Position numbers and translations under genes: made by a program
Part shown: piece after piece, positions 1 to 64,000 of the stretch
Numbering within the stretch: the first letter of the stretch is position 1
How the letters are laid out: every line of letters begins with the position of its first letter
The notes under the pieces: model-generated
Told to the model about the DNA's origin: nothing
What the model saw: only the letters and a program-made list of their open reading frames with translations
Databases searched by the model: none
Assembly: GCA_035627595.1 (NCBI GenBank)
Contig: DASPLK010000005.1
Coordinates: 69,513-133,512, forward strand
Source: Minisyncoccota bacterium
GTDB taxonomy: Bacteria > Patescibacteriota > Minisyncoccia > Phycocordibacterales > Phycocordibacteraceae
Length of the DNA: 64,000 nucleotides
Direction: 5' to 3'

Positions 1-3
1 GCT

Positions 4-297
4 ATGAAGGAATGGCTCTACATCCGAATACAGGAAGTGCCTGAGCTCGTCTGGAGTGAAAGTAAACCTGCCATGACTAAGGAATGTCCCCCATGTGCGA
101 AGAAACTTCCGCCGCCGCGTGTGATTTGGGTCATGCCGCAGAAACTCAACCGCGGCAGCATCGAACTGGCGCAACAGCTCAAGGAGCGTAGGGCGCTTGG
201 ACATACTCCGTTTAAAGGCATCGGTGTCGAACACGGTGCGGTCAAAATCAAGAAAGTACCTCATTGTGCGGAACTAGCACATCAAATGCCTCCTTAA
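4..297 (+). CDS. hypothetical small protein (weak, at the window edge)
   Basis: 97-aa ORF convergent with the downstream kinase gene; no recognisable motif; may be spurious. Confidence 0.2.
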   Translation: MKEWLYIRIQEVPELVWSESKPAMTKECPPCAKKLPPPRVIWVMPQKLNRGSIELAQQLKERRALGHTPFKGIGVEHGAVKIKKVPHCAELAHQMPP

Positions 298-1144
298 GGA
301 ATTGAATACTGACTTCGGTGCCGACATCTACAGTCTCACCGTCCAGGATAATTGGTATATTTTCACGCGAAGATACGGTAACGCTCCGGGTACGCACTAT
401 GGCGACCTGCTTAGCTTCACGCCACTGCCCGAATGCAGCAGCAGTTGCAAGCGCGAGCACTTCTCCAGCATCGTTCACATCTATGACTGCCGCTTCAAAA
501 ACGTCACGGTCGCTCTCAAGCGAACTTGATACCAATGGACACGTTACCGTAAGTGCCTCAGTGTCGCCCTCGTGCATTTCATTGAACTGGTAGTGGATCT
601 TATCCGCAAACATGTGACTGAGAGCGACCTTCCCGTGCTCAATCATTTCTCCGATATTCCTGGCGCGCAGTGCTTCGCGAACGTGGGTCCAGAGCGCTGG
701 TGCGCCACACACGGCCGCAATGAAGAAGCGATGTCCGGCGACCTCGCCGCCTGAGATCCGCTTTACCGTAGGAGCCATAAGTACAGACCGTAGAATCTCC
801 TGCCACGAGCCTGTCCCGTAGAGCGCTTTTGGGAGGACGTTCATAGTTCCGCCGGGAAGCGGTATGAGAAGCGGTCCCTCTGGGGTACAAAGCTCGGCAG
901 CGCTACGTATGGTGCCGTCTCCGCCTAGGACGATAAGGACATCGAGATCGCGCTTGGCAACTTCTGCGAACGCCAGGTGTAACTCATCAGAAGCGCTGCA
1001 CCAAATACGGACAGGAGTCAGCTCATACTCCTGAAGGATTGCCTCCATTTCAGCTACGGATTCATTACTACAGCTACCGCTTGCGGTATTGAGTACCGCA
1101 CCTATTTTAAGGCTCTTGAGGTCTACCACGCGGAGTTGCTCCAT
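248..1144 (-). CDS. diacylglycerol-kinase-family lipid kinase (DAGK_cat, YegS/BmrU-like)
   Basis: 298 aa; GGDGT motif (LIVLGGDGTIRSAAE) typical of the DAGK catalytic domain; NAD-kinase-like fold layout. Confidence 0.6.
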   Translation of the reverse strand: MEQLRVVDLKSLKIGAVLNTASGSCSNESVAEMEAILQEYELTPVRIWCSASDELHLAFAEVAKRDLDVLIVLGGDGTIRSAAELCTPEGPLLIPLPGGTMNVLPKALYGTGSWQEILRSVLMAPTVKRISGGEVAGHRFFIAAVCGAPALWTHVREALRARNIGEMIEHGKVALSHMFADKIHYQFNEMHEGDTEALTVTCPLVSSSLESDRDVFEAAVIDVNDAGEVLALATAAAFGQWREAKQVAIVRTRSVTVSSRENIPIILDGETVDVGTEVSIQFLKEAFDVLVPHNEVLS

Positions 1145-1193
1145 TAGCTCTACCTTATCAAGCTTGGGTGAACGGGAGGTTAACCTAGTCGAG

Positions 1194-2456
1194 CTATGCG
1201 CTATTCCCCGCTATATATCCGGTGGTCCAGCACAGTTGAAGGGAGTATCCGCCAGATGGTCTGGTGATGTGGAGTAGGTCGCCGATAACAAATAGGTTCG
1301 GGGACCGAAGCGAGCGCATGGTGCGCATATCCATTTCTGTCAGCCGAACGCCGCCGTCTGCAACTACAGCGCGGTCGTACCCCATAAGCCCCGAGATCGT
1401 GACTGGAAGTGCTTTGAACGTATCAACGAGCGCCCGACGCTCTTCCTTGGTTACGCTATGCACCTTCTTTTCAGGATCAACAGGGACAAGTGCGAGCAGT
1501 CCGTCGGTGGTACCCGGAGGGAGAAACTCAGGCGCGACATTTTTAAGAAGCTTGTTCTTGTTCGCATCAAAGTGCTCTCGCAGCTTTGTATCCAGTTCGC
1601 CAATGTTAAATGTGGGGAAGAGGTCTATCGTCGCGGTCACAGGGCCCTCATGGAGCAGATCCGCCACCTTGCCTGCGCTATTGAGTATGGTTGGACCAGA
1701 CAGACCGAAATGGGTGAGGAGAATATTGCCGGTAGCGCTGAATTTCTTCTCCCTCTTTGTATAGAACGTTATCTTCGCTTGCGGAAACGTCTTGCCTACA
1801 AGAGCTTGTATCCAGGCGTCCTTAGCTTTGAGCGGTACGATGGTCGGTGTCGGATCTTCTACGCTATGGCCGAGCTCTCGAAGCCACGCGAAGCCGTCGC
1901 CCGTCGAACCGGTCTCCGGATGCGATACGCCGCCCGTTGCAAATATATATGAGTCAGCAACATACTCTCCCCCGCTTGCTACTATCTTCGCTATCTTTCC
2001 GTCAGCGACAACGACTTTGCGCACCGGCGTACCAAGGCGCACATCAACCTTGCCCCGCTCTACGTATGCGGCAAGCGTACGCACCACATCCTGTGCGTTC
2101 TCGCTTTTGGGAAAAGCGCGCTTACGTGCCTCCACCATGAGCGGCAAGCCGCGAGACTCGAAGAATGTGAATGTATCTTCCATGCCAAATTCTGAGAACG
2201 GCGAATAAAGGAATTGCTCAGCAGATCCGTAGTGCTTAAGGAGCGTTTTAATATCCTCCTCTGCGTTCGTAATATTGCAGCGTCCGCCACCGGTGATGCG
2301 GAGCTTTTTCCCAAGCCTTTCGTTCTTCTCGAACAATAGAACCCGCTTACCACGCTCCGCTGCCCGGCCTGCTGCCATGAGTCCTGCAGCGCCTCCTCCT
2401 ATGACAATAACATCAGGGCGATGGGGGTCGGGGGTCATGTAGCGTTCTTCTTTCAA
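1194..2456 (-). CDS. HI0933/BaiN-family FAD-dependent flavoprotein
   Basis: 420 aa; N-terminal Rossmann motif VIVIGGGAAGLMAA; GGGRCN motif characteristic of HI0933-like flavoproteins. Confidence 0.7.
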   Translation of the reverse strand: MKEERYMTPDPHRPDVIVIGGGAAGLMAAGRAAERGKRVLLFEKNERLGKKLRITGGGRCNITNAEEDIKTLLKHYGSAEQFLYSPFSEFGMEDTFTFFESRGLPLMVEARKRAFPKSENAQDVVRTLAAYVERGKVDVRLGTPVRKVVVADGKIAKIVASGGEYVADSYIFATGGVSHPETGSTGDGFAWLRELGHSVEDPTPTIVPLKAKDAWIQALVGKTFPQAKITFYTKREKKFSATGNILLTHFGLSGPTILNSAGKVADLLHEGPVTATIDLFPTFNIGELDTKLREHFDANKNKLLKNVAPEFLPPGTTDGLLALVPVDPEKKVHSVTKEERRALVDTFKALPVTISGLMGYDRAVVADGGVRLTEMDMRTMRSLRSPNLFVIGDLLHITRPSGGYSLQLCWTTGYIAGNSA

Positions 2457-2464
2457 GCTTACAC

Positions 2465-2785
2465 TTATACGACCTCAATTGGGTATACGTCCGTCGCAGG
2501 CTCTTCGTATGGGTGGACCTCCTTAATAGCCTTAAGCACCGCTTGCAGCGTATCTCCGGTACATACCGTTTCGATGCGGTCCTCGTGCACCTCTTCAAGC
2601 TTCCCAATAGAGCCGATAGTTGGATTTGCGCCCGCTTCAGGCTTGAACCGGCCAATTCCTTTTATTGTAAAAGTGCAGTGCGAGTAATTCCCTATCTTCC
2701 CAGCACCAGCATTGCCTATAGCCTCGCGCAGCTTATCAGCATGGTCTTCGGGAACGTATACCACTAGCTTGTAGCGTTTCTCCAT
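2465..2785 (-). CDS. small PII/CutA-like fold protein (Nif3-insert-domain-like)
   Basis: 106 aa; C-terminal VHPYEEP motif resembles the CutA1 HPYEVPE signature; about 100 aa single domain. Confidence 0.35.
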   Translation of the reverse strand: MEKRYKLVVYVPEDHADKLREAIGNAGAGKIGNYSHCTFTIKGIGRFKPEAGANPTIGSIGKLEEVHEDRIETVCTGDTLQAVLKAIKEVHPYEEPATDVYPIEVV

Positions 2786-2855
2786 TACTCCATTGTATCG
2801 CTATCGCAGGTTTTGCTAAGCGACGCGTCTCATGTGGGATAATTTCGCACGAATT

Positions 2856-2883
2856 AGCTGACCGTCTGGGACGTTATTTGAAC
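2856..2883. repeat. direct repeat copy 1 (agctgaccgtctgggacgttatttgaac)
   Basis: 26/28 identical to 3314-3341; overlaps the stop codon of the nucleotidyltransferase gene. Confidence 0.7.
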
Positions 2884-3287
2884 TTTTTTGAACAATACTC
2901 ATCAATAAGTTGCAGATCTCGAAGATCCTTCTCGCGTTTTAGCTGTAGCTTTGCATCCTTAAGCTGATCAAGACTCATGAAAGGAATCCCTTCTTGGAGG
3001 TAAGCTCCAGGTAGCATTTCTTCAAGGGTAGGATTCTCCTTCATAAAGTCTAGGCTTTGCTTTGCACCTGCTGAGTGATCAGGAGTATCGAGCGTAGTCG
3101 AATACTTTTCATTCCGAATCCACCCGTATTCGCTTTCAAGTCTTGAGAAAAGATCAGGCGATACGAGGAGATCAATATCGCCGGCCTGACGGATTCCGAA
3201 TAGTTCCAGGATCGCACTTCCGCACACCATGTAATGCCCCTCCGGCAAGCCAAGGGCACGGACACGCTCGATATAGGTACTAGCCAT
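2874..3287 (-). CDS. Pol-beta-superfamily minimal nucleotidyltransferase
   Basis: 137 aa; G-S-x11-D-I-D motif (GSAILELFGIRQAGDIDLLV) of minimal NTases; gene bracketed by 28-bp direct repeats. Confidence 0.45.
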   Translation of the reverse strand: MASTYIERVRALGLPEGHYMVCGSAILELFGIRQAGDIDLLVSPDLFSRLESEYGWIRNEKYSTTLDTPDHSAGAKQSLDFMKENPTLEEMLPGAYLQEGIPFMSLDQLKDAKLQLKREKDLRDLQLIDEYCSKKFK

Positions 3288-3313
3288 AAAAAAATTATGG
3301 CACGAGAATGACG

Positions 3314-3341
3314 AGCTGACCGTCTGGGACGATATTCGAAC
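3314..3341. repeat. direct repeat copy 2 (agctgaccgtctgggacgatattcgaac)
   Basis: Same orientation as copy 1; 27 nt upstream of the nucleotidyltransferase start; a weaker third partial copy lies at 3386-3402. Confidence 0.7.
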
Positions 3342-3377
3342 CTCAATATGTAGATAATGCTACCTTTGACGCTTTAC

Positions 3378-4178
3378 CTATACGTGAGCTGACGTCCTGC
3401 TCTTAAACGCTTTTGGTTCCTTGAAGCCATCTAATTGGTCAGGGTGATTAGCTAAGAGATAGCGCCTTATGACTTTTGCCATATATCGATTCTTTAAACG
3501 AAAAGCCCTGACTTCCGCTGGAACGTCACTGAAGGGCTGAGTGGTTTTCGATTTATGACAATCGGGGTCCTTAAAGGTGCCCGAATGTTTGGGACAGAGC
3601 GTCAGATAGTCATGTTGATGCTGATGTATATGATGCGCCTCTCCTGATTTTATGTGCCCCAATATCCTATGGTAATCATCCGACAGTTCACTCAAGACCT
3701 CATCGTCCATTCTCCAAAGGAACACGTATTTGATTAAGTACTCTGATCTCGGAATACTTGGGTCATCTACATACCATACGAACAGCACGTACTTGTTCTT
3801 CTTATACAAAGAAGATTCGCGTATGTCCGCATTCTTGTACTCCGAATTGTAATTAATGATGTTTAGAGATAGCGGCTCCTTTACGCTAAGCTGGCCATTC
3901 TTAAGTAGCTTCAAAGGGCTTGTCTTAAGCTCAACATCCAAGTGCTCTATGTCAGCTGCAGCTGTGTTGTTCTTCCCTATGCCAAAATATCCCTCTTCAA
4001 TCACATAACCGACAAAGGCTTTCGTGCTGACACGAGTAGCCTCATCACTGTCAACTATAGAGGGCATTATCTCCCTCAAGGTCTTACCCTCAAGATCTCG
4101 ACGAGCAATCTCCTCGAGTTCCTGGACGGTCTTTATGCTGCTCAGGTCAATGCGGGCTATATACAGAAAGTGTAACAC
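3378..4178 (-). CDS. MutH/Sau3AI-family (PD-(D/E)xK) endonuclease, putative restriction endonuclease
   Basis: 266 aa, GTG start; LDVELKTSP motif matches the MutH catalytic DxExK region (MutH: LGVELKTIP); preceding G-rich segment GYFGIGKN resembles the MutH N-terminal motif; divergent from the m5C methyltransferase gene. Confidence 0.6.
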   Translation of the reverse strand: MLHFLYIARIDLSSIKTVQELEEIARRDLEGKTLREIMPSIVDSDEATRVSTKAFVGYVIEEGYFGIGKNNTAAADIEHLDVELKTSPLKLLKNGQLSVKEPLSLNIINYNSEYKNADIRESSLYKKNKYVLFVWYVDDPSIPRSEYLIKYVFLWRMDDEVLSELSDDYHRILGHIKSGEAHHIHQHQHDYLTLCPKHSGTFKDPDCHKSKTTQPFSDVPAEVRAFRLKNRYMAKVIRRYLLANHPDQLDGFKEPKAFKSRTSAHV

Positions 4179-4258
4179 CCTGAATATCGCCGCAAGATTA
4201 TTACCGTGTAAATGGCCGACTTGATCAAGTTTTATCCAGCTGATAGAATGGGCAAATC

Positions 4259-5530
4259 ATGAAATCAGGCGGCGATAAGATAAGAGTGGTCGAGCTATTC
4301 GCTGGAGTTGGCGGGTTCAGATTAGGGCTCGAAGGATCAAAGGGTAACCGTAAACCGCATCATTCCCACTTTGAGACCGTATGGTTCAACCAATGGGAAC
4401 CCTCCACCAAACGACAGCACGCACATGAGACCTACGCTAGGAATTTTGGTCATATCGATGAATACACCAATGAGGACATCGCGAAAGTGACTGGTCAGGT
4501 TCCTGACCACGATCTCCTAGTAGGTGGCTTTCCTTGCCAGGACTATTCAGTGGCCAGGAACCTCTCTTCTTCTGCAGGCCTTGAAGGAAAGAAAGGTGTG
4601 CTTTGGTGGTCAATCCACGAGATCTTGAATATAAAGGGTTCCAAGGCACCTAACTATTTGATGCTTGAGAATGTAGACCGTCTACTTGTCTCCCCTGCTA
4701 GTCGTCGAGGCAAGGATTTTGCGATTATCCTTTCTTCGCTTATTAAGCTCGGCTATGTGATCGAGTGGCGTGTTATCAATGCTGCTGAGTACGGATTTCC
4801 ACAAAGAAGGAAGCGGACATTCATACTGGGATACAAAAAAGGTTCACCTATAGAAAAGAGGTTCCGAAAACTTAACGACCCTGAGAAGTGGCTCATAAAG
4901 GATGGCGTCGTACAGCAATCATTCCCTGCTGTCTTAGACGGAGATATCCGAACATTCACGATAGACTCTGATCCCGTCATTGTTTCTAAGGAGTTCAACC
5001 TTGAGAAGCCCCAGACCTCCCCATTCGCTAATACTGGTGTCATGGTCGATGGAAGGGTCTATACCGCCCGAGTAACTCCGAACTATAAGGGAAAATACGC
5101 AACTCTTGGTGATGTACTTCTTCCAGAATCCGAGGTTCCGAAGGAATACTACATTGATAAGGAAGATCTTCCCCGCTGGGTATACCTAAAGGGAGCGAAG
5201 AATGAACCTAGGAAGGGTTCTGATGGGTTCGAGTTCACATACAAAGAGGGCGCGATGTCATTCCCGGATTCCCCAACAAAGGCCTCGAGGACTATCATCA
5301 CCGCTGAAGGCGGTAAGACACCTTCCCGTTTCAAGCACGTCGTTAAGACAAAGAAGGGTTATCGACGTCTAACCCCTATCGAATTGGAACGGCTTTGCAT
5401 GTTCCCTGACAATCACACACAGGGCCACCCTGATGCGAGGCGTGCTTTCTTTATGGGCAATGCTCTTGTCGTTGGTGTAATAGATGGACTAGGCAAAGCC
5501 CTAGTAAAGCTCCACACATCTAAGATTTAA
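4259..5530 (+). CDS. dcm: DNA (cytosine-5)-methyltransferase
   Basis: 423 aa; motif I ELFAGVGGF; motif IV GGFPCQDYS; motif VI ENV; motif VIII QRRKRTFILGY; C-terminal GNALVVGVI. Confidence 0.9.
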   Translation: MKSGGDKIRVVELFAGVGGFRLGLEGSKGNRKPHHSHFETVWFNQWEPSTKRQHAHETYARNFGHIDEYTNEDIAKVTGQVPDHDLLVGGFPCQDYSVARNLSSSAGLEGKKGVLWWSIHEILNIKGSKAPNYLMLENVDRLLVSPASRRGKDFAIILSSLIKLGYVIEWRVINAAEYGFPQRRKRTFILGYKKGSPIEKRFRKLNDPEKWLIKDGVVQQSFPAVLDGDIRTFTIDSDPVIVSKEFNLEKPQTSPFANTGVMVDGRVYTARVTPNYKGKYATLGDVLLPESEVPKEYYIDKEDLPRWVYLKGAKNEPRKGSDGFEFTYKEGAMSFPDSPTKASRTIITAEGGKTPSRFKHVVKTKKGYRRLTPIELERLCMFPDNHTQGHPDARRAFFMGNALVVGVIDGLGKALVKLHTSKI

Positions 5531-5975
5531 TTGCGGACCGCACACGCTTCGCAGCCAAAGAAGGATTCTTCTTGATCTCGCATTCCCATACGACAACGAC
5601 CTTCCATCCATCCTTTCTTAGTCCCGACTCTTTTCGTGAGTCACGCTCTTTATTCCTCTTGAACTTCTCCTTCCAGAATCCCTGATTCGATTTTGGTATA
5701 GGTAGCTTACAGTGAGTGCATCTATGCCAGTAACATCCATGCACGAATACAGCTACCTTCTTACCTTTGAATACCAAATCAGGCCTCCCGTGTTCTGTCT
5801 TGAGATGTAGCCGATAACCCCTGGCCCCTAGACTAAAGAGTGCTTTCCGCAACGCTATCTCAGGCTTTGTATTCGAACCTTTATTCGCACTCATAACATT
5901 AGAGGTCTTCCCTTCTTTCGGAATTGGAGATCTTCCGTCGCGAATATAGGCTCTTCTCGATTCGAGTCTATTCAT
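5520..5975 (-). CDS. vsr: very-short-patch-repair (Vsr) endonuclease
   Basis: RPDLVF...KKVAVFVHGCYWHRC...VVVVWECE matches the Vsr core; a start at the internal Met (5894) is likely; 3' end overlaps dcm convergently. Confidence 0.85.
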   Translation of the reverse strand: MNRLESRRAYIRDGRSPIPKEGKTSNVMSANKGSNTKPEIALRKALFSLGARGYRLHLKTEHGRPDLVFKGKKVAVFVHGCYWHRCTHCKLPIPKSNQGFWKEKFKRNKERDSRKESGLRKDGWKVVVVWECEIKKNPSLAAKRVRSAIKS

Positions 5976-6066
5976 GCATACAGGATAAGCTTGTACGTGT
6001 ATCCTGCCCAGAGTAACTTATAGCAACCCAATTTGCTCTCATTTTCACGTAGGACGTATTAATACA

Positions 6067-6097
6067 GAAGAGCCCCGATTGTGGATCGGGGCTCTTC
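6067..6097 (-). terminator. stem-loop terminator downstream of the GHKL ATPase gene
   Basis: gaagagccccgat tgtg gatcggggctcttc, 13-bp perfect stem. Confidence 0.55.
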
Positions 6098-6111
6098 AAA
6101 TGATGAGTAAT

Positions 6112-7665
6112 TTAGTCCAGAAGGACCTTGAGATTCTTGGACATGGTTTCCAGCACCGCATCAAGAAGTGCGGTAGTCTCCGCCGTGCTGTACTTCAGCT
6201 TCGCTTCCCCAAGAGCGTAGGCTAGGAAGGACACTGCGTTCACGAGCTCCTGCTCGTCACGCTGAGCAAACACAACCTTCTGGAAGAAGGGATGTTCATT
6301 ATTCCAGGTGATGACTGTCATGCCACCTTCTTTCTCTGCTGTGAATATATGTCCATGTGCGCCAAGGGCAGCATTCTCGAAGCGAGCTGTGCCACTAAGA
6401 GTGCCAGCACCACGCTGATGCGCACCGACTTGGTAAGCAGACACCTCCACTACCCCCCTTGGGGACCTGCGTTTTGATGAAGGCGGGTTCGCGGCCTCAA
6501 TAGACGGTGCTCGGTCCAGCAACTTCGTCTTCTGGGCAATTGACCCTTCTGCTTCAGAGAAGTCGAGCTCGGTAGACGCCACAGGAGTCTTCCTTCGAGA
6601 GGAGTACTTTGCGCGCAGCCGGTCAACTTCTGGCATTACTTCCTTGGCAATCTTGTCGAGGAATGCTTGGGACGGGTTCACATTGTGCTTTGTGTAGTTG
6701 ATTCCCATTACCGCATCAAGCCGACCTGACACGAGAATTTCAGCACGCACACGGTTCAGGCTGTTATGGCGCACCCACAACCCGTTAAGGTCGTCCGCTG
6801 AGGCGACCTGACGATAATTGCGCAGCACATAGAAACCTTGCGTATCCTGTCCAACAGTCTTCTTCTTTCCCTTTGCTGGAAGTTCGTCAGGCAAACGAAA
6901 GACCTTCACTGTGAACTGCTCAGAAACTCCGGATCCAAGCTTGATTTCGAATGTCTTATTGAACTCCAGGTCCGAGGAATAACCTGATTCCTCGACATAA
7001 CGACCATCGAGCCACATAGGGTCAATGATTGATGCTTCCTTGCCGTTTACGACAATCTTCTTCCCAGCACGAATGAAGTAGCGGTAGATTTCGCCGAGAT
7101 GGTGGCGCAAACCATTCTCAAATTCCTCAATCTCGACACGTTCAAGCTGGTCGCAGTTCTTAAGAACAACAACGGTCCCGTGCGCCCCCAGTCCGTAACC
7201 TTGTGCGATTTTCTCCTGCTCGGATGTAGCCACACCGCGATGAATATCGAAAGAATTCGATTCTTCCATCACATCCAAATCCATAATTCCGACAAGAACT
7301 GGTGACCCTTCCGTCCGGGTGTAGACCTCAACACGCTTTGCAATTGAGATTGAGCCAGTCACAAGACCCATGCCAAAACGACCGAGATCTGAGTCCACAT
7401 TGCGTTCGGTGAGTGATCCGAGACGAAGGGCCTGTTCCAAGACCTTCTCATCCATTCCCGCACCGTTATCGCACACGACTATGGTCGCCTTCCCCGCCTT
7501 CTGATCCCCAGAAATCAGCACTTCGACGACCGATGCGTCTGCATCGAGTGAATTATCGACGATGTCGGAGATTGCGACCTTATTCTCGTAACCACTGTAC
7601 CGAAGAGAAGCCATTAGCTTCCCTGCGTTTGGCGTATTCGCCTGATTGAACTTTTCGTTCTGCAT
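6112..7665 (-). CDS. MutL/MORC-like GHKL (Bergerat-fold) ATPase
   Basis: Motif I IVDNSLDA; motif II VVCDNGAGMD; motif III GRFGMGLVTGSIS as in the MutL N-terminus. Likely start is Met at 7665 (MQNEKFN) with GAGG 13 nt upstream; the ORF track extends to 7827 through the repeats. Confidence 0.7.
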   Translation of the reverse strand: MQNEKFNQANTPNAGKLMASLRYSGYENKVAISDIVDNSLDADASVVEVLISGDQKAGKATIVVCDNGAGMDEKVLEQALRLGSLTERNVDSDLGRFGMGLVTGSISIAKRVEVYTRTEGSPVLVGIMDLDVMEESNSFDIHRGVATSEQEKIAQGYGLGAHGTVVVLKNCDQLERVEIEEFENGLRHHLGEIYRYFIRAGKKIVVNGKEASIIDPMWLDGRYVEESGYSSDLEFNKTFEIKLGSGVSEQFTVKVFRLPDELPAKGKKKTVGQDTQGFYVLRNYRQVASADDLNGLWVRHNSLNRVRAEILVSGRLDAVMGINYTKHNVNPSQAFLDKIAKEVMPEVDRLRAKYSSRRKTPVASTELDFSEAEGSIAQKTKLLDRAPSIEAANPPSSKRRSPRGVVEVSAYQVGAHQRGAGTLSGTARFENAALGAHGHIFTAEKEGGMTVITWNNEHPFFQKVVFAQRDEQELVNAVSFLAYALGEAKLKYSTAETTALLDAVLETMSKNLKVLLD

Positions 7666-7670
7666 ATTTG

Positions 7671-7706
7671 TTTTATGCCTCGACGACGCGTGAGCGCCAC
7701 AAAGAC
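7671..7706. repeat. 36-bp direct repeat A (ttttatgcctcgacgacgcgtgagcgccacaaagac)
   Basis: 34/36 identical to 7790-7825; sits in the 5' leader/RBS region of the GHKL ATPase gene. Confidence 0.75.
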
Positions 7707-7789
7707 GGTTATGAGCACATTTGTAAAGCACAAAGGCCGAGCCGCAGAAGCGACCGGCAAAGAAGTTAAGTAGAGATATCCATAGGTAA

Positions 7790-7825
7790 TTTTGTGCCTC
7801 GACGACGCGCGAGCGCCACAAAGAC
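7790..7825. repeat. 36-bp direct repeat B (ttttgtgcctcgacgacgcgcgagcgccacaaagac)
   Basis: Direct copy of repeat A, 119 bp away; only two copies, so not a CRISPR array. Confidence 0.75.
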
Positions 7826-7860
7826 AATTACTGATAACAGCCGTAGTATACCGCGCATGA

Positions 7861-8292
7861 ACAACCTCGTCAAAACAGGTAACGCGTCCAGGACGCTCGA
7901 GACTAAGTATCCCTTCCCTTCCGGAGATTGAGTCCCGTCTCACTGACGGCTTCTCTTCCGGCCTAATTCGCAAAGAACTCTGCCAAGAGAAGATGAGAGA
8001 AGTCGCTAACAAACGCGCAGAACTAGAGCAGCAGATTGAAGATACTGAATCAAAGAACGGAGTATCATCTGTGACTTTCGAACAGATACAAAACGTGTTT
8101 ATAGAAGGCAGTAGAGCCGCAGAAAAGTATTTGCTCGCCGATGATACGGAAAAGCGAGAGATGCTCCAAAAACTACTTTCGAACGCTACTATCGAAAACG
8201 GAAAAGTGGCGCAGATACAATACAAAAGTCCGTATCAACTACTTGCACTGACCCCTAAAAACGCTGACTTTTCGACTTTGCTGCGGGACTAG
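7861..8292 (+). pseudogene. gene remnant abutting the tRNA-Gln 3' end (possible recombinase/integrase C-terminal fragment)
   Basis: Frame is open from 7861 with no start; first ATG at 7993 gives a 99-aa charged coiled-coil-like tail ending inside the tRNA 3' end; no catalytic motifs visible. Confidence 0.25.
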
Positions 8293-8351
8293 GACTCGAA
8301 CCTAGATAAACGCCTCCAGAGAGCGCTGTCCTACCATTAGACGATCCCGCA
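8281..8351 (-). tRNA. tRNA-Gln (anticodon CUG)
   Basis: Cloverleaf with U1:A72 and G73 (Gln identity elements); D-arm CGUCUAAUGGUAGGAC; anticodon loop CUCUGGA; T-arm CUAGGUUCGAGUCCUAG; about 71 nt. Confidence 0.6.
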
Positions 8352-8454
8352 ATCAGCAAAGCGGCAGGAGCCGCTCTGCTAGCTAGAAGATACACGAAAA
8401 TAGGCTCGGAGAAAAGCCTGCGGCTCATGCTATAGTTTCGGGACAACTGAATAC

Positions 8455-8551
8455 GTATCAAGAGCGCGGCGAGGCATCTGGGCCTTTGAACCGCCAGCAA
8501 CCATTCCAAACGGAACCGGTGCTTCCAGCCCCAACCCATGGGGAGCGATGC
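8455..8551 (+). promoter_or_regulatory. SAM-I (S-box) riboswitch aptamer upstream of metK
   Basis: GUAUCAAGAGCGCGGCGAGG...UGGGCCUUUGAACCGCCAGCAACC...GGUGCUUCCAGCC...GAUGC matches the SAM-I core (UAUCAAGAG, GGAGG, GGCCC, GAA.CC.GCAACC, GGUGC..UCC, P1-closing GAUG). Confidence 0.55.
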
Positions 8552-8565
8552 AGTAATGTCTCACG

Positions 8566-8596
8566 TCTCCTTGGTCGGGAGATTATTTCATTTAGT
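8566..8596 (+). terminator. candidate riboswitch expression-platform terminator
   Basis: tctcc ttggtcg ggaga followed by ttatttcattt; short stem. Confidence 0.35.
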
Positions 8597-8605
8597 CCTA
8601 GTCTC

Positions 8606-9658
8606 ATGTTCCACCTGCTTACCCACTACACTACCGAAAGCGTTACCAGAGGCCATCCTGATAAGGTGTGCGACCAGATTTCAGACGCCATTCTCGACGC
8701 CTGCCTAGAGCAGGATCCCGCTAGCCGCGTGGCGGTGGAGGCGTTTGGCAGCCACGGAACGCTTATGATCGGAGGCGAGATCACAACTCGCGCATCGGTA
8801 GACTATGCGGACATAGCGCGGAAGGTATACGAGGATATCGGATACACGGAGCCCCTGGACATCCTCTCCCGTGTCGTCACCCAGTCAGGTGATATCGCGC
8901 AGGGTGTCAACACAGGTGGAGCGGGCGACCAAGGCATCATGTACGGCTACGCGACCAACGAGACTGAAGAGTACCTTCCTCAGGGCGTAGTCCTCTCGCA
9001 CGCGCTTGCCAGGAAGATTGAAGACCTGCGTACGAGCGGCACTCTCCCCTACCTAAGACCAGACGGCAAAACGCAGGTGACCATTCGTAACGGAAAACTC
9101 CTCACCGCTCTCACATCGACCCAGCACACAGAGGAAGCGGAGCTTGAGTCCATTCGAAAAGATCTCAAGGAACACCTCTTTGCGCCGGTGCTTGGTGATA
9201 CATCTGAGATAGAGCTCCTCGTTAATCCGACCGGACGCTTCGTCCAGGGAGGCTTTGAGGCGGACGCTGGTCTCACGGGCCGCAAGATCATGGTGGATAC
9301 ATACGGAGGTCTCCTGCCGCATGGCGGCGGCGCATTCAGTGGAAAGGACTCCACAAAGGTGGATCGCTCAGCTGCATACATGTGCCGCTTCGTTGCCAAG
9401 AACCTAGTCGCAAATGGATACGGCACCAAGGTGCTCGTCTCGGTCGCATACGCCATCGGCCGCGTGGAGCCGGTGATGGTAGAAGCGTTCGATGAGTCTG
9501 GAAAGAACCTCTCGGATATTGTGAACAAGCACTTCGACTTCCGCCCCCGCGCAATCGAAGAGCGTCTCTCACTCAGAAAGGCCCAGTTCAGGGACACAGC
9601 TGCGTACGGACACTTCGGCGTGGAAGGAAGACCCTGGGAAGATATAGTTGCGCTCTAA
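8606..9658 (+). CDS. metK: S-adenosylmethionine synthetase
   Basis: TESVTRGHPDKVCDQISDAILDA N-terminal motif; GGGAFSGKD signature; about 350 aa. The ORF-track start at 8486 overlaps the riboswitch and is rejected. Confidence 0.9.
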   Translation: MFHLLTHYTTESVTRGHPDKVCDQISDAILDACLEQDPASRVAVEAFGSHGTLMIGGEITTRASVDYADIARKVYEDIGYTEPLDILSRVVTQSGDIAQGVNTGGAGDQGIMYGYATNETEEYLPQGVVLSHALARKIEDLRTSGTLPYLRPDGKTQVTIRNGKLLTALTSTQHTEEAELESIRKDLKEHLFAPVLGDTSEIELLVNPTGRFVQGGFEADAGLTGRKIMVDTYGGLLPHGGGAFSGKDSTKVDRSAAYMCRFVAKNLVANGYGTKVLVSVAYAIGRVEPVMVEAFDESGKNLSDIVNKHFDFRPRAIEERLSLRKAQFRDTAAYGHFGVEGRPWEDIVAL

Positions 9659-9660
9659 GA

Positions 9661-9690
9661 AAAAGGCCCGGAAGTCCGGGCCTTTTTCTT
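9661..9690. terminator. bidirectional terminator between metK and pyrG
   Basis: aaaaggcccgg aagt ccgggccttttt; convergent genes on both sides. Confidence 0.7.
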
Positions 9691-11326
9691 ATTTCTTTAA
9701 TGATTTCTTGAGGAACGCGGTGAAAAGCGGATGTGGAGAAAGCGGACGCGCCATAAGTTCGGGATGGAACTGGGTGCCGAGCATAAATGGATGCACGTCC
9801 CTAGGGAGCTCTGCAATCTCCATGAGCACGCCATCAGGAGAAGTGCCGGAGAACACGAGGCCGCCCTTCTCTATCTCCTTTACGTATAGGTTGTTGATCT
9901 CGTAGCGGTGGCGATGGCGTTCATCAACCTGCGCTGCGCCATATGCCTCACGCGCGATGGTGCCCTCCTTAAGCGCTGCCGGGTACACGCCAAGACGCAT
10001 GGTGCCGCCATAGTTGCCGCTTGCGATGACGTCCTTTTGGGTATCCATGACATCAACTACTGGATGTGCGGTAGAAGGATTGATCTCCACCGTGTGCGCA
10101 TCCTTAATACCAAGCACGTTGCGCGCATGCTCAATGACCATAAGCTGCATCCCGTAGCAGAGACCGAAGTATGGGATCTTGTTCTCGCGCGCAAACTTAA
10201 TCGCAGCGATCTTGCCCTCAATACCAGTCTCACCAAAGCCGCCTGGCACGAGCACGCCATCGAACTCCCGCAGCATCTCAACCTCCTTCTCTCCCTTCTC
10301 GAAATCCTTTGCGTTAATCCAGGTGATCTTCAGCTTCGCCTCTACCTCAGCAGCAGAGAACTTAAGCGCCTCGATGACAGAAAGATACGCATCAGAAAGT
10401 ACGAAGTCGCCTGTATCAAAGTACTTGCCGACGATACCGATCTTCACCTCCGGACTCTCCACCTTCGTGCGCTTCACGAAATCACGCCATGCGGTGAAAT
10501 CAGCAGGCTTGTCCTTAGAAAGATTGAGCGCATCGAGCAAGCTGTCGCCTAGCTTATCTTCCTCAAAGTTAAGAGGTACGTCATAGATAGAATCGACGTC
10601 AGGCGCAGAGATGATGCGGTCCGCGCGGACGTTGCACCAGATAGCGAGCTTCTCTTTGCGCTTCTCGTCCATAGCCATCGTGCTCCTTGCGACGATGAAG
10701 TCAGGCTGCACGCCGTACGAGTTCAACTCTCTGACCGCCGTCTGCGTCGGCTTAGTCTTCATCTCACCAAGAGTTCCTGGAACCGGGAGGTATGTCACCA
10801 TGACGAACACCACATCCTCTGGGTGCTTGAGCTTCAAGACACGAGCTGCCTCGATAAAGAGTGCGTTCTGGAAATCGCCCACGGTGCCACCGATCTCAAT
10901 AACTGTGATCTTGCTGCCAGAGTGCGCAGCAGAGGCCTCGATGCGACGCAGAATCTCATCACGTACATGCGGGATTGTCTCAACGCAGCGGCCGCCATAC
11001 GCAAGCGCGCGCTCCTGATCGATAACCGACTGGTACACCATGCCGCTGGTCATGTAATCCTCAGGACCGAGGTCGCGGTTAAGGAAACGCTCGTAGTTGC
11101 CCATGTCCTGATCGGTTTCAAGACCTGAATTGAGAACGAACACCTCACCATGCTCGGTCGGGTTCATGGTGCCGGCATCGACGTTCAGATACGGATCGGC
11201 CTTAACGAGGTTCACGGGATATCCGCGCTCTTGAAGAATGAGGCCCATCGACGAGGAGGCGATGCCCTTGCCTACACCGGACATGACTCCGCCCATCACG
11301 AATACGTACTTGTGTCCCTGCGCCAT
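9689..11326 (-). CDS. pyrG: CTP synthase
   Basis: 545 aa; N-terminal KYVFVMGGVMSGVGKG; C-terminal glutamine amidotransferase domain (GLCYGMQ). Confidence 0.95.
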   Translation of the reverse strand: MAQGHKYVFVMGGVMSGVGKGIASSSMGLILQERGYPVNLVKADPYLNVDAGTMNPTEHGEVFVLNSGLETDQDMGNYERFLNRDLGPEDYMTSGMVYQSVIDQERALAYGGRCVETIPHVRDEILRRIEASAAHSGSKITVIEIGGTVGDFQNALFIEAARVLKLKHPEDVVFVMVTYLPVPGTLGEMKTKPTQTAVRELNSYGVQPDFIVARSTMAMDEKRKEKLAIWCNVRADRIISAPDVDSIYDVPLNFEEDKLGDSLLDALNLSKDKPADFTAWRDFVKRTKVESPEVKIGIVGKYFDTGDFVLSDAYLSVIEALKFSAAEVEAKLKITWINAKDFEKGEKEVEMLREFDGVLVPGGFGETGIEGKIAAIKFARENKIPYFGLCYGMQLMVIEHARNVLGIKDAHTVEINPSTAHPVVDVMDTQKDVIASGNYGGTMRLGVYPAALKEGTIAREAYGAAQVDERHRHRYEINNLYVKEIEKGGLVFSGTSPDGVLMEIAELPRDVHPFMLGTQFHPELMARPLSPHPLFTAFLKKSLKK

Positions 11327-11336
11327 ATATTTGTTA

Positions 11337-12242
11337 TTAGATCTTGAGATACCGTCTCACACCGAGGAAACTTGCGAAACCGCCAAGGAACACGCCCGCG
11401 CCGACCAACACTAGGAAGAACATCGGGAAGTTATCCACGTAGTAGGTAAAGACGTTGAAACCGCCAAGCCAGACCGCAGTCGCCTTTCCTACGTACCAAG
11501 CAGCCGGATAGAACAGAAGGAGCGTAATGAGCGCTGCAAACACTCCCGAGAGAGTACCGGCAACGATGAATGGGCCACGGATATACATGTTGCTTGCGCC
11601 CACAAGACGCATGACAGCAATCTCATCGCGCGAGCTGTAGATCGCAAGGCGGATGGTCGCGAGTGCAATGATGGTCGACGCAAGTGCAAAGAGGAAGACG
11701 ATCACGGAACCTGCGCGCGCGGTCGCATTAATGGCGCTCGTAAGTCGTTCAATAACCGTCTTGTTCTGGAAGTAGTTCACACGATCGATAATCATGGGAC
11801 CTCCCTCTTCAAGATAGTTCACAATGCCCTCGTACTGGGATGGATCGGTAGCCTTAACGGAGAGCGACGCGCCAAGCGGGTTCTCACCAAGCTCATCCAG
11901 GGCGCGGAGCGTAAGCTCATCGTCTGCATGACGCTCGCGGAACTCAGCAAGGGCCTGCTCGGCTGAGGTGTAGGTGGCACTTGCGACCTCAGGGAGCTCC
12001 TCGAGTTCAGTCCTAAGATTCATGATGTCCGACTCAGATGCGGTCGTAAGGAAATAGACGTTCACGTCCACTTTGTCGCGGATACCTGAGAGAGTCGTGG
12101 AAAGCACGGCGGATAGGAAGACGAGGAACCCGATGATGGCGAGAGTCACCGTCATGATAAGGACGGTAGCGAACGAGACCGAGCCGCTTCGGATGAAGGA
12201 CTTGGCACCTGCACTGAATATCCTACGTAGCATCATCCACAT
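11337..12242 (-). CDS. ftsX: cell division permease FtsX
   Basis: 301 aa; four TM helices with a large periplasmic loop; immediately downstream of ftsE. Confidence 0.8.
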   Translation of the reverse strand: MWMMLRRIFSAGAKSFIRSGSVSFATVLIMTVTLAIIGFLVFLSAVLSTTLSGIRDKVDVNVYFLTTASESDIMNLRTELEELPEVASATYTSAEQALAEFRERHADDELTLRALDELGENPLGASLSVKATDPSQYEGIVNYLEEGGPMIIDRVNYFQNKTVIERLTSAINATARAGSVIVFLFALASTIIALATIRLAIYSSRDEIAVMRLVGASNMYIRGPFIVAGTLSGVFAALITLLLFYPAAWYVGKATAVWLGGFNVFTYYVDNFPMFFLVLVGAGVFLGGFASFLGVRRYLKI

Positions 12243-12248
12243 ATAGAT

Positions 12249-12950
12249 CTAGAGAATATAGTGGCCTTGCGCATCGTCGCGCACGACGCGGCCACTATCC
12301 ATAGTAATGACGCGCCTGCCCATCGAATCCACCACGCCCTTGTTATGGGTCGTGATAAGAACGGTGGTGCCGAGCTCGTTGATCTTCTTCAAAATCTCAA
12401 TGATCTCAAACGTGTTGACCGGATCAAGGTTGCCAGTCGGCTCGTCGGCAACGATGACATCCGGCTGATTGATGATGGCGCGGCCGATAGCAACGCGCTG
12501 CTGCTCTCCTCCGGAGAGCTGGTGCGGAAAGTGGTGCGCCTTGTTCCCTAAACCAACGAGATCGAGGATGTAGGGCACGTCGGTTGCAATCTCATCGTCC
12601 GGACGGCCAGCGGCCTCCATAGCAAACGCAATGTTCTCGTATGCAGTCTTGTTCGGTATCAAACGATAGTCCTGGAAGATCATGCCAATCTTACGACGAT
12701 AGTGGTGGAGCGAGGACTTCGGGAGCGTGTGGACGTCAACAGACTCAAAAAAGACAGAGCCGCTGCTTGGCTGCTCTTGGGCGAGGAGCATTTTGAGGAG
12801 GGTGGTCTTGCCGGCACCGGAGTGGCCGACGACCGACACGAACTCCTTTGGAGAGATCGAGAGGGTGATGTCTTCAAGTGCTGGTGTACCATCGCGGTAC
12901 AACTTGCTCACCTTGTCGAAATAGATCATGACCGGAGTATTATACCCCAT
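12249..12950 (-). CDS. ftsE: cell division ATP-binding protein FtsE
   Basis: Walker A GHSGAGKTT; ABC signature LSGGEQQR; Walker B VIVADEP; likely start MIYFDKV at 12926. Confidence 0.9.
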   Translation of the reverse strand: MGYNTPVMIYFDKVSKLYRDGTPALEDITLSISPKEFVSVVGHSGAGKTTLLKMLLAQEQPSSGSVFFESVDVHTLPKSSLHHYRRKIGMIFQDYRLIPNKTAYENIAFAMEAAGRPDDEIATDVPYILDLVGLGNKAHHFPHQLSGGEQQRVAIGRAIINQPDVIVADEPTGNLDPVNTFEIIEILKKINELGTTVLITTHNKGVVDSMGRRVITMDSGRVVRDDAQGHYIL

Positions 12951-13812
12951 CCCCTGCTGAAGCGTCTATAAATGCGTCCAAATCTCCTTCAAGTACGCGC
13001 TCAGGATCGTGCGATTCATGTCCCGATTCATGGTCTTTCACTAATTTGTATGGATGCAGTACATAAGAACGTCTCTGGCTGCCCCACTCGTTTGCAGTTG
13101 AGGTTGAAATGGAACGGCCGCGCGCTTCTGCCTCTTCCTTATCTTTGGCAATTTTGAAAAGCTTAGCAGCGACCAACTCCATCGCCTTCTCGCGATTAGC
13201 CTGCTGACTGCGCTCGCTTGATACGTGCACGGATACACCTGAGGGCGTATGCGTGATACGAACCGCGGTCTCGCGCTTGTTCACGTTTTGACCGCCGGCG
13301 CCGCCTGAACGCGCGAATTGTATATCTAGATCATCGCTCTTGAGCTCTTCCTGCTCCGCCTTTCCAACCTTTGGAAGCACCTCCACCATCGCAAACGATG
13401 TCTGCCGCTTTGCATTCGCATTAAAGGGAGAGATGCGGACCAAGCGATGCACGCCGGCTTCGTGCTTCAACCTTCCATATGCGCCCTTTCCGGTTATCTC
13501 AAGAAGCACATTCCTGAGACCGCCGTGATCAGTCTCGTGCACATGGAGCTCGCGTACGCTCCATCCCTTGCTCTCCGCATACCCTTCATACATGCGACGG
13601 AGCATGCGTGCGAAATCTTCCGCGTCATCTCCGCCAGCGCCCGCCAGCACCGCAAGAGTTGCAGGACCTCCATCATGCCCCTCCTCATCTCCGCCCTCCT
13701 TAAGCAGTTGATACTCGCGCACTAGGCGCTGCGCATTGTCCTTATCCGCCCAAAAGTCAGGCGTTGCCATGAGGGCTTCGATCTCTGCTAGGCGCGCGTC
13801 GGTATCACTCAT
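12940..13812 (-). CDS. prfB: peptide chain release factor 2 (short form, continuous frame)
   Basis: SPF tripeptide (VRISPFNANAKRQTSFA) and GGQ (SGGAGGQNVNK); 290 aa with no programmed frameshift site. Confidence 0.85.
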   Translation of the reverse strand: MSDTDARLAEIEALMATPDFWADKDNAQRLVREYQLLKEGGDEEGHDGGPATLAVLAGAGGDDAEDFARMLRRMYEGYAESKGWSVRELHVHETDHGGLRNVLLEITGKGAYGRLKHEAGVHRLVRISPFNANAKRQTSFAMVEVLPKVGKAEQEELKSDDLDIQFARSGGAGGQNVNKRETAVRITHTPSGVSVHVSSERSQQANREKAMELVAAKLFKIAKDKEEAEARGRSISTSTANEWGSQRRSYVLHPYKLVKDHESGHESHDPERVLEGDLDAFIDASAGDGV

Positions 13813-13863
13813 TGAGGCGAGTATAGCAAAAGCGCTCCCCTATGGAGCGCTTTTGCGTTACGG

Positions 13864-13936
13864 AGCCACCGGCCAGGATTGAACTGGCGACCTTCTCGTT
13901 ACGAGTGAGATGCTCTACCAACTGAGCTACGGTGGC
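13864..13936 (-). tRNA. tRNA-Thr (anticodon CGU)
   Basis: GCCACCGUAGCUCAGUUGGUAGAGCA...; anticodon loop CUCGUAA; T-arm GCCAGUUCAAUCCUGGC; acceptor GCCACCG/CGGUGGC. Confidence 0.7.
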
Positions 13937-14016
13937 GGTACGAGCAGGATTCTAGCACATACCTTGTCGGATTCGTAGGGTCAGGGTACTGTGCCGACGG
14001 AGAAAGGAGATGCGCA

Positions 14017-14382
14017 ATGAAAGCGATTATCATCGTGACTGTCGTAGGCATCTTGGGCCTGGGCGCGCTGTGGTTGCATGCGTACCTCTGGTTTCATCAC
14101 CTGCGTAAGGCGGCACATATCTGCGCCAAGCGTCGGGGTGAAAACCTGTGCGTGCGAACCGACGGCCTCTTCCCTAGAGTTGGGAAGATGCCGCCGGCGA
14201 ATGCGATGTGGCGCGTGCGAACCGGCATGTACTGCATCGATGGGTCGCTGGTATTCACTTACCGGTACGATCCAAATAAGCTCGATTCGGCGGATTTGGA
14301 CGACCCAGATGTCGTCAACGCCGAAATGCGCGCACTTGAAGCGCACGGAAGAGAGCTGATGGAACAACAGGCGAACACCTGA
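14017..14382 (+). CDS. hypothetical membrane-anchored protein
   Basis: 121 aa; N-terminal TM helix; strong SD aaaggaga 8 nt upstream of ATG; located between two tRNA-Thr genes. Confidence 0.45.
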   Translation: MKAIIIVTVVGILGLGALWLHAYLWFHHLRKAAHICAKRRGENLCVRTDGLFPRVGKMPPANAMWRVRTGMYCIDGSLVFTYRYDPNKLDSADLDDPDVVNAEMRALEAHGRELMEQQANT

Positions 14383-14397
14383 GAACCATCAGAAAGA

Positions 14398-14434
14398 CCG
14401 AAGGCGGCCCTCAGGGACCGCCTTCTTCTATTTC
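14398..14434 (+). terminator. rho-independent terminator
   Basis: gaaggcgg ccctcagggac cgccttc followed by ttctatttct. Confidence 0.6.
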
Positions 14435-14509
14435 TGGAGCCGATGGGCAGAATTGAACTGCCGACCTACTCCTTACCATGGAGTTGCTCTACCCCTGAGC
14501 TACATCGGC
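14435..14509 (-). tRNA. tRNA-Thr (anticodon GGU), CCA encoded
   Basis: GCCGAUGUAGCUCAGGGGUAGAGCA; anticodon stem ACUCC/GGAGU with loop AUGGUAA; T-arm GGCAGUUCAAUUCUGCC; 3' CCA. Confidence 0.75.
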
Positions 14510-14566
14510 CTAGGACCCCCGAAAGGGTCCTAAGGAGAGTACGGCATTTGTCCAAACTTTTCAAAT

Positions 14567-15532
14567 CTATTCCTCCCCGCCGATGAGATCCAGGCCGAGC
14601 TCCTGCTCTGCCTCTATGAGCGTCTTCAATTCGCCAAGCATAGAGTCAGCAGAACTGTAGAGCTTTAGGGCTTCCTTTGCGCTTCCTTCATCTTTCTCCC
14701 GTGTAGCAGCCTCAAGGATGCCGGTGACCTCAGAGAGAGAGTCGGTAAGCGTTACGTGATCGTCCTGATCAAGCGTAGTGCTTGCACTCTCCATGTCTAT
14801 ACGTAGATCTTCGAGGATCGCGACTACCTCCTCCTGACTTTCTTCCACCGACTCGCGCAATACGCCGCGACTCTCTTGGGAATCAAGTGCCGCTGTAAGC
14901 TCAGGCTCGGCTGCTACTGATGCGGTTGCCGATGCTTCTATCTGCAGACTGATCGCTGCAAGCGTTGGATCCTCTCCTGCCACCTTCTTTAGGATCTTCG
15001 CGTGCGTGGAAAGAACGCCGCGCAGCTCGGAGTTCGCATGGTACGCATCGCCACCCTCACCTTCCCGAACGAGCTCGCTTATCTCTTCCTCTGCTCCCTC
15101 AATGCGATTTTCAAGGGAGGCTGCAATGAGTCGGGTCGTGCCCTCATCAAGGGTCTTTGCTTTTGAGGCGACAGTGAGCTCTTTGAGCCTGCGCTCAGCG
15201 TACTCAACCTCGAGCGCCGCCTTTTCTTTCCTATTAAAGGTAAGCGCAACGAGAGTCGGTTCTGTGACCGTGAGCTTCACGCCGTAGAGCGTATCGCCCG
15301 GCGTCGCGTCCTCGCTCGCAGCGAGTACTCCTCCACCGCTTAGTAGTAGGAGTGCAAGGAATGCGGCACCGTAGCGTACCTGCATAACAGCCATGAATGA
15401 AAGTGGCGATGGCTCGGCCTTACGCTTCGTGAGTGCCATGTGCGCCAAGAGCCGACCGCGTCCCTCGGCCTTCTCGGTATCAGTAAGCGCGACGCGCTTC
15501 TGTATGGAAATAAGTTTGTTTTCTGGATTCAT
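14567..15532 (-). CDS. membrane-anchored anti-sigma-factor-like protein (DUF5667-like)
   Basis: 321 aa; single TM helix after a cytoplasmic N-terminus; acidic coiled-coil extracytoplasmic domain; start overlaps the ECF sigma stop (ATGA). Confidence 0.5.
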   Translation of the reverse strand: MNPENKLISIQKRVALTDTEKAEGRGRLLAHMALTKRKAEPSPLSFMAVMQVRYGAAFLALLLLSGGGVLAASEDATPGDTLYGVKLTVTEPTLVALTFNRKEKAALEVEYAERRLKELTVASKAKTLDEGTTRLIAASLENRIEGAEEEISELVREGEGGDAYHANSELRGVLSTHAKILKKVAGEDPTLAAISLQIEASATASVAAEPELTAALDSQESRGVLRESVEESQEEVVAILEDLRIDMESASTTLDQDDHVTLTDSLSEVTGILEAATREKDEGSAKEALKLYSSADSMLGELKTLIEAEQELGLDLIGGEE

Positions 15533-16029
15533 GGTTGCAACTGGTCGCGTACCTTCTGTAGCGCGCGATGTATACGCACAGAGACCGTATTTGGCGCCTC
15601 TTTAAGTATATGAGCGATTTCCTGTACCGGAAGTCCGTCCACATACCGCATCACGATGACGTCCCGCTCCGCCTCCTCAAGCTTTTCAAGTGCTGCAAGA
15701 ACGAGCTGGTACTCCGCCGCCTCCTCCGGTGTTGCTTCCTTCGTCTCTGCCGGATCAAAGCCTGCCACTTCTTGCATCTCCTCAAGGGAGTACGCCTTGT
15801 GCCGCACAGCTTCGTTCACCGAAAGATTATGTACGGTACGGTACAAGAAAGCTCGGACATTGGTGATCTTCTTACCGGACGCAAGGTATTCCCACGTCTT
15901 TAAAAAGGCCTCCTGCATGATCTCTTTCGCACGTTCCCGGTCGTAGACTCGGAAATATGCGTACCGAAAGAGAGCATCAGCGTAGTCGTCATATGCGGAA
16001 ATGAAGGATTCTTCATCTATCCGCTTCAT
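15529..16029 (-). CDS. ECF-type RNA polymerase sigma-70 factor
   Basis: 166 aa; sigma-70 region 2 (FLKTWEYL...RAFLYRTVHN) and region 4 (VIVMRYVDGLPVQEIAHIL) motifs. Confidence 0.85.
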   Translation of the reverse strand: MKRIDEESFISAYDDYADALFRYAYFRVYDRERAKEIMQEAFLKTWEYLASGKKITNVRAFLYRTVHNLSVNEAVRHKAYSLEEMQEVAGFDPAETKEATPEEAAEYQLVLAALEKLEEAERDVIVMRYVDGLPVQEIAHILKEAPNTVSVRIHRALQKVRDQLQP

Positions 16030-16181
16030 ATGAGACAGCCGGGAACGCCAAATATGACAGGCAGAGCCTCCCGGTAAGATTCTACGTTCACGCTTGTCCT
16101 ATACATATGCCTCATTCTGGATGGCATGCCAGATAGGGGCCTTTGCCCGATAACACATGCCGCTAACTTAGTTAAACAAAT

Positions 16182-18122
16182 ATGTCAGCATTTATCCATT
16201 CTTTCCTAAAGCGCTCAGCAGTTGCAGTGCTTGTGGTCGCATTCGCCTTCACTGGCGTAGCGCCGCATGCTCAGGCACAGACCGCTAACGCAACGACGAT
16301 CGCGGCCCTACAGGCACAGATCGCAGCCCTTATGGCGCAGATCGCTGCCCTTCAGGGTGGTGCGGCCGTATCGGTGCAGTTCACACGCGACCTCACCATC
16401 GGCGCGACAGGTGCTGATGTTACGGCGCTCCAGCAGTGGTTGATCGCGCGCGGCCACACGATTCCGGCTGGCGCAACGGGCTACTTCGGCGCACAGACCC
16501 AGTCTGCGCTTGCCGCATACCAGCGCGCTAACGGCATTACCCCGGCAGCCGGCTACTTCGGTCCGATCACTCGTGCAAAGGTGAACGCGTCCGTAGTAAT
16601 CGTCACCCCACCGACCACACCGGACGATGATGACGATAACGATGGCGAGCTCGAGGGAGGTGCAGGCTCCATCGACAGCTTCGAACTTCTCTCTGGCTTG
16701 AGCGGCGAGGAGGTCGGCGAAGACGAGGAGGACGTTGAAGTCGCAGGTCTTGAAATCGAAGTCGATGACGGCTCTGATGTTGAGCTAACTGCTGTTCGCC
16801 TCACCTTCAATGAGGGTACAGCAGATCAGGACTTCGAGGACTACGCATCTGAGGTCTCCATCTGGTTTGATGGAGAAGAGGTCGCTCGTGTCGACGCAGA
16901 TGAGTTCGACGAGGACAACGACTGGTCTTCCAACATCTCACTTGATGGCGGTGCAATCATCCGCGCAGGTGAGACGGGCGAACTAACGGTCGCTGTATCT
17001 GGCCTTTCGAACCTCGATTCAAATGACGAGGGCGAGACCTGGACGGTAGACTTCGAGCAGGTTCGCTTCCGCGACGCTGATGGCGCGGTAATCTCGGAGA
17101 ACCCGAGCACCGACACCCGCACGTTCTCCTTCGAGGAGTTCGCAGCAGCGGCAGGCATTGGCATCGACATTAGCGAGGGCGATGAGGAAATCAACGACTC
17201 TCAGGTTATCACCGTCGACGACGAGGATGACACCGAGAACGTAGATGTACTCTCCTTCCTAATGGAGATAGAGGGTGATTCAGATATCACGCTTGATTCC
17301 CTTCCAGTCGAGTTCACCGTTGACGGTACTGCAGGCGACCTTGAGGACGCAGTATCTGAGGTGATGCTTTCGGTGGACGGCGATGAGATCGCATCTGAGA
17401 ACACCACCAACGGCGAGAATACGGTTGTCTTTGATGACCTTGACCTCACCCTTGATGCAGGCGAAGAGTACGAGTTTGTAGTCTCCGTAACCATCAATGA
17501 CCTCTCCGGTACGCTCGCTGAGGGCGACACCATTGAGGCAACCATTGGCGAAACCGAGACCGATTCTGCATCCTTCGATGCTGAGGACGAGGCTGGTGAC
17601 GATGTCAGCGACAGCGACATCACCGGTACTGCAACGGGTGGTCCGCACTCGCTCTCCGGCACTGGTATCGAGATAGAGTTCGTCTCTGCTTCTGAAGATG
17701 TCAGCTTCTCCGCTGATGACACGGGCGAGGGCGACCAGGGTGCATTCACCATCACGTTTGACGTGACTGCAGGTGACGATGACATCCGCATCGACCGCTC
17801 GTGTGAGGAGGACAACGACGTGAATGCTGCTGGTCAGGGTGTCGAGTACACCATCACCAACAGCGGCAGCAACGCGACCGTCTGTAACCTCTCAGCAAGC
17901 TCGAATGACAACGAGGACACTGCAAATACCTTCGAGGTAGACAGCGGTGACACCCGTCGCTTCAGCTTGAACGTTGTGGCAACAGCAACTGCTGACCACT
18001 TCGCACAGGTTGAGCTCACCTCAATCAACTGGGGTACGGCAACCGACAACAGCAATGCTAACTACTACACCTTCGACCTGGACGAGTTCCAGACGGGTAA
18101 CGTCTTCCTCAACTTCATCTAG
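16182..18122 (+). CDS. secreted protein with PG_binding_1 domain and long acidic repeat region
   Basis: 646 aa; signal peptide; TIAALQAQIAALMAQIAALQ motif; peptidoglycan-binding repeats (GATGADVTALQQWLIARGH, GYFGAQTQSALAAYQ); D/E/T-rich repeated modules of about 100 aa. Confidence 0.7.
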   Translation: MSAFIHSFLKRSAVAVLVVAFAFTGVAPHAQAQTANATTIAALQAQIAALMAQIAALQGGAAVSVQFTRDLTIGATGADVTALQQWLIARGHTIPAGATGYFGAQTQSALAAYQRANGITPAAGYFGPITRAKVNASVVIVTPPTTPDDDDDNDGELEGGAGSIDSFELLSGLSGEEVGEDEEDVEVAGLEIEVDDGSDVELTAVRLTFNEGTADQDFEDYASEVSIWFDGEEVARVDADEFDEDNDWSSNISLDGGAIIRAGETGELTVAVSGLSNLDSNDEGETWTVDFEQVRFRDADGAVISENPSTDTRTFSFEEFAAAAGIGIDISEGDEEINDSQVITVDDEDDTENVDVLSFLMEIEGDSDITLDSLPVEFTVDGTAGDLEDAVSEVMLSVDGDEIASENTTNGENTVVFDDLDLTLDAGEEYEFVVSVTINDLSGTLAEGDTIEATIGETETDSASFDAEDEAGDDVSDSDITGTATGGPHSLSGTGIEIEFVSASEDVSFSADDTGEGDQGAFTITFDVTAGDDDIRIDRSCEEDNDVNAAGQGVEYTITNSGSNATVCNLSASSNDNEDTANTFEVDSGDTRRFSLNVVATATADHFAQVELTSINWGTATDNSNANYYTFDLDEFQTGNVFLNFI

Positions 18123-18151
18123 GAGCTTGAGAGACGCAGTAGCGTGGTATG

Positions 18152-18186
18152 AAACAGGCCGCCTTCGGGCGGCCTGTTTCTTTATA
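18152..18186 (+). terminator. rho-independent terminator
   Basis: aaacaggccgcc ttcg ggcggcctgttt followed by ctttat. Confidence 0.7.
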
Positions 18187-18187
18187 C

Positions 18188-18445
18188 CTACGGCTTACGC
18201 CTGCGCTCCCGCTGATACATGTTTATGGCCGCAGCAAGTGCGCCTGCGACCGCGACCAAAGGCGGCACCCAGCCTGTCTTGAGTTCCCCATAGATGCTCT
18301 CAAGCGTCCTCGTCTTAAATACGAACACCAGAAGGAAGATCGACAGCAGTGGCACTCCGAGAAAGAGCCATGCGAGCACGGCAGCGAAACCGGGTCCCGA
18401 GAGGACCTCTCGTCCATTCCGCTTTGTCGCATACCACTTCTTCAT
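18188..18445 (-). CDS. small hypothetical membrane protein
   Basis: 85 aa; two predicted TM helices; weak support. Confidence 0.3.
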   Translation of the reverse strand: MKKWYATKRNGREVLSGPGFAAVLAWLFLGVPLLSIFLLVFVFKTRTLESIYGELKTGWVPPLVAVAGALAAAINMYQRERRRKP

Positions 18446-18530
18446 ACGGAAAGTATGGCACGCAAAACCCTGTCCTCGGACATCACGGCACGTGGATAGG
18501 ACCCGAACTGCACTGCTTACAGACTCCCCT

Positions 18531-19103
18531 CTAGCGAAGACCTGCCGAGTACAAGATAGGCAATATGATCAGTGGCGCGAGCATCGAAAGCCCGATAAGG
18601 ATTGCAGGGAAAATCATTGGCCATACGGTCCACTTGAGAGACCGCTTTGCCTGTGACATGTAGATGCAGAAGAGCGTGAACAGGAAGTAGAGCGCTCCAA
18701 ATCCCATGATGGTATACGCACCTGCGTACGCAGAGGGGCCAGGGGCACCTGCCATACCGCCGGCAAAGATTATGGCGAACGTAACCGGGAGGGATAGGAT
18801 AACCGCGAGGATATTCCAACCGATCAGTGACTTCCGCGTCCGCTGTACAGGAGCTACAACCTCACCAGCCGCAGCACTCTCTTGTGCCAGCTTCCGCTTT
18901 TTAGCTTTTCCGGTGAAGAAAATGATGAGGCCAAGTATGAACAGCGGAATAGAGACATAGGAGAGCATCTCAAGGCCCGTACTAATAGCCTGCCCTAGAT
19001 AGAAGCCGAAGAATGAACTCAAGATTCCAGGGATAAAGTGGAGGCCGGCACCAATGATAATCATCCACTTCCCTATAGACAGGTTCTTATCAGTGTTGTT
19101 CAT
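18531..19103 (-). CDS. hypothetical integral membrane protein
   Basis: 190 aa; five to six hydrophobic helices. Confidence 0.5.
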   Translation of the reverse strand: MNNTDKNLSIGKWMIIIGAGLHFIPGILSSFFGFYLGQAISTGLEMLSYVSIPLFILGLIIFFTGKAKKRKLAQESAAAGEVVAPVQRTRKSLIGWNILAVILSLPVTFAIIFAGGMAGAPGPSAYAGAYTIMGFGALYFLFTLFCIYMSQAKRSLKWTVWPMIFPAILIGLSMLAPLIILPILYSAGLR

Positions 19104-19152
19104 GAGCTAAGTGTATCAACACAAAAGACCCCTTTCGGGGCCTCTTGTATCA

Positions 19153-19229
19153 TGGCGCAGCGGACGGGACTTGAACCCGCAACCTCCCGCGTGACAGGCG
19201 GGTGCTCTAACCAGTTGAGCTACCGCTGC
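19153..19229 (-). tRNA. tRNA-Asp (anticodon GUC), CCA encoded
   Basis: GCAGCGGUAGCUCAACUGGUUAGAGCA; anticodon stem CCCGC/GCGGG with loop CUGUCAC; T-arm GCGGGUUCAAGUCCCGU; 3' GCGCCA. Confidence 0.85.
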
Positions 19230-19282
19230 AGGTTGCTCGAACCTCTGGAATATAGCGTTTCCAGGGGCTTTGTACAAGCGTG

Positions 19283-19356
19283 TGCTGGTGGGAGGACTTG
19301 CACCTCCGACCTTAGGTTTATGAGTCCTATGCTCTAACTACCTGAGCTACACCAGC
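19283..19356 (-). tRNA. tRNA-Met elongator type (anticodon CAU; could be a lysidine-modified tRNA-Ile)
   Basis: GCUGGUGUAGCUCAGGUAGUUAGAGCA; anticodon loop CUCAUAA; G1:C72 pair; T-arm GGAGGUGCAAGUCCUCC. Confidence 0.75.
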
Positions 19357-19371
19357 AGTATGGACACCATA

Positions 19372-20067
19372 CTATGCCTGGCCGTTCCCTTCAATATCGC
19401 GGAGCCGTGCCTCGGTACGTGCGATGTCCTCCGGGCGCCCTACGGGAAGCCATAATTCTTGCACGACTACATGGACCGGTGCTTCCTGAGACAGGTGCTG
19501 GAGAGCATCGGGGAGATAGTATTCGCCTGACGAAGAGACAGGCACGTCATAGCCAAAGATGCGCTCATCAAGGACCATAGCGCCCGTAGAGACTAGATTC
19601 GTAGGAGGAGCAGTTGGTTTCTCTACGATCTCCTCCAAGGAACCATTCTCTCCTACTCTTACCACCCCGAAATGCTGCGGCTCAGCATGCGGCGAGACAA
19701 TGAGGGAGAGTGGATACTTAAGCGCTTCTTCAAGCGCTTCTCGACCATGTATATCGTCAGCATTCATAAGAAGGAATCTCCCCGAGAGGTGCGGACGTGC
19801 AAGCGAAAGCGCTTTAAGGGTGCCCTCTGGCCTTTCCTGATAGACGTAAGAGATTGGGCGGCCACTATACGCATTGCCAAACGCGCTTTCGATCATCTCG
19901 CGCTTATACCCGACCACGAGTATGACCTCAGATACCTCTCCTGGGAGCGCATCGAGGATGTACCTGAGAATAGACTTCCCACTCACCTCAATAAGAGGCT
20001 TCGGACGTTCGAGCGTCAGCGGGAGCATGCGCCTCCCCTCTCCTGCTGCAAGTATGACCGCTATCAT
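19372..20067 (-). CDS. sugar-phosphate nucleotidyltransferase (NTP_transferase family)
   Basis: MIAVILAAGEGRRMLPLT...KPLIEV N-terminal motif typical of glucose-1-phosphate nucleotidyltransferases; likely start at 20067, upstream ORF extension rejected. Confidence 0.75.
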   Translation of the reverse strand: MIAVILAAGEGRRMLPLTLERPKPLIEVSGKSILRYILDALPGEVSEVILVVGYKREMIESAFGNAYSGRPISYVYQERPEGTLKALSLARPHLSGRFLLMNADDIHGREALEEALKYPLSLIVSPHAEPQHFGVVRVGENGSLEEIVEKPTAPPTNLVSTGAMVLDERIFGYDVPVSSSGEYYLPDALQHLSQEAPVHVVVQELWLPVGRPEDIARTEARLRDIEGNGQA

Positions 20068-20129
20068 GGCTCTAGTATCCACTACAACCGTCAAAACTCC
20101 GCATAGGTTCCTCATGCTACAGTACGCGT

Positions 20130-20831
20130 ATGAACGAAGATCATCTGGAGCACGAGGCCTTAAACAAGGCACTCGAGGACGACGCAATGCGCGCAGAGTA
20201 TGCCGCGCCTTATAACGATTACAAAGTGGGATTTGTCGCCCGCATGCTCGGCAAGCTTCTCATCGGTTCCGGTGACCTCGTGTATGGGACACATCCCTCC
20301 TATGCTAAATTCAAGGCGATCGAAGTGATCGCTCGTATTCCATACCAGTCATGGGAGGTTGCCAGCTACACGCTCCTCACAGCCCTTTATAGCGATGAGA
20401 AGCGTGCTATCGAACTGGCGAAGACCGGTGCGTTCGCGCGTATGGCTCAGGACAACGAGACTCTCCACGTCGTCGTTATCTCCCAGATCGTCTGTCGGCG
20501 CGGCGAACAGGGCTTCTTCCGCCACATCCTCATCCCGATCGTCTTCTCCCTCTTTTACTTCTGGACCCTTTTCGTGCTCTACATGGTGAACCGCAAGGCA
20601 TCACTCGAGCTTAACTACCTCTTTGAGGCGCATGCATACGAGCAGTATGGCGAGTTCCTCGAGCGCGAGGGTGACCGCTTAAAGCACACGCTGGTAACCT
20701 CAGAGTTCCTTGAATTCTACGGCAGGAATGTTCGCACTGAGTACGAGCTCTTCCGCTCTATTCGTAACGACGAGCTGATTCACCGCAACCGTTCGATTCG
20801 CGAGATTAAGGACTACACCAAGACTACGTAA
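20130..20831 (+). CDS. alternative-oxidase-like di-iron carboxylate protein (AOX/PTOX family-like)
   Basis: 233 aa; four-helix di-iron motifs in AOX order: IEVIARIP (LET-like), NETLHVV (NERMHL-like), EAHAYEQY (LEEEA.H-like), RNDELIHRN (RADE.HH-like); hydrophobic segment in between. Confidence 0.5.
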   Translation: MNEDHLEHEALNKALEDDAMRAEYAAPYNDYKVGFVARMLGKLLIGSGDLVYGTHPSYAKFKAIEVIARIPYQSWEVASYTLLTALYSDEKRAIELAKTGAFARMAQDNETLHVVVISQIVCRRGEQGFFRHILIPIVFSLFYFWTLFVLYMVNRKASLELNYLFEAHAYEQYGEFLEREGDRLKHTLVTSEFLEFYGRNVRTEYELFRSIRNDELIHRNRSIREIKDYTKTT

Positions 20832-21205
20832 CAGAACAGTGCGCCCATGACGCCAGCAAGCGTCGAAAAGAACAAAATGGACTGCGCCTTGGTGCGGTCC
20901 TTTTGTTGTATCTCCTCATCTTCCTTGGTGTGCTTTACCCCCTTCCCCTCGTCATAGAGACCGTGCAAACCATAGGTGACGGAGAAGCGAGATGTCCCCT
21001 CAAGCACGAGCCGTACGCCCATAAATAGCGGTATACCTACTACAAGCATGAACGCCTGCGGGAGATTAAGCACGAACACGGCGACCACGAACACGAGGGC
21101 CGCAAGAAGCGCGCGCTTACCAAGCTTCAAGCGCTCCTTCGCGACTTCCGCTTTCATATTGTGTGCGCCCGAGACGTACGTATCCATACAGTAATTGTAT
21201 AGCAC
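20813..21205 (-). CDS. hypothetical membrane protein
   Basis: 130 aa; three predicted TM helices. Confidence 0.4.
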   Translation of the reverse strand: MLYNYCMDTYVSGAHNMKAEVAKERLKLGKRALLAALVFVVAVFVLNLPQAFMLVVGIPLFMGVRLVLEGTSRFSVTYGLHGLYDEGKGVKHTKEDEEIQQKDRTKAQSILFFSTLAGVMGALFCYVVLV

Positions 21206-21249
21206 AACGCCGCCTACGAGAGACGGCGTAAGTGCGTAAAGGTGGACTT

Positions 21250-22155
21250 CTAGAGGCCGATGGTCCAGGTGGTACCTGCGATTGGGAACGCGCCCTTGCC
21301 GCCCGTGACACCCGTCACCTGATACTGCAAGGTCTTTCCAAGCTGAGCAGACGCTGTTGGTGCAAGTACGGCCTTGATGGTGAACAGTTTCATCTGGCCA
21401 GGAGCGAACACCGAGGTGGTCGGTACAGTCGTCGAGTTTCCGGTCACCGCGACTTGCCCCTGTGATCCGTCTTTATCATCCTTAATGGTGAGCGATGAGA
21501 CGGCGCTTGCAGGCGCGGTACCCTTTTGGGTAAGCGTAACGCCCGTAAGGGTCTGAGATTCCTTGCTTGTGTTGACCACCTTTATGTATGAGATCGCGAC
21601 CGATTGATTAGCACGTGCCGTGCCGCCCATGAGAAGCGGGACCAGAGAAACGGAGAAGGAGCCACTTTCTGCACTTGCAGCGCTTGTGCTTCCTGACCTC
21701 TTGCCGGCCGTAAATGTCTTTGTCGCAAGTACGTCTTCGCTCTTTGAAGTCCCGTATACATTCACGACATATGTGCCGTCAGGAAGATTCTTTGAGACCC
21801 TGGTCTTCCAAGCATCATTGGAGACGCGAACGCTCTTCTTGTACGCCGGCTTATCAGCACCCTCTTTGGTGACAGTGACGTATATCTTCTTAAAATCATC
21901 TGCCGTGCCGGAGATGGTTGGCTTCTTGGAGGTCGTGATCTTCGCTATTTCAACTTCGCTGTCGGCAGTGACGGTTGCATTTGCGACAGAACGCTTAGCA
22001 GCATCAAGCTGTGCCTGGAGAGCAACAAGCTGTGCCTGGAGCGCAGCGATTGTTCCAGCGTTTGCCGCCTGCGCGTGTGCTGAAGGCGCGTAGCCTGTAA
22101 ATGCGATGGCACAGAGAAGCGCGATCGCGATGATGTTGTTCTTACGTAGAGTCAT
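21250..22155 (-). CDS. secreted protein, paralogue family with N-terminal IAALQAQLVALQ motif
   Basis: 301 aa; signal peptide; GTIAALQAQLVALQAQL motif shared with 16182 and 45732; Thr/Ser/Val-rich beta-rich remainder. Confidence 0.65.
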   Translation of the reverse strand: MTLRKNNIIAIALLCAIAFTGYAPSAHAQAANAGTIAALQAQLVALQAQLDAAKRSVANATVTADSEVEIAKITTSKKPTISGTADDFKKIYVTVTKEGADKPAYKKSVRVSNDAWKTRVSKNLPDGTYVVNVYGTSKSEDVLATKTFTAGKRSGSTSAASAESGSFSVSLVPLLMGGTARANQSVAISYIKVVNTSKESQTLTGVTLTQKGTAPASAVSSLTIKDDKDGSQGQVAVTGNSTTVPTTSVFAPGQMKLFTIKAVLAPTASAQLGKTLQYQVTGVTGGKGAFPIAGTTWTIGL

Positions 22156-22372
22156 AAATTTGTGAGATGGGTTAATGCACTAGCAGGAGACGCGGGGTGA
22201 CGATCGTGGGTGGTCATGTGAGCAGTGTGCTCGCGTCGTACAAAAAGTATACGCGTCTTCATGGAGGGGTACAAAAAATCCTTCATGAAGCATGATGCGT
22301 AGCAAAGCAGCGCATCTATAGTAGACGCGCTGCCTGTGTTCTATCTTACTTACCGGTTGCTGCACCAGGTGC

Positions 22373-23242
22373 TTAGTCGACAACCTCTACTTCCTCTACG
22401 TGTATGGTGCCGATGCTCTTCCAAGTTGCGTGCTCGCCTTTAACAAGAGTTCCTGTTATCTCGACCGTTACATCCCCCTCGAGAGTAGTGATCTCATTGT
22501 CGTCGTCTCTCAGTGCGTAGTATGTATCCTTGTCTTCAGTCTTGAGCCCAAATGCGCACATCATGATGACTGGCTTTGAGGTATCCTTGGGCGGCAGACA
22601 GCCGATGGTGCCACGTACGGTGATTGATTCACCAACTACTTTTGGCTCAACTTCTACGTAGTAGTCAGTACTGCCATAAAGCGTGTAGTCAGCGTCTGAC
22701 TCGGTGGTGGTGGTTGCGTATACATGTGCGGTCGCCCCGATCATACTCTCGAGATCACCTATCGACTCGACGCCCTTCAAGCTTCCAACCGGAGGCGGGT
22801 CAATGCGAAGGCCTGCGAGGAGAATAACCTCCTTTCCATCGACCGTTACGCTGCAGATGCCATCTGCAAAGCAGCCGGTATCGACCGCTTCGATCTCTCC
22901 AGAGAAGATTGGTGCATGTATCGATACGGTTGAAACTGCCGCGCGAGTCTTTGAGCCGAAGTATCCCTGAGCCGGAGTTATTTGTCGCGCCGACTGGAAC
23001 TCCGCGAGCGCTGAACGTGTCAATGGACCGAAGTATCCGGTCGCTCCTGCTGCCTTAAGGGAGATTGCTGCTTTGCCGGTACCCATTTCAATAAGAAAAT
23101 GCTGGAGCCATGTCACATCAGCGCCCCGAGCTCCGACATATAGATCGCGGGCTGGAGCTGCATCCTCAGCAGCAAAGGCAGGAACGAAAAGGGCGAACAT
23201 AAGGCCCACAAGTACAGGAAGGATAACGGAGGTTCGTTTCAT
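22373..23242 (-). CDS. secreted PG_binding_1-domain protein
   Basis: 289 aa; signal peptide; peptidoglycan-binding repeats GARGADVTWLQHFL...GYFGPLTRSALAEFQ...GYFGSKTRAAV. Confidence 0.7.
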   Translation of the reverse strand: MKRTSVILPVLVGLMFALFVPAFAAEDAAPARDLYVGARGADVTWLQHFLIEMGTGKAAISLKAAGATGYFGPLTRSALAEFQSARQITPAQGYFGSKTRAAVSTVSIHAPIFSGEIEAVDTGCFADGICSVTVDGKEVILLAGLRIDPPPVGSLKGVESIGDLESMIGATAHVYATTTTESDADYTLYGSTDYYVEVEPKVVGESITVRGTIGCLPPKDTSKPVIMMCAFGLKTEDKDTYYALRDDDNEITTLEGDVTVEITGTLVKGEHATWKSIGTIHVEEVEVVD

Positions 23243-23299
23243 GAATATCGTGTTAGGTATGTACTTATGACGGTTGCGGGTACCCTTATCTTACATAAG

Positions 23300-23326
23300 C
23301 AAACAGCCGCCCGAGGGCGGCTGTAG
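23300..23326 (-). terminator. stem-loop terminator after the ion-channel gene
   Basis: cagccgccc gag ggcggctg. Confidence 0.5.
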
Positions 23327-23329
23327 ACG

Positions 23330-24049
23330 CTAGGATGTATGCTTACGCTCCTCCTCTTCTCGTTCGGCCTTTAGTTCATCACGAACCTCAAGCACTGTAG
23401 AGACGAAGAGCGCGACCACGAGTACGCCGACCACAAGTGCAAGCACGAGGTGGGTGATCATAGCTAGCGGATGGTGTTGGTACATCTCCAGATACCGCGT
23501 CCCCATGTCATCAAAGAAAACGAGGAAGAGCGACGAGAATACCGCAGTATCGAAGCGCGCGAACTCCGCCATGTCGCTCCCGTAGGCGCGATTGGCGATG
23601 AGCGCATTCACCGACACAAGAAAGAGCGCGAGTGCGGCGAGCGGAATGCTGTGCGCGAGTGCGCGCAGCAAAAGCTCGACCGGATGCCGAAAGAACTCGA
23701 AGCGGCCGATGAGCCGCAAGAGCCTCAGCCCCCGGAACGCTTCAAAGCCAGGCAAGAATGCCAGACCCGTTGCGACCACGTCGAACCAGAACCATGCGGA
23801 TCTAAGCTCGTTCTCGCCTTCAATCTTGAAGACAGCGAGCGCACGCCATGAGGCATACACGCCGCGCACCATAACCTCGACGATGAGGATTGTGGCGATC
23901 ACCGTCTCGATGAACATTAGATTTCGGTATACTTCCGAACCATGCGCAACGAACGACTCGGCCGCCAGAACCACGGCATACGCGATGAGCAGGCCGCTGA
24001 CGGCCCACTCGACTAACTGAAAACGTCGGGCCGCCTGTGTGGCGTTCAT
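23330..24049 (-). CDS. voltage-gated-like ion transport protein (Ion_trans family)
   Basis: 239 aa; six hydrophobic segments; S4-like GLRLLRLIGRF arginine repeat. Confidence 0.65.
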   Translation of the reverse strand: MNATQAARRFQLVEWAVSGLLIAYAVVLAAESFVAHGSEVYRNLMFIETVIATILIVEVMVRGVYASWRALAVFKIEGENELRSAWFWFDVVATGLAFLPGFEAFRGLRLLRLIGRFEFFRHPVELLLRALAHSIPLAALALFLVSVNALIANRAYGSDMAEFARFDTAVFSSLFLVFFDDMGTRYLEMYQHHPLAMITHLVLALVVGVLVVALFVSTVLEVRDELKAEREEEERKHTS

Positions 24050-24120
24050 CTGAGCTTCTCCGAATGTGAACTAGTTCCCCGAACGACTATAGCGGAAGTC
24101 TTAATGACCGCAAGGACGAA

Positions 24121-24154
24121 AGAACAAAGACCGCAATACTGCGGTCTTTGTTCT
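24121..24154. terminator. stem-loop terminator downstream of tRNA-Met
   Basis: agaacaaagaccgc aatact gcggtctttgttct, 14-bp stem. Confidence 0.6.
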
Positions 24155-24173
24155 ACTGGAGCACTAAATCGTG

Positions 24174-24244
24174 TTGCGGGGGCCGGAATCGAACCGGCGT
24201 CTGGAGGTTATGAGCCTCCCGAGGTACCTCTCCTCTACCCCGCT
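24174..24244 (-). tRNA. tRNA-Met (anticodon CAU), initiator-like features
   Basis: A1:A72 mismatch; A11:U24 pair; anticodon stem GGAGG/CCUCC with loop CUCAUAA; T-arm GCCGGUUCGAUUCCGGC; short 7-nt D-loop, about 71 nt. Confidence 0.5.
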
Positions 24245-24286
24245 ATTTGCACCATTCTATAGCTTTTTTGCCTAAAAGCAAGCCCG

Positions 24287-24871
24287 CTAATCGATTTGAT
24301 CGAACTCACGGAAGACGTTTTCGTAGTGGCGGATGGTGCGATGCGCGGTGTGCTCGGTAAGCTGGTACTGAGATCCTTGGTGTGCGATGTCGTTTCGTAC
24401 CTTATGAGCTTCCCACGCGCTTTCAAGGGAGCCGAACCTGGCAGGATTCACCTGCTTCAGCTTATCGCCTACCGAATCGCCCACATACCCCTGCTCGGTA
24501 AGAACCTCGTCCAGCATGATGTCCGCCTCGATGATTGCCTGACGCCAGTCGCTCTCATGGCCACTATTAATGAGCTGCTGCACATGCCTCCAACGCGACT
24601 TATCCGTCACGTCATCAAGATGTGCATGGGTAGTCGTTGAATAGAGTGCTGCTTCTGCCGCGCGCACTTGGTAGATGCGGGTTGTGTAGTGCATCAATGC
24701 GCCGATCAGTACGATAGTTAGGAGGTACCCGAGAATGGTGACCACGAGCCAGATATTCGCCGCAAGCATCTGAAGCGACGATAGGTCCGCACCTCCTTGA
24801 AACAGCTCGTAGAGAAGCCTGAAGAAGTACTGGACGTTAAGGAAGTGAATATCGGGTCCGACCGGATCCAT
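24287..24871 (-). CDS. membrane-anchored HEPN-like (Rx4H) domain protein
   Basis: 194 aa; two N-terminal TM helices; C-terminal WEAHKVRNDIAHQG contains an Rx4H HEPN-type motif. Confidence 0.4.
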   Translation of the reverse strand: MDPVGPDIHFLNVQYFFRLLYELFQGGADLSSLQMLAANIWLVVTILGYLLTIVLIGALMHYTTRIYQVRAAEAALYSTTTHAHLDDVTDKSRWRHVQQLINSGHESDWRQAIIEADIMLDEVLTEQGYVGDSVGDKLKQVNPARFGSLESAWEAHKVRNDIAHQGSQYQLTEHTAHRTIRHYENVFREFDQID

Positions 24872-24876
24872 TGCTC

Positions 24877-26316
24877 CTAGTATAACGCTTCGCCGGTGAC
24901 GTCTGCGCTGATTCTAAACAGATGCTCTTCCGCGCCTTTAGGTGCAGTGAAGTGAATACCTGTCGGAAGCGCTACGCCATCGCGCTCAACCATACCCATT
25001 GGGACTGAGATTGCGGGCATGCCGGTGAGATCCGCAGTCACCGTAAAGATATCTTCGAGATACATGGAGACTGGATCTGACTTCTCACCGAACTTAAACG
25101 CGGGCGACGGTGTCGTGGGAAACGCGATGACATCTACGGTTGTAAATGCGTCATCATATTCCTTTGTAAGGAGCGCGCGTGCTGCATCAGCCTTTCTATA
25201 GTACGCATCGATATACCCTGAGGAGAGCACGAATGTGCCGAGAAGAATGCGGCGGGTCGGCTCAGAGCCGAACCCTTCGGTCCGCGAATTGACATAGCTA
25301 CCAAGAAGATCCTCCCCCTCTATGTGCGTGCCGTAGCGCACACCATCGAAGCGCGCGAGATTCGCGGATGCTTCTGCGGGCTGTATCACGTAGTAGACCG
25401 GGAGCGCATACTTACTCGTCGGTAGCGATACATCGACGACGGTGTGCCCTTTGGCTTTAAGCGTCTCGAGTGTCTCCATAAAGCGCGCTTTAAGATCTTC
25501 GTCTATGCCCTCTTCAAGTAGATGGTACGGGACGCCGATGACCATGCGCTCCCCTACTTCACGGAATGGATACGTAAAATCTGCCGGGATACTGGTTGCA
25601 TCCATAGGGTCGTTGCCCGAAAGCGTATCGTGTATCGCCTTTGTATCTGCAACTGATTTTGCAAGCGGACCCACCTGATCAAGTGATGAGCCGAGCGCAA
25701 TAATGCCGTATCGGGAAACCGCGCCATACGTAGGCTTTAGGCCGACCAAGCCCGTATGTGCAGCAGGCTGACGGATAGATCCGCCGGTATCGGTGCCAAG
25801 TCCGATGATCGCCAAGTGCGCGGCAACTGCTGACGCCGAGCCACCAGAAGAGCCGCCTGGTACGCGCGTTGTATCAATTGGATTTTTTGTAGGGCCGTAT
25901 GCAGAGTTCTCAGTGGAGCTTCCCATTGCAAACTCATCCATATTCGTGCGCCCGACAAAGAGCGCGCCAGCAGCCTTAAGCTTCTTTGTTACCGTCGAAT
26001 CGTATACCGCTACATAATTCTGGAGCAGCTTTGAAGCGGCACTCGCTACACTTCCTTCAATAAGGATATTGTCCTTCATCGCAACCGGGATGCCGCAGAG
26101 AAGTGGCGCAGCATCTCCTTCGGTATCAATGCGCGCCTGGGCAGCCTGAATAGCTTCTTCGTCTGTATCAAATAGTTCAAGATATGCGTTTAGTTCCGCA
26201 TTCTTTTCTATAGCAGCGGTACGGGTTGCTTCCCAGAGCTCTCGCACAGAGAACGCTTTTGCGCGGAGACCGTTCGCTGCTTCGGTGAGCGTCAGTTCGT
26301 TTAGTGGCTTATTCAT
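24877..26316 (-). CDS. gatA: Glu/Asp-tRNA amidotransferase subunit A
   Basis: 479 aa; amidase signature GGSSGGSASAVAA; catalytic Ser-cisSer-Lys context. Confidence 0.95.
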   Translation of the reverse strand: MNKPLNELTLTEAANGLRAKAFSVRELWEATRTAAIEKNAELNAYLELFDTDEEAIQAAQARIDTEGDAAPLLCGIPVAMKDNILIEGSVASAASKLLQNYVAVYDSTVTKKLKAAGALFVGRTNMDEFAMGSSTENSAYGPTKNPIDTTRVPGGSSGGSASAVAAHLAIIGLGTDTGGSIRQPAAHTGLVGLKPTYGAVSRYGIIALGSSLDQVGPLAKSVADTKAIHDTLSGNDPMDATSIPADFTYPFREVGERMVIGVPYHLLEEGIDEDLKARFMETLETLKAKGHTVVDVSLPTSKYALPVYYVIQPAEASANLARFDGVRYGTHIEGEDLLGSYVNSRTEGFGSEPTRRILLGTFVLSSGYIDAYYRKADAARALLTKEYDDAFTTVDVIAFPTTPSPAFKFGEKSDPVSMYLEDIFTVTADLTGMPAISVPMGMVERDGVALPTGIHFTAPKGAEEHLFRISADVTGEALY

Positions 26317-26596
26317 GGGAGAGGATTTGCTTCACAGACAAGTAGTCACCTTCCGCGTCCGGGAACTGCTCTACCAGCTTTTTGGTCCACGTACCCTTTG
26401 GGGTAGGCTCACCATCTTTGCGCATAATATTCTCGTACGGCAGAAGCGGTTCGCCCTTCTGGACCGACAGCTCATCAAGCTGTCCGACGTATGCGAGTAT
26501 CTGGTCGAACTCAGTCGCAAACTTGGCGAGGCGTTCTTCCGGTACATCGATGCGTGCAAGCTCTGCGAGCTTTTTGACGTCGTCTGTTGTTGCCAT
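26309..26596 (-). CDS. gatC: Glu/Asp-tRNA amidotransferase subunit C
   Basis: 95 aa; directly upstream of and overlapping gatA; typical GatC size and sequence (VKKLAELARIDVPEE). Confidence 0.85.
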   Translation of the reverse strand: MATTDDVKKLAELARIDVPEERLAKFATEFDQILAYVGQLDELSVQKGEPLLPYENIMRKDGEPTPKGTWTKKLVEQFPDAEGDYLSVKQILSHE

Positions 26597-26608
26597 GTGG
26601 CAACTCTA

Positions 26609-29093
<2,485 letters not shown>

Positions 29094-29097
<4 letters not shown>

Positions 29098-29669
29098 ATC
29101 CAGTTAGTTAGTACGTCTGTTACCGTAACGTTATGCGTACCGCGGTACACCCAAGTAACAGTTGCAGTAATTTTGACTGCATTATTCCCGCTGCCTGCGA
29201 CCGGTTCGATGCGAATGTAGCGCACGTACGGAGTCTTTGTCCCAGTTACGACGTGCGTATAAAAGAGATTTGATGAGCTAAGGTACAGGGGCCGCTCATA
29301 GCACGGCGGCTGCCCGCTTGGCGGGTTTCCGTTACATTGCTGTACCGCTAGGTTTACTTCACTTCCCCGCGTTACATCAACCGAACACGGCGCCGATATG
29401 CAGTTGCGTTCTCCTGTGCCGCCATCAAGACCGTAGAGCCAGCTCGCACCAGTCCTGCCAGCAAGGTAATTGTTGTCGCGCACGCCGCGCACATACTCAA
29501 CCGCCTCCTGCGCAAGCGCTGAAGCAATGAGGTCGTCACGCGCAGAAAAGGTCGCCGTAAGGGAGCGTTGGATTGCGTAGTACGGCAGGATGATTGTCAT
29601 CGTCAGCAAAAGCACTGCAACTAGTGTTTCGACGAGGGTGAAGCCGGATGGTGTAGATGTCATACGCAT
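29094..29669 (-). CDS. prepilin-type pseudopilin (minor pilin)
   Basis: 191 aa; G|FTLVETLVAVLLL prepilin N-methylation motif. Confidence 0.7.
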
Positions 29670-30254
29670 TTATAAAGGTAGCTCCAACAGGCGCTGCGTC
29701 GCCATAGTCTGAATGGTAAACGATACCGGCGGCTGGTCCGGCTCGGGGCGCATAGTGCCCTGGATGCTGATCAGAACCTGCGGCTGCGCGAAATTAACCT
29801 CCGGATCTCCAGCATCTGCGCCTACGCCCTGCACATAGAACTTCAAGTTTTGTATGGTGATGCGCTTATCAGTGAGATCAATCGCTTGAGAGTCACTGCA
29901 TTCCGCGACCGTACACCTTCCGAGCGAGCCATTCTCCTTCAGCAAATACGTGATAAGTCGGCCCTGATCATCCCTAAACGAAAACCGATCAAGCCCGCTA
30001 GGCCAGCAATTTCCCTGCACCAGATCTCCGCCGCACATGTAATCAGTGCCGGTGCGAATGGAGCGGCTCATACTGTCGATGGCGAACGAAAGGTTTGTTG
30101 TCACGTCATTGGTATAGCGTGCAACACGCTCCAGACTCATGAACTTAAGAAATGCACCGGTCGCAAGTAACATCACGAGGCTGAACAGGCCGATGGCGAC
30201 CATCATCTCAAGAAGCGAGTATCCGCGATGTGTCGGTTCGTATCTCATGGACAA
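29670..30254 (-). CDS. prepilin-type pseudopilin (minor pilin)
   Basis: 194 aa; G|YSLLEMMVAIGLFSLV prepilin motif. Confidence 0.7.
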   Translation of the reverse strand: MSMRYEPTHRGYSLLEMMVAIGLFSLVMLLATGAFLKFMSLERVARYTNDVTTNLSFAIDSMSRSIRTGTDYMCGGDLVQGNCWPSGLDRFSFRDDQGRLITYLLKENGSLGRCTVAECSDSQAIDLTDKRITIQNLKFYVQGVGADAGDPEVNFAQPQVLISIQGTMRPEPDQPPVSFTIQTMATQRLLELPL

Positions 30255-30943
30255 GTTGTGAAGCTAGCCGCTGGACAGGTCTGCGGCACGGACACCTGCC
30301 CCACTTGCGATACGACAATACATTTCATATTTGCGACCGTTCCGCTTGGGGGCGCTATCCATATGACTGCACACTTAAGAGGCGCCGCGGCATTAGTCGT
30401 AGTAATCATAGTCATGATCGCCTCGGTATTGGGTCGCAAGAACGTTATGTTCATGGAGGTCCAAGATGAATGAGAACCGCAAACGCGCGAATTGTTTGAG
30501 GTACGGAGCCCGCAAAAGTCATGGATGCGGAATCCTTTGTTGAGGTTAAAGGTAGTGAGAATTTCCGACACACTATCATAAAGACAGTTGCCTGGCTTGG
30601 CTTCAGGCGTATTCACGGTACCGGTCGGACATCCGCTATAGGCAGGCGTTGATTGGATATCAGCGAAGATACGGTACTGGGCAGTGAGCGTATCTTGAAA
30701 ATTAATTCCGTATCCGGCGTTCTGAACACCGCTAAAGTTTCGGCTTGATAGACCGAGTGATTGCGCCTCACGTATAGATAGTGCCACTGTGTATGCAGTG
30801 TTGGTGATGATCAAGGAGCGATTGTAGTTCGTTTGGCTCGTTATCGTAATGGTCGTGATTATGATGATGATCACGAGAACCACGATAAGCTCCACAAGCG
30901 TGAAGCCGCGCGCTACAGCATTAGTATGTCGAGGGGATTCCAT
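30245..30943 (-). CDS. prepilin-type pseudopilin (minor pilin)
   Basis: 232 aa; G|FTLVELIVVLVII prepilin motif. Confidence 0.7.
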   Translation of the reverse strand: MESPRHTNAVARGFTLVELIVVLVIIIIITTITITSQTNYNRSLIITNTAYTVALSIREAQSLGLSSRNFSGVQNAGYGINFQDTLTAQYRIFADIQSTPAYSGCPTGTVNTPEAKPGNCLYDSVSEILTTFNLNKGFRIHDFCGLRTSNNSRVCGSHSSWTSMNITFLRPNTEAIMTMITTTNAAAPLKCAVIWIAPPSGTVANMKCIVVSQVGQVSVPQTCPAASFTTCP

Positions 30944-31671
30944 GAAAAGAAGAAAGCGAGGAGGTAGCCAATGGCGAGAAACGGTACGAACGGCACCTCT
31001 ATACCCATTCTAGGCCCCCCACGGCGCAATACCAATATGAGGATGCCGATAACCGCACCTATCCAAAACGAGAGCAGGAGCCCACCATACGCATAGGGCG
31101 CGCACATAAGCGACAGCGCAAGCGCAATCGGACTGTCTCCAAGACCCATTGCCCGCCCCTTTGAGAGTGCGTAGAGCAGGAAGAATCCGAGTCCGATGAG
31201 TCCTGCGATCATGACCGTTATGCCAAGATCATCAAGGGAATCAGCGCGCAGCACCGCAATCAATGCACCAAGCGCCATCAGGGCATTCGATGCAATGGTG
31301 GGCACGACCGTGTGCCGAAGATCGTACACGACAATGAATGCAAGTACGGCAAGCGCTATGAGGAACACCGGCAACACGATTGTGAGCCCAAGCACGAGAT
31401 ATGCCGCAAAAAATGTTAGCGCGAGCGTACCCTCAAGAAAGAGATACGCTGCTGGCACCCGCGAGCCGCATCCCCTACAGGTGCCGCGCGTAGCTAGGTA
31501 CGAAACAATGGGGACGAGATCAGCAGGCGTAAGGAAGCGCGCACAGGAATTGCAGCGCGAGCGCCCAGTTAAAAATGACTGCCCGGTATATGCACGTTCA
31601 GCAACTACGCCGACAAAGCTGCCGAGTATCGCCCCAAGACATGCGAGCGAGATGGCGATGACGAGCTCCAT
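30913..31671 (-). CDS. pilD: prepilin peptidase (A24 family)
   Basis: 252 aa; N-terminal CxxC...CxxC zinc motif (CNSCARF...CRGCGSR); polytopic membrane protein. Confidence 0.85.
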   Translation of the reverse strand: MELVIAISLACLGAILGSFVGVVAERAYTGQSFLTGRSRCNSCARFLTPADLVPIVSYLATRGTCRGCGSRVPAAYLFLEGTLALTFFAAYLVLGLTIVLPVFLIALAVLAFIVVYDLRHTVVPTIASNALMALGALIAVLRADSLDDLGITVMIAGLIGLGFFLLYALSKGRAMGLGDSPIALALSLMCAPYAYGGLLLSFWIGAVIGILILVLRRGGPRMGIEVPFVPFLAIGYLLAFFFSWNPLDILML

Positions 31672-31676
31672 GAACG

Positions 31677-32168
31677 CTACTGGCAGGACACGTCACTTGC
31701 CGCAAGCTTGTTGAGTGTCGCGGTGACTGTCACACCGTCTGAATCAATACAGAAGTAGTGCGCAGTTCCAGAGGGAGGTGGTGACTTAAGGGGCGCCTGC
31801 ACTGCCCATTTTGCAGACGTTGAATGACAGGTGACCTTGTTCGTTGCGCCCCCATCAGTATAATCCGCGTCGTATACGTAGCCGTGCTTCTGCGCGAGTA
31901 TGATGCCCATGTCATACATGGACTTTGTACCGTTGGCGACCGTATCAAGACAGACGTTCGTATAACTTCCCCCGTTCGCGTCGACATAAAGCTCAACCTG
32001 ACGTCTCATCTGCCCAAGAGAACGTTTGATGTCGGCATCGGCTCCCTTGGTACGGGCAGAATTGAGCGCGACGAGAACCGTTGCGGAGAGTATGCCGATA
32101 ATAGCGATAACAACGAGGAGCTCGATGAGCGTGAAGCCGTAACGGGTATCGCGTTGTGGAGTGTACAT
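31677..32168 (-). CDS. pilA: type IV pilin
   Basis: Leader MYTPQRDTRYG|FTLIELLVVIAIIGILSA; C-terminal Cys pair; ORF track extends to 32234 but the short leader start is preferred. Confidence 0.8.
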   Translation of the reverse strand: MYTPQRDTRYGFTLIELLVVIAIIGILSATVLVALNSARTKGADADIKRSLGQMRRQVELYVDANGGSYTNVCLDTVANGTKSMYDMGIILAQKHGYVYDADYTDGGATNKVTCHSTSAKWAVQAPLKSPPPSGTAHYFCIDSDGVTVTATLNKLAASDVSCQ

Positions 32169-32293
32169 AGATGAAAATGGCCTGAGCCCTATAGAGCTAT
32201 TGTAACAGGTACGCATCGATGCTCCTCCCGTCATTGTTCACAGCAAAACGCGCGGGAGGTCCCGCGCGTTTTGTGAAGTGGAGAGATGTGAGA

Positions 32294-32788
32294 CTAGCTC
32301 GGGCAACCGCCTGTTGTGCCGGAGATTGCAGTCGGAACTGTAGCAGTTGTGGTCGCACGGCCGAAGCTGTCGACACAGTAGTACCGCTGACCGTTAGTCG
32401 TGTCCTTAAGCGGAGCGTAGACCATGAAGGCAGAGTTGGTGCCGGTCGTTACCTGGCAGAACACGGAAGGACCGCCAAGCGTACTCGTTGCGTTCTGGAT
32501 CGCGCTCTTGATCGTCGCATTTGCGAACATGTTGCCCGTCGCCGACAAGTTACAGTTGGTGAGGGTGTGCGCCGTCGTACCGTATGCGTTGTTGTTGTCG
32601 TCGTAGTAGAGCTCAGCCTGCGTCTGGATAGTCGCAAGGTTAGACTTCACTGCCGCATCAACACCCTTCGTGCGCGCCGAGTTAAGGGACGCAAGAACAA
32701 CTGCGGAAAGAATACCGATAATAGCGATAACAACGAGGAGCTCGATGAGCGTGAAGCCTCTATGTCCGCGTGTAGGTGCAAGATTCAT
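32294..32788 (-). CDS. pilA: type IV pilin (second tandem copy)
   Basis: Leader MNLAPTRGHRG|FTLIELLVVIAIIGILSA; C-terminal Cys pair. Confidence 0.85.
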   Translation of the reverse strand: MNLAPTRGHRGFTLIELLVVIAIIGILSAVVLASLNSARTKGVDAAVKSNLATIQTQAELYYDDNNNAYGTTAHTLTNCNLSATGNMFANATIKSAIQNATSTLGGPSVFCQVTTGTNSAFMVYAPLKDTTNGQRYYCVDSFGRATTTATVPTAISGTTGGCPS

Positions 32789-32884
32789 AGTAATGAAGGT
32801 CTGGTTAAGGCGGCTTTTGGGTAATATCCGCTCTACGTATTGTACGAGAGAAACGCTAACGGCCTAATCCCTGTGTGGATAACG

Positions 32885-34093
32885 CTAGCCGATGGCGCCT
32901 GCAAGGTTGTAGATAGGCACCATCACTGACGCAAGAAGAGAGCCCACTCCAAGACCAAGAAGCACGATCATGAGTGGTTCGATGAGATCCACGAGGGTGT
33001 CCACCGCTGTCGTCACCTCGCGCTGATAGAACTTCGCGAGCGTCGAGAGAATGCTGCCTAGCTCTCCCGTCTCCTCACCCACTCTGATCATGGCAATCAT
33101 GATGCCCGGCATTTCAGGATGAAGCGCAAGCGCTTCTGAGATTGAGCTGCCTCCCTTCACTGCCTCGCTCGTCTCCATGAGGATCTTCTCGTACACGGGA
33201 CTTCCCACAACATTTGCGGTGATATCGATCGCCTCGACGACCGCGACGCCTGAGACAAGCATGGTCGAGAAGTTGTCTGCGATGCGCGAGAGATAGAGCT
33301 TCTGGTACAGGTTGCCCATGTACGGGATGTGGAGCCGCAATGTGTCAAAGAAGAGTGCACCGCCCTTGGTTCTGCCATGCCGCCAAGCAAGGAATCCGCC
33401 GATAATAAGCGCGAGCAAGATGAAGAACCCGTATTCAACTAGGAATTGCGAAAGTCCAATGACAATCCTCGTGTAGATCGGAATCTCCTGCCCCGACTCA
33501 AGGAGGATGGCGGAGATCTTTGGAATCACCATCGTGAGCATCATTGCCATGACGACTACGAACACGCTGATGACGAATGCTGGGTAGATGAGTGCGTTCT
33601 TCGCCTTAGAGACGACCTCATACGTGCGGTCGAGGTAGTCAGCTAGATAGCCGAAAGTCTCCGAGAGCTTTCCGGACTCCTCACCCGCCTGCACCATGTT
33701 CACATAGAAAGAGCTGAAGGCTTTCGGGTGTCGCGCGAGCGCTTTAGAGATCGGACTTCCTCCCTGAAGGTCATCGGCGACCTGGGTCATGATCTCGGAA
33801 AGGTACTTATTGTCGACCTCGCTTGCGAGAAGGCGGAAGACGCGAAGTGCCGAAACCTGAGCCTCGAACAAAGTAGCGATCTGTCGAGAGAGGATCACCA
33901 CATCCTTGTTGGATACACGCTTGAATACGCCGAGATCGACCTCGAGAACCGACTTCTTGTTCAAAGGTTCTATTGCCGAGACGATAAGGTTGCGGCGCTG
34001 GAGCGTGGAGACGGCAACGTCCATCGAGAGAGCCTCGATTGTTCCTTGCTTCTCGTGTCCATCCCTATCCAGTGCGCGGTATGAGAAAAGCAT
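32885..34093 (-). CDS. pilC: type IV pilus assembly platform protein PilC (GspF family)
   Basis: 402 aa; duplicated T2SSF domains, three TM helices. Confidence 0.9.
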   Translation of the reverse strand: MLFSYRALDRDGHEKQGTIEALSMDVAVSTLQRRNLIVSAIEPLNKKSVLEVDLGVFKRVSNKDVVILSRQIATLFEAQVSALRVFRLLASEVDNKYLSEIMTQVADDLQGGSPISKALARHPKAFSSFYVNMVQAGEESGKLSETFGYLADYLDRTYEVVSKAKNALIYPAFVISVFVVVMAMMLTMVIPKISAILLESGQEIPIYTRIVIGLSQFLVEYGFFILLALIIGGFLAWRHGRTKGGALFFDTLRLHIPYMGNLYQKLYLSRIADNFSTMLVSGVAVVEAIDITANVVGSPVYEKILMETSEAVKGGSSISEALALHPEMPGIMIAMIRVGEETGELGSILSTLAKFYQREVTTAVDTLVDLIEPLMIVLLGLGVGSLLASVMVPIYNLAGAIG

Positions 34094-34096
34094 AAG

Positions 34097-35158
34097 CTAG
34101 ATGTAGCGTTCGAAGGTCTTTGGATCTGATGCGCGCTCGTACGCATGCTCGATGGTAACCTCGCCGCGCCGGACAAGCTCGGCAAGCGAGCGATCCATAT
34201 CGATCATGCCGTCCTGTGAACTCGTCTGGACCACGGTCGTGATCTCATGCGTGCGCCCTTCGCGGATGAGGTTCGCGATAGCGCTGTTATTTATGAGAAG
34301 TTCGTACGCCGGAATCTGACCGCCTGCGATTCTAGGTACCAGGCGCTGTGAGAAAATGCCGGCAAGCGAGCCCGCCAACTGTACGCGCACCTGATCCTGC
34401 TGGTTCGGTGGGAACATGTCGATGATACGGTCGATGGTCTGCGCTGCATTGTTGGTATGGAGCGTAGAAAGAACCAAGTGGCCAGTCTCAGCCGCAGTCA
34501 CCGCTGACGAGATAGTTTCTTGATCGCGCATCTCGCCGACCATGATGACGTTGACATCCTCGCGGAACGCGGCTTTCAAAGCTTGTGGGAAATCAGGCGC
34601 ATCTATACGAACCTCGCGCTGGTGAATAAGTGATTTCTTCTGCTCGAACAGATACTCCACCGGGTCCTCAATCGTGACGATGTGCTCGGCACGCGTCTCA
34701 TTGATGCGGTCGATAAGAGCCGCAAGCGTAGTTGATTTCCCCTGCCCTACCGGACCCACAACGAGGAAGAACCCCTGTGTCTTTTGAGAAAAGACCTCGA
34801 GGATGGGCGGGAGGTTTAGAGATGCGAAAGTACGAATCTCATGCGGAATGAGGCGCAGGGCGATTGTAATCGTGCCCTGTACCTGGTATCCGTTAACGCG
34901 GAAGCGCGCCTTGTCAGAGTGCGCGAATGAAAAGTCGATCGCACGATTTATGGAGAATGAATCCCAGATCTCCTTTGGGGCCATTTGCTTAAGCATCGCC
35001 TCTGTGTCAGAAGGGGTAAGCACAGGGTGCTGCAGCAACGGGACCAGTGAGCCTGATACGCGAATGATGGGCGGCGACCCGACAGAGATGTGGAGATCGG
35101 ATCCCCCCTCATTCACAACGACGTCCAAGAGCTCAGTAATGGAGGGCGTGGCGCTCAT
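34097..35158 (-). CDS. pilT: twitching motility retraction ATPase PilT
   Basis: 353 aa; Walker A GPVGQGKST; His box; PilT-type AIRNLIRE-like motif (AIANLIREG). Confidence 0.9.
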   Translation of the reverse strand: MSATPSITELLDVVVNEGGSDLHISVGSPPIIRVSGSLVPLLQHPVLTPSDTEAMLKQMAPKEIWDSFSINRAIDFSFAHSDKARFRVNGYQVQGTITIALRLIPHEIRTFASLNLPPILEVFSQKTQGFFLVVGPVGQGKSTTLAALIDRINETRAEHIVTIEDPVEYLFEQKKSLIHQREVRIDAPDFPQALKAAFREDVNVIMVGEMRDQETISSAVTAAETGHLVLSTLHTNNAAQTIDRIIDMFPPNQQDQVRVQLAGSLAGIFSQRLVPRIAGGQIPAYELLINNSAIANLIREGRTHEITTVVQTSSQDGMIDMDRSLAELVRRGEVTIEHAYERASDPKTFERYI

Positions 35159-35538
35159 ACGGGCTTCTCAATTATAGAAATGGTCTCCGAATAGACCTCG
35201 GAGGGGATGGCGGATGCTTTTATTATGTAACCGGCGGCACCGAGCTCCTTTGCGCGCTCTATATCACTCTCCTGCCCCTGGTTGGAGAGAATAATGACTT
35301 TCGTTCCCTGCGCGAGGTTTTCCTTACGCACTTCGGCAAGTATTTCAAAGCCGTCCATCTCTGGCATGACGATATCAAGCAGCATAGCGTCAGGCGCTGG
35401 ATTTTCCTTGAGCGCCGCAAGGAGCTCCTTGCCCTGGGTGAATGCGGTTACTTCGTGTCCTTGTGTGCGGAATTTGACCGCGTACATATCAAGAAGGAAC
35501 CGGTCGTCGTCAATGAGATAGATGCGGTACGTGGCCAT
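35155..35538 (-). CDS. CheY-like response regulator receiver protein (stand-alone)
   Basis: 127 aa; DD...D(MPEMDG)...K receiver signature; embedded between pilB and pilT. Confidence 0.85.
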   Translation of the reverse strand: MATYRIYLIDDDRFLLDMYAVKFRTQGHEVTAFTQGKELLAALKENPAPDAMLLDIVMPEMDGFEILAEVRKENLAQGTKVIILSNQGQESDIERAKELGAAGYIIKASAIPSEVYSETISIIEKPV

Positions 35539-35541
35539 GGT

Positions 35542-37311
35542 CTATGATGCAGTTTCTTCAATAGGCGCGCTTGCTTCCTCGTCTTCGAGGAGCTCGCCAC
35601 CAAGCGTCTGGACCTCTTCAAACGGGATCTCGCCAGCGAGTGCTTTCATGATAGCATCCTCACGCATGGTGAGCATGCCCTGTGCACGCGCAGCTGCATA
35701 CACTTTCTCCTCTACCGGCTCAGTAAGTATGACGTGCTCAAGCTCGTCCGTAATACGCAAGATTTCAAAAACGCCAAGACGTCCGCGTGTGCCGTTTGGA
35801 CAGTCCGGCGTTGAGGATGCGTGATACACCTTCTCAAACTGCGGCAATTTACCCCGGTGCTCTTCCGGAAGATCCGCGAACTCTTTCTCAAGGTATACCC
35901 TAATACTCTCGGAAACTGGCTCAGGGCTACCTGCGCCCGGGCAAAGTTTCCTCACAAGACGCTGGCCGATCGCAGCAATCAAGGTCGGGGCGATCAGGTA
36001 CGGATCGACACCCATATCAACGAGACGCGGAATGACACCGGCTGCGGTGTTGGTATGGATCGTAGAGAACACGAGGTGACCGGTAAGCGCTGCCTGAATA
36101 GCAAGCTGCGCGGTCTCCTTATCGCGAATCTCACCGACCATGATGACGTCCGGGTCCTGACGGAGGATGGAGCGGAGACCGGAGGCGAACGTATATCCAA
36201 TCTCTGGGAAAACCTGACTCTGGGCGACGCCCGGGATCTCGTACTCGACCGGGTCTTCGACTGAGACCACGTTCATGGTCTCACGGTCTACTTCAGAAAG
36301 CATCGAGAACAGTGTCGTCGACTTACCCGAACCGGTTGGTCCTGAGATTAGAATGATGCCGTAGGGCTGACGGATGATCTCACGGATCTGTTCGAGATCT
36401 CGCTCAGCGAGGCCAATGGTTTCCAAAGAGGCAATGGCGCGCGAACGGTCGAGAATACGCATCACAACCTTTTCACCACTATGCGTTGGAAAGGTTGAAA
36501 CGCGGAAGTCGATACGCTTCCCTTCCACGGTCGCCGAGAAGCGTCCGTCTTGTGGCTTTCGCTTTTCATCAAGACGTATCTTCGAGAGGATCTTGATACG
36601 CGCGACGACTGCCTGATGCACTTTAGCCGGCAGCTCCAAGGATGTATGCAAATCGCCGTCCATGCGGAAACGGACCTTGGTCTTCTCAGGTGTCGGCTCG
36701 ATATGAATATCGGATGCGCCGCCCTCGACCGCGTACCGAAGCACGGTCGCAACGATCTTCGTCACCGGCGCATCCGCCTTTATGGTAGTTGCAGAATCCC
36801 CGTCCTCACTTTTCTCTGCCTCTGCTTTCGCGGCAACACCGACCGCTGACTTATCAAGCTCGGAAAGTGCTTCGTCAACGACGCCGGTAAAGCTCTCGTA
36901 TTCATCAAGAACGCGTTTCAAGTCCGCTTGAGAGATGAGGAAGAGCTTGTACGGCATCCCAACCCTCGAGGAAATGAACTGGAGCGCATCTTGAGCCTCG
37001 ATGTTATCAGGGTCAATGACACCAACCTCTAGCGCGCCATCTTTCACCGCAATTGGCACGAACTTGTAGTGCTTTGCAGATTCCTCCGGGATGAACTGTA
37101 TTGCTTCTTTATCAACTGGACTGGTTGCAGGCAGCATTCTGTACGGCATGCGGTAATGCTCGCCAAGAGCCTTCATCATGTCCTCTTCCGTGACGCCGTG
37201 CCGCTCAAGGACCGCCTCAAGCTCGGAACCGCCTTTCACCTCGCCCTCAATAGCAGCAAGGTCTTCGGGCTTTATTATTTCCCGCTCTTTAAGTATGGAG
37301 AGAACGTCCAT
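35542..37311 (-). CDS. pilB: type IV pilus assembly ATPase PilB (GspE family)
   Basis: 589 aa; N-terminal T2SSE_N domain; Walker A GPTGSGKST; tetracysteine-like region. Confidence 0.9.
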   Translation of the reverse strand: MDVLSILKEREIIKPEDLAAIEGEVKGGSELEAVLERHGVTEEDMMKALGEHYRMPYRMLPATSPVDKEAIQFIPEESAKHYKFVPIAVKDGALEVGVIDPDNIEAQDALQFISSRVGMPYKLFLISQADLKRVLDEYESFTGVVDEALSELDKSAVGVAAKAEAEKSEDGDSATTIKADAPVTKIVATVLRYAVEGGASDIHIEPTPEKTKVRFRMDGDLHTSLELPAKVHQAVVARIKILSKIRLDEKRKPQDGRFSATVEGKRIDFRVSTFPTHSGEKVVMRILDRSRAIASLETIGLAERDLEQIREIIRQPYGIILISGPTGSGKSTTLFSMLSEVDRETMNVVSVEDPVEYEIPGVAQSQVFPEIGYTFASGLRSILRQDPDVIMVGEIRDKETAQLAIQAALTGHLVFSTIHTNTAAGVIPRLVDMGVDPYLIAPTLIAAIGQRLVRKLCPGAGSPEPVSESIRVYLEKEFADLPEEHRGKLPQFEKVYHASSTPDCPNGTRGRLGVFEILRITDELEHVILTEPVEEKVYAAARAQGMLTMREDAIMKALAGEIPFEEVQTLGGELLEDEEASAPIEETAS

Positions 37312-37316
37312 GCGGC

Positions 37317-37637
37317 CTACTGGGTCGGGACAATGCCCGAAAGGTTTGCGAACGGATCCTTGCGGCCGACCTGCTCTGGGACGACCACGACGCGGATATC
37401 GACCAAGGTGAGGAACCGCGGATCGCTGAAGAATGCTTCGTCGAACCTGATGGCATCGATTTGAGACGCGAGGTTCATAAAGAGCGCCTCATCGACGTTC
37501 GACATCCCGACCTCTTCGGTGAGTATTTCCTCATCGCTCGGGACGGATGAGGTCGCATTGTAGATGACCACGCCCGAGACCACGGCGACAGCGCCGAGGA
37601 TGAGAAGAAGGATGGTTGTGGTCTTGGTAAGTTTCAT
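37317..37637 (-). CDS. hypothetical membrane-anchored protein (possible PilP-like)
   Basis: 106 aa; signal-anchor; position between pilO and pilB. Confidence 0.3.
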   Translation of the reverse strand: MKLTKTTTILLLILGAVAVVSGVVIYNATSSVPSDEEILTEEVGMSNVDEALFMNLASQIDAIRFDEAFFSDPRFLTLVDIRVVVVPEQVGRKDPFANLSGIVPTQ

Positions 37638-37640
37638 ACG

Positions 37641-38210
37641 CTATTTAAGCCAATAGATACGGAACGTCATGTCATATGAGTACACACCCGTGGTCGCGCT
37701 CTCTACATTAATCGAGACAAGATCAAGTATACGGAGACTCTTCTCCGCCGCTTCGATAAACGCACGGAACGAGGTGTAGCTTCCCTCTGCCGTCACGGTG
37801 ATATCAAGCGACTCGATAGACTCAGTAGATTCAAGCGCGAGGCTGCCGCCCATATCGACATCCCCCTCTTCAGCACCTCCCTCCTCAGTCGATCCAACAT
37901 TAAAATTGGAGAGGCGTACGCCCGATCGGGCTGCAAGCGCGTCGAGATCAAGAATGAGCTGAATATTGTTTACGTTATCAGGAAGGAATGCGACAAGTCG
38001 CGCGAGCCCGTCGGCGGGGAGCGCTTGCTGCTGCTCTTCAAGCTCGCTCTCGCGCGACTCGAACGCCGTAGCGGCTTCAAGCGCACCATTAAGGCTCTGC
38101 ACTTCGGTTCGTGCCGCTGCGACCGCGCCAGTGTAGGTCGGATTCGTGTAGGCGAAGAAGATGCCTACTGCGACGACTATGAGAAGGACGGGAAGGAAGC
38201 GCTGCATCAT
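37641..38210 (-). CDS. pilO: type IV pilus inner-membrane component PilO-like
   Basis: 189 aa; N-terminal TM helix, coiled-coil, then periplasmic domain; gene order pilM-pilN-pilO. Confidence 0.5.
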   Translation of the reverse strand: MMQRFLPVLLIVVAVGIFFAYTNPTYTGAVAAARTEVQSLNGALEAATAFESRESELEEQQQALPADGLARLVAFLPDNVNNIQLILDLDALAARSGVRLSNFNVGSTEEGGAEEGDVDMGGSLALESTESIESLDITVTAEGSYTSFRAFIEAAEKSLRILDLVSINVESATTGVYSYDMTFRIYWLK

Positions 38211-38905
38211 ATGTTTGGTGTGGTAGTTCCTGCCGGGGCTGTGGTGGTAGCCGCAGGTGCAGCAACAGGTTCCTCAACGACTTCAGGAACTTCAGGAACG
38301 ACTGGCGTTGTGGTTGCCAAAGCTCCCTCAACCCTCATTCTCATAAGTCCGGCGTCGAGGTCTGCCGTAAGCGTAAAGCCAACCGTTCCGTTAGTGTTGA
38401 TGCGGATATCAGAGAAGATGGCCCGCTTGAACTCGCGCTTGGTAGCTATCTCGTTTGACTGGGCCGCGAGCGTATTAAAGTTACGTGCTGTACCGGAAAG
38501 CTCGACAGATGCAGTGCGATCGTCAGCGACCGTGAGCGTCAGGTCTTCGAACCTAACGTTCTGCAGGGTGACGGTTTCCAAAAGCGTGAAGAAACGCGAC
38601 GCAGTAACGTGATTATCAAGAAGCCTCTTTCCCGAATCGAAGCGCTGCTGCAAACGTATGAAATTTTCTACCTTCTCGCGATCTATCTGACTTCGTGCCT
38701 GATCGAGCGCTGTGGTCTTTACCTCGATGACGCTTTCGAGGTACTTCTGGTAGCCAAACACTGCGCCTGCGGTTACGACAGAAACACTGAGTATGAGGAT
38801 CGAGACGAGCAGGAAGATATTATCTCCCGGCTGCATCTTACGACGCGGCGCATCCAAGGGCTGCTTGGGAACGAACGAGGTTGGTATGGTTGGAGATACG
38901 GCCAC
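38207..38905 (-). CDS. pilN: type IV pilus inner-membrane component PilN-like
   Basis: 232 aa; cytoplasmic N-terminus, single TM helix, periplasmic coiled coil; Pro/Thr/Ala-rich tail; position after pilM. Confidence 0.5.
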   Translation of the reverse strand: MAVSPTIPTSFVPKQPLDAPRRKMQPGDNIFLLVSILILSVSVVTAGAVFGYQKYLESVIEVKTTALDQARSQIDREKVENFIRLQQRFDSGKRLLDNHVTASRFFTLLETVTLQNVRFEDLTLTVADDRTASVELSGTARNFNTLAAQSNEIATKREFKRAIFSDIRINTNGTVGFTLTADLDAGLMRMRVEGALATTTPVVPEVPEVVEEPVAAPAATTTAPAGTTTPNI

Positions 38906-38956
38906 GGTATCAGTATACGCGCCGCTGAAACGTTGCGCGATGCCTTATACACACAT

Positions 38957-40042
38957 CTACCCGAGTTCCTCGAGCTTCCGGAGCGCGAGCCCAACCGCAA
39001 CCGCAAACTCGGGACCTATCTCCTTAAGGACTGGACGCATGAACTCCGGTGCTTCTACCTTGGAAAACGGGTCGGCTATCTTCACTTCGACGGCAAAGAA
39101 TGATTTCGCGTAGCCGCCGAGCTCCTTTGTCACGCCTCCGCCGCCTGTGAGGACGACGCTGGATACTGTCTTATTGTGCACGCGCTCATACTGATCGAGT
39201 ACGCGCTTCGCTTCCTGGAAGATGCGGGTATAGATGAGCTCTACGGTCTTCTTTTCATATGCGCTCTCCGCACCCACTACGCCGTACGCCTTCTTGAGCG
39301 ACTCGGCCTTCCCTACGGTGTGTCCGTGTGCACTTGCGATAGTACGTGTTACGTCCTGGCCGCCCTGCGGAATGTTATGGCTCTTGGCGACCACGCCACG
39401 CTCAACTACATACACCTTGGTCGCCGATGCGCCAATATCAAGCACCATTACCGGCTTCACTGGCTCGTCCACTACTGAGCGAATAGTGCTGAAGATCTCG
39501 ATCTCATAGAAAGAGGTGCTCAGGGCGGCCGTCGTAACCACGTTCTGCAGTAATGCGATCTGGTCGTTATGCACGGCCACAATAAGCACCTTCACTTTGG
39601 ATGACGGCTCGGCATTCTCTCCCATTGGTTCGGGCACAATAAACCAGTCGAGCTGCACCTCAGTAACAGGCACGGGGATGTACTTTCTCGCCTCAAGCTC
39701 GACGATGGTTTTCTGTTCTTCTGGGTCGTCCCTGCGCGGGAGCTCGACAAGAGTGAGCAAGGAACGGGAAAACGGTATGGAGACGCCTGCCTCAGGCGTC
39801 GTCACGTTCGACTCGCGCATGAGATCCTTCAGGTTCTCTGCGATTTTCGATGCCGGCAGATTCGTCGCCTGCCCTACCTCGCTTCCGGCGTACGGCCCGA
39901 GCGCAAGCTCGCCATACGTCTCAAGTACCGCGGTCTGACCGTGCTTTCTGAGCTGCACGACCTTAAGGGACGAGGACCCGACATCAACGCCGAGTACGCT
40001 CTTGCTCTTCTTTGCCGGGAACAGCTTGGAGAAGAAGCTCAT
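38957..40042 (-). CDS. pilM: type IV pilus assembly protein PilM (actin-like ATPase fold)
   Basis: 361 aa; N-terminal LGVDVGSSSLKVV actin/Hsp70-like phosphate-1 motif. Confidence 0.8.
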   Translation of the reverse strand: MSFFSKLFPAKKSKSVLGVDVGSSSLKVVQLRKHGQTAVLETYGELALGPYAGSEVGQATNLPASKIAENLKDLMRESNVTTPEAGVSIPFSRSLLTLVELPRRDDPEEQKTIVELEARKYIPVPVTEVQLDWFIVPEPMGENAEPSSKVKVLIVAVHNDQIALLQNVVTTAALSTSFYEIEIFSTIRSVVDEPVKPVMVLDIGASATKVYVVERGVVAKSHNIPQGGQDVTRTIASAHGHTVGKAESLKKAYGVVGAESAYEKKTVELIYTRIFQEAKRVLDQYERVHNKTVSSVVLTGGGGVTKELGGYAKSFFAVEVKIADPFSKVEAPEFMRPVLKEIGPEFAVAVGLALRKLEELG

Positions 40043-40679
40043 GGCGCGATTGTATCATGCAGACATGTTTATGATTCAGCAGATACTCGACATCATATTC
40101 CCGCCGAAGCGTGATGCGCTCGTCGTACGCACCCTTTCAGTCGACGATATCCTCGAACACCTGTACCCGACAAACGTAAATGGCGCCATTGCGCTCCTTC
40201 CCTATCGCGTCCGAGCCATAGGCGCATTGGTGCGCGAAGCAAAGTTCAACGGGAGCGTACGTGCGTGGGAACTACTTGCAGTCACGCTTAGTGAGTACCT
40301 TCTTGAGTACCTTGGTGATCAACACGCATATGAAGAGCGCGTCGTGGTATTAGTTCCCATTCCACTTTCAAAGAAGCGATATAGGGAGCGAGGATACAAC
40401 CAGGTAGAAGAAGTGCTGAAACGGGTATCGGTGCCAGACGTGCGCACAATGCCGCGCGCCTTGAAACGCGTACGCCATACGAAGGCCCAGACCTCCCTTA
40501 CTAAGCGATCGCGCATGGAGAATTTGGCGGGTGCCTTCTATGCAGAGGCAGCTGATCCCACATACCTTTATATGGTCATCGACGATGTCACCACGACCGG
40601 CGCCACGCTTCATGACGCGGTCCGAGCGCTTACTGAGACCGGCGCCCTACATGTGCATGCGGTAGCGCTCAGCCATTAG
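40002..40679 (+). CDS. comFC: ComF-family phosphoribosyltransferase-domain protein
   Basis: PRTase motif VIDDVTTTGATL; ComF-like length; true start probably an internal Met. Confidence 0.7.
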   Translation: MLFFAGNSLEKKLMARLYHADMFMIQQILDIIFPPKRDALVVRTLSVDDILEHLYPTNVNGAIALLPYRVRAIGALVREAKFNGSVRAWELLAVTLSEYLLEYLGDQHAYEERVVVLVPIPLSKKRYRERGYNQVEEVLKRVSVPDVRTMPRALKRVRHTKAQTSLTKRSRMENLAGAFYAEAADPTYLYMVIDDVTTTGATLHDAVRALTETGALHVHAVALSH

Positions 40680-40715
40680 AGGAGAACGGCCGAATATGCT
40701 ACCCTAGCGCTATCT

Positions 40716-40803
40716 GGAGACGTGGCTGAGTGGTCGAAAGCACCTCACTGCTAACGAGGCAGGGGATAAAACCCCTCGCGGGTTCGAATCCCGCCGTCTC
40801 CGC
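40716..40803 (+). tRNA. tRNA-Ser (anticodon GCU)
   Basis: GGAGACGUGGCUGAGUGGUCGAAAGCA; anticodon loop CUGCUAA; long variable arm CAGGGGAUAAAACCCCUCG; T-arm GCGGGUUCGAAUCCCGC. Confidence 0.8.
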
Positions 40804-40852
40804 TCGTAGTTTCCTATGCCGCCCATATGTGGCATAGTGCGCGCACCTGCAC

Positions 40853-41431
40853 ATGGCAGGCATGTACCAACGGAGAGAGAACGTGCAAGACAACATCGCA
40901 CAGCTCGAGTTCTTCCACGTTGGTGGCAAGAACGCGAGCTCACTCGACGAGCTTTTCAGAGAGTGCGCCAAGCGATCTAGCGACAATTTGAAGCTTGTGC
41001 TCGCTGGCTCTGATATCGGCACCGGCATCAAGACCACCGTCCGCCTCTACGACTCGGACGGTGTGCTGACCAAGCTTGCGACTGAAGCGCAGGCTAACGA
41101 GAGGCGCTCGCAAGAGCTATGGGATGAGTTCGGAAACGCCCGCGGTTTCCGCCGCTGGCACATCGACAGGCAGAGCAGGAAATGCGCGAGGCTCAGCATC
41201 GATTACCGCCGCCAAGCGCTCATGCTCGCTGGATATGTACTTGCCGACGCGGTCACGTATGGCCGTGAGGTAGCGGTCGAATGTCCTGACCGCACCTTCC
41301 GGCCGCTTCGCGACAACGAAGGTCATGAACTTGTTGAAAGTGCATCCCAGGCCAAGGGGGTTTGGATCTTCGTTTTCAAGCCAAATTTCCTCTACACCGA
41401 CAGGAACACTATGCTGGTACATGTAATGTAA
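40853..41431 (+). CDS. hypothetical protein
   Basis: 192 aa, no recognisable motif; GTG at about 40880 preceded by ggagagag may be the real start; immediately downstream of tRNA-Ser. Confidence 0.4.
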   Translation: MAGMYQRRENVQDNIAQLEFFHVGGKNASSLDELFRECAKRSSDNLKLVLAGSDIGTGIKTTVRLYDSDGVLTKLATEAQANERRSQELWDEFGNARGFRRWHIDRQSRKCARLSIDYRRQALMLAGYVLADAVTYGREVAVECPDRTFRPLRDNEGHELVESASQAKGVWIFVFKPNFLYTDRNTMLVHVM

Positions 41432-41494
41432 GCAGCGGGGCCGCCTAGTAGCATAATGCGAACGGCGGCCCTTTCCTTTACATAACCGTGTCCC

Positions 41495-42193
41495 TTGCCC
41501 GTCCTCATATATATGGACCTTGCCCTCTCCCCCAAGGAAGCAATAGCCCTCCAGAAGGAACTTTGCGAACGGGTACGCCTTACGCAACTTACTAAACCAG
41601 TCTCGCTAATTGGTGGCGCTGACGTATCAATGAATAGATTCGCCAAGGAAGGGTTCGGTGGCTTCGTCACGCTCACCTACCCTGAACTCTCTCTCGTCGA
41701 CGAGAGCGTTACCCATAGCGACATCCCCTTCCCCTACATCCCTGGTCTCCTCTCCTTCCGCGAGATACCCATGCTCCTGTCTGCCTGGGAGAGACTAGCG
41801 ACCAAGCCCGACGTACTTATGGTCGACGGCATCGGCATCGCGCACCCCAGACGGTTTGGGATCGCATCACACCTGGGACTGATCCTCAACTTGCCGACCA
41901 TAGGCTGCGCGAAGAGCGTGCTCGTGGGGACGTACGAGGACCCGCCGAACGAGCGCGGTGCGTACAGCCACCTCACACACAACAACGAGGTTGTAGGAGC
42001 TGCCGTACGCACGAAACCGAACGTGAAGCCGGTGTTCGTGTCCCCGGGACACCTGATAACGCTCGAAGAATCGATCGAGCTCGTCATGAAGACAAACCTC
42101 AGGCACCGGCTTCCCGAGCCCACGCGCCAGGCGCACAATGCCGTAAACCGGCACCGCGTCGCGTTCATAGAGGACACAGGCCTTTTGGCATAG
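41495..42193 (+). CDS. nfi: endonuclease V
   Basis: 232 aa; YIPGLLSFRE and DGIGIAHPRRFGIASHLG motifs. Confidence 0.85.
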   Translation: MPVLIYMDLALSPKEAIALQKELCERVRLTQLTKPVSLIGGADVSMNRFAKEGFGGFVTLTYPELSLVDESVTHSDIPFPYIPGLLSFREIPMLLSAWERLATKPDVLMVDGIGIAHPRRFGIASHLGLILNLPTIGCAKSVLVGTYEDPPNERGAYSHLTHNNEVVGAAVRTKPNVKPVFVSPGHLITLEESIELVMKTNLRHRLPEPTRQAHNAVNRHRVAFIEDTGLLA

Positions 42194-42229
42194 CCTATAA
42201 TCAAATTCATACGCATAACCGATACGTCT

Positions 42230-42709
42230 ATGAATACCCGAACCCTCATCACCATTGTCGTCATCGCGCTCATTGCGATCGGCGGATACTTCTTCCTCTC
42301 GAACCGTGCGGCGGCGCCTACGCCTATTGAGGAGCAGGTAACCGAACCATTAGCAACGGAAGAGGAGCCGGTCGGCGACACCGAGTACGCTGCACTCGTG
42401 ACCTATACGGACGGCGGATTCTCTCCTGCAACGACCCAGGTGCGCGTCGGTGATACCGTGCGCTTCGTCAATAACTCCTCACGCGGCATGTGGGTCGGCG
42501 TCGATGAGCACCCGACGCATACGGAGTACGACGGCACTTCCACCCGCGAGCACTGCGCAGACGGCGCAGCTACCGGTGACGTGTTCGACATGTGCCGCCA
42601 GGGCGTACCGGGCGAGTTCTGGGAGTTCACTTTCACGAAAGCCGGCTCCTTCGATTTCCACAATCATGCGCAGGCATCGCACGGCGGCACCATTGTCGTG
42701 AGCGAGTAG
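42230..42709 (+). CDS. membrane-anchored cupredoxin-like domain protein (tentative)
   Basis: 159 aa; N-terminal TM helix; C-terminal beta-rich region with H...C...H.H spacing reminiscent of type-1 copper sites. Confidence 0.3.
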   Translation: MNTRTLITIVVIALIAIGGYFFLSNRAAAPTPIEEQVTEPLATEEEPVGDTEYAALVTYTDGGFSPATTQVRVGDTVRFVNNSSRGMWVGVDEHPTHTEYDGTSTREHCADGAATGDVFDMCRQGVPGEFWEFTFTKAGSFDFHNHAQASHGGTIVVSE

Positions 42710-42710
42710 T

Positions 42711-43082
42711 ATGAACCCGCTCACGCTCCCCATTCCCGAGCTATTCCTACGCGGCGCGGTCGCCTTCTCGTTCCTGTATCCGCCTATCGACGCATTGTCT
42801 GACCCGGATTCCTGGATCGGGTATTTCCCGGGATTCGTTTTGTCTTCGGGCATCGACCCCATGACACTTCTCCATACGTTCGGTGCGATCGAAGGCGTTA
42901 TCGCGCTCTGGATTCTCTTCGGGAAGAACGTGCTCTGGCCGAGCGTGGCTGCGGCTGTGCTTCTCATAGCCATCGTTCTGGTGAACGGCATCCAGTTCCC
43001 CGTCCTCTTCCGTGACGTGTCTATCGCGCTCGCTGCGCTTGCGCTTGCCTTCATGCACCGGCCCTATGTCGCGCGTCACTAG
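42711..43082 (+). CDS. DoxX-family membrane protein
   Basis: 123 aa; four hydrophobic helices typical of DoxX. Confidence 0.5.
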   Translation: MNPLTLPIPELFLRGAVAFSFLYPPIDALSDPDSWIGYFPGFVLSSGIDPMTLLHTFGAIEGVIALWILFGKNVLWPSVAAAVLLIAIVLVNGIQFPVLFRDVSIALAALALAFMHRPYVARH

Positions 43083-43503
43083 GAGCGCCGGCGGCATCGT
43101 GCTCGGGAACTCAGGCGACATCGCGCTCGTCAGGAACCGCATTGATACGAAATGGTTCTTCCCTAAAGGGCGCCTCGAGGAAGGCGAGGACGATGAGACT
43201 GCGGCTCGCCGTGAGATCGCTGAGGAGACTGGGATCACTGACCTCGAACACATCGCTGACCTCGGTTCCTACGCGCGTCCGCGCATAGGCGCAGACGGCG
43301 AGTACCGAGAGGACGAACTGAAGGACATACACATGTACTTGTTCGCGGCTCCCATGTACGCGGAACTCTCTCCGAGCATGGAAATAGCTGAAGCATGCTG
43401 GGTGCCGTACCGCGAAGTCGCGGAACGCCTAGAGGACGCAAAGGACCGCGCCTGGTACATCAGTGTGTTCGAGCGCGTGCGCGAGGCGGTGCAGCGCGAC
43501 TAG
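43066..43503 (+). CDS. NUDIX hydrolase
   Basis: NUDIX box GRLEEGEDDETAARREIAEETG; ORF track starts at 43012, internal Met at 43066 preferred. Confidence 0.8.
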   Translation: MSRVTRSAGGIVLGNSGDIALVRNRIDTKWFFPKGRLEEGEDDETAARREIAEETGITDLEHIADLGSYARPRIGADGEYREDELKDIHMYLFAAPMYAELSPSMEIAEACWVPYREVAERLEDAKDRAWYISVFERVREAVQRD

Positions 43504-43916
43504 ATAAGGAAGAGGTACATGCCTATGGGCACCACCCACGCGAGCCAGTCGCTCACGCTCTTGGGAAGATGCTGCTGGTAGTAGCGGGGGTGGAAGTAGA
43601 ACTCCTGAACGGTAATAACCATTCCGGCGCTCACAAGGAGGACATACAGGGCAACTTCACTTCCGAACAGTCGGTTCGATATGAATGCCGCCGCGGCTAT
43701 GAACAAGAAAGCTCCAATAACATGGAACACCTGCCGGTACGCAATGAGTGCATAGCTGTAACTTCCCGGGCCGCGTACGTCCTGCACGCGTCTTAACATT
43801 GCCTCATACGCAGCACGCCCGCGTATGCGCTTGCCTTCAACCGATACCGCAAACGGAAAGCACCGGTTCGGGAGGGTCACCCAGAAGGAGTAGAAGCGCA
43901 GGTACGGTCGCAACAT
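43500..43916 (-). CDS. hypothetical membrane protein
   Basis: 138 aa; three to four TM helices. Confidence 0.45.
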   Translation of the reverse strand: MLRPYLRFYSFWVTLPNRCFPFAVSVEGKRIRGRAAYEAMLRRVQDVRGPGSYSYALIAYRQVFHVIGAFLFIAAAAFISNRLFGSEVALYVLLVSAGMVITVQEFYFHPRYYQQHLPKSVSDWLAWVVPIGMYLFLI

Positions 43917-43922
43917 ACGATC

Positions 43923-45056
43923 TTATCGGATTGCTTTGGCTACCGCCGGCACGACCCGCTTGTCGAGTATCTCCGGGATTATCTTGCCCGCGCTCGGCTT
44001 ATCTATAAGGGCTGCAAGCGCCTTTGCTGCGCGGAGCTTCGATGCCTCCGTTATCTGGCCGACACCTTTATCAAGCGCGCCACGAAAGACGCCTGGGAAT
44101 ACGAGCGCGTTGTTTATCTGATTTGGAAAATCGGAGCGTCCGGTCGCGACCACCATCGCGCCGCCCGCTTTTGCCTCTTCTGGCATGATCTCGGGCACGG
44201 GATTCGAGAGCGCGAATACGATCGCGCGGGGCGCCATCGTACGTATGTCGTCTTTCGTGAGGAGGTCAGGGCCGGAAACGCCAATGAATACATCAGCACC
44301 CTGCAGCGCGTCCTCGAGCGTACCGGAGACCCCGCGTGGATTGGTACGTACAGCGATATCGCGCTTGGAGTCGTTGAGGTCCTTCCTTCCTTTCTCGATC
44401 GCACCTGCCCTATCGACAAGCACGATGTCGGCAATGCCCGCGGCAAGAAGAAGCTTCGCGACCGCAATGCCCGCGGCGCCTGCGCCTGCGATCGTCACCT
44501 TCAACTTCTTGATTGGCTTCCCGACCACCTTAGCTGCGTTTATGAGACCCGCAAGGACGATGATGGCGGTACCGTGCTGGTCGTCGTGCATGACGGGAAT
44601 GGAGAGACGCTTGATGAGCTCCTCCTCCACGCAGAAGCAGCCCGGTGCCTTGATGTCCTCGAGGTTGATGCCGCCGAACCCGGGCGCGATAGCAAGGACG
44701 GTCTCCACTATCTTCTCGGGATCCTGCGTATCAAGGACGATCGGCCACGCGTCGATGCCCGCCAGTTCGCGGAATATGAGCGCCTTGCCCTCCATGACCG
44801 GCAGCGCGCCGTACGGACCGATGTTCCCGAGCCCCAAGACCGCAGAGCCGTCAGACACCACGGCAACGCTGTTCTTCTTCAAAGAATATGCACGCGCATC
44901 CTCAGGCTTCCTTGAAAGGTGGAGGGAGACCTGACCGACGCCTGGCGTATAGAACGTCGAGAAGTCTTCCTTCTTCTTAAGTTTCACCTTCCCGCGAGTC
45001 TCTATCTTTCCCCCGACCGCCTTATGCGCAGCGAGCACCTTCTTTGGATCTAGCAT
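43923..45056 (-). CDS. maeA: NAD(P)-dependent malic enzyme (short form)
   Basis: 377 aa; malic enzyme motifs (FNDDQHGTAI-like DDQHGTAII; Rossmann TIAGAGAAG). Confidence 0.9.
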   Translation of the reverse strand: MLDPKKVLAAHKAVGGKIETRGKVKLKKKEDFSTFYTPGVGQVSLHLSRKPEDARAYSLKKNSVAVVSDGSAVLGLGNIGPYGALPVMEGKALIFRELAGIDAWPIVLDTQDPEKIVETVLAIAPGFGGINLEDIKAPGCFCVEEELIKRLSIPVMHDDQHGTAIIVLAGLINAAKVVGKPIKKLKVTIAGAGAAGIAVAKLLLAAGIADIVLVDRAGAIEKGRKDLNDSKRDIAVRTNPRGVSGTLEDALQGADVFIGVSGPDLLTKDDIRTMAPRAIVFALSNPVPEIMPEEAKAGGAMVVATGRSDFPNQINNALVFPGVFRGALDKGVGQITEASKLRAAKALAALIDKPSAGKIIPEILDKRVVPAVAKAIR

Positions 45057-45111
45057 GGATATATGACTAAAGCGCCTTATAGCGCTCTAGTGTACCGCAC
45101 CTCTTCGGTTC

Positions 45112-45654
45112 TTACTCGACCACCTTGACCTCGACAGCACAACTGCCGACGCCTCCAGGACCTACCAAATTCACCGCATAGCCATGCGGGCCTAGATGGT
45201 GCACCGAAATTCGCTCAGAACCATTCAGCGCTACCTTCTTCTGACCAAAGAGCACCGCTGACGTCGCGTTATCGCTGTTCCAGCGGATGCGCAGGAGGTC
45301 GCCCTTATGAAGCGCCTTCTCAGACGCCTTCAGGGTGCAGGTCGGTGCCGGGTACGAGATGGTGAACGTCTCGGAATCGTACTTTGCGCCTTCGCGGTCG
45401 CTTGCGAGGATGGTATACGTACCTGCTTCGAGATTCTTCGGAAGCATCACGCGTTTTACGCCGGTCGCCTTAGGCAGCCTGCTTGAACGCACTACCTCAC
45501 CAGAAGAAGACAGGACGGAGAGCGATGCGCCCTTCATGTCCTCATAGCGGACCATGAGCGTGCGGCCTTCGTGGCTTTTGACGGAGAGGTCCGCAGCGAG
45601 CGCTGACGAGGGCGCAAGAACAAGGAGCAAAATAAGAAGTGCGATGTACGGCAT
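45112..45654 (-). CDS. secreted hypothetical protein
   Basis: 180 aa; signal peptide ending ALAA; beta-rich. Confidence 0.5.
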   Translation of the reverse strand: MPYIALLILLLVLAPSSALAADLSVKSHEGRTLMVRYEDMKGASLSVLSSSGEVVRSSRLPKATGVKRVMLPKNLEAGTYTILASDREGAKYDSETFTISYPAPTCTLKASEKALHKGDLLRIRWNSDNATSAVLFGQKKVALNGSERISVHHLGPHGYAVNLVGPGGVGSCAVEVKVVE

Positions 45655-45686
45655 GGAACGATAGCTATGATATGGGCTTACGATAG

Positions 45687-45720
45687 CACAAAGGCGCTCC
45701 CGTTCGGGAGCGCCTTTGTG
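45687..45720. terminator. stem-loop terminator
   Basis: cacaaaggcgctccc gttc gggagcgcctttgtg, 15-bp stem. Confidence 0.6.
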
Positions 45721-45731
45721 AGAGCGAGCCG

Positions 45732-47609
45732 CTATCCCTTGTAGCCGTACTCGATATCTATCGAGGACGCATTGGTGCCGCCGAAGTAGACGCCGCTGTA
45801 GTAGAGACCGCGGTCAAGGAGCCACTGCTCGAGCTTCACGAGCTCGCCATCCTTCTTCGTCACGACCGGCACCGAGTCGCCTTCGCGCACCGTGTAGTAC
45901 TCGATCGGAGTGCCGGAAGGAACACCGGTCACGCGCTGCTTGTAATGACCGATCGCGATGATCTTCGAGATCTTCGCCCTGTTCGGGTTATTGATGATCC
46001 AGTTGGTCGACTCGTACGAGCTTAGCACCAAAGGCTGCGCCGGATAGGAGCTGTCCGCCTTGATGTTCAGAGTCACCGTTCCTTCAGTGTGCTGCTGGAA
46101 CCCGCGTCCATTGGGGTAGTACCCCTCGTAGATGCCCGCCACGATCGCCATCTTACTTGCGACGTCCTCCTCCTTGAGCCGCACCGTGAGCGTCTCCTTG
46201 GCAAGTTCCACATTGTTCGCGTAGAGCGTGATGGTGTAGGTGCCGGCTCTGAGGTCTTCCTGCACCTTGTGGGACCATTTGCCGTTCTTCTTCACCCTGA
46301 TGTCGCCGCTGCCGTATACCTTGTCGCCGTTACCGATGCTGAAGCCCACCGTCTTCGTGCCCGACGCCGTGCCCTTGATGGTCGGGTTCTCCTTCTTCGC
46401 GGAGAGCGTCTTTATGTTGAAGGCGCCCTTTACTGTGGTGGTTCCCGCGATGAGCGTGAGCGGCTTGGTCGTGAAATCGCGGCCGCCGAGGCTGTACACG
46501 TCGATCTTCCCGTCAGCGGACCCCTTATGGATAAGTCCCTTGAGCTCGAGCTTGTGCGGTCCCGTCTTCTCCGCGACCGCTGATGCGGTGACCGTGAACC
46601 GTTCGGTCTCTTCCTCGTCGACGATGAAGAATCCCCCGCTCTTGGACGCTGTGCTGGTGAGCGTATGCGCTACGTTCTTCGGGATGTGCATACCGGGTCC
46701 AAAAACGCCCCATATGACACCCTCGGTCGCGCTTATGTATGCGTCGCCGCCGAGCGCGGTAACATCGAAGTCGATTTCGAACGTACCGTGTTGCGGAATG
46801 TCCGTATAGGTTACGTCCGCGTCGGTGCTGACCGGCTCAATGATGGTGGAACGTTCGGAACCCGCCTCTCCGAGCAAGCGCAGGGTCTCGGTCGTGGTCT
46901 GCTTACGCTCCCTGCTGTTGAGCAGGTATACCGAGAGCGCCCCGCCCGGCGTATCCGTGTACTGGATGGAACTGAGACGGACGCGGTATTCGCCATCCTC
47001 GTTCGGGTCGAGCCACACGTTAAGCTCGAGGACCTCGGTCTCGCCCTCTTCGATACGCGCGTAGCTGCCGACCTCGACGGCCCGGTACGCACTTACCGCC
47101 GAAGAGACGGTGCCCTTCCACCTAGGCGAACTGAGGATATCGAAGGCGAAGCCAGACCGGGCGTTCGTACCGCCAGAGAGCGGGACGTACACGTCGTTAT
47201 CGTCCGCGGTCACCTCCACAGTTATCGTATAGTCGCCCAAGGTGTTGTCCTGTTCCGTGTTCGCCTCTACCTCGACGACCTCCATGTAGATCACCCCCGC
47301 GTCCGTGGTGGAGACGCCCGGAAGCACTTCCGGCGTGACCTCCGTATTCTTCGTCGTTGTAGGCGCGGGGGTCGTGGTAGGCGTCGTCTGCCCGGTCGTT
47401 GGCGAGGTCGTCTCCATCCCCGGAAGAACGAGCGGCTCGTCCGCGGATGCCGAGACGCCGAGCACCTGTCCCTTCATCTGCGAAAGCTGCGCCTGGATAG
47501 CTTCAAGCTGCGCGATGAGGTCGCTTACGGATGCGGCGCTTGCGGAACTTGGGAGCGAGAGTGCTGTCGCAAGCAGAAGCGCGATGGCGAACGTACGGAT
47601 ATAGGTCAT
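45732..47609 (-). CDS. large secreted protein, paralogue family with N-terminal LIAQLEAIQAQL motif
   Basis: 625 aa; signal peptide; Thr/Pro-rich linker; beta-rich domains. Confidence 0.65.
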   Translation of the reverse strand: MTYIRTFAIALLLATALSLPSSASAASVSDLIAQLEAIQAQLSQMKGQVLGVSASADEPLVLPGMETTSPTTGQTTPTTTPAPTTTKNTEVTPEVLPGVSTTDAGVIYMEVVEVEANTEQDNTLGDYTITVEVTADDNDVYVPLSGGTNARSGFAFDILSSPRWKGTVSSAVSAYRAVEVGSYARIEEGETEVLELNVWLDPNEDGEYRVRLSSIQYTDTPGGALSVYLLNSRERKQTTTETLRLLGEAGSERSTIIEPVSTDADVTYTDIPQHGTFEIDFDVTALGGDAYISATEGVIWGVFGPGMHIPKNVAHTLTSTASKSGGFFIVDEEETERFTVTASAVAEKTGPHKLELKGLIHKGSADGKIDVYSLGGRDFTTKPLTLIAGTTTVKGAFNIKTLSAKKENPTIKGTASGTKTVGFSIGNGDKVYGSGDIRVKKNGKWSHKVQEDLRAGTYTITLYANNVELAKETLTVRLKEEDVASKMAIVAGIYEGYYPNGRGFQQHTEGTVTLNIKADSSYPAQPLVLSSYESTNWIINNPNRAKISKIIAIGHYKQRVTGVPSGTPIEYYTVREGDSVPVVTKKDGELVKLEQWLLDRGLYYSGVYFGGTNASSIDIEYGYKG

Positions 47610-47681
47610 AGTCTAAGGCTACTAGTACGCCTTGTACCATACCATTTATATGCTGTGTTTTGGTCCCTCCATGAGGACACC

Positions 47682-48875
47682 CTATTTCCCGAATCGCGCG
47701 TTCAATGAGGAGCGCGTCCTTGCATCAAGCATCCCCGTTTCCCGTAGCCCCTCCCTCTTCTGGTACGCCTTCAAAGCTACCTGCGTGCACTCGTTCATGA
47801 TGCCCGAGATGGGGCACGATACGAGGTCGCTCTCAGAGGGCGGATATAGCCCGATCGTCCGAAGCGCGACCTGGAGCGCGTACGCGTCGACGCTCGTAGA
47901 GCCGAGCGGCAGCTCCTTCTTCCAGGAGTACGGAAGTATCTTCGTCGAGTCGTCAGTAGGCTTCCTGCTCGTGAGGAAGTCGACGAGACCAAGGTATGTC
48001 TGATGCGCGTAGTCTGTGGCAAGCGGCTTCCTGAGGACCGGTGCGAGCATCTTTGACTCGGTAATGTATCCGTATTCAATAAGCACCGTCGGTACCTCAA
48101 GCGTATTGTTCGAACCGACCGCAATCAGTGTCTGATCCTCGGCAACACCTTTGTTCTCAATCCGAAGTGTAGAGGTCGCAGAAAAATCGTTCAGGCGCTC
48201 AGCGATCGCCTCGGCTACTGGGCGCGATGCCTTTCCGTTTCCGAACTGCGGATCAGGAATGTAAATGGCGTACCCAGAGTTTGCGCCTGGTGTCGTTGGA
48301 CCATGGTCAGGCGCGTCATTTATGTGGAGATTGATAACAAGGTCTATCTTGTTTTCGTTCGCCCATTTGTTTATGCCGTAGAGACGAAGTGCAACATCGG
48401 TCGGCGCCTTCGCATGCTCCACCTGGCTCCCTTCCTGTAAGGGCCGCACCGCACCGGCTGCAAGCTTCTCCTGCATCTCTTTCTTATGATCCTCCACGAA
48501 GCGTTCAATCTTCTTCATGTTCCTGTCGAAATAGCGCTTCAGGTCCTTGTGCCACGCTGTATTGGTGCGCGCAACAATAACCTCGTCTATGTTCCCGTCC
48601 TTCCGAAGCTCGGCTGCAAGCTGATTTGCGATATCAACGACAATTTCGCGTTCATAGACACCCATGAAGACAGCGCCGCCGTACCCGGGCTCATGCCCCG
48701 GCACAATAAGGATGCGGATCTCTTCATCTTCATATGCGTCCCTGAGTTCAGTAGCAGAAGCCGTCACAGGAAACGACTTGCTCTTCTTTGTTGCAGCAAG
48801 CGTATGGGACGGCGCAAGCGCAAAAGTGGCAATTAGGAGAAGCGCACCGACGCGAGTGAAGGTCTGCATGTTCAT
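47682..48875 (-). CDS. N-acetylmuramoyl-L-alanine amidase (Amidase_3) with C-terminal PG_binding_1 domain
   Basis: 397 aa; signal peptide; ILIVPGHEPGYGGA...E catalytic core; C-terminal DAYALQVALRTIGLY...ALKAYQKREGL peptidoglycan-binding domain. Confidence 0.85.
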   Translation of the reverse strand: MNMQTFTRVGALLLIATFALAPSHTLAATKKSKSFPVTASATELRDAYEDEEIRILIVPGHEPGYGGAVFMGVYEREIVVDIANQLAAELRKDGNIDEVIVARTNTAWHKDLKRYFDRNMKKIERFVEDHKKEMQEKLAAGAVRPLQEGSQVEHAKAPTDVALRLYGINKWANENKIDLVINLHINDAPDHGPTTPGANSGYAIYIPDPQFGNGKASRPVAEAIAERLNDFSATSTLRIENKGVAEDQTLIAVGSNNTLEVPTVLIEYGYITESKMLAPVLRKPLATDYAHQTYLGLVDFLTSRKPTDDSTKILPYSWKKELPLGSTSVDAYALQVALRTIGLYPPSESDLVSCPISGIMNECTQVALKAYQKREGLRETGMLDARTRSSLNARFGK

Positions 48876-48944
48876 AGGACAATGATACGACGTAACTATT
48901 ACAAAAAGGTGTGGGAATGCGCGGCCGGAGATATACTCATCCCT

Positions 48945-51116
48945 ATGAAGGAAGACGCGCCGCTCTCGTCATACTTTCCGCGCCTCAGGGCCGATCAGAA
49001 GAAAGCGCTCGAAAAGCTCGGCATACGCACCGTGCGCGACCTTCTCTACCACTTCCCCGCTCGGTATGAAGCGGCAGGTCCGACAGGTACCGTCACCGCA
49101 GTTACCCCAGGCGCAGACGTCACTTTGTTTGGCACCATCCGCAAGCCTGAAACACGCAAAGCCTGGAAGAGCCGCCGACCTATCGCCGAGGCGTGGCTCG
49201 AAGACGCGTCAGGACGCATCAAGCTCATGTGGTTCTCGCAGCCGTATATCGCGAAGATGCTCAATGACGGCATGGTCGTGAAAATAACCGGCCGGGTCGC
49301 AGGAACGGCAGAAAAGCCCTACGTCGCCAATCCTGAGATAGATAAGACACCGATCCGGCCAGACGATGTACACGACACCCTCTTCAAGGAGGCGGAGGAT
49401 CCGCGTGCATTTGAGGAGACGCTGTACGCGATATATCCCGAGAGTAGGGGCATCTCATCACTATGGTTCTTGCATGCGCTCAAGCGCGTATTTGAAGCAA
49501 AAGTACATGAGACGCTTCCGGACCCTATTCCGGAAGAAATACTTGCACGCTACAACCTTCCCCCACTTTCTACTGCGCTCGTCTGGATACACGCACCCAA
49601 GACCAATGAGAACGCACTTGCTGCAAAGAAACGCTTCGCATTCGAGGAGGTATTCGCTATCCAACTTCTCCGACAGAAGGAGCGTGCAGATTCCCTTCGG
49701 GAAAAGTCACTACCAGTATCGACCGACCAAAAATCGCTCAGCGATTTCGTTGCCTCCTTTCCATTTCCACCTACCGAAGCGCAGACCCGGGCTATCAATG
49801 AAATAGTCGAGGACTTCATGCTCCCACATCCTATGCGCCGATTGCTTGAGGGAGATGTCGGTAGCGGCAAGACTGCAGTCGCTGCGGCAACAAGCTACAT
49901 GGTGGCAACTTCCCGTCCTCCGGGACGTTCCGCCGGCACGCTTCAGGTCGCATACATGTGCCCGACAGAAATACTTGCTAAGCAACACTTCTCAACATTC
50001 GTCTCGTATTTTAAGGACCATCCGATACCGATCGGCCTCATTACAGGCAGCGAGTGCAGGAAGTTCCCATCCAAGGTGCGCGGTCAGGAGTCCGCAAAGG
50101 TCTCACGGGCACAGTTTGCTAAATGGGTAGCAAACGGCGAAATACCGATTGTGATCGGTACACACGCGCTCGTATATAAGTCACTTGAGTTCCAAAACCT
50201 CGCATACGCCATCATCGATGAGCAGCACCGCTTCGGAAAGGCGCACCGCCAAAAGCTTACAAAAAAGGGTGGCGTCTCCCCGCACCTCCTTTCCATGACC
50301 GCGACCCCCATCCCACGTACGCTTGCGCTCACCATATACGGTGATCTCGATATCTCGCTCCTTGATCAAATGCCCGCAGGCCGCAAGCCCATCATCACAG
50401 AAGTGCTCGGCCCCGAGAAGCGCGAAGCAGCATACGAGCGCGTACGTGCAGAACTTGCCGCAGGGCGCCAGGCGTATGTCATATGTCCCCGTATCGATGA
50501 ACCCGACCCGACCAAGGAGCTCGCGGTCCAGGCCAAGTCAGTAAAAGCGGAAGCGGAGCGCTTGAAGCGTGATGTATTTCCCGAGGCATCTATAGATATT
50601 CTCCACAGCAAGATGACGCCCGCGGCTAAAGAAGACGTCATGCGTCGCTTCTCGAACGGCGAGGTTGAGATATTGGTCGCCACCTCAGTTGTGGAGGTCG
50701 GCGTGAACGTACCGAATGCGACCGTCATACTCATCGAAGGCGCCGAGCGTTTCGGTCTATCGCAAATGCATCAGCTACGCGGCCGCGTCATACGCTCTAC
50801 CCATCAGGCATATTGCTTCGCGCTCCCTGAATCCTATGGTCCAGCGACCAAGGAGCGCCTGAAAGCGCTCACAACCGCCAAGAACGGCTTTGAACTTGCC
50901 GAGTACGACCTGGCGCTTCGTGGAGCGGGAGAACTTTCTGGAAGTAGGCAGTGGGGCGTGTCGGATATCGCAATGGAGGCCATCAAAAACATCAAGCTTG
51001 TCGAAGCGGCACGCAAGGAGGCACAGGCACTCGTCGCCCGCGATCCGGAACTGGAGTCGCTTCCCTATTTCAGGACGCACCTCAGAGCGCGTGCCGAGGG
51101 CATACATTTCGAGTAG
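48945..51116 (+). CDS. recG: ATP-dependent DNA helicase RecG
   Basis: Wedge domain; Walker A GDVGSGKT; DEQHRFG; helicase C-terminal motifs; likely start MKEDAPL at 48945 (ORF track 48882). Confidence 0.9.
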   Translation: MKEDAPLSSYFPRLRADQKKALEKLGIRTVRDLLYHFPARYEAAGPTGTVTAVTPGADVTLFGTIRKPETRKAWKSRRPIAEAWLEDASGRIKLMWFSQPYIAKMLNDGMVVKITGRVAGTAEKPYVANPEIDKTPIRPDDVHDTLFKEAEDPRAFEETLYAIYPESRGISSLWFLHALKRVFEAKVHETLPDPIPEEILARYNLPPLSTALVWIHAPKTNENALAAKKRFAFEEVFAIQLLRQKERADSLREKSLPVSTDQKSLSDFVASFPFPPTEAQTRAINEIVEDFMLPHPMRRLLEGDVGSGKTAVAAATSYMVATSRPPGRSAGTLQVAYMCPTEILAKQHFSTFVSYFKDHPIPIGLITGSECRKFPSKVRGQESAKVSRAQFAKWVANGEIPIVIGTHALVYKSLEFQNLAYAIIDEQHRFGKAHRQKLTKKGGVSPHLLSMTATPIPRTLALTIYGDLDISLLDQMPAGRKPIITEVLGPEKREAAYERVRAELAAGRQAYVICPRIDEPDPTKELAVQAKSVKAEAERLKRDVFPEASIDILHSKMTPAAKEDVMRRFSNGEVEILVATSVVEVGVNVPNATVILIEGAERFGLSQMHQLRGRVIRSTHQAYCFALPESYGPATKERLKALTTAKNGFELAEYDLALRGAGELSGSRQWGVSDIAMEAIKNIKLVEAARKEAQALVARDPELESLPYFRTHLRARAEGIHFE

Positions 51117-51470
51117 TTAGGTGCCCCCCATCGCTCCTGAGATGAACTCGATATCCTGCTGGATGCTCGGTATGAAGTAGTATGCGGCTGCTGCACTTGC
51201 CACAAAGACGCCAAGTACGGCAACAGTTGCTCCAATACTAGCGAGAATATTGCTCTTAGGCTTTTCAGGCTCGGCGATAGTAACCGGTGGCGGCGGGTTT
51301 GGCGTTGCAGCAGTTGGCGCTGCGAATATGGAAGGGACGGCAGCGAATGCCTCGTCGAGGTTCTCCTGACTCCATCCGCCCTGGCTTGCCAGGAGAGCAC
51401 GTGTCGCCTCCCGGGATACACCCTTGGCATCTTGGCCCTTGATGAAGAGGACAACCTCAGGCGTGATCAT
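51117..51470 (-). CDS. hypothetical membrane-anchored protein
   Basis: 117 aa; Pro-rich linker, C-terminal TM helix. Confidence 0.4.
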   Translation of the reverse strand: MITPEVVLFIKGQDAKGVSREATRALLASQGGWSQENLDEAFAAVPSIFAAPTAATPNPPPPVTIAEPEKPKSNILASIGATVAVLGVFVASAAAAYYFIPSIQQDIEFISGAMGGT

Positions 51471-51567
51471 ATAGGCAGTATACGAATATAAAGCGTAATG
51501 GACTGTATAGGGTGGGGAAATTCATGTTTTTGTTTACACGCCGTATCCGTTCCGGTATCGTACCGGC

Positions 51568-52386
51568 ATGATCAAGAAGCTCTTCACCGTACTCATATAC
51601 GCATTCGCTGCGGTCGGGTTTTTCCTCGTCGCGGGATACTTTGCGGTGAAGTTCGGCCTCACGAACGAACGCGGCGTCATCGACGAGCAGCGCGAATCAT
51701 TCCTTGAGGGTGTCGCTCCCGTGGCAGCTGAGGAGACATATACCGGTCCTTGGCAGAGCTCTGAGGAATGGAAGGTTATGGAAGCGGCTATCCGCCGCGA
51801 CGAAGCAGTCATTAACCGTGCTGCAGCTGACGCGGGCGTTCCAGCGCGCCTTATTGTCGCAAACCTCGTTGCTGAGCAGCTCCGCCTCTTCTTTACGGAG
51901 CGCGAGGCGTACAAGAAGTGGTTCTATCCTTTGAAAATACTCGGCCCGCAATCTCAGTTCTCTTGGGGCGTCATGGGCATGAAAGAGGATACGGCTATAG
52001 AGGTGGAACAGAACCTCGTAAATCCCGCTTCCCCACGCTATCTCGGTGCATCTTATGAGCACAAGCTCAACTTTAGTACCGGCGATGTGAAGCAGGAGCG
52101 CTTCACGCGCATGACCGATCAGTATGATCACTACTGGAGCTACCTCTATGCGGGTCTTTACCTCAAGCAGGTCATGGTCGAGTGGGAGCGCGCAGGCTTC
52201 CCCATTACCGATCGCCCAGAGATCCTCTCAACCCTCTACAACATCGGTTTCAGGCACTCCGTACCAAAAGCAGACCCGAAGGTTGGCGGCGCAGGGCTTA
52301 CCATCGCAGGAAATCAATACAGTTTCGGCGGACTTGCTGCTGAGTTCTATAATAGTGAACTTTTGGTAGACATGTTCCCGCGGTAA
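51568..52386 (+). CDS. membrane-anchored protein, possibly lysozyme-like/lytic-transglycosylase fold (tentative)
   Basis: 272 aa; N-terminal TM helix; E...SWGVMGM...YNIG spacing reminiscent of the SLT E/GLMQ/AYNAG motifs. Confidence 0.3.
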   Translation: MIKKLFTVLIYAFAAVGFFLVAGYFAVKFGLTNERGVIDEQRESFLEGVAPVAAEETYTGPWQSSEEWKVMEAAIRRDEAVINRAAADAGVPARLIVANLVAEQLRLFFTEREAYKKWFYPLKILGPQSQFSWGVMGMKEDTAIEVEQNLVNPASPRYLGASYEHKLNFSTGDVKQERFTRMTDQYDHYWSYLYAGLYLKQVMVEWERAGFPITDRPEILSTLYNIGFRHSVPKADPKVGGAGLTIAGNQYSFGGLAAEFYNSELLVDMFPR

Positions 52387-52424
52387 ATTGAACCGTCACC
52401 TCTTTTGAGATAAGCTCAAGAGAA

Positions 52425-52501
52425 CCATCCTTAGCTCAGTTGGTTAGAGCACGGAGCTTATACCTCCGCGGTCCCTGGTTCGAGTCCAGGAGGATGGACC
52501 A
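52425..52501 (+). tRNA. tRNA-Ile (anticodon UAU), CCA encoded
   Basis: CCAUCCUUAGCUCAGUUGGUUAGAGCA; anticodon stem CGGAG/CUCCG with loop CUUAUAC; T-arm CCUGGUUCGAGUCCAGG; acceptor CCAUCCU/AGGAUGG; ACCA. Confidence 0.7.
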
Positions 52502-52556
52502 AATTGACAGGAGTTCTGCGCGGGCATATACCGTACAGGGAGAAGGAGGTAGACCC

Positions 52557-52868
52557 ATGAAAGCGATCAGTTCGAGCGGGAACTTCGGCGGAAACGTCAG
52601 CATGTTCTTCGATCTATTCTTCACGTTCGGCGCAGCCCCATTTCGGGCAGTGTGGGACGGCCGGCGCGAGCTCAAGCACTGGAGGCCCGGGCAATGGCTC
52701 GCCGGCTTCCTTGTAGCTCTCGCCTGCCTGCTGTCGTACGGCATCTACGCCGCCGTACACGGCAACCCGGCGCTGCTAGTCTGGACTGTCGGTCTTTACG
52801 GCCTGGGTTGCTTCCTGGTCGCGATGTTCGGCGTCATTCTCAGCATGGCAATGGACGCACGCGAGTAA
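52557..52868 (+). CDS. small hypothetical membrane protein
   Basis: 103 aa from ATG at 52557; ORF track 52440 overlaps the tRNA and is trimmed. Confidence 0.4.
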   Translation: MKAISSSGNFGGNVSMFFDLFFTFGAAPFRAVWDGRRELKHWRPGQWLAGFLVALACLLSYGIYAAVHGNPALLVWTVGLYGLGCFLVAMFGVILSMAMDARE

Positions 52869-52886
52869 GCGCTTGTTGCGCTCGTT

Positions 52887-52923
52887 TAGACGGCGGTTCC
52901 GAAAGGGACCGCCGTTTGTCTTA
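52887..52923 (+). terminator. stem-loop terminator
   Basis: agacggcggt tccgaaaggg accgccgtttgtct. Confidence 0.5.
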
Positions 52924-52991
52924 TTAGGGATGTCTTGTAGACTCCGCCTCAGATCCTTTCGATCGTCGAATGGAGTAATCTGGAGGGCTCA

Positions 52992-53156
52992 ATGATTACG
53001 AGTGAACATGCACCGCCACCGCACACGGATCTCAGGCACAGCGGGCACGCCGGGCTCTCGCAGAGCCAGGAGTGCAACCACTCCCGCTACAGCCGGGATC
53101 GGGACGGTCAATTCTGTCCGGACTGCAACGAGGTCATGACGGACTTCAACAGTTGA
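52992..53156 (+). CDS. small hypothetical protein with C-x-H...C-x2-C spacing (possible zinc ribbon)
   Basis: 54 aa, below the ORF-track cutoff; strong SD ggaggg 6 nt upstream of ATG; terminator immediately downstream. Confidence 0.3.
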   Translation: MITSEHAPPPHTDLRHSGHAGLSQSQECNHSRYSRDRDGQFCPDCNEVMTDFNS

Positions 53157-53170
53157 ATCGACACGGACAA

Positions 53171-53210
53171 GGGCGGCGAACCGATAAGGTTCGCCGCCCT
53201 GTCTCTTTAC
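53171..53210. terminator. terminator between the small ORF and ftsH
   Basis: gggcggcgaacc gataa ggttcgccgccc followed by tgtctctttactgtcttt. Confidence 0.65.
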
Positions 53211-53218
53211 TGTCTTTG

Positions 53219-55195
53219 CTATGCTGCCTCTTTCGATTCAGCGACGATCTCAGCAACTAGATCTTCTTCCTCCTTAGCCTTTGGCGTGATGCCGTTAGCA
53301 ATGAGGAGCTTCTCGAACTCCTCGCGCTCTAGGGTTTCTACTTCTACCAAGCGCTCAGCAATCGCATCGAGTGCAGCGCGATGGGTGGTGAGGACCTGTT
53401 CGGCCTTATCGCGCGCCTCTTCGATGATGCGCTTTACCTCGGAGTCCATTTGAGCCGCGACCGCCTGAGAATACGGCGCTTCACCATGTCCGCCGCGATC
53501 TGAGGCAAACGCAACCGGGCCGACTGCATCGCTCATACCCCAACGCGCAACCATGTTGCGTGCAAGATCCGTGACGACCGAAAGATCATTAGAAGGACCT
53601 GTAGTGAGGTCGTCATAGATCATGACCTCAGCGACGTAGCCACCCATCGTTGCAGCAATATCATCCTTGAACTCCTTTCGAGACTGCATCTTGCGATCCT
53701 CGAATGGGAGCTTGAGCGTGTATCCGCCGGCGCGGCCTCTACTGATGATGGATATCTTATGCACCGGATCCGCATTCGGGAGGACCGAAGAGACGAGCGC
53801 GTGACCTGCCTCGTGATACGCGGTAAGGCGCTTCTCCTTCTTGCTCATGAGATGACTTTTCCTCTCGGGACCGAGAATGACTTTCTCGATGGAGCGAACG
53901 AGGTCGTACTGGGTAATCTCGGTGCGATTCTCACGGGCAGCGAGAATGGCTGCTTCGTTCATAAGTGAGTAGAGCTCTGCTCCTGAGAAGCCCGGCGTGC
54001 GCTCTGCGATCACCTCGAGGTTCACATCAGGACCAAACGGCTTCTTGCGCGCGTGGACCGTGAGGATCTCAAGTCGGTCCTTCCTATCAGGAAGATCGAT
54101 CATGACACGCCTGTCAAAGCGGCCCGGACGAAGGAGCGCAGGGTCAAGTACGTCTGGACGATTGGTTGCCGCCATGACGATGACCTTCTCGGTAGGATCG
54201 AAACCGTCCATCTCGACTAGGATCTGGTTTAGGGTCTGCTCGCGTTCGTCGTTTCCGCCGCCAACACCCGTGCCACGCACACGGCCTACGGCGTCGATCT
54301 CGTCCACGAAGATGATAGACGGCGCGGTCTTCTTTGCGAGCTGGAAGAGATCACGTACACGTGATGCGCCTACGCCCACGAACATCTCGACGAACTCGGA
54401 GCCGGAGATGGAGAAGAACGGCACGCCAGCCTCTCCCGCAACTGCACGCGCGAGCAAGGTCTTTCCCGTTCCCGGTGCACCCATGAGGAGGATGCCCTTC
54501 GGGATGCGCGCACCAATATCGAGGAACTTCTTCGGGTTCTTAAGGAAGTCCACGATCTCAACGAGCTCTTCCTTAGCTTCCTTAGCACCTGCAACATCCG
54601 CGAACGTTACGCGCTGAGAGGTGTCGGCCGGATCAATCATGCGCGCCTTGGACTGCCCGAAGGAGAACGCCTGCATGCCTGCACCTTTCACCTGGCGCGC
54701 GAGGAACCAGAAGATAAACACGAGGAAGAATACGGGGATGAGGAGCGGACCGAACGTAAGGAGGTAGTAGCGGAGTCCCGACTCGGTCGCGATTGTTATG
54801 ACGACCGCGGAGATCTGCTCCGGTGTTGCACCGTACGCAGCGAGCGTCTCGGGAAGCGACGTGGTGGGATCCTTCTTTGATTTACGCTCTATGCCATCGG
54901 TATATGTGAGCGTCAGGTCATTGCCTTCGATCTTGATGTCGGTCACAAGCCCTGCTTTCACGTCGTTTGCTACACGGGAGAGCGCCACCTCCTCCTTGCT
55001 TTTCAAGCTTCCCGAAATGAACGAGAAGAGACTCATCAAGAGGAGGAACACGAGGATAGTAGTAAGAAGATTCCCGATGAATCCGGGACCCTTGGGATTT
55101 AGGTAATTAAGCGGTCTCTTTTTTCGCGAGCCCTTCTTTCCTTTTCGTACGGGAGTTTTTTTCATATTCGGCGCCATAGTGAAGTCACTATACAA
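53219..55195 (-). CDS. ftsH: ATP-dependent zinc metalloprotease FtsH
   Basis: 658 aa; two TM helices; AAA Walker A GAPGTGKT and SRH; HEAGHAL zinc motif. Confidence 0.95.
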
Positions 55196-55209
55196 TAGAG
55201 CTTATTGCT

Positions 55210-56049
55210 ATGGAATCGATGAAGGGCGCAACAGCGATCATAACCTCGGGCGGCGGCATGAAGTGCGCGTACAGCGCAGGCGCTTTGGTTGCACTCGCTA
55301 AGGAGCTTGGAATTACCAATCCGGATATCTTCGTTGCTGCGTCCGGAAGCACCGGCAGCATGTTCTATTACCTCACGCATCAGTACGAAGACATCGAGAA
55401 AATATGGACCCGATACCTTCCCTCTCCGCACTTCATTCGCTACGCGCCCATCCCAGCGATGAAGATCAATTACCTCGTGGACACGATCGCGAAGGAGTAT
55501 CTCCCACTTAATCTTGAGAAGCTTGAACAGACGCACACCCGTTACTTCGTGCCGGTGACCGATCAGGATTCAGGCGACACTCGCTTCATCGGCAACGAGC
55601 TCTGGTTCAACCCGTACGAGGTAGTGCGCGCCGCCACCGCTATTCCAATTCTCTATAACGGTCACGTACGACTTGGCAGCCGCAGCTACCTTGATGGCGA
55701 CTTCTCCACAGGCGTTGCGACACTCATCAAGAAGGCAATGGACGCAGGTGCCCGTCGCATTCTTCTTATTACGAACACCGACACTCCTACCCAGATGGGC
55801 AAATGGATATTGCGCTTATACGGCACCCTGTTGCGCCCGGGACTCCGCACCTCGCTCATAGAAGACCTTGAGACCGACCAATCGATTACCTGGCCGGAAG
55901 GACTTGAGGTGGTGCACGTGTCTCCAACCTACCCGCTCCCTACCCTCCTTTATTCCCGTGAGAAACGTAAGGTCGTGGAGTCGTTTAACATGGGCACGGC
56001 CGACCTGCTTGCCAAGAGTGAGGAGATAAAGGCACTATTTGGAAAATGA
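55210..56049 (+). CDS. patatin-like phospholipase
   Basis: GGGMKCAY (GGGxR/K oxyanion motif) and ASGSTG (GxSxG nucleophile) motifs. Confidence 0.8.
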   Translation: MESMKGATAIITSGGGMKCAYSAGALVALAKELGITNPDIFVAASGSTGSMFYYLTHQYEDIEKIWTRYLPSPHFIRYAPIPAMKINYLVDTIAKEYLPLNLEKLEQTHTRYFVPVTDQDSGDTRFIGNELWFNPYEVVRAATAIPILYNGHVRLGSRSYLDGDFSTGVATLIKKAMDAGARRILLITNTDTPTQMGKWILRLYGTLLRPGLRTSLIEDLETDQSITWPEGLEVVHVSPTYPLPTLLYSREKRKVVESFNMGTADLLAKSEEIKALFGK

Positions 56050-56495
56050 CGCTTATCGAAAACAAAAAGGTAGGGCTGAAGTACGAGTTCCTCGAGGAAT
56101 TCTCAGCAGGACTTGAGCTACTGGGGCTTGAGACAAAGTCCTTGCGAGCAAAGAATGGCTCCCTGGAGGGGTCCCGGGTGCTTGTGCGGGGCGGTGAGGC
56201 GTACCTCGTAGGTGCGACTATACCGCCGGCACAGATCCAGAACGCACCGGAAGAGTATGACCCTGCGCGCGTGCGTCGACTACTGCTTTCGAGGAAAGAA
56301 ATACTCGAACTCAGCGAAGCAGAAGCCAAAAAAGGCTTGACAATAGTGCCTATTTCGGTGTATACTAAGGGTCGATTCATCAAGCTCCGACTTGCAATCG
56401 GTCGTGGAAAAATAAAGTCAGACAAGCGTGAGGCGATAAAAGCGCGCGAAGCGAAGATAGAGATCGGACGTGCGCTTCGTGGAAAGGATCGGTAG
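56046..56495 (+). CDS. smpB: SsrA-binding protein
   Basis: 149 aa; typical SmpB sequence; immediately followed by the tmRNA gene. Confidence 0.9.
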   Translation: MTLIENKKVGLKYEFLEEFSAGLELLGLETKSLRAKNGSLEGSRVLVRGGEAYLVGATIPPAQIQNAPEEYDPARVRRLLLSRKEILELSEAEAKKGLTIVPISVYTKGRFIKLRLAIGRGKIKSDKREAIKAREAKIEIGRALRGKDR

Positions 56496-56531
56496 TCGCT
56501 GTGTACGCATCTTCTCGGAAGGTGCCTAGAC

Positions 56532-56944
56532 AGGGGGTGACCGGTTTTGACGGTCTTGATCTTTGAGAGACGTGCGACGTAGTGGAAGCATGCTGACCAC
56601 TTTAATCCCGCAGGCAAAAACAAACGCAAACAACACTGTTGCACGCGGAGTACTCTCACCTATCCAGATGAGCGATCTTACTCCGTTCGCTTTCGCGCGC
56701 GCCTAACGGCCCCCGCATAGCGGCGTTGTATTCGTCCCGGTTCCCATAGCGGACGAATACGGCGGAATCTTCTATGGGACCAGCAAGGAGAGTGCCTCGG
56801 CTCTTGGCTCGGTATTAGAGACTCAGGAGGGAGCGGTTTCGTCCGCGTTCCTACGCCCCTCCTTACAATGAACGTGGGCTACGCGTCGTAGATTCGTCCT
56901 TAAAGAGAGATTCGGACGGGGGTTCGATTCCCCCCACCTCCACA
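56532..56944 (+). ncRNA. ssrA: tmRNA (transfer-messenger RNA)
   Basis: 5' GGGGGUGACCGGUUUUGACGG like the E. coli GGGGCUGA...UUCGACGG; 3' GGACGGGGGUUCGAUUCCCCCCACCUCCAC tRNA-like T-arm/acceptor; internal ORF ending ...PFAFARA-UAA; directly downstream of smpB. Confidence 0.8.
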
Positions 56945-56952
56945 TACAAGCA

Positions 56953-56982
56953 AAAGACCGCCACCATGGCGGTCTTTTGCGT
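56953..56982. terminator. bidirectional terminator after tmRNA
   Basis: aaagaccgcc acca tggcggtctttt. Confidence 0.7.
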
Positions 56983-56998
56983 ACCGTGCGCAGGAACC

Positions 56999-57250
56999 CT
57001 ACGCGCGGCGTACCATCTTCACGATTGCGAGAAGCACAATCGCGCCGAGGATGGCTACGATGAAGCTGTAGAGGTTGAAACCGCTTACGCCCTCCTGGCC
57101 GAACATGTTCATAATCCAGCCGCCGAGGACGGCACCGATGATACCGACGACGATATCAAGGAGAAGTCCCTGCTGGCCGTTCGTTTTCATGATCATAGAT
57201 GCGATCCAGCCGGCAATAGCACCAAACACCACCCAAATGAGTATTTCCAT
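56999..57250 (-). CDS. GlsB/YeaQ/YmgE-family transglycosylase-associated membrane protein
   Basis: 83 aa; Gly-rich TM helices with GAIAGWIASMIM and GIIGAVLGGWI motifs. Confidence 0.75.
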   Translation of the reverse strand: MEILIWVVFGAIAGWIASMIMKTNGQQGLLLDIVVGIIGAVLGGWIMNMFGQEGVSGFNLYSFIVAILGAIVLLAIVKMVRRA

Positions 57251-57307
57251 ATCTTTTCGTTAACTTAGGTACGGCGGCATTCTATGCGGCACCGCATGAA
57301 GCGTTCA

Positions 57308-58249
57308 TTAATTGCCTTCGGCCGCTTCTCTAGCAAGCGCTTTCAGATATCTGTCGAATGCCTGTTGTGGCATGCCCTGTACGACACCTACCTCCGTGTC
57401 ATCCATCTCTGCGAACACCTTCGCTTCCTCAAGCCCGAGTAGATCCTTGATACGCGGGTCGGAATAGTCGATGCCGGTCGTCACCGCACGCCATCGCTCA
57501 TTCTCGTCCATGGCGGAAAGGGTCTTGTCCACTATCTCCGATACACGAATCCTTCGCTCGAGCGGCGGGAGCGATGCCAGAGCATAGAGCGCATTCGGCT
57601 TCAATCGGATGGTAGAGGGGATCATATCTACTTCCTCCCCCTTCCCCGGTGCGCGGACGGCCATGCCGGTTGTGATATGTATGAGCTCCTGCGGGTACCC
57701 GACGGAAAGCAATGACTCAAGCGCCTCGGGCTTGCCCATGCGCTCTGCGGTCTCGATGAGGTCCGCAGTCACCTCGTCCTTCCAGAGCTTTCCTTCTATG
57801 AGATTTGAGAAGTACTTCGTAAGATTCTCTTTTGCCTTTTCCATGGATTCCGGCTTCTGGAGGTACCGCCGCCGCTTCTTCTCGAGGCTCCCGGTCGTCT
57901 CCATAACAACTGTATCGAACGCGCAGACGAGCGCATCGTTAGGCACTCCCTGCGCAATAACATAGTCGACCTTGTTTCGTGCGACCATAGCAGCGACCAT
58001 CTCATGCATATGCATTGTTCGTCCTTCGACTGCTTCGAATACCCGCTCCTCTACCTCCTCAGGCACGGACGTGCTGGTGGCTTGAGGTATTCCGAGCGCG
58101 CGCAGATTCTCGAGCTTCAGCCGAGAGCCGGAGGCCAGGATCACAGGACCTGTCTTCCACGACTCAAGCAGCTTCTCGGTGTTGGTTGGTGGGCGCTCAT
58201 TTACGCCCCCTGGTCGTTCCATATCCAAATGGTACCACTCACATCTCAT
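57308..58249 (-). CDS. Maf-like nucleotide pyrophosphatase family protein (extended)
   Basis: VILASGSRLKLENLRALGI (Maf ILAS.SPRR..LL..G-like), AFDTVV (Maf DTVV), HITTGMAV (Maf H.V.TGV); 313 aa with insertions. Confidence 0.45.
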   Translation of the reverse strand: MRCEWYHLDMERPGGVNERPPTNTEKLLESWKTGPVILASGSRLKLENLRALGIPQATSTSVPEEVEERVFEAVEGRTMHMHEMVAAMVARNKVDYVIAQGVPNDALVCAFDTVVMETTGSLEKKRRRYLQKPESMEKAKENLTKYFSNLIEGKLWKDEVTADLIETAERMGKPEALESLLSVGYPQELIHITTGMAVRAPGKGEEVDMIPSTIRLKPNALYALASLPPLERRIRVSEIVDKTLSAMDENERWRAVTTGIDYSDPRIKDLLGLEEAKVFAEMDDTEVGVVQGMPQQAFDRYLKALAREAAEGN

Positions 58250-58275
58250 GCAACCTTTACCGAGCGTGAGGTGTT

Positions 58276-58821
58276 ATGGAATGCATGGGTCCTATGAAAG
58301 TAACTACTATCGCCGGCATCAGTCTCGCTGCTGCCTTTCCCCTCCTCATTCCACTTATCGCAATGCAATTTACTAATGAGGTTAATTGGACCGCATTCGA
58401 CTTCGTCTTCGCATGGGTACTACTTTCAGGCGCAGGACTAGCGTTTGTATTCATCGCGTCCAGGAGCAAGAACACGATATACCGGGCAGCGACCGGCCTC
58501 ACAGTCCTCACTGCGCTCCTCCTTGTCTGGGCAAACGGCGCCGTAGGACTCATCGGTAACGAGGACAATCCCGCGAACCTCCTCTACGGTGCAGTGCCAG
58601 CCGTTCTTTTTCTAGGTTCCATACTCGTATGGTTTAGGGCGCGCGGCATGTCGTACGTAGTATTCGCTGCCGCACTTACACAGCTTCTTGTCCCCCTTGT
58701 CGCATTCTTTATCTGGCAGCCGTCTATAGACCAGAACCTCATCAAAGTCGTTGCCGTAAGCTCCTTCTTTGCGGTTCTGTGGGCAGGCGCTGCGCTTCTC
58801 TACCGCCGCGCAGAAGCCTGA
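58276..58821 (+). CDS. hypothetical integral membrane protein
   Basis: 181 aa; five to six TM helices. Confidence 0.45.
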   Translation: MECMGPMKVTTIAGISLAAAFPLLIPLIAMQFTNEVNWTAFDFVFAWVLLSGAGLAFVFIASRSKNTIYRAATGLTVLTALLLVWANGAVGLIGNEDNPANLLYGAVPAVLFLGSILVWFRARGMSYVVFAAALTQLLVPLVAFFIWQPSIDQNLIKVVAVSSFFAVLWAGAALLYRRAEA

Positions 58822-58941
58822 GCAGGGCCATAAGGCGTGACAATCTGAAGAGGCAGACGCAAACATGCGCATCTTCTTCATGAACGCATCAGAATCCTCG
58901 CGGTATGGTGCTACCGTAACCAACTAACAGAGATTCAGACT

Positions 58942-59373
58942 ATGGATAGGACTATGACCATTTGGGTAGTGATCGGCATTGTCGTCATTGCACTCCTCGC
59001 ATTCTTCGCACTTCAGCGACCTGCGACAACCGAGAACATGGTAGAGAACGCAGAAACCTCTACCGAAGAGACTGCCGATGCTGCGGCAGTCCGCACTGAA
59101 GCGGCTGCAGATCTCAATGCGCTTCGCGTACGCGCCGAGGCCGGCGAAACATACGAAGAGCTTCAGGACGAGTTCGCACAGGTGCGCGCACGCCTTGCTG
59201 CCGCATATGAGAATGCTGAGGGCGCGACTGCTGACGAGTGGCAGGAGCTCGAAGCTGGCTTTGACGAGTTCGAAGCGTCCGCGCGCGCGGGGACGAGCAA
59301 CTTCCTCGACTCAATAAGTAGCCTCATGGCACGGTTCTCAGCAGACGTTCGCACTGATACCGAAGTAGAGTAG
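58942..59373 (+). CDS. hypothetical membrane-anchored acidic protein
   Basis: 143 aa; N-terminal TM helix; Ala/Glu-rich coiled-coil-like remainder. Confidence 0.45.
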   Translation: MDRTMTIWVVIGIVVIALLAFFALQRPATTENMVENAETSTEETADAAAVRTEAAADLNALRVRAEAGETYEELQDEFAQVRARLAAAYENAEGATADEWQELEAGFDEFEASARAGTSNFLDSISSLMARFSADVRTDTEVE

Positions 59374-59382
59374 GTCTCCTAG

Positions 59383-59420
59383 CAAGAAGCGCGGCTCCGA
59401 GATGGAGCCGCGCTTCTTGC
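59383..59420 (+). terminator. strong stem-loop terminator
   Basis: gcaagaagcgcggctcc gaga tggagccgcgcttcttgc, 17-bp perfect stem. Confidence 0.65.
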
Positions 59421-59432
59421 TATCATTCCTGC

Positions 59433-60275
59433 ATGCGACATGCCCTCTGTTACTTAGCGGTTATTATCGTCCTTTTAGCCCTTATTGAGTTTCTGTACAT
59501 CTTTACCAAGAAGCCCGAAGCGGATCGCGCTTGGCTTCCCGAGCAGTCACAGACTGCGTACGCGCTTGATACCGGGAGCTTAATCACGATCTTTAATGTA
59601 CGCGACTGGACCTACGGCACCTCCACTCCTCGTTCCACTACCTGGAGTACCGCGACCATTAATCCCAAGGAGATTGTACGTGTCTGGTTCCTTATAGAGC
59701 CGTTCTCTGACTGGGAAGCGGTCGGGCACACCTTTCTCTCCTTCGAGCTTGCTGATGGCAGAGTGTACTCGTTCTCTGTAGAGGCGAGACGGGAAACACA
59801 TGAGACTTATTCCGCTATCAAGGGCGCCTTTAGAGAGTACGAACTCTCATACCAGTGGGGCACGGAGCGCGACTTCATTACGCGCAGGCTCCTCTTCCTT
59901 GATCACCCGCTGCGTCTCTACCCGCTTGATCTTGATCCTGCAGCTTCGCAGACGCTCTTCCGCTCGCTCATAGCCGAGACGAACAAGCTCGCGGAGGAGC
60001 CTCGCTTCTACAACACCCTGTCCGCAAACTGTACGAACGTGCTCGCAAAGATCGTAAACAGGTACTACCCAGGTACCCTGCCGCTCCATCACGCCTGGTA
60101 CCTCACCGGCTACGCTGACCAGTACCTCATGGAGGTGGGCCTCATCCCTACCAAGGGATCCGTGGAGGACACGATGGCCGCGCACGATATTACCAAACAC
60201 AAAGCGGAGCTTGAGGCGCTTGCAACGTCTCCAGCGCAGGACTTCAGCGCGTATCTCCGAACACTGGTTCCCTAG
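59433..60275 (+). CDS. membrane-anchored hypothetical protein (DUF4105-like, tentative)
   Basis: 280 aa; N-terminal TM helix; no catalytic motif recognised. Confidence 0.4.
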   Translation: MRHALCYLAVIIVLLALIEFLYIFTKKPEADRAWLPEQSQTAYALDTGSLITIFNVRDWTYGTSTPRSTTWSTATINPKEIVRVWFLIEPFSDWEAVGHTFLSFELADGRVYSFSVEARRETHETYSAIKGAFREYELSYQWGTERDFITRRLLFLDHPLRLYPLDLDPAASQTLFRSLIAETNKLAEEPRFYNTLSANCTNVLAKIVNRYYPGTLPLHHAWYLTGYADQYLMEVGLIPTKGSVEDTMAAHDITKHKAELEALATSPAQDFSAYLRTLVP

Positions 60276-60283
60276 CTCTAGAC

Positions 60284-60330
60284 AAAAACACCGCGGCACA
60301 CACCGCGGTGTTTTTGTTTTAGTTTTTTCT
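60284..60330. terminator. bidirectional rho-independent terminator
   Basis: aaaaacaccgcgg cacaca ccgcggtgttttt followed by gttttagtttttt. Confidence 0.75.
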
Positions 60331-60331
60331 C

Positions 60332-62089
60332 CTAAAACTCTTCGAATTCAGGAATAACGTTAACGATCACTGAATCAGTGGCTGCGCCGTTGTCACAAGA
60401 GATCACGAACTCGCTCTGGGAGTTGACTGTGCGGACCGCTGTACCATTGGGTACGGTACAAGAATTAGCAGAAACCGTCTGTGAGTATCCAGGACCCGTG
60501 ATTGTACAGCCTGTGTTGATCGCATCTGCGCTCCAGGTAAGGGTTGTGGTTTGGCCCGACCTGACGCGCAGTGGATCTGCAGAGATCTCTACGTCCCTAG
60601 TGCCAGGACATACCGGTGGCGGTGCTGTTGCGACGGTTACGACCGGACAGTTGGCCGCATCCACCGCACCTGTCGCGGAGACCTGCATACCGTAGGAACC
60701 GGCTGAAGCTAGGGTCCTTGTGACAGTTTTGCCGGTACCAAAGCCGGTTGCACCGTCTGCGGCAAGCCAAGAGTACGGCGCGCGTGCACCGTCTGAAGGC
60801 GTCGCGGTGTAGGTGACCGACTCACCCGGAAGAATGGTGGTATCAGAGACTGCGCAGGATACCGAACCGCCATCCACATCAAGTCCAACCCGCATCTCAG
60901 ACCACGGACCGCAGTTGTCTGCCTCTTGGTCCTCAGCGACCCTATTGAGAGAGTCGGCACATGCGCGGAGATAGTAGACGCCTGGACTCGTAAAGGTGTG
61001 TGAGAACTCGATTTGTGAGCTGTTGTACGCACCACCGAAACTCGGTGTCACATCCGTACCCACTGGATTATTAGTGGCGTTTTTACGCTCGAATGAGTGC
61101 GTGACGCCTGCCGGGACCTGATACCCACCCTGGGTCACGATAAGTGACTGAAAGACCGTCGCGACGTTAAGCGGAATACTGAATCCCAATGTGGTGAAAT
61201 CCAAGACCCCGTTTAGCGGCGTCACCATCATTGCAGTCAGGTTCATGTTCTGCGTCGGGAGCGTCCACACTGAGACTCGGGTAGATGCAGTCGCTGTTCC
61301 TTCAGGGCCGGTACAGGTAAGCGTATAGGTCGTGTCCGCAGTCGGCGTCACCGTACGCGCGCCTTGCATCTGGCTGATTGAACCTATGCTGTCTCCCGCA
61401 GCTGTGATTTTTGCGCTTGTTGATTTGGTGCACTTGTACTGGAGCGAGCTGGATTGACCGAACTGGACCGCAGACGGAACCGCGACAATCTGCGCAGTCG
61501 GTCCGCTAATCTGACCTGGCTGACATACCGAGTATCCATTACCGCCAAACTTATACTCCTCGATGCCGGGTCCGTCTCCGCCTGGTATGCCGATGATTAC
61601 CGGAGAATTCGGATGCCGGATCGCGCTCTTTGAGTACCCGTCCGCCATCTTGAGAGCCGTACACGCGTGCATCGGACTTGGGTTAGATGCAGGAGACCAG
61701 AACCCGCGCCAAAGGCAGAAATCGGCCTGCGTTGTTTCGCAGTACGTATTGCAGCCGCCCATGGTTATCTCGCCCGTATCTTCGTTGTAGCTGGAATCCC
61801 GGAATCCGGTACCAAGGATTTCGAATGGGATTGCGTACTCCGCAGCGAGAGACTCACTGCCATACCACTTCGATGGAGGATAGAAGAATGGGTTGCCCGG
61901 ATCGTAGGCCCCGTAGCCCCAAGAGAGACTTTCGGTCGAGAACTTAGTTTGTGTTGTTGAAAGGCCCTTGTCATACGTCACCGGTCCGCAGACTGAAGCC
62001 TTCTGAGCAGACGCTGCTCCTGGTGTCCCAAGCGCAACGAGCGGTAGGACAAGAAGGAGCGCGCGAACGGTAGTGCTAATGCGTGTCAT
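60332..62089 (-). CDS. large Cys-rich secreted protein
   Basis: Signal peptide MTRISTTVRALLLVLPLVALG...ASA from Met at 62089 (ORF-track start 62203 rejected, it overlaps the upstream gene); about 20 Cys; Thr/Ser/Gly-rich beta domains. Confidence 0.6.
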   Translation of the reverse strand: MTRISTTVRALLLVLPLVALGTPGAASAQKASVCGPVTYDKGLSTTQTKFSTESLSWGYGAYDPGNPFFYPPSKWYGSESLAAEYAIPFEILGTGFRDSSYNEDTGEITMGGCNTYCETTQADFCLWRGFWSPASNPSPMHACTALKMADGYSKSAIRHPNSPVIIGIPGGDGPGIEEYKFGGNGYSVCQPGQISGPTAQIVAVPSAVQFGQSSSLQYKCTKSTSAKITAAGDSIGSISQMQGARTVTPTADTTYTLTCTGPEGTATASTRVSVWTLPTQNMNLTAMMVTPLNGVLDFTTLGFSIPLNVATVFQSLIVTQGGYQVPAGVTHSFERKNATNNPVGTDVTPSFGGAYNSSQIEFSHTFTSPGVYYLRACADSLNRVAEDQEADNCGPWSEMRVGLDVDGGSVSCAVSDTTILPGESVTYTATPSDGARAPYSWLAADGATGFGTGKTVTRTLASAGSYGMQVSATGAVDAANCPVVTVATAPPPVCPGTRDVEISADPLRVRSGQTTTLTWSADAINTGCTITGPGYSQTVSANSCTVPNGTAVRTVNSQSEFVISCDNGAATDSVIVNVIPEFEEF

Positions 62090-62093
62090 AGGT

Positions 62094-63083
62094 CTAATTG
62101 GTCTCAAATCCGATAAACGACATACCTGCCGGGAACGACGCAAGCTTCTCGAGGCGCTCCGCACCGCTTGCGATATCATGCGCAACCACCTCGTATCCGC
62201 CATTCTTTGTCATGCGGATTGCATACATGGTGTCACCCGTGAATGCGATCTGCGCATACCCCGCACCGAGCTCGCGCATCGGACGGATCGCAAATGGGTC
62301 GGTGCTGTAGATCTCATAGAGTCCATAGGTCTCTAGCAGCGAGCTATAGAGCGCAAGATACCGTCCGTCATCAGATAGCACGTATGCAGTACCCTCCGAG
62401 CCAACTGGAATATTAGTCGGATTCTGGACTCCGGTAGCAAGGTCTAGAAGGATGAGGCCGCTCTGACCAGCGAAGAGAACCGTGCTCTGATTCTCTGCAC
62501 TCAGGAAGGACGGCGCTGCACCAGTTGCGAGCTCGCGCTCCTGTCCGGTCGCAAGATCAAGGAGCATTACCTTCCACATAGACAAATCAGGCGTGTAGAC
62601 CACATCCCCATCGACATAACTATTAGGCAGTCGCGCGTAGAGTGCGTGCATTCCATCTGCGGATACCGAAAGTCCCGACTTAAGGTCGGTGTCGCTTACA
62701 TGCGTACTACCGCTCTCTCCAAGCGTTACCACCTCGACTAGGCTGCCCTTACGGACAATCGCAATCTCCACGCCGCCAACCTTCTCGTAATCCATGACGC
62801 GCGTTTCTCCCATGTCTTCGCGCTCGAAGTCAGTACCACCAACGCGTACGAGCGTACCGCCAATGTGCCGTGACTGGCCTTCGATAAGAGTGAAGGAGCG
62901 CACTTCTTCCGGAACACTCATTGCGAACCACCACGCGGAGATGCGCTCGCGCACTCCTGGGATAAGTAGCAGTACGCCTAGAAGCACAGCGATTCCTGCC
63001 ACGCTGCCTATTGCGATTAGGGTCTTCCGCGAGAGCTGCAGGCGCAGCCTCTCGTGCTTGGTCGGGGTGGTAATGGTATCCAT
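62094..63083 (-). CDS. membrane-anchored beta-propeller-like periplasmic protein (TolB/WD40-like, tentative)
   Basis: 329 aa; N-terminal TM helix; repeated beta-rich segments; stop abuts the start of the downstream secreted-protein gene. Confidence 0.5.
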   Translation of the reverse strand: MDTITTPTKHERLRLQLSRKTLIAIGSVAGIAVLLGVLLLIPGVRERISAWWFAMSVPEEVRSFTLIEGQSRHIGGTLVRVGGTDFEREDMGETRVMDYEKVGGVEIAIVRKGSLVEVVTLGESGSTHVSDTDLKSGLSVSADGMHALYARLPNSYVDGDVVYTPDLSMWKVMLLDLATGQERELATGAAPSFLSAENQSTVLFAGQSGLILLDLATGVQNPTNIPVGSEGTAYVLSDDGRYLALYSSLLETYGLYEIYSTDPFAIRPMRELGAGYAQIAFTGDTMYAIRMTKNGGYEVVAHDIASGAERLEKLASFPAGMSFIGFETN

Positions 63084-63163
63084 AGTAAATAGTTAAAATC
63101 CGCTGGTAACTGGGATACCTAATATGGTACCTGTATACCGGCATATTGGGGACACTTATACCC

Positions 63164-63197
63164 AAACACACGCCCCTCGCTGAGGGGCGTGTGTTTT
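63164..63197. terminator. bidirectional rho-independent terminator
   Basis: aaacacacgcccctc gctga ggggcgtgtgtttt. Confidence 0.7.
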
Positions 63198-63215
63198 GCC
63201 TTTCTAAGCAATTAC

Positions 63216-63500
63216 TTACTCCGTCGCATCTGTATCGTCGGTACTTGTGCCGAGATTTATAGTCGACGTACTGTTTATGGTGGTGTTATTGACTGTTGGA
63301 GGTGGAATAACGACACTACCTGTGTCCGTATCGGTGTTCTCCACCTGCGTCTCCGTGCCGGCTGTGTCTGTCTCCCGACCAAAGAGGTTCGGGAAGAACA
63401 GGAGTGCCAGCAGGATAAGAAGCACAATGCCGAGGATAGCGGCGATTAGACCGCCGATACCGCCACGGTTATCGCCCGGATTGTTTATGATATCTGCCAT
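63216..63500 (-). CDS. small hypothetical membrane protein
   Basis: 94 aa; Gly-rich N-terminus, one TM helix, Thr/Asp-rich tail. Confidence 0.35.
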   Translation of the reverse strand: MADIINNPGDNRGGIGGLIAAILGIVLLILLALLFFPNLFGRETDTAGTETQVENTDTDTGSVVIPPPTVNNTTINSTSTINLGTSTDDTDATE

Positions 63501-63640
63501 GAATCGTTACGGTAAGGAGTAACCTTAAAATGGTAGGACGCGGGCCGTGAGGATAAGATTAACGGTCAGAAGTGCCCTTCCTTGCCGTCTACACGCATAC
63601 ACGGTAAGGTTCATACCGCTTACACGCTACATCCGTATAG

Positions 63641-63946
63641 TTGAAACCTATGATACAAAATAAGCTTCCCTGGATCATTTCGGCCGTGCTCGCCGGACTC
63701 CTTATCATCGTCACTTTCCTCTGGATTGACGCAGTGTCCCGCCTTGATAGCGGCAACCTGTCCGCACAGAAGGACGTCATTCGTGAGGCCTGCGCCGCAA
63801 CCGATGACGAGAGCCGTGCGCGCTGTCAGGCAGAGCTCGCTGACCTTGAGGTCATGCTCGAGGACTTTGCCGAAGGTCTTAATGAGGCACCTCAGGCAGA
63901 GGTTGAACTTGTCGCAACCACAACCGCGACCAGCACCCGTCGCTAA
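63641..63946 (+). CDS. small hypothetical membrane-anchored protein
   Basis: 101 aa; TM helix, then acidic coiled-coil region. Confidence 0.4.
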   Translation: MKPMIQNKLPWIISAVLAGLLIIVTFLWIDAVSRLDSGNLSAQKDVIREACAATDDESRARCQAELADLEVMLEDFAEGLNEAPQAEVELVATTTATSTRR

Positions 63947-63958
63947 AGACGATACGCT

Positions 63959-63991
63959 TAAAACGCCCCGTAGGTACCTGCGGGGCGTTTT
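63959..63991 (+). terminator. rho-independent terminator
   Basis: aaaacgccccg taggtacct gcggggcgtttt. Confidence 0.7.
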
Positions 63992-64000
63992 GCCGTTCAG

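Follow-up and report, generated by a model that had tools for sequence, protein, structure and literature searches.

A Sau3AI-type restriction-modification pair, Vsr and a paraMORC-type ATPase in a probable composite islet beside tRNA-Gln of a candidate-phyla-radiation bacterium

The Escherichia coli ATPase MutL stimulates two nucleases, MutH and Vsr. In the Sau3AI restriction-modification (R-M) system (R.Sau3AI / M.Sau3AI, with isoschizomers such as LlaKR2I), a MutH/Sau3AI-family nuclease with a D...E-x-K site is paired with a C5 methyltransferase, divergently so in annotated Priestia plasmid systems, and Vsr often accompanies such systems as an optional extra. GHKL ATPases in operons with Dcm, Vsr and nucleases have been known since 2008 (Iyer, Abhiman & Aravind, PMC2292703), among them the dcm-vsr-GHKL-HNH-DEAD helicase-EcoRII_N operons on plasmids of Pseudomonas putida and Agrobacterium (PMC2292703). 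These MORC/paraMORC operons resemble the locus described here in the GHKL + S5 module, extended at its C-terminus in a family-specific way, in the neighbours (cytosine methylase, Vsr and RE-fold nuclease) and in a sporadic, mobile distribution that includes stand-alone copies. The plasmid GHKL proteins of the dcm-vsr operons are full-length homologues of the ATPase reported below, at ~25% identity.

We analysed a window of 64,000 nucleotides from a candidate-phyla-radiation (CPR) bacterium, in which a 5.5-kb island adjoining a tRNA-Gln gene carries a nuclease, a methylase, Vsr and a GHKL ATPase, so that a GHKL ATPase gene lies beside homologues of both nuclease partners of E. coli MutL. An earlier, sequence-only reading had named these four families; the profile searches agree with it (MutH 80 bits; HATPase_c_3 80 bits), the open reading frame check found all four genes intact at the coordinates it gave, and the gene arrangement and the tRNA-Gln adjacency are as it described them. 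The features are as follows.

2856-2883, no strand: direct repeat D3, copy 1, 28 nt, overlapping the 137-aa ORF at its stop codon
2874-3287, minus strand: 137-aa ORF, bracketed by the D3 repeats
3314-3341, no strand: second copy of direct repeat D3 (93% identity to the first), in the gap that separates the nuclease stop codon from the 137-aa ORF
3378-4178, minus strand: single-domain MutH/Sau3AI-family PD-(D/E)xK nuclease, 266 aa (Pfam, NCBIfam, PADLOC and PDB matches)
4179-4258, no strand: intergenic region of the divergent R and M genes, with promoter-like sites in both directions (consensus matches only)
4259-5530, plus strand: C5 cytosine DNA methyltransferase, M.Sau3AI-like subfamily, 423 aa (profile matches and motifs)
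5520-5975, minus strand: Vsr very-short-patch (T:G) mismatch endonuclease, 151 aa (TIGR00632, Pfam Vsr)
6112-7665, minus strand: GHKL ATPase, paraMORC type, 517 aa (HATPase_c_3)
7666-7873, minus strand: promoter-like site (7873-7845; consensus match) followed by the ATPase gene's structured 5' leader (conserved hairpins)
7906-8292, plus strand: serine recombinase gene remnant, C-terminal ~130 aa, its 3' end overlapping the 3' end of tRNA-Gln
8280-8351, minus strand: tRNA-Gln(CTG), the right-hand island border and a conserved neighbour of the ATPase gene

We found that the nuclease exceeds the Pfam MutH cut-off (80 bits against 23; 1.3e-22) and matches PADLOC REase_II (5e-41) as well as Sau3AI in PDB 4pxg (E 3e-24, with D...E-x-K aligned), and its D...ELK motif aligns with both Sau3AI and MutH. 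Its family scores of 177 bits for Sau3AI (NCBIfam, 6.4e-52) versus 56 bits for MutH place it in the Sau3AI family and not with MutH. Since the NCBIfam match covers profile positions 8-234 of 475, the protein is equivalent only to the N-terminal, catalytic half of Sau3AI, and unlike Sau3AI it does not carry the allosteric second-site domain used for self-activation. Homologues of ~250 aa are abundant in CPR bacteria, and RefSeq already lists the short form under the name 'MutH/Sau3AI family endonuclease'. The methylase matches Pfam DNA_methylase (199 bits, 1.4e-58), TIGR00675 (218 bits) and PADLOC MTase_II (1e-152), its motifs FAGVGG, PCQ, ENV, QRRKR and GNA are legible in the translation, and its 44%-identical plasmid relatives adjoin annotated Sau3AI-family enzymes, among them one short form of 283 aa. 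Between the two genes one promoter-like site is predicted each way by consensus (4221-4249 on the plus strand, 4212-4183 on the minus strand), with a GATC at 4223 inside the -35-like hexamer of dcm (TTGATC, 4221-4226). Judged by families and arrangement, the pair is an ordinary two-gene Sau3AI-type type II R-M system, for which we infer GATC specificity and an m5C mark, the methylase guarding host sites (GATC to GAT(m5C)) and the divergent short nuclease cutting unmodified incoming DNA. The observed/expected ratio of GATC in the window is 0.92, that is, not depleted, which counts against a GATC restriction reading.

Vsr scores 126 bits against TIGR00632 (cut-off 97.85) and 1.1e-22 against Pfam Vsr, with the FVHGCYWHRCTHC motif legible in its translation. 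Its gene is convergent with dcm, overlapping it by 11 bp, and co-directional with the ATPase gene, 136 bp downstream of it. Where both are present (the window and locus L100 of the related loci), Vsr lies directly downstream of the ATPase; in the distant plasmid relatives it lies directly upstream. By analogy with E. coli Vsr, the enzyme would nick beside T:G mismatches that arise when 5-methylcytosines made by the methylase are deaminated.

The ATPase had been called MutL/MORC-like, and of the two likenesses only the second persists: the protein is a GHKL ATPase that is MORC-like and not MutL. Its ATP-binding residues are invariant. A Bergerat ATPase domain and an S5-like middle domain lead into a disordered linker (390-424), after which comes a dimerisation-like C-terminal domain of beta3-alpha3 make-up that resembles the Hsp90 dimerisation domain; the protein contains no nuclease domain. 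The best structural matches of the predicted model are MORC2/MORC3/MORC4 modules (Foldseek E ~2e-16, TM ~0.5), which are also the best PDB sequence matches, at 13-16% identity; the island protein differs from these eukaryotic MORCs in having neither the CW zinc finger nor the coiled-coil insertion, and in its Hsp90-like C-terminal domain. MutL is built on an analogous clamp-like plan, its N-termini gated by ATP and its C-terminal domain serving dimerisation, but assignment to MutL was rejected because TIGR00585 gives 30 bits against a cut-off of 180, the MutL C-terminal domain is absent and the fold is nearer MORC2/3/4. The island also differs from the E. coli set in having no MutS, a nuclease that belongs to an R-M pair, and a predicted m5C mark in place of Dam m6A. 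MzaB of the MZA anti-phage system is the best-scoring named defence model (PADLOC 3e-24, NCBIfam 1e-27), yet this name was rejected as well, since the protein reaches 96.6 bits where the cut-off is 850, and the island holds no other Mza gene. The start codon is the ATG at 7665, as in homologues, and a longer ORF reaching 7827 is spurious.

When partitioning the related listed loci by gene content, we kept those with 2 kb or more of flanking sequence to each side (n = 21); some sampled loci are not independent (L002 = L003; L007 = L175). Co-conservation of the four genes, set beforehand as a test, proved mixed: the nuclease gene adjoins the methylase gene in 21/21 loci, whereas 6/21 carry Vsr and 1/21 carries the GHKL ATPase (3/39 when the flank criterion is relaxed). 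The four genes are thus not an obligate system, and the conserved unit is the nuclease and methylase pair. The complete set recurs in one further listed locus, L100, where three of the genes follow closely on one another as nuclease>ATPase>Vsr, 216 and 50 bp apart. Seen from the other side, about 50 of 55 listed orthologous ATPases are solitary, with no methylase or nuclease nearby, and adjoin housekeeping genes (ribosomal, tRNA-synthetase and metabolic). With over 90% of the listed short-nuclease R-M pairs also being without the ATPase, any cooperation between the two would be dispensable both ways: the pair would need no ATPase and the ATPase no linked pair.

Nonetheless, the linkage of the ATPase to Sau3AI-type systems is non-random. 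The family is rare, comprising 2,519 of 1.84 billion 50%-identity clusters, so its presence in 3/39 nuclease-seeded listed loci exceeds the random-neighbour expectation by orders of magnitude on a rough estimate. Linkage to Sau3AI-type R-M systems occurs at no fewer than four separate places of the ATPase tree (the window clade, L007/L175, L012, L100 and L141) and in at least five gene orders, and of 11 listed restriction systems beside the ATPase 10 have an M.Sau3AI-like methylase and one a Dam-type methylase with AlwI. The partners are short nucleases in the window, L001, L093, L007/L175, L100 and L141, and full-length Sau3AI enzymes in L012 and L165; the closest ATPase relative (86% identical) is partnered by a BglII-fold nuclease and another relative by AlwI with the Dam-type methylase. 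Such unrelated folds and architectures argue against a specific protein-protein interface and weaken a partnership of the MutL-MutH type.

Around the ATPase gene, a unit of tRNA-Gln, leader and ATPase, with the tRNA gene directly upstream, is kept in the window, L001, L093, L164 and L166, and the downstream cassette differs, being in close CPR relatives a short Sau3AI, a long Sau3AI, a BglII-type nuclease with an M.Sau3AI-like methylase, or AlwI with a Dam-type methylase; by family assignment all of these cassettes are GATC-related. The leader folds into two 13-bp G.U-rich hairpins (7790-7830 and 7671-7711) and a middle hairpin, the proximal one holding GAGG 12 nt 5' of the ATG. In the leader hairpins 94% of cells are paired versus 33-52% in slid controls, with 10 compensatory pairs, a count reached by 0/500 shuffles, and the leader is kept upstream of R-M-linked and solitary ATPase genes alike. 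For pyrG, identity is 70% to L166 and 60% to L001, whereas for the ATPase it is 53% and 74%, and these opposite trends indicate that the ATPase gene is mobile and not vertically inherited.

We favour, at a probability of roughly 50%, a composite islet in which a Sau3AI-type R-M core and an optional Vsr are joined by the tRNA-Gln-anchored paraMORC ATPase as a facultative accessory. The ATPase, with a promoter-like site and a structured leader of its own, would dimerise through its Hsp90-like C-terminal domain; its gene is the conserved one beside tRNA-Gln, behind which GATC-type cassettes have been swapped. Most likely it is a facultative accessory of the R-M system: as an ATP-gated factor that clamps or loops DNA, it would, if the analogy holds, tune restriction, Vsr nicking or both in genomes with GATC methylation, in the way that MutL serves MutH and Vsr. 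The earlier reading of an ATP-regulated Sau3AI-type R-M system with T:G repair is thus plausible, but facultative.

A possible though less probable account is that the ATPase is an independent, separately regulated module, either a stand-alone defence gene or a DNA-organising MORC-like clamp, which has in common with the restriction cassettes, carried by serine recombinases, no more than the integration hot-spot at tRNA-Gln; R-M and Vsr would then work entirely without it. The solitary copies and their retained leader, the promoter-like site, the exchange of cassettes among close relatives, the difference in G+C from the R-M segment, the recombinase genes or remnants at cassette borders and the PIN/TIR-like or ParB-like neighbours of the ATPase in other CPR loci are all consistent with this. 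Hot-spot sharing, however, leaves unexplained the Sau3AI-type linkage in other gene orders at L007 and L100, which have no tRNA-Gln, and in the distant L012 and L141 (not scanned for tRNAs), and an independent module does not explain why 11/11 listed neighbouring restriction systems are GATC-related or why distant members of the ATPase superfamily sit inside dcm-vsr operons (PMC2292703).

It is unlikely that the island encodes an obligate ATP-regulated enzyme, in which a latent short nuclease is switched on in trans by the ATPase in place of Sau3AI's allosteric C-terminal domain. The missing effector domain and the recurrent linkage to short nucleases would suit such a scheme, as would the fact that MutH is activated by MutL in trans, whereas Sau3AI relies in cis on its own C-terminal domain (bioRxiv 10.64898/2026.04.21.719898), but the ATPase is missing near 20/21 listed full-flank short-nuclease pairs, so the short nuclease must either act by itself or have another partner. 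The ATPase also accompanies full-length Sau3AI, BglII-fold and AlwI nucleases, and it fails the MutL models. We consider it very improbable that the ATPase is itself a restriction enzyme, whether akin to the GHKL-type R.HgiDII/BbrUII or of type IV and dependent on modification, which would give the island two nucleases: restriction enzymes with a GHKL domain do exist (PMC2441816), solitary copies would suit type IV, and there are matches to NCBIfam BbrUII/HgiDII (weak, 2.4e-13) and to PADLOC REase_II, but these span only residues 30-215, the ATPase domain, with 49.5 bits against the HgiDII cut-off of 550, the predicted structure has no nuclease fold and the C-terminal domain has no nuclease-type motif beyond a conserved N..HPF. 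The suggested portable mini mismatch-repair module, with the ATPase directing MutH-like and Vsr nucleases via m5C marks in strand-directed repair and not in defence, finds no support and has the slimmest chance, since, despite the adjacency of a methylase to homologues of both MutL partners and the possible recruitment to repair of some paraMORCs in non-RM contexts (Iyer et al. 2008, PMC2292703), there is no MutS-like sensor in island or window (as first noted, neither MutS nor MutL is among the window's large ORFs), the MutH homologue scores as Sau3AI and supplies the R gene in a classical divergent R-M pair whose conservation does not involve the ATPase, and the module accompanies serine recombinases and has foreign G+C.

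Upon examining the borders, we observe a G+C content of 0.44-0.50 over 2750-6000 and 0.47-0.48 over 7750-8500, versus 0.53-0.58 in the flanks, with the fall at ~2750 and D3 copy 1 as the approximate left edge. The ATPase gene (0.50-0.54) is intermediate between the R-M segment and the flanks; an independent unit fits its differing G+C and its own promoter and leader equally well. The gene remnant reported beside the tRNA proved to be the C-terminal part of a serine recombinase, corresponding to residues 361-489 of the 514-aa large serine recombinase of L089 (35% identity, E 1e-19, tblastn), and in the alignment it forms a ~350-bp insertion relative to related loci, between the tRNA and the conserved ATPase leader. 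In L001, L007/L175, L093 and L166 the module is bordered by serine recombinases that are intact. Together with the low G+C and the tRNA-Gln adjacency, these point to horizontal acquisition, as had been proposed, while a search for an empty site in relatives found none; positions ~2790-8279 would then represent a horizontally acquired composite defence islet in a Candidatus Paceibacterota genome. Direct repeats had been offered as a further sign, and two families are indeed present in the island against none by chance, D3 with 2 copies versus 0 expected in shuffles; the pair 7671-7711 / 7790-7830, in contrast, consists of the conserved RNA hairpins of the ATPase leader and not of att sites. The 137-aa ORF between the D3 copies is absent from all related loci and has no match in Pfam, NCBIfam, PADLOC or PDB, its sole match being phrog_12854, of unknown function (E 8e-6); it has a GS...GDIDLL motif and is nucleotidyltransferase-like in look.

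By homology and gene context, the island at 2.8-8.35 kb of the window is a predicted Sau3AI-type type II restriction-modification (R-M) pair accompanied by a Vsr endonuclease, with a GHKL ATPase beside it. The sequence-only reading had placed four genes there, and the ORF list and profile searches confirmed all of them.

Island genes and the adjoining tRNA (window coordinates)
3378-4178, minus strand: MutH/Sau3AI-family nuclease (ORF list and profile searches)
4259-5530, plus strand: C5 methyltransferase, dcm (ORF list and profile searches)
5520-5975, minus strand: Vsr, convergent with dcm with an 11-bp overlap (profile searches)
6112-7665, minus strand: GHKL ATPase, HATPase_c_3 (ORF list and profile searches)
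8280-8351, minus strand: tRNA-Gln(CTG)

The G+C content is 0.44-0.50 in the nuclease, methylase and Vsr part, 0.50-0.54 in the ATPase gene and 0.47-0.48 from the ATPase to the tRNA, with flanks of 0.53-0.58. Large ORFs in the rest of the window include LigA, RecG, FtsH and a PilB-like ATPase, and the earlier statement that canonical mutS and mutL are missing held among the window's large ORFs. An Rfam scan of the island returned the tRNA as its sole match, and a check for phage carriage in a phage collection yielded only three weak partial matches.

We observe that the 266-aa nuclease matches the full Pfam MutH domain (PF02976, 1-103) at 80.1 bits (cut-off 23). Its PD-(D/E)xK site, AADIEHLDVELKT, aligns with QDFAALGVELKT of MutH and with the active-site stretch of Sau3AI (PDB 4pxg), and the residues D70, E77 and K79, forming a D...E-L-K triad, are invariant across 26 homologues. 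The two-domain Sau3AI equivalog (NF040973) is defined by a catalytic N-domain and a MutH-like effector C-domain; against it the nuclease scored 177 bits (cut-off 300) and matched only profile positions 8-234 of 475, indicating that it equates to the N-terminal, catalytic half of Sau3AI and has no effector domain. In contrast, the Sau3AI enzyme of L165 (this and similar handles denote related loci) reached 424 bits over positions 1-474. The form of about 250 aa is abundant among candidate phyla radiation (CPR) bacteria. From family membership, the nuclease would be expected to cleave GATC and to be blocked by cognate methylation; as for GATC avoidance as a sign of specificity, the observed/expected ratio in the window was 0.92, which is ordinary among palindromic tetramers. 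The methylase matched PF00145 at 199 bits (cut-off 22) and TIGR00675 at 218 bits (cut-off 100.65), and its translation contains motifs I (FxGxG; LFAGVGG), IV (PCQ; GFPCQDYS), VI (ENV; LENV), VIII (QxRxR; PQRRKR) and X (GN; GNALV). Annotated plasmid relatives of the methylase (44% identical) are paired with 'Sau3AI family' or short 'MutH/Sau3AI family' enzymes. Vsr scored 126 bits against TIGR00632 (cut-off 97.85), with the catalytic and zinc motif RPDLVF...FVHGCYWHRCTHC in the translation. A GATC at 4221-4226 lies inside a -35-like hexamer (TTGATC; consensus match only) before dcm, in the 80-bp divergent control region of the R and M genes, and is a possible methylation-sensitive switch.

Next, we investigated whether the four genes are conserved together, as the sequence-only reading had expected. 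Of 80 metagenome loci seeded with the short nuclease, 21 extended 2 kb or more beyond the nuclease-methylase pair in each direction, and in these the methylase was present in 21/21, Vsr in 6/21 and the ATPase in 1/21; when the flank was required on one side only, the ATPase was found in 3/39. The expectation was thus borne out for the nuclease-methylase pair, not for Vsr or the ATPase. When 80 genome loci were seeded with the ATPase, 55 full-length orthologues were obtained, only two of which (L007 and L012) had a methylase and nuclease nearby, the others residing among ribosomal, tRNA-synthetase and metabolic genes. These counts, together with the mostly unlinked ATPases, indicate that the obligate unit is the two-gene R-M pair, which Vsr often accompanies and the ATPase only occasionally. 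The sole other recurrent neighbour of the ATPase, in 7/55 orthologue loci, is a DNA-binding protein of 400-700 aa with sigma-70 region 4 and RpoA C-terminal-domain-like HhH modules, encoded immediately downstream (L012:8987-10225, L015:2065-3576, L029:2872-4068, L039:9546-11300, L055/L056:9417-10829, L058:9441-11567).

The R-M pair and Vsr are routine, and the ATPase is the part that deserves attention. This 517-aa protein matches HATPase_c_3 at 79.9 bits (cut-off 25), so that both family assignments on which the earlier interpretation depended, MutH-like for the nuclease and GHKL for the ATPase, lie above the Pfam cut-offs. The Bergerat ATP-binding residues N38, D66-x-G68, G95/G98/G100 and G163-T164 are invariant across 29 homologues of about 510 aa, as is the middle-domain lysine K326. 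The AlphaFold (AF2) model (pLDDT 81.5) places a predicted S5-fold transducer domain after the GHKL domain and superposes on the GHKL+S5 modules of human and mouse MORC2/3/4 over approximately 400-460 columns (Foldseek E ~2e-16), with Hsp90 ranking after; a PDB sequence search gave the same order, with MORC ahead of MutL. The C-terminal domain resembles that of HtpG, unlike MutL_C, and the protein lacks a nuclease domain. Of the earlier label "MutL/MORC-like GHKL ATPase", the GHKL class and the MORC-like fold therefore stand, and the MutL part falls, since the MutL models (TIGR00585, PRK00095) reached at best 30.1 bits against 180 and covered residues 33-80 only. Two further candidates were rejected, namely MzaB (96.6 bits against 850, with no other PADLOC Mza match among the island proteins) and the BbrUII/HgiDII-family restriction enzymes (NF050001; 49.5 bits against 550, over residues 30-215, the ATPase domain only). 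Taken together, the invariant ATP-binding residues, the MORC-like model and the MORC-first PDB matches point to a protein resembling the dimeric, ATP-gated clamps of the MORC/MutL/Hsp90 type.

The ATPase family is rare, with 2,519 clusters at E <= 1e-30 among 1.84 billion representatives; the annotations examined give it no name, and we found no experimental data on it. Full-length relatives of about 25% identity occur on Pseudomonas and Agrobacterium plasmids in dcm-vsr-GHKL-HNH-DEAD helicase-EcoRII_N operons, and MORC/paraMORC ATPases (GHKL+S5 proteins, with the named families MORC and paraMORC1-5) in R-M operons of this kind were described by Iyer, Abhiman and Aravind (PMC2292703). The plasmid relatives in dcm-vsr-GHKL-HNH operons suggest an affinity to paraMORC1.

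Using look-ups of the closest ATPase relatives and an ATPase tree, we observe Sau3AI-type systems beside the ATPase at no fewer than four separate tree positions (the window clade, L007/L175, which are a single non-independent pair, L012, L100 and L141), in differing arrangements.

Gene order around the ATPase (arrowheads mark orientation)
Window and L001: ATPase> (Vsr>) <dcm nuclease>
L007: <nuclease dcm> ATPase>
L100: <dcm nuclease> ATPase> Vsr>, with gaps of 216 and 50 bp
L012: ATPase> HTH> <dcm <full-length Sau3AI
L165: ATPase> <dcm <full-length Sau3AI
L093: ATPase> <recombinase <dcm nuclease>

The several tree positions and the differing gene orders show that the linkage is not random. 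Identities to the window are incongruent between genes, being 73% for the methylase, 70% for the nuclease and 47% for the ATPase in L007, and 60%, 69% and 67%, respectively, in L093. In L164, which carries the closest ATPase relative (86% identical), the neighbours are a BglII-family nuclease and an M.Sau3AI-like methylase 55% identical to that of the window, and in L166 they are a Dam-family double methylase and an AlwI-family nuclease. Sau3AI recognizes GATC, BglII/BstYI (R/A)GATC(Y/T), AlwI GGATC and Dam GATC. On such family knowledge, every R-M system found beside the ATPase would target a GATC-containing site, and the partner of a linked ATPase is almost always a GATC-type restriction system, often with a MutH-homologue nuclease. 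Other settings were also observed. In L002 (5256-6428, minus strand; the same in L003), a methylase and the ATPase occur without a MutH-family nuclease, and the divergent position where the R gene normally lies is taken up by a protein of 390 aa, whose first 260 aa are unassigned and are fused to a LexA-like S24 peptidase domain. In the CPR locus L174 (7673-10054), the genes after the ATPase encode a PIN_12-domain protein and one with a faint CAP12/TIR-like match, in a region with T4SS pilin genes, constituting another defence-like context of the family.

We also examined the sequence upstream of the ATPase gene, where a structured leader was detected.

ATPase leader
7666-7873, minus strand: 5' leader of the ATPase, about 180 nt, three hairpins; also at L164:180-398, L166:4890-5117, L093:1225-1452, L005:7790-8016 and L174:5790-6016

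Conservation of the repeat pair 7671-7711 / 7790-7830 extends to the upstream regions of ATPase genes in general, solitary copies among them. Both repeats form 13-bp G.U-rich hairpins, the two near-identical stems lying about 119 nt apart with a third hairpin between them, and the G.U-richness makes the structures strand-specific. Across seven sequences, 94% of cells pair, compared with 33-52% when the partners are slid, and 10 pairs show compensatory changes, a level reached by 0/500 shuffles, in a test biased by the derivation of the structure from the same alignment. Ahead of the leader lies a promoter-like TTGACG-17-TATACT, and the proximal hairpin holds a GAGG 12 nt before the ATPase ATG. 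The conserved hairpins, the promoter-like site and the GAGG indicate that the ATPase has its own regulatory leader, which had no match in Rfam and could represent a cis-regulatory RNA not described so far, or else an element to which a protein binds. The direct repeats that had been taken as a mark of acquisition are thus present, and this pair consists of leader hairpins; recombination sites are rejected for it because the repeats are conserved at related, even solitary, ATPase genes and covary as hairpins.

The ATPase gene directly follows tRNA-Gln (anticodon CTG or TTG) in the window, L001, L093, L164 and L166, with a homologous leader region of about 250 bp between the two. In the window, approximately 350 extra bases separate the tRNA from the leader; they code for the last 130 residues of a large serine recombinase, which accounts for the gene remnant seen in the sequence-only reading. 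Intact recombinases border the cassettes of L001, L007/L175, L093 and L166. Three of these genomes have pyrG close by, and the window copy shares 70% identity with that of L166 and 60% with that of L001; the corresponding ATPase values are 53% and 74%, a conflict indicating that the unit is mobile and not vertically inherited. The proposed comparison with relatives lacking the island found no such genome and gave no borders for the island; around homologues of the flanking flavoprotein (82% identical) the gene neighbourhoods are unrelated, this flank not being conserved in relatives. A search for an att duplication, in the form of a further partial copy of the 3' end of tRNA-Gln where the recombinase remnant has its inner edge, gave no convincing match. 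In the cassettes, the ORFs of large serine recombinases extend into the 3' end of a tRNA gene encoded on the other strand (L089:985-2529, minus strand; window 8280-8292); the L089 protein ends in ...GDSNSRY..., the translated complement of the T-arm, and the stop of the window remnant lies inside tRNA-Gln. Such overlaps suggest that the recombinase integrates into tRNA 3' ends.

For the R-M pair with Vsr, we infer that the methylase would produce GAT(m5C), that the nuclease would cut unmodified GATC of incoming DNA, and that Vsr would repair the T:G mismatches left by m5C deamination. More weakly, and by analogy with the stimulation of MutH and Vsr by MutL, the ATPase could act as a facultative accessory, a clamp with a modulating effect on nicking or cleavage in genomes of this kind; the activation logic for MutL-MutH is discussed in a 2026 preprint (bioRxiv 10.64898/2026.04.21.719898). 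The main rival explanation is that the ATPase may be an independent gene, regulated separately, that merely shares a hot-spot with the cassettes, a reading to which its separate leader and mostly unlinked orthologues belong and against which the non-random linkage has to be set. An obligate MutL-like activator of a latent nuclease would fit the short, effector-less enzyme of the island, and is disfavoured because 20/21 short-nuclease systems are without the ATPase and because the ATPase also partners full-length Sau3AI, BglII-fold and AlwI enzymes. A mini mismatch-repair module is not supported, the nuclease failing both MutH models (NF003458, 55.8 bits against 243; TIGR02248, 43.5 against 229.9) in a window with neither MutS nor MutL among its large ORFs. 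Beyond the accessory-clamp reading, a more ambitious synthesis, which we consider improbable as a whole, would make the ATPase a restriction-side analogue of MutL, an ATP-gated clamp specifically and repeatedly recruited by GATC-recognising R-M systems, above all those with MutH-family nucleases, that licenses or coordinates MutH-like and Vsr nicking; it would be a living model of the ancestral state behind MutL-MutH signalling in methyl-directed mismatch repair, with expression gated by the undescribed double-hairpin leader RNA.

That GHKL ATPases occur beside Dcm, Vsr and RE-fold nucleases was already known in 2008 (PMC2292703), and restriction enzymes containing GHKL are known too (PMC2441816). 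What appears to be new is this ATPase family, whose C-terminal domain is Hsp90-like, together with its anchored position at tRNA-Gln behind a structured leader, and its tendency, selective yet facultative, to associate with systems of the GATC type, in particular where the nuclease belongs to the MutH family. Should the linkage prove functional, its two or three proteins would make up a minimal and tractable system for studying the role of prokaryotic MORC-like ATPases in restriction, and for asking whether signalling from MutL to MutH and to Vsr finds a counterpart, or its origin, in restriction systems, as Iyer et al. 2008 speculated (PMC2292703). If it is only positional, the locus is a well-resolved case in which CPR bacteria exchange cassettes at a tRNA-Gln hot-spot.

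Additional features were observed in the window. A 28-nt direct repeat (2856-2883 / 3314-3341; 93% identical) brackets a 137-aa ORF (2874-3287, minus strand) that has a nucleotidyltransferase-like GS...DxD motif and is missing from all related loci; searches in Pfam, NCBIfam, PADLOC and PDB gave no family, the only match being an unannotated PHROG, and the ORF with its repeats resembles a one-gene cassette that has entered on the downstream side of the nuclease. Upstream of metK, at 8452-8555 (plus strand), is a SAM (S-box) riboswitch that scores above the Rfam gathering threshold; since its aptamer includes the listed metK start (TTG at 8486), the actual start must lie further downstream. At 52425-52501 (plus strand) there is a tRNA-Ile with anticodon TAT, which is uncommon in bacteria, and at 56533-56943 (plus strand) a tmRNA with a long predicted tag peptide of 26 residues, ANNTVARGVLSPIQMSDLTPFAFARA.

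Follow-up and report, generated by a model that had tools for sequence, protein, structure and literature searches.

Bacterial MORC/paraMORC ATPases are almost uncharacterised; their eukaryotic relatives are central to the silencing of transposons and methylated DNA. Genes with regulatory leaders are known from the erm and cat attenuators, from B. subtilis TRAP, which acts on both trp attenuation and trpE translation, and from the phage coat-protein and RegA operators. In the accessible text of Iyer, Abhiman & Aravind 2008 (PMC2292703), prokaryotic MORC/paraMORC ATPases were placed in restriction-modification (R-M) contexts and predicted to act in restriction-like systems. In the literature we found nothing specific on a defence function of bacterial MORC proteins or on a leader of the ATPase gene described below.

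Our analysis of a 64,000-nucleotide stretch of DNA (the window) indicates that one of its genes encodes a new member of this known kind, a MORC/MutL-type GHKL ATPase, and that the gene is preceded by a structured leader (Table 1). Its maximal open reading frame spans positions 6112-7827 of the minus strand, and the first ATG in that frame, at 7665, gives a product of 517 aa that is 100% identical to the public 'ATP-binding protein [Candidatus Paceibacterota bacterium]'. A first-pass annotation of this DNA had listed 7827 as the annotated start and judged 7665 the more plausible one; the public annotation begins at 7665, and this start is further supported by about 220 full-length homologues, which are 500-525 aa long and cover the query in full. 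The next Met (Met18, position 7614) was rejected as the start, because P12 and N13, which precede it, show at least 90% conservation among the homologues. The family comprises 2,878 representatives (50% identity, E<=1e-30), most of them about 500 aa long and matched end to end.

Table 1. Features of the ATPase locus and its island, in window positions
Feature	Position	Strand	Remarks
Half-size MutH/Sau3AI-like restriction nuclease	3378..4178	-	Pfam MutH; NCBIfam Sau3AI 177 bits, cutoff 300
Dcm, C5 cytosine methyltransferase of the island R-M module	4259..5530	+	Pfam DNA_methylase E 1.4e-58; PADLOC MTase_II 507 bits
Vsr very-short-patch endonuclease	5520..5975	-	Pfam Vsr; NCBIfam TIGR00632, 126 bits vs cutoff 97.85
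Intrinsic-terminator-like hairpin	6067..6097	-	13-bp stem, dG -24.8 kcal/mol, z -8.1
GHKL ATPase gene	6112..7665	-	517 aa + stop
C-terminal domain, Hsp90-CTD-like	6115..6387	-	residues 427-517
Linker, helical then disordered	6388..6630	-	~residues 346-426; pLDDT <50 at residues 391-423
S5-fold transducer domain	6631..7140	-	~residues 176-345
N-terminal strap and GHKL (Bergerat) ATP-binding domain	7141..7665	-	~residues 1-175
Proximal leader hairpin (repeat A core)	7677..7706	-	full repeat 7671-7711; dG -12.8 kcal/mol
Terminator-like (attenuator) hairpin	7736..7758	-	GCCGGUCGC-UUCU-GCGGCUCGGC; U-rich tail 7725-7735
Mini-ORF	7766..7783	-	ATG GAT ATC TCT ACT TAA (MDIST*), read from sequence
Distal leader hairpin (repeat B core)	7796..7825	-	full repeat 7790-7830; -15.2 kcal/mol, z -2.2
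Sigma-70-type promoter	7845..7873	-	TTGACG-17 nt-TATACT; 10/12 positions matched
C-terminal remnant of a large serine recombinase	7861..8292	+	open frame
tRNA-Gln(CUG)	8280..8351	-	ARAGORN and Rfam; landmark behind which the cassette sits

Across 58 homologues, the GHKL motifs I-IV occur in the expected order and are invariant or nearly so: D34-IVD-N38-SLDA (motif I, in which D41, the Asp of SLDA, is also conserved), D66-N-G68-A-G70-M (motif II), G95-RF-G98-M-G100 (motif III) and G163-T164 (motif IV). Together with a Pfam HATPase_c_3 match (residues 26-142, E 2.4e-22), they bear out the Bergerat motifs in MutL order that had been noticed at the N-terminus, and the N-terminal domain has the Bergerat alpha/beta sandwich fold of GHKL proteins. 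The first residue of motif I, which is the catalytic base, is Asp and not Glu in 57 of the 58 family members, so ATP turnover in this family may be atypical. No Pfam match was found in the ATPase beyond residue 142. The C-terminal 350 or so residues, which the first-pass annotation could not recognise, resolve into an S5 domain followed by a linker and by a dimerisation domain resembling that of Hsp90. The S5-like transducer raised as a possibility in that annotation is thus present, with 300-323 residues of the ATPase aligning with the ATPase modules of MORC2, MORC3 and SMCHD1. Invariant residues of the S5 domain in the 58 homologues are K326 (in 'NYTK'), R282, R285, R307, E309 and D317. The ATPase has the MORC/paraMORC arrangement, in which an S5 fold comes after the GHKL domain and contributes a conserved basic residue, here the invariant K326; by likeness to MutL and GyrB, K326 would be the lysine that contacts the gamma-phosphate. 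Residues 427-517 have the fold of the Hsp90 C-terminal dimerisation domain, with three strands followed by three helices and invariant N455, H458 and F460 in 'WNxxHPF'. A nuclease domain is absent from the protein. By analogy with MORC, MutL and Hsp90, the protein would be a constitutive dimer through its C-terminus, whose N-terminal domains close on ATP and clamp nucleic acid.

The leader runs from the promoter through a first hairpin, a five-codon mini-ORF, a terminator-like hairpin and a second hairpin to the ATG. The promoter is the best promoter-like site within positions 5400-8400. The two direct repeats reported in the first-pass annotation are confirmed: they are 41 nt long in full, 90% identical and 119 nt apart, and their 36-nt core has two matches in the window and none in 100 shuffles. 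Although the long reading frame had been described as running through both of them, translation does not pass through repeat B, which heads the mini-ORF and the terminator-like hairpin. Repeat A had been suggested to be an operator or translational control site; it does lie in the 5' UTR at the ribosome-binding region and is a conserved regulatory element, but it is an RNA hairpin and not a DNA operator. Its 3' arm contains a GAGG (7678-7681) 12 nt before the ATG, a long spacing for a Shine-Dalgarno (SD) sequence. The terminator-like hairpin (dG -17.3 kcal/mol, z -3.3) was matched in stability by none of 200 shuffles and begins 7 nt after the mini-ORF stop; its U-rich tail is weak (CUUUGUGCUUU) and a simple terminator scan missed it. 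The minimum free energy fold of the whole leader is no better than those of shuffles (z -1.7) and pairs the flanks of the two repeats implausibly, and our hairpin analysis is based on local folds instead.

The same leader order is shared with relatives, which are referred to here by locus number: L085 (86% protein identity), L159 (92%), L001, L005-L008, L158 and L150. TTGACA/TATAAT boxes occupy the equivalent place in L001, L005-L008, L085 and L159, and the distal hairpin of the window corresponds in position to that of the two-copy leaders. Mini-ORFs follow the distal hairpin also in L085, L159, L001, L005-L008, L014 and L158, where they code for peptides such as MNIST*, MDT*, MNTS*, MKT*, MYT* and MNT*, and a hairpin with a U-tract is found in relatives at the place of the window's terminator-like hairpin. 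In sequence anatomy, the promoter, the short ORF and, between that ORF and the gene, the predicted intrinsic terminator of a leader-peptide attenuator are all present in the window and in at least nine relatives. The mini-ORF stop lies 7-20 nt from the terminator stem, a distance that a ribosome terminating there would span only marginally. The proximal 30 nt of L085 and L086 fold into a perfect stem of 13 bp in which the whole GAGG is paired; in other phyla the SD follows the hairpin directly on its 3' side and is not sequestered.

Both repeats are copies of a single RNA hairpin. In its canonical form, this hairpin pairs UUGGU with AUCGA in the lower stem, two of the pairs being invariant G·U wobbles, and has an upper stem that covaries. 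The corresponding motif, TTGGT-N4-26-ATCGA, is present upstream of the gene in 39 of 75 loci and is 117-fold enriched within 260 nt upstream of the start, with 58 matches in 19.4 kb of upstream sequence versus 61 in 2.38 Mb. The upper stem extension averages 2.65 bp, versus 0.69 +/- 0.14 bp in shuffles. In the hairpin alignment 88.6% of the cells are paired (35-49% in slid controls), 7 of the 11 pairs change on both sides, and 96 cells are compensatory versus 34 +/- 6 in shuffles, none of 500 shuffles reaching 96, while the U·G pair is unchanged in 54/54 sequences and the G·U pair in 53/54. A covariance model (R1), built from the canonical hairpins and used to search 1.4 Mb on both strands at E<=1, gave 56 matches, all on the strand of the gene and less than about 200 nt from its start, in 40 loci of about 12 phyla; it gave none in the 1.4 Mb away from a gene of the ATPase family. 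Within the sequence searched, the canonical hairpin is thus conserved, covaries and is linked exclusively to this family. About half of the hairpin-bearing loci have the proximal copy only, and many members have neither mini-ORF nor terminator. Because the G·U pairs exist on the sense strand only, the hairpin acts as RNA and not as a DNA operator, and it probably throttles ATPase expression.

The window's own copies carry a U·C mismatch at a consensus G-C position, and R1 did not detect them even with its filters off (below 8.3 bits); the copies of L085 reach 15.6 bits only (E 0.19). With no match of R1 in the former and a weak one in the latter, the window copies are not put forward as members on the strength of the model. 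Since R1 is blind to them, they are tied to the canonical motif by position, by architecture and by the L085 intermediate, and judged from these sequence features they are a divergent variant of the canonical hairpin. Covariation within the Paceibacteria clade alone, which offers four distinct sequences only, is not significant. No leader match was found in the window at the gathering threshold of Rfam 15, and the leaders of the window, L005 and L028 gave at E<=10 only chance-level matches to eukaryotic snoRNAs, miRNAs and sRNAs; the hairpin accompanying the ATPase family in about a dozen phyla is apparently undescribed so far. A scan of metagenome contigs for the exact pattern CTTGGTGGC-N4-12-GTTATCGAGG says little on occurrence elsewhere, as its sole true two-copy leader was that of L150 and the other 67 of its 68 matches were chance hits inside GC-rich coding sequence.

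On balance, we favour the view that the locus is a mobile single-gene cassette encoding a MORC-like clamp, which is subject to feedback at two levels through its leader and serves in conflict or defence and not as an R-M subunit. The cassette would be self-contained and horizontally mobile, consisting of its own promoter, the structured leader, the gene of the 517-aa MORC-like ATPase and its own terminator. A single trans-acting factor, most likely the ATPase itself, would bind both hairpin copies. Occupation of the distal copy would block translation of the mini-ORF and so favour premature termination, and occupation of the proximal copy would block initiation at the main ORF. We infer this direction of the attenuation switch, as we do the identity of the factor; the outcome would be a two-level negative feedback that keeps a potentially harmful ATPase scarce. 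As hairpin and gene cross phyla together, the ligand of the hairpin would have to be either encoded by the cassette or universal. The product of the cassette, a tightly self-limited clamp of the MORC type, probably functions in genome conflict or defence. In a bolder form of the proposal, which we put forward tentatively and with considerable doubt, the ATPase would have the hairpin as its cognate RNA ligand, and the clamp would autoregulate through it while being held inactive by abundant terminated leader RNA. If this were true, the locus would be a single-gene, RNA-gated conflict or defence module and the first indication of a MORC-type GHKL clamp controlled by a dedicated structured RNA.

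The leader could also work without any protein, the G·U-rich hairpins gating ribosomes directly, either in the manner of an RNA thermometer or by sensing global translation or ribosome availability, and translation of the mini-ORF setting the read-through of the terminator, much like classical attenuation by a leader peptide. Such a leader would need no trans-acting factor to travel with the cassette, and it agrees with the succession of SD, start, stop and terminator in many loci, with the wobble-rich stems and with the pairing of GAGG in the Paceibacteria clade. We nonetheless regard it as unlikely, because a purely physical gate leaves the five invariant base pairs (UUGGU/AUCGA, two of them wobbles, the same in sequence from phylum to phylum) unexplained when the remaining stem covaries freely, and because the SD of most phyla falls outside the hairpin. 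The many members with a single hairpin and neither mini-ORF nor terminator also speak against it, and no convincing, mutually exclusive antiterminator pairing was evident in the mini-ORF leader class; CCUUGGUG/CACCAAGG complementarity is present in a second leader class.

The surroundings of the gene bear on a different explanation. In the window the ATPase cassette is carried, together with a Sau3AI-type R-M module and Vsr, by a decayed serine-recombinase island at tRNA-Gln. A 99-aa ORF of the recombinase remnant matches a 500-aa protein of L023 (E 5e-16) with Resolvase, Recombinase and Zn_ribbon_recom domains, and intact recombinases are found in the same islands of L086 and L157-L160; in L085, L086 and L159 a tRNA gene directly precedes the ATPase promoter. 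As the first-pass annotation had stated, a MutH-like nuclease and vsr share the island with the ATPase gene, and a stem-loop separates that gene from vsr; we find that this terminator-like hairpin ends the ATPase transcription unit. The nuclease matches positions 8-234 of the 475 of the Sau3AI profile and is without the C-terminal half of Sau3AI; most of its 348 homologues are 245-260 aa long.

From this setting it could be argued that the ATPase is a MutL-like matchmaker for its R-M and repair neighbours: like E. coli MutL, which activates MutH and Vsr, it would use ATP to switch on the latent MutH/Sau3AI-like nuclease of half size and perhaps Vsr. A role of this type was proposed, in the text accessible, by Iyer et al. 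2008 (PMC2292703), who recall the MutL-MutH and MutL-Vsr interactions. The half of Sau3AI that the nuclease does not have is the allosteric one, and the R-M modules near family members are placed, by family assignment of the homologues only, in families whose type enzymes cut at sites with a GATC core: Sau3AI/MutH-like modules in the window, L086, L008, L158, L159, L014 and L069 (at 7-8 kb in L069 and adjacent in the others), a BglII-like module in L085, and BamHI with an N4/N6 methyltransferase in L020. Dcm lies within 5 kb in about 10% of the core-family loci, far above estimated chance, and relatives at 25% identity, homologous over their whole length, occur in Dcm-Vsr-GHKL-HNH-SNF2 helicase-EcoRII_N operons. 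We still hold this explanation to be rather improbable. The tie to vsr and the MutH-like nuclease that had been implied earlier is not conserved among relatives: in more than 55 of about 70 family loci Dcm, Vsr and MutH are all absent within 5-10 kb, Vsr is absent beside the ATPase in all close relatives and adjacent to it only in the window and L056, and the nuclease partner is replaced by unrelated folds (BglII, BamHI). Dcm orthologues are paired with a MutH-like gene in L008, L086 and L157-L160, and the same module occurs with the ATPase in L158 and L159 but without it in L157 and L160, where in L160 Gabija occupies the ATPase slot. The ATPase gene and its R-M and repair neighbours are transcribed as separate units that have a promoter and a terminator each, and the evolutionary histories of ATPase and R-M module are discordant, as identities to the window are 92% (ATPase), 61% (Dcm) and 65% (MutH) for L159 and 74%, 71% and 81%, respectively, for L086; this discordance counts toward the autonomy of the cassette. 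In the surroundings of 63 family members housekeeping genes prevail and no partner is constant, and no helicase or HNH gene lies beside the window gene or most of the family, such operons occurring only in the relatives of 25% identity.

Still more improbable, in our assessment, is a system resembling type III toxin-antitoxins, in which the short terminated RNA would be an abundant decoy or antitoxin sequestering the ATPase, and loss of this labile RNA on infection would free a growth-arresting clamp. The order of promoter, repeat, terminator and effector does resemble that of toxIN-type loci, the same hairpin is present in the short RNA and the mRNA, and the cassette is mobile and found among defence cargo. 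The repeats, however, stand 119 nt apart instead of in tandem, the effector, a GHKL ATPase, is no endoribonuclease of the ToxN/AbiQ type, and the loci with the proximal copy only make up about half of those with a hairpin. That the repeats are features of the DNA itself, be it recombination scars, island att sites or the operator of some DNA-binding regulator, is hardly credible: they do adjoin the recombinase remnant and the tRNA gene, and the window copies are 90% identical with their flanks included, but the same elements stand at a fixed distance from the ATG in loci without a recombinase or tRNA nearby, their G·U pairs become A·C mismatches on the other strand, 56/56 R1 matches are on the sense strand, no repeat of the tRNA 3' end (att site) of at least 11 nt is present in window positions 1-8000, and no regulator gene travels with the cassette.

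The window family (about 2,900 representatives at 50% identity) is the simplest version found of a MORC-type system, with one gene, no fixed partner and its own regulatory RNA. The leader looks new, being a compact and strongly covarying motif with an invariant wobble core that is absent from Rfam and accompanies one gene family in about 12 phyla. If the protein binds its own leader, the hairpin would be a ready-made ligand for work on the loading and restraint of MORC-type clamps. The recurrent co-location with R-M modules of families with GATC-core-cutting type members is a second testable lead.

Among the relatives searched for by domain and defence profiles, the best PADLOC and NCBIfam match of the ATPase is MzaB of the Mza anti-phage system (E 3e-24 and 1e-27, respectively), which extends over GHKL and S5. 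Its 96.6 bits compare with an equivalog cutoff of 850, mzaA, mzaC, mzaD and mzaE are absent from the window, and true Mza-like gene sets occur only in the most distant loci (L080, L083 and L084). Besides this partial match, PADLOC gave for the ATPase only a weak one to REase_II (E 3e-4). Assignment to the BbrUII/HgiDII-type restriction enzymes was rejected, as the match has 49.5 bits (cutoff 550) over residues 30-215 only and as those enzymes, of about 660 aa, end in a C-terminal nuclease, whereas the window protein of 517 aa has no nuclease-like domain. MutL (TIGR00585) is matched with 30.1 bits (cutoff 180) over residues 33-80 only; the MutL C-terminal dimerisation/endonuclease domain is lacking and the neighbourhood is not conserved. 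With Hsp90/HtpG the C-terminal domain shares the dimerisation fold at 6-10% identity and no sequence-level relation, the Pfam HSP90 profile has no match in the ATPase at E<=0.01, and the N and M domains are closer to MORC. From MORC2/MORC3 and SMCHD1, to which sequence identity is only 14-16%, the window ATPase differs in having an Hsp90-like C-terminal domain and Asp instead of Glu as catalytic base, and no CW zinc finger, coiled-coil insertion or hinge.

The leader shares with leader-peptide attenuators and translational operators a short ORF before a terminator and a hairpin at the ribosome-binding region, and with TRAP-like control the use of one recognition element at two control points. 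It differs from these systems in that the mini-ORF of the window family has only 3-6 codons and no conserved peptide, and in that the operator is a hairpin present in duplicate, in which the lower stem contains wobble pairs and is invariant and which has no Rfam match. In comparison with type III toxin-antitoxins (ToxIN), the window has neither a tandem repeat array nor a ToxN-type endoribonuclease. The closest described proteins are the MORC/paraMORC ATPases (PMC2292703, as far as its accessible text goes), especially 'paraMORC1'; the window ATPase may be a member of MORC or of paraMORC1. Both these ATPases and the window family have GHKL and S5 domains, intact motifs and a distinct conserved extension past S5, and both recur near cytosine methylases, Vsr and restriction nucleases. 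The window gene, however, does not lie in the conserved operon with an SF2 helicase and/or nuclease that marks MORC/paraMORC; its family consists mostly of solitary genes among housekeeping neighbours, without helicase or HNH partner, and carries a dedicated structured leader that the accessible part of PMC2292703 does not describe.

We place the start of the 517-aa MORC/MutL-like GHKL ATPase, encoded in a Candidatus Paceibacterota (CPR) genome, at the ATG at 7665, because its homologues are 500-525 aa long with end-to-end query coverage, residues 12-13, which precede the next Met, are conserved, and close relatives begin with the same peptide, MQNEKFNQ.NTPNAGKLMASLRY. The first-pass annotation rightly preferred this start, but wrongly took 7827 to be the annotated one: the TTG at 7827 is the upstream limit of the maximal ORF, whose first ATG is 7665, and the identical public protein, whose sole annotation is "ATP-binding protein", already begins there. 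The protein has all four Bergerat motifs, which are invariant or nearly so among 58 homologues, and Pfam HATPase_c_3 matches residues 26-142 (E 2.4e-22). At its first acidic position (residue 34), motif I has Asp in 57 of the 58 members, whereas the general base there is Glu in MutL, MORC, Hsp90 and GyrB; the substitution is family-wide, and ATP turnover may be altered. The family has 2,878 representatives at E<=1e-30.

The structure prediction and search for an S5-like domain proposed in the first-pass annotation gave a confident AlphaFold2 model from the family alignment (pLDDT 84, pTM 0.68). Since 278-323 residues align in its matches, among them MORC-type ATPase modules, residues 176-345 are modelled as an S5-fold transducer domain, in which K326 is invariant. 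Disorder is predicted for residues 391-423, and residues 427-517 fold into a small domain (three strands, then three helices) that, modelled alone (pLDDT 85), gave matches to the Hsp90 C-terminal dimerisation domain. Weaker zincin-like matches of this domain find no support, as it has no HExxH motif. The C-terminal part, once described as unrecognisable, resolves into transducer, disordered stretch and Hsp90-like C domain, and the modelled architecture is a MORC-like N + M module plus that C domain, with no nuclease domain. The ATPase passes none of the curated models for MutL, MzaB and BbrUII/HgiDII. By analogy with MutL, Hsp90 and MORC proteins, which behave so, it would be a constitutive C-terminal dimer with an ATP-closed N-terminal gate.

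The direct repeats reported upstream of the gene are real (41 nt, 90% identical, 119 nt apart, none expected by chance), and each copy contains a hairpin of an ordered leader (see table).

Coordinates of the leader, island and RNA features in the window
Feature	Position	Strand	Remarks
28-nt direct repeat, two copies	2856-2883; 3314-3341		93% identical
137-aa ORF	2874-3287	(-)	nucleotidyltransferase-like GS...DID motif
MutH/Sau3AI-like nuclease	3378-4178	(-)	half-size
ATPase gene	6112-7665	(-)	ATG at 7665, last in leader order
Hairpin A (proximal)	7706-7677	(-)	between terminator-like hairpin and ATG
Terminator-like hairpin	7758-7736	(-)	stable, U-rich tail; dG -17.3 kcal/mol, z -3.3
Mini-ORF ATG GAT ATC TCT ACT TAA	7783-7766	(-)	between hairpin B and terminator-like hairpin
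Hairpin B (distal)	7825-7796	(-)	first leader element after promoter
Promoter TTGACG-17-TATACT	7873-7845	(-)	best of region in promoter scan
Large serine recombinase, C-terminal remnant	7861-8292	(+)	about 143 codons; between tRNA-Gln and ATPase promoter
tRNA-Gln	8280-8351
SAM-I riboswitch	8452-8555		precedes metK; 49 bits, above gathering score
tRNA-Ile	52425-52501		anticodon UAU
tmRNA	56533-56945

The same leader order occurs in two compared loci with close homologues, L159 (ATPase 92% identical) and L085 (86%), in Saccharibacteria and other CPR members at 47-50% ATPase identity (L001, L005-L008, L158, L150), where the mini-ORFs encode MDT*, MNTS*, MKT* or MYT* and each terminator is a classic hairpin followed by a U-tract, and in a Pseudomonadales member (L014). 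L086 (ATPase 74% identical) has a single hairpin copy. Ignavibacteria and Bacteroidota members carry three copies per leader (L012 9791-9968, L030 9813-9988). A second leader class (L015, L023, L027, L028, L035) lacks a mini-ORF and has an additional 5' box, CCUUGGUG, whose complement CACCAAGG lies in the loop and 3' arm of the terminator; this complementarity may represent an antiterminator pairing.

Beyond the CPR, the consensus of the hairpin's lower stem is 5'-UUGGU/AUCGA-3' (U-A, U·G, G-C, G·U, U-A); the pairs below and above it vary freely with complementarity kept, and the loop is variable. This pattern is enriched 117-fold in the 260-nt stretches that precede family starts (39 of 75 loci), and its upper stem extends by a mean of 2.65 bp, compared with 0.69 +/- 0.14 bp in shuffles. 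A covariance model built from the canonical hairpins (R1) gave 56 matches at E<=1 in 1.4 Mb (both strands), in 40 loci, all 56 on the gene's strand and within about 200 nt of a family start. These loci span Acidobacteriota, Verrucomicrobiota, Ignavibacteria/Bacteroidota, Alpha- and Gammaproteobacteria, Planctomycetota, Chloroflexota, Elusimicrobia, Firmicutes, Melainabacteria, Binatota and Patescibacteria. In the R1 alignment, whose fit to R1 biases pair counts upward, 88.6% of cells are paired (35-49% with slid partners), 7 of 11 pairs change on both sides, and 96 cells are compensatory where shuffles give 34 +/- 6, none of 500 shuffles reaching the observed count; the two lower-stem wobble pairs are invariant. 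Pattern enrichment and upper-stem extension, both independent of the R1 fit, agree with the alignment. Both the abundance of G·U pairs and the restriction to the sense strand speak for an RNA element, not a DNA operator.

The window's own hairpins diverge from the canonical form (UUUGU...GUCGA, with a U·C mismatch). The R1 search did not detect them and gave the L085 copies only 15.6 bits, and covariation within the Paceibacteria clade is not significant, there being too few distinct sequences. Shared position and architecture, the intermediate form in L085 and a G-C to U-A exchange in L086 nevertheless suggest that they are the same motif. In this clade GAGG is wholly paired within the hairpin, 12 nt from the ATG, and in other phyla a clear AGGAG lies just 3' of the hairpin, so the hairpin is best said to abut the ribosome-binding region. 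The earlier proposal of repeat A as an operator or translational control site there holds for its conserved position next to that region, but the element appears to be RNA rather than a DNA operator.

The cassette lies in a low-GC region (about 2870 to 8280; 0.48 versus 0.54-0.55 in the flanks) behind tRNA-Gln, near metK and its SAM riboswitch. The recombinase remnant overlaps the tRNA-Gln 3' end by 13 nt and is followed by the ATPase cassette, Vsr, a C5-methyltransferase and the MutH/Sau3AI-like nuclease; L159 has no remnant, and instead an intact recombinase downstream. The stem-loop seen earlier between the ATPase gene and vsr is a 13-bp hairpin (dG -24.8 kcal/mol, z -8.1) ending the ATPase gene, and the two genes are thus separate transcription units. 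At the island edge, the 28-nt repeat AGCTGACCGTCTGGGACG.TATT.GAAC brackets the 137-aa ORF, for which Pfam, PADLOC and NCBIfam gave no match; the repeats may be the boundaries at which a small gene cassette was inserted.

CPR genomes commonly carry a mobile module made up of a divergent Dcm/MutH pair and an intact serine recombinase. The nuclease, without Sau3AI's C-terminal allosteric half, belongs to a large CPR family (348 homologues of about 250 aa), and since each of these has a divergent C5-methyltransferase partner and most lie beside a large serine recombinase, the pair looks like a mobile mini R-M element. Among four sampled Dcm/MutH contexts, the ATPase adjoins two (L158, L159), neither ATPase nor Gabija flanks the third (L157), and in the fourth (L160, 6768-9423) a Gabija-like pair (OLD-family ATPase/TOPRIM nuclease and UvrD helicase) occupies the ATPase's slot. 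Identities to the window are discordant (L159: ATPase 92%, Dcm 61%, MutH-like 65%; L086: 74%, 71% and 81%), and therefore ATPase cassette and R-M module shuffle independently. Most family members among 80 genome loci lack Dcm, Vsr and MutH in their vicinity; the genes directly beside them mostly have housekeeping functions, and no partner recurs constantly. Vsr adjoins the ATPase only in the window and L056. Every R-M module found beside a family member comes from an enzyme family with type members that cleave at GATC-core sites: Sau3AI-like in seven loci, BglII-like in L085, and BamHI with an N4/N6 methyltransferase in L020. Shared descent among several of these loci leaves only two or three independent events. 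In a subset of the family (L014, L019, L050, L067, L068, L070, L072) a downstream partner gene follows at 1-7 nt, its 410-710-aa product having RNA polymerase alpha-CTD-like, sigma-70 region-4-like and winged-helix domains; here the leader hairpin is mostly absent.

The reading to which we commit, partly by analogy, is that the cassette would carry the gene for a dimeric MORC-type ATP-gated clamp whose synthesis is restrained by the leader. The hairpin's ligand would be universal or cassette-encoded, because the lower stem is sequence-invariant and has crossed phyla only with the ATPase gene; autogenous control by the ATPase, the sole cassette product, would be most economical. Two hairpin copies would allow one factor two levels of control: on the distal copy it would block mini-ORF translation so that the terminator forms, if we infer the direction of the switch correctly, and on the proximal copy its presumed RNA binding would block initiation on the main ORF. 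A role in conflict or defence is favoured by the cassette's mobility, by its defence-island neighbours and by its kinship with MzaB and paraMORC proteins. That the leader works as a ribosome or thermal gate with no factor is conceivable, though unlikely. We think it less probable still that the ATPase is a MutL-like activator of neighbouring nucleases; the GATC-type R-M association and the relatives at 25% identity within Dcm-Vsr-GHKL-HNH-SNF2 helicase-EcoRII_N operons speak for it, but the R-M module manages without the ATPase and the family is mostly solitary. A leader serving as a type III TA-like RNA decoy is distinctly improbable, and repeats that are DNA-level scars or operators are very unlikely given the sense-strand orientation and G·U pairing.

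Iyer et al. 2008 (PMC2292703) described MORC/paraMORC GHKL ATPases beside cytosine methylases, Vsr and nucleases, and by that association the ATPase protein is an uncharacterised newcomer to an already described group. End-to-end homologous relatives at 23-25% identity (L155, P. putida plasmid NZ_CP043577; L156, Agrobacterium plasmid NZ_CP109970; L074-L077; L082) have a conserved gene set of Dcm, Vsr, GHKL ATPase, HNH endonuclease, SNF2/DEAD helicase and EcoRII N-terminal-domain protein, which is probably the paraMORC1-type system of that paper. Rfam 15 gave no family match for the leaders of the window, L005 and L028, and our literature searches for the hairpin found no description; on this basis, what appears new, besides the model-based assignment of an Hsp90-like C-terminal domain and the predominantly solitary, cassette-like lifestyle of the family, is first and foremost the conserved hairpin of the leader with its duplicated mini-ORF/terminator arrangement.

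Follow-up and report, generated by a model that had tools for sequence, protein, structure and literature searches.

The open reading frame that runs into the 3′ end of the tRNA-Gln(CTG) gene is a predicted catalytically dead C-terminal quarter of a large serine integrase, not of a tyrosine integrase. It forms the right border of a 5.4-kb restriction-modification island (2857–8283) within the 64-kb stretch of DNA analysed here (hereafter, the window). Together, the remnant and the island very probably represent a decayed small integrative, rolling-circle plasmid-like serine-integrase element of Patescibacteria. The free form of this element is seen as a circle, and the recombination steps are reconstructed from sequence comparison. 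In the free circle, the integrase ORF crosses attP (…TLL followed by (A/T)VWDDIRT… and a stop). Recombination by the integrase would take place between attP and the very 3′ terminus of a tRNA gene (in this case tRNA-Gln, with the core GCTG) and would leave the tRNA whole; the integrated integrase gene would then terminate a few codons into the antisense tRNA (…LLRD stop), and its final ~13 codons, together with the other attP arm, would move to the far end of the element and form attL. In this genome, a deletion or replacement would have taken the Rep gene and integrase residues 1–361, and an immobile 5.4-kb island with restriction-modification and defence cargo would be left over. The island keeps both att arms; self-excision should be impossible but a related integrase could in principle move the island in trans. 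A decayed integrase at an island border is in itself a fairly ordinary finding. With both borders now mapped, the island is no longer a guess, and the lack of a tRNA duplicate is explained. Beyond the window, the results suggest that Patescibacteria harbour a large group of small integrative replicons that appears to be undescribed.

The integrase remnant and the island in the window

The frame on the + strand follows a TGA codon at 7858–7860 and contains 143 open codons from 7861 to the TAG at 8290–8292. The first in-frame ATG, GTG or TTG is the ATG at 7993, which yields a 99-aa ORF. Re-reading of the ORF thus agrees with the first-pass annotation, apart from the translation itself, which starts with TTSSKQVTRPGRS and differs by one residue from the TTSSKTVT given there. 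The frame also ends inside the 3′ end of the tRNA gene as claimed: given that the 3′ end of the tRNA lies at 8280 (ARAGORN) or 8281 (Rfam), the overlap is 12–13 nt with the stop codon and 9–10 nt for the sense codons alone, and the acceptor and T-stem contain the final three codons of the ORF and the stop.

Searches of Pfam and NCBIfam with the fragment yield no useful match, and only PHROGs gave a lead, namely a match to phrog_95, “integrase” (profile positions 471–566 of 651, E = 1.5e-7). A tblastn comparison with intact integrases aligns positions 7909–8283 with residues 362–486 of the 499-aa large serine recombinase of locus L003 (80.8% aa and 79.8% nt identity, E = 5e-60), so that the open frame is not a chance one. 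The earlier claim that the fragment is a decayed integrase marking an island boundary, for which a search against recombinase profiles had been proposed, is thus borne out. The complete frame is longer than the homologous part on both sides: 48 non-homologous nucleotides precede this part, and three codons encoded by the tRNA (R D stop) follow it. The remnant covers the second coiled-coil helix and the C-terminal region, both homologous to members of the large serine recombinases (phrog_95, the L003 protein and the alignment of the L096 protein with SPbeta integrase), and its final ~25 nt are the integrase-side arm of attR. The fragment, which comprises residues 362–486 only, contains no Resolvase domain (Pfam), and tblastn with intact integrases detects no other integrase part anywhere in the 64-kb window. 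No Recombinase or zinc-ribbon domain is found in the window copy either (Pfam, NCBIfam and tblastn), which makes it a fragment derived from a large serine recombinase and not a functional member of this group. In a large protein collection, the fragment retrieves just five short products, and the full gene became apparent on reading the contigs that encode them; a scan of viral_contigs detects no relative.

The features of the island and its borders are as follows.

2857–2884, + strand: outer far-end (attL-type) site, repeat copy D3-1; core GCTG at 2857–2860, arm accgtcTGGGACGTTATTTGAAC
2874–3287, − strand: 137-aa ORF with weak nucleotidyltransferase similarity (PF14907, E = 0.041); GC 0.461
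3315–3357, + strand: inner far-end (attL) site, repeat copy D3-2; core GCTG at 3315–3318, arm accgtcTGGGACGATATTCGAAC
3378–4178, − strand: Sau3AI-family/MutH-like type II restriction endonuclease, 266 aa (PF02976, 1.3e-22; REase_II, 5e-41)
4259–5530, + strand: C5 cytosine DNA methyltransferase (PF00145, 1.4e-58; MTase_II, 1e-152)
5520–5975, − strand: Vsr very-short-patch repair endonuclease (PF03852, 1.1e-22)
6112–7665, − strand: GHKL-type ATPase, MzaB-like, 517 aa from the ATG at 7665 (HATPase_c_3, 2.5e-22; MzaB, 3.2e-24)
7671–7711 and 7790–7830, + strand: two copies of a 41-nt direct repeat, 90% identical, the only copies in the 64-kb window
7909–8283, + strand: integrase remnant, residues 362–486 of the 499-aa L003 large serine recombinase (tblastn, PHROGs)
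8280–8283, + strand: attR core GCTG, the probable crossover region (attP/attL/attR alignment)
8280–8351 (ARAGORN) or 8281–8351 (Rfam RF00005, 58.1 bits), − strand: tRNA-Gln(CTG), the integration target, intact

Both far-end sites are co-oriented with the remnant. In the integrase frame, D3-1 encodes L T V W D V I stop, which is a decayed version of the integrase C-terminus, and D3-2 encodes the detached tail L T V W D D I R T S I C R stop (3316–3357), that is, LTVWDDIRTSICR stop; if the remnant were fused to the inner site, the integrase would again end in …FSTLLTVWDDIRTSICR. The nucleotidyltransferase-like ORF sits between the two sites, its stop codon overlapping D3-1. The endonuclease corresponds to the N-terminal catalytic half of Sau3AI alone (NF040973, 6.4e-52, 177 bits against a curated cut-off of 300), whereas the C5 methylase is clear; the two may form a Sau3AI-type II restriction-modification system. 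The GHKL ATPase matches the NCBIfam MzaB model at 1.3e-27, far below its cut-off, and the 41-nt repeats, located between the start of this gene and the truncation point of the integrase, may be its promoter or operator sites. No Rep gene is detected in the island (Pfam, NCBIfam). The GC content is 0.479 for 2857–8279, compared to 0.547 for the window and 0.54–0.57 for the flanking genes. The first-pass annotation had taken everything leftward of the remnant for cargo. This holds for the GHKL, vsr, dcm, MutH-like and nucleotidyltransferase genes, all located inside the att sites, but not for the 106-aa ORF, the FAD oxidase and the lipid kinase on the left, which lie outside the far-end sites and hence outside the island. 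Since the left flank is not syntenic in loci L099 or L102, the left boundary is drawn from the far-end motif and GC only.

In the Logan assembly of SRR7003767 (L013, L101), the island forms a separate contig (window positions 2880–8304), and the neighbouring contig ends at 2909, with a 30-nt overlap. These contig ends imply branches of the assembly graph at both ends of the island; they were dropped as evidence of presence or absence because the break points do not fit the att cores.

Intact relatives, the free circle and the attachment sites

A scan of one genome per species identifies ten loci, all in Patescibacteria MAGs, six of which encode intact large serine recombinases of 482–500 aa with the N-terminus MKYILYCRKST…QVLSLESQ; altogether, the family includes 2,358 proteins at E ≤ 1e-20. 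The full-length relative L096 contains Resolvase (PF00239, 1e-20), Recombinase (PF07508, 1e-11) and Zn_ribbon_recom (PF13408, 5e-8) domains, and its closest solved structure, by sequence similarity, is that of SPbeta integrase (E = 2.7e-10). The alignment with the latter reaches the coiled coil, and the start of the remnant falls within its second helix. In several relatives (L098, L099, L102 and L001), the integrase is encoded next to a Rep protein, e.g., the L099 Rep with matches to PF23343 (2.1e-19), RepSA (1.6e-8) and phrog_3419 (2.9e-31). In locus L001, the homologue of the remnant comes after a frameshifted Recombinase/Zn-ribbon ORF and runs into tRNA-Gln(TTG). A further, distantly related serine recombinase is encoded in locus L003 (19391–20344), ~9 kb rightward of the first one, to which it is 32% identical over its first 300 residues.

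Intact integrases of 487–500 aa end in, or run through, a tRNA gene on the opposite strand (L004, L005, L007–L010, L099 and L102), with a stop codon ~13 nt inside the tRNA or reading on through it. The target is tRNA-Ser (TGA, GGA or CGA) for the relatives at 51–62% identity and tRNA-Gln for those at 71–87%. Given that the integrases of intact relatives also run into a tRNA 3′ end, the overlap between the ORF and the tRNA is native geometry; of the earlier view that a truncated ORF abutting a tRNA is a footprint of decay, the decay of the integrase stands but the overlap is no sign of it. The int-proximal junctions of L002, L003 and L094 run into a tRNA-like fragment instead of a full tRNA.

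Sorting by script of the best 120 of the 2,358 family matches yields four classes of C-terminal tails: 57 read into the antisense tRNA (xSN, the T loop read backwards), 26 stop within about four codons past the core (six of these end in LLRD, like the frame in the window), 26 have a longer, unsplit tail of the form …LL(A/R)(V/A)(W/L)D(D/E)(I/V)R(T/K)…, and 11 are unclassified. Thus, 83 of these best 120 members stop in, or read into, the antisense tRNA. The integrated 487–490-aa form retains all Pfam domains. Many of the long unsplit tails finish with a conserved LREAG; for example, the 117-kb contig L100, which also contains very long ORFs and HTH genes, encodes an unsplit 517-aa member with the tail …WDDIRNALLTSS…LREAG. 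A 520-nt contig, L095, contains an integrase 3′ fragment without a tRNA that is identical to the window sequence up to GCTGCGGG and then continues in frame with RALDEVRTVLLAGKSEF…, an unsplit tail variant with a different arm sequence.

The unsplit form is observed in a circle. The 497-aa integrase P0011 is encoded on two Logan contigs (L096 and L097) from two samples, each 5,897 nt long with a 30-nt terminal overlap; when rotated, the two contigs match without a single mismatch and represent one 5,867-bp circle. In the L096 circle, the integrase ORF crosses attP (…ctttGCTGgccgtcTGGGACGATATTCGAAC…) into the tail LLAVWDDIRT…; the DNA that is read through is …cgacttt GCTG gccgtcTGGGACGATATTCGAAC…, and the unsplit ORF of both contigs reads …TLLAVWDDIRTRLP stop across the site. 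The first 24 bases of the D3-2 arm in the window are identical to the attP of this circle at 23 positions. The attP site thus splits the integrase gene: the ORF is unsplit in the circle, and the tail is found at the far end in integrated copies.

The right-hand part of the circle site, the far-end motif TGGGACGWTRTYYGA, occurs in 8 of the 95 loci scanned, all of which are loci of the integrase family or the island contig of the window itself (L013), and it is absent from all 80 metK loci. The motif is always on the strand of the integrase, 0.2–5.8 kb upstream of it. Looser patterns reveal further copies in L001, L002 and L102. Translated in the integrase frame, the motif is the missing tail with a stop, for example RGAWDDVRIALSLAYI stop in loci with a tRNA-Ser target and LLAVWDDIRTNLAIY stop in L003.

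Comparison of attP (L096, L098), attR (the window, L099, L001) and attL (window positions 2857 and 3315, L003, L001, L002) shows that GCTG alone is common to all; in the loci with a tRNA-Ser target, (T)GCGG takes its place. GCTG is complementary to tRNA positions 71–73 together with the first base of the trailer. In L004 and L012, tgg, the CCA encoded by the tRNA gene itself, lies to the left of the attL core. This 4-nt core would place the crossover at the very end of the tRNA and attP inside the 3′ end of the integrase ORF. A short shared core with no long identity between attP and attB would fit the large serine recombinases.

With up to 3 mismatches allowed, the 64-kb window contains a single match to a 22-mer from the 3′ end of the tRNA. 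The first-pass annotation, which likewise had not found a duplicated tRNA 3′ segment, is upheld in this respect, whereas the 15–25-nt tRNA copy that it expected as attL is replaced by a 4-nt core and the element's own arm, at 2857 and 3315. An alternative interpretation of the D3 repeats as displaced 3′ fragments of tRNA-Gln, with a crossover in the T loop, was rejected because elements located in different tRNAs have a conserved sequence right of the core and because D3 reads in frame as an integrase tail. Tools that seek repeats of 10 nt or more at tRNA genes will miss such islands.

The two far-end sites in the window are 458 nt apart, and a single integration does not explain them. Several integrated relatives also contain more than one far-end motif, 0.4–3 kb apart (L003 at 2270, 3074 and 6109; L102 at 926 and 1350, i.e., 424 nt apart), and each of the free circles L096 and L098 contains one. 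The multiple copies suggest repeated or tandem integrations that left short modules behind.

Content of the tRNA-Gln site and alternative histories of the island

Two relatives, L099 and L102, share the right flank of the window (metK-pyrG-ftsX-ftsE), and both have tRNA-Gln(CTG). The amino acid identities to the window are as follows.

metK (L102 only): 72%
pyrG (L099 and L102): 76–78%
ftsX (L099 and L102): 64–65%
ftsE (L099 and L102): 83%
290-aa ORF (L102 only): 71%

In both loci, an intact Rep-integrase element is found 3′ of the tRNA gene in place of the restriction-modification block. In L099, an HTH gene is followed by a 70-aa ORF, a rolling-circle Rep and a 488-aa integrase ending in LLRD; at the same position in L102, there are small ORFs without a family match, Rep and a 488-aa integrase. 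The tRNA-Gln site thus is a recurrent insertion point with variable content. This is the opposite of what the first-pass annotation had named as speaking against an insertion, that is, relatives with the same genes at this tRNA and no flanking repeats. These two relatives were found through integrase matches. A metK-anchored metagenome scan (80 loci) was uninformative for synteny because the best MetK identity is 77% and in none of the 80 loci is tRNA-Gln next to metK. Between tRNA-Gln and metK in the window there is a SAM-I riboswitch (RF00162, 49.1 bits, 8452–8555, + strand), so that the coding start of metK is the ATG at 8606 and not the TTG at 8486 of the mechanical ORF list; an exact-sequence look-up of MetK from ATG 8606 returns no record.

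The defence genes might not be original cargo. A later insertion of the defence block into an integrated element, with replacement of Rep and the first three quarters of the integrase, is a real possibility, even if it falls well short of being the probable course of events. The intact elements L099 and L102 and the L096 circle carry Rep and small ORFs, with no restriction-modification genes or other defence cargo, and the cargo of the window has no homologues in the first twelve loci of the integrase family, save for weak dcm/vsr matches in L002 and L009. Furthermore, the GC content of the GHKL gene (0.518) is higher than that of the rest of the island, and defence genes directly abut the truncation point both in the window and in L002, a second decayed case, in which a far-end motif accompanies an Eco47II endonuclease, a methylase and an integrase cut off near residue 398. 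However, in L001 an EcoRI-type methylase and GmrSD are located between the attL motif and a near-complete Rep-integrase pair, which indicates that defence genes can be genuine cargo in this family of elements. In addition, no second mobile-element signature (transposase or inverted repeats) is seen around the block in the window.

For the reading preferred here, a decayed element that lost its Rep gene and most of its integrase, the state of the remnant itself has to be accounted for. The 125 homologous codons contain no stop or frameshift, and dN/dS between the remnant and intact genes is 0.07–0.17, as low as between intact genes (0.08–0.26), which points either to a recent deletion or to continuing constraint on the piece. 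Under the second option, the 99-aa ORF from ATG 7993, which gene callers predict as a product (P0001), would be a functional small protein maintained by selection, e.g., a coiled coil that interferes with incoming related integrases. The independent truncations in L002, L012, L094 and L095 keep the same C-terminal ~85–125 residues, which is compatible with this idea. Nevertheless, it appears improbable. The truncation points vary (residue 362 in the window and 392, 398, 403 and 413 in the other remnants), with no common start codon or ribosome-binding site evident; no known family in Pfam or NCBIfam matches such a stand-alone protein; and with dS of ~1 between lineages, low dN/dS is expected after a recent truncation. 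The 3′ end would be kept in any case, as the neighbour of the tRNA and as the attR arm: the simplest reading is that the remnants retain their 3′ part since deletions reaching further right, into the end that abuts the tRNA, would damage the latter.

The possibility that the block is ancestral, with no insertion, and that the open frame is a chance or degenerate host ORF, is very slight. It draws on the fact that no empty site (attB) was found for this genome or any close relative, as well as on the uninformative metK scan, but it conflicts with the highly significant similarity to integrases, the family-specific att motifs at both ends of the island, the fall in GC across the block and the different content in relatives that share the right flank. 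Finally, a classical tyrosine-integrase remnant of a tRNA island with a duplicated tRNA 3′ segment as attL, in line with the general rule that tRNA-linked islands mostly use tyrosine integrases, can be considered refuted, given that no tyrosine-recombinase (Phage_integrase) match is detected (Pfam, NCBIfam), all homologues are serine recombinases and the tRNA duplicate is missing from the window.

Comparison with known integrases and integrative elements

The decayed element described here belongs with the large serine integrases (phiC31, Bxb1, A118/LI and SPbeta SprA), with which its intact relatives share the Resolvase, Recombinase and zinc-ribbon domains and the coiled coil; the very short core common to the att sites is what would be expected for a 2-nt staggered crossover. 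Serine integrases mostly target protein-coding genes. Unlike these enzymes, the present family targets the extreme 3′ end of tRNA genes, its attP lies inside the integrase ORF so that integration swaps the C-terminal tail, and the carrier is a rolling-circle Rep element of ~4–6 kb from Patescibacteria; the window copy, unlike phiC31-type integrases, lacks any catalytic or DNA-binding domain.

The closest parallel to the split gene comes from the SSV-type (type I, “suicidal”) integrases of archaeal viruses and plasmids, in which attP is located in the coding sequence and is translated, so that, after integration into a tRNA gene, the two ends of the element each hold one portion of the integrase gene, one large and one small (PMC7253208). 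This architecture had been described as confined to these archaeal tyrosine recombinases, “so far restricted to archaea” (PMC7253208). The likeness consists in an attP within the integrase coding sequence and separation of the gene upon integration into a tRNA. The differences are that the enzymes here are serine recombinases from Patescibacteria MAGs and that, whereas SSV-type genes are split into two inactive pseudogenes, only ~10–30 C-terminal residues are detached here, so that the integrated copy keeps all recognised domains. In cluster N and P mycobacteriophages, attP is positioned toward the 3′ end of a phage ORF, where it also overlaps a host tRNA gene, and integration alters the C-terminus of the encoded protein (PMC5764923, citing Broussard et al. 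2013). In these phages, it is the repressor gene that is split, the integrase is of the tyrosine type and the truncation removes a degradation tag; here, it is the tail of the integrase that changes.

Among other rolling-circle replicons that integrate into tRNA genes, the pSAM2-type integrative plasmids (AICEs) similarly combine a rolling-circle Rep (PF23343, RepSA) with an adjacent integrase, integrate at a tRNA 3′ end and exist both as a small circle and as an integrated copy. However, pSAM2 has a tyrosine integrase, a long identity segment and transfer genes, and no transfer genes are seen in the elements analysed here. Classical P4-like tRNA islands resemble the island in the window in having an integrase remnant at a tRNA 3′ end, low-GC cargo and defence genes, but differ in the recombinase family and in possessing a 15–25-nt direct repeat of the tRNA end, in place of which the borders here consist of the 4-nt core and the element's own arm. 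No account of tRNA-targeting serine integrases in Patescibacteria was found in a literature search, and the architecture of the family appears to be undescribed.

It is tempting to speculate, although we consider the complete scenario rather unlikely, that this family is a bacterial serine counterpart of the archaeal “suicidal” integrases: the ORF would span attP in more than 2,000 Patescibacteria integrases, and the tail swap would act as a switch of direction or stability (integration versus excision), with no separate directionality factor. Because the ORF spans attP, the free circle would make a full-length enzyme with a conserved WDD(I/V)R… tail, and the integrated copy would end in antisense-tRNA codons. 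If this is true, dead islands that retain both att arms, such as the one in the window, would stay mobilisable in trans. Serine integrases are in wide use for genome engineering, and this architecture suggests a testable way of controlling their direction.

Some minor observations concern other RNA genes of the window and the tRNA-proximal junction of a relative. ARAGORN predicts a tRNA-Ile with the anticodon TAT at 52425–52501 and a 411-nt tmRNA at 56533–56943 with a long tag peptide (ANNTVARGVLSPIQMSDLTPFAFARA). In L011 (10369–10558 and 3676–3845), a GC-rich segment of ~170 nt is located between the end of the integrase and tRNA-Ser and is flanked by a 19–20-nt duplicate of the tRNA 3′ end (cggacggggtgagattcg); at least the first 91 nt of this segment recur, with 100% identity, beside the far-end motif of the element, and it looks like a miniature insertion in the T loop.
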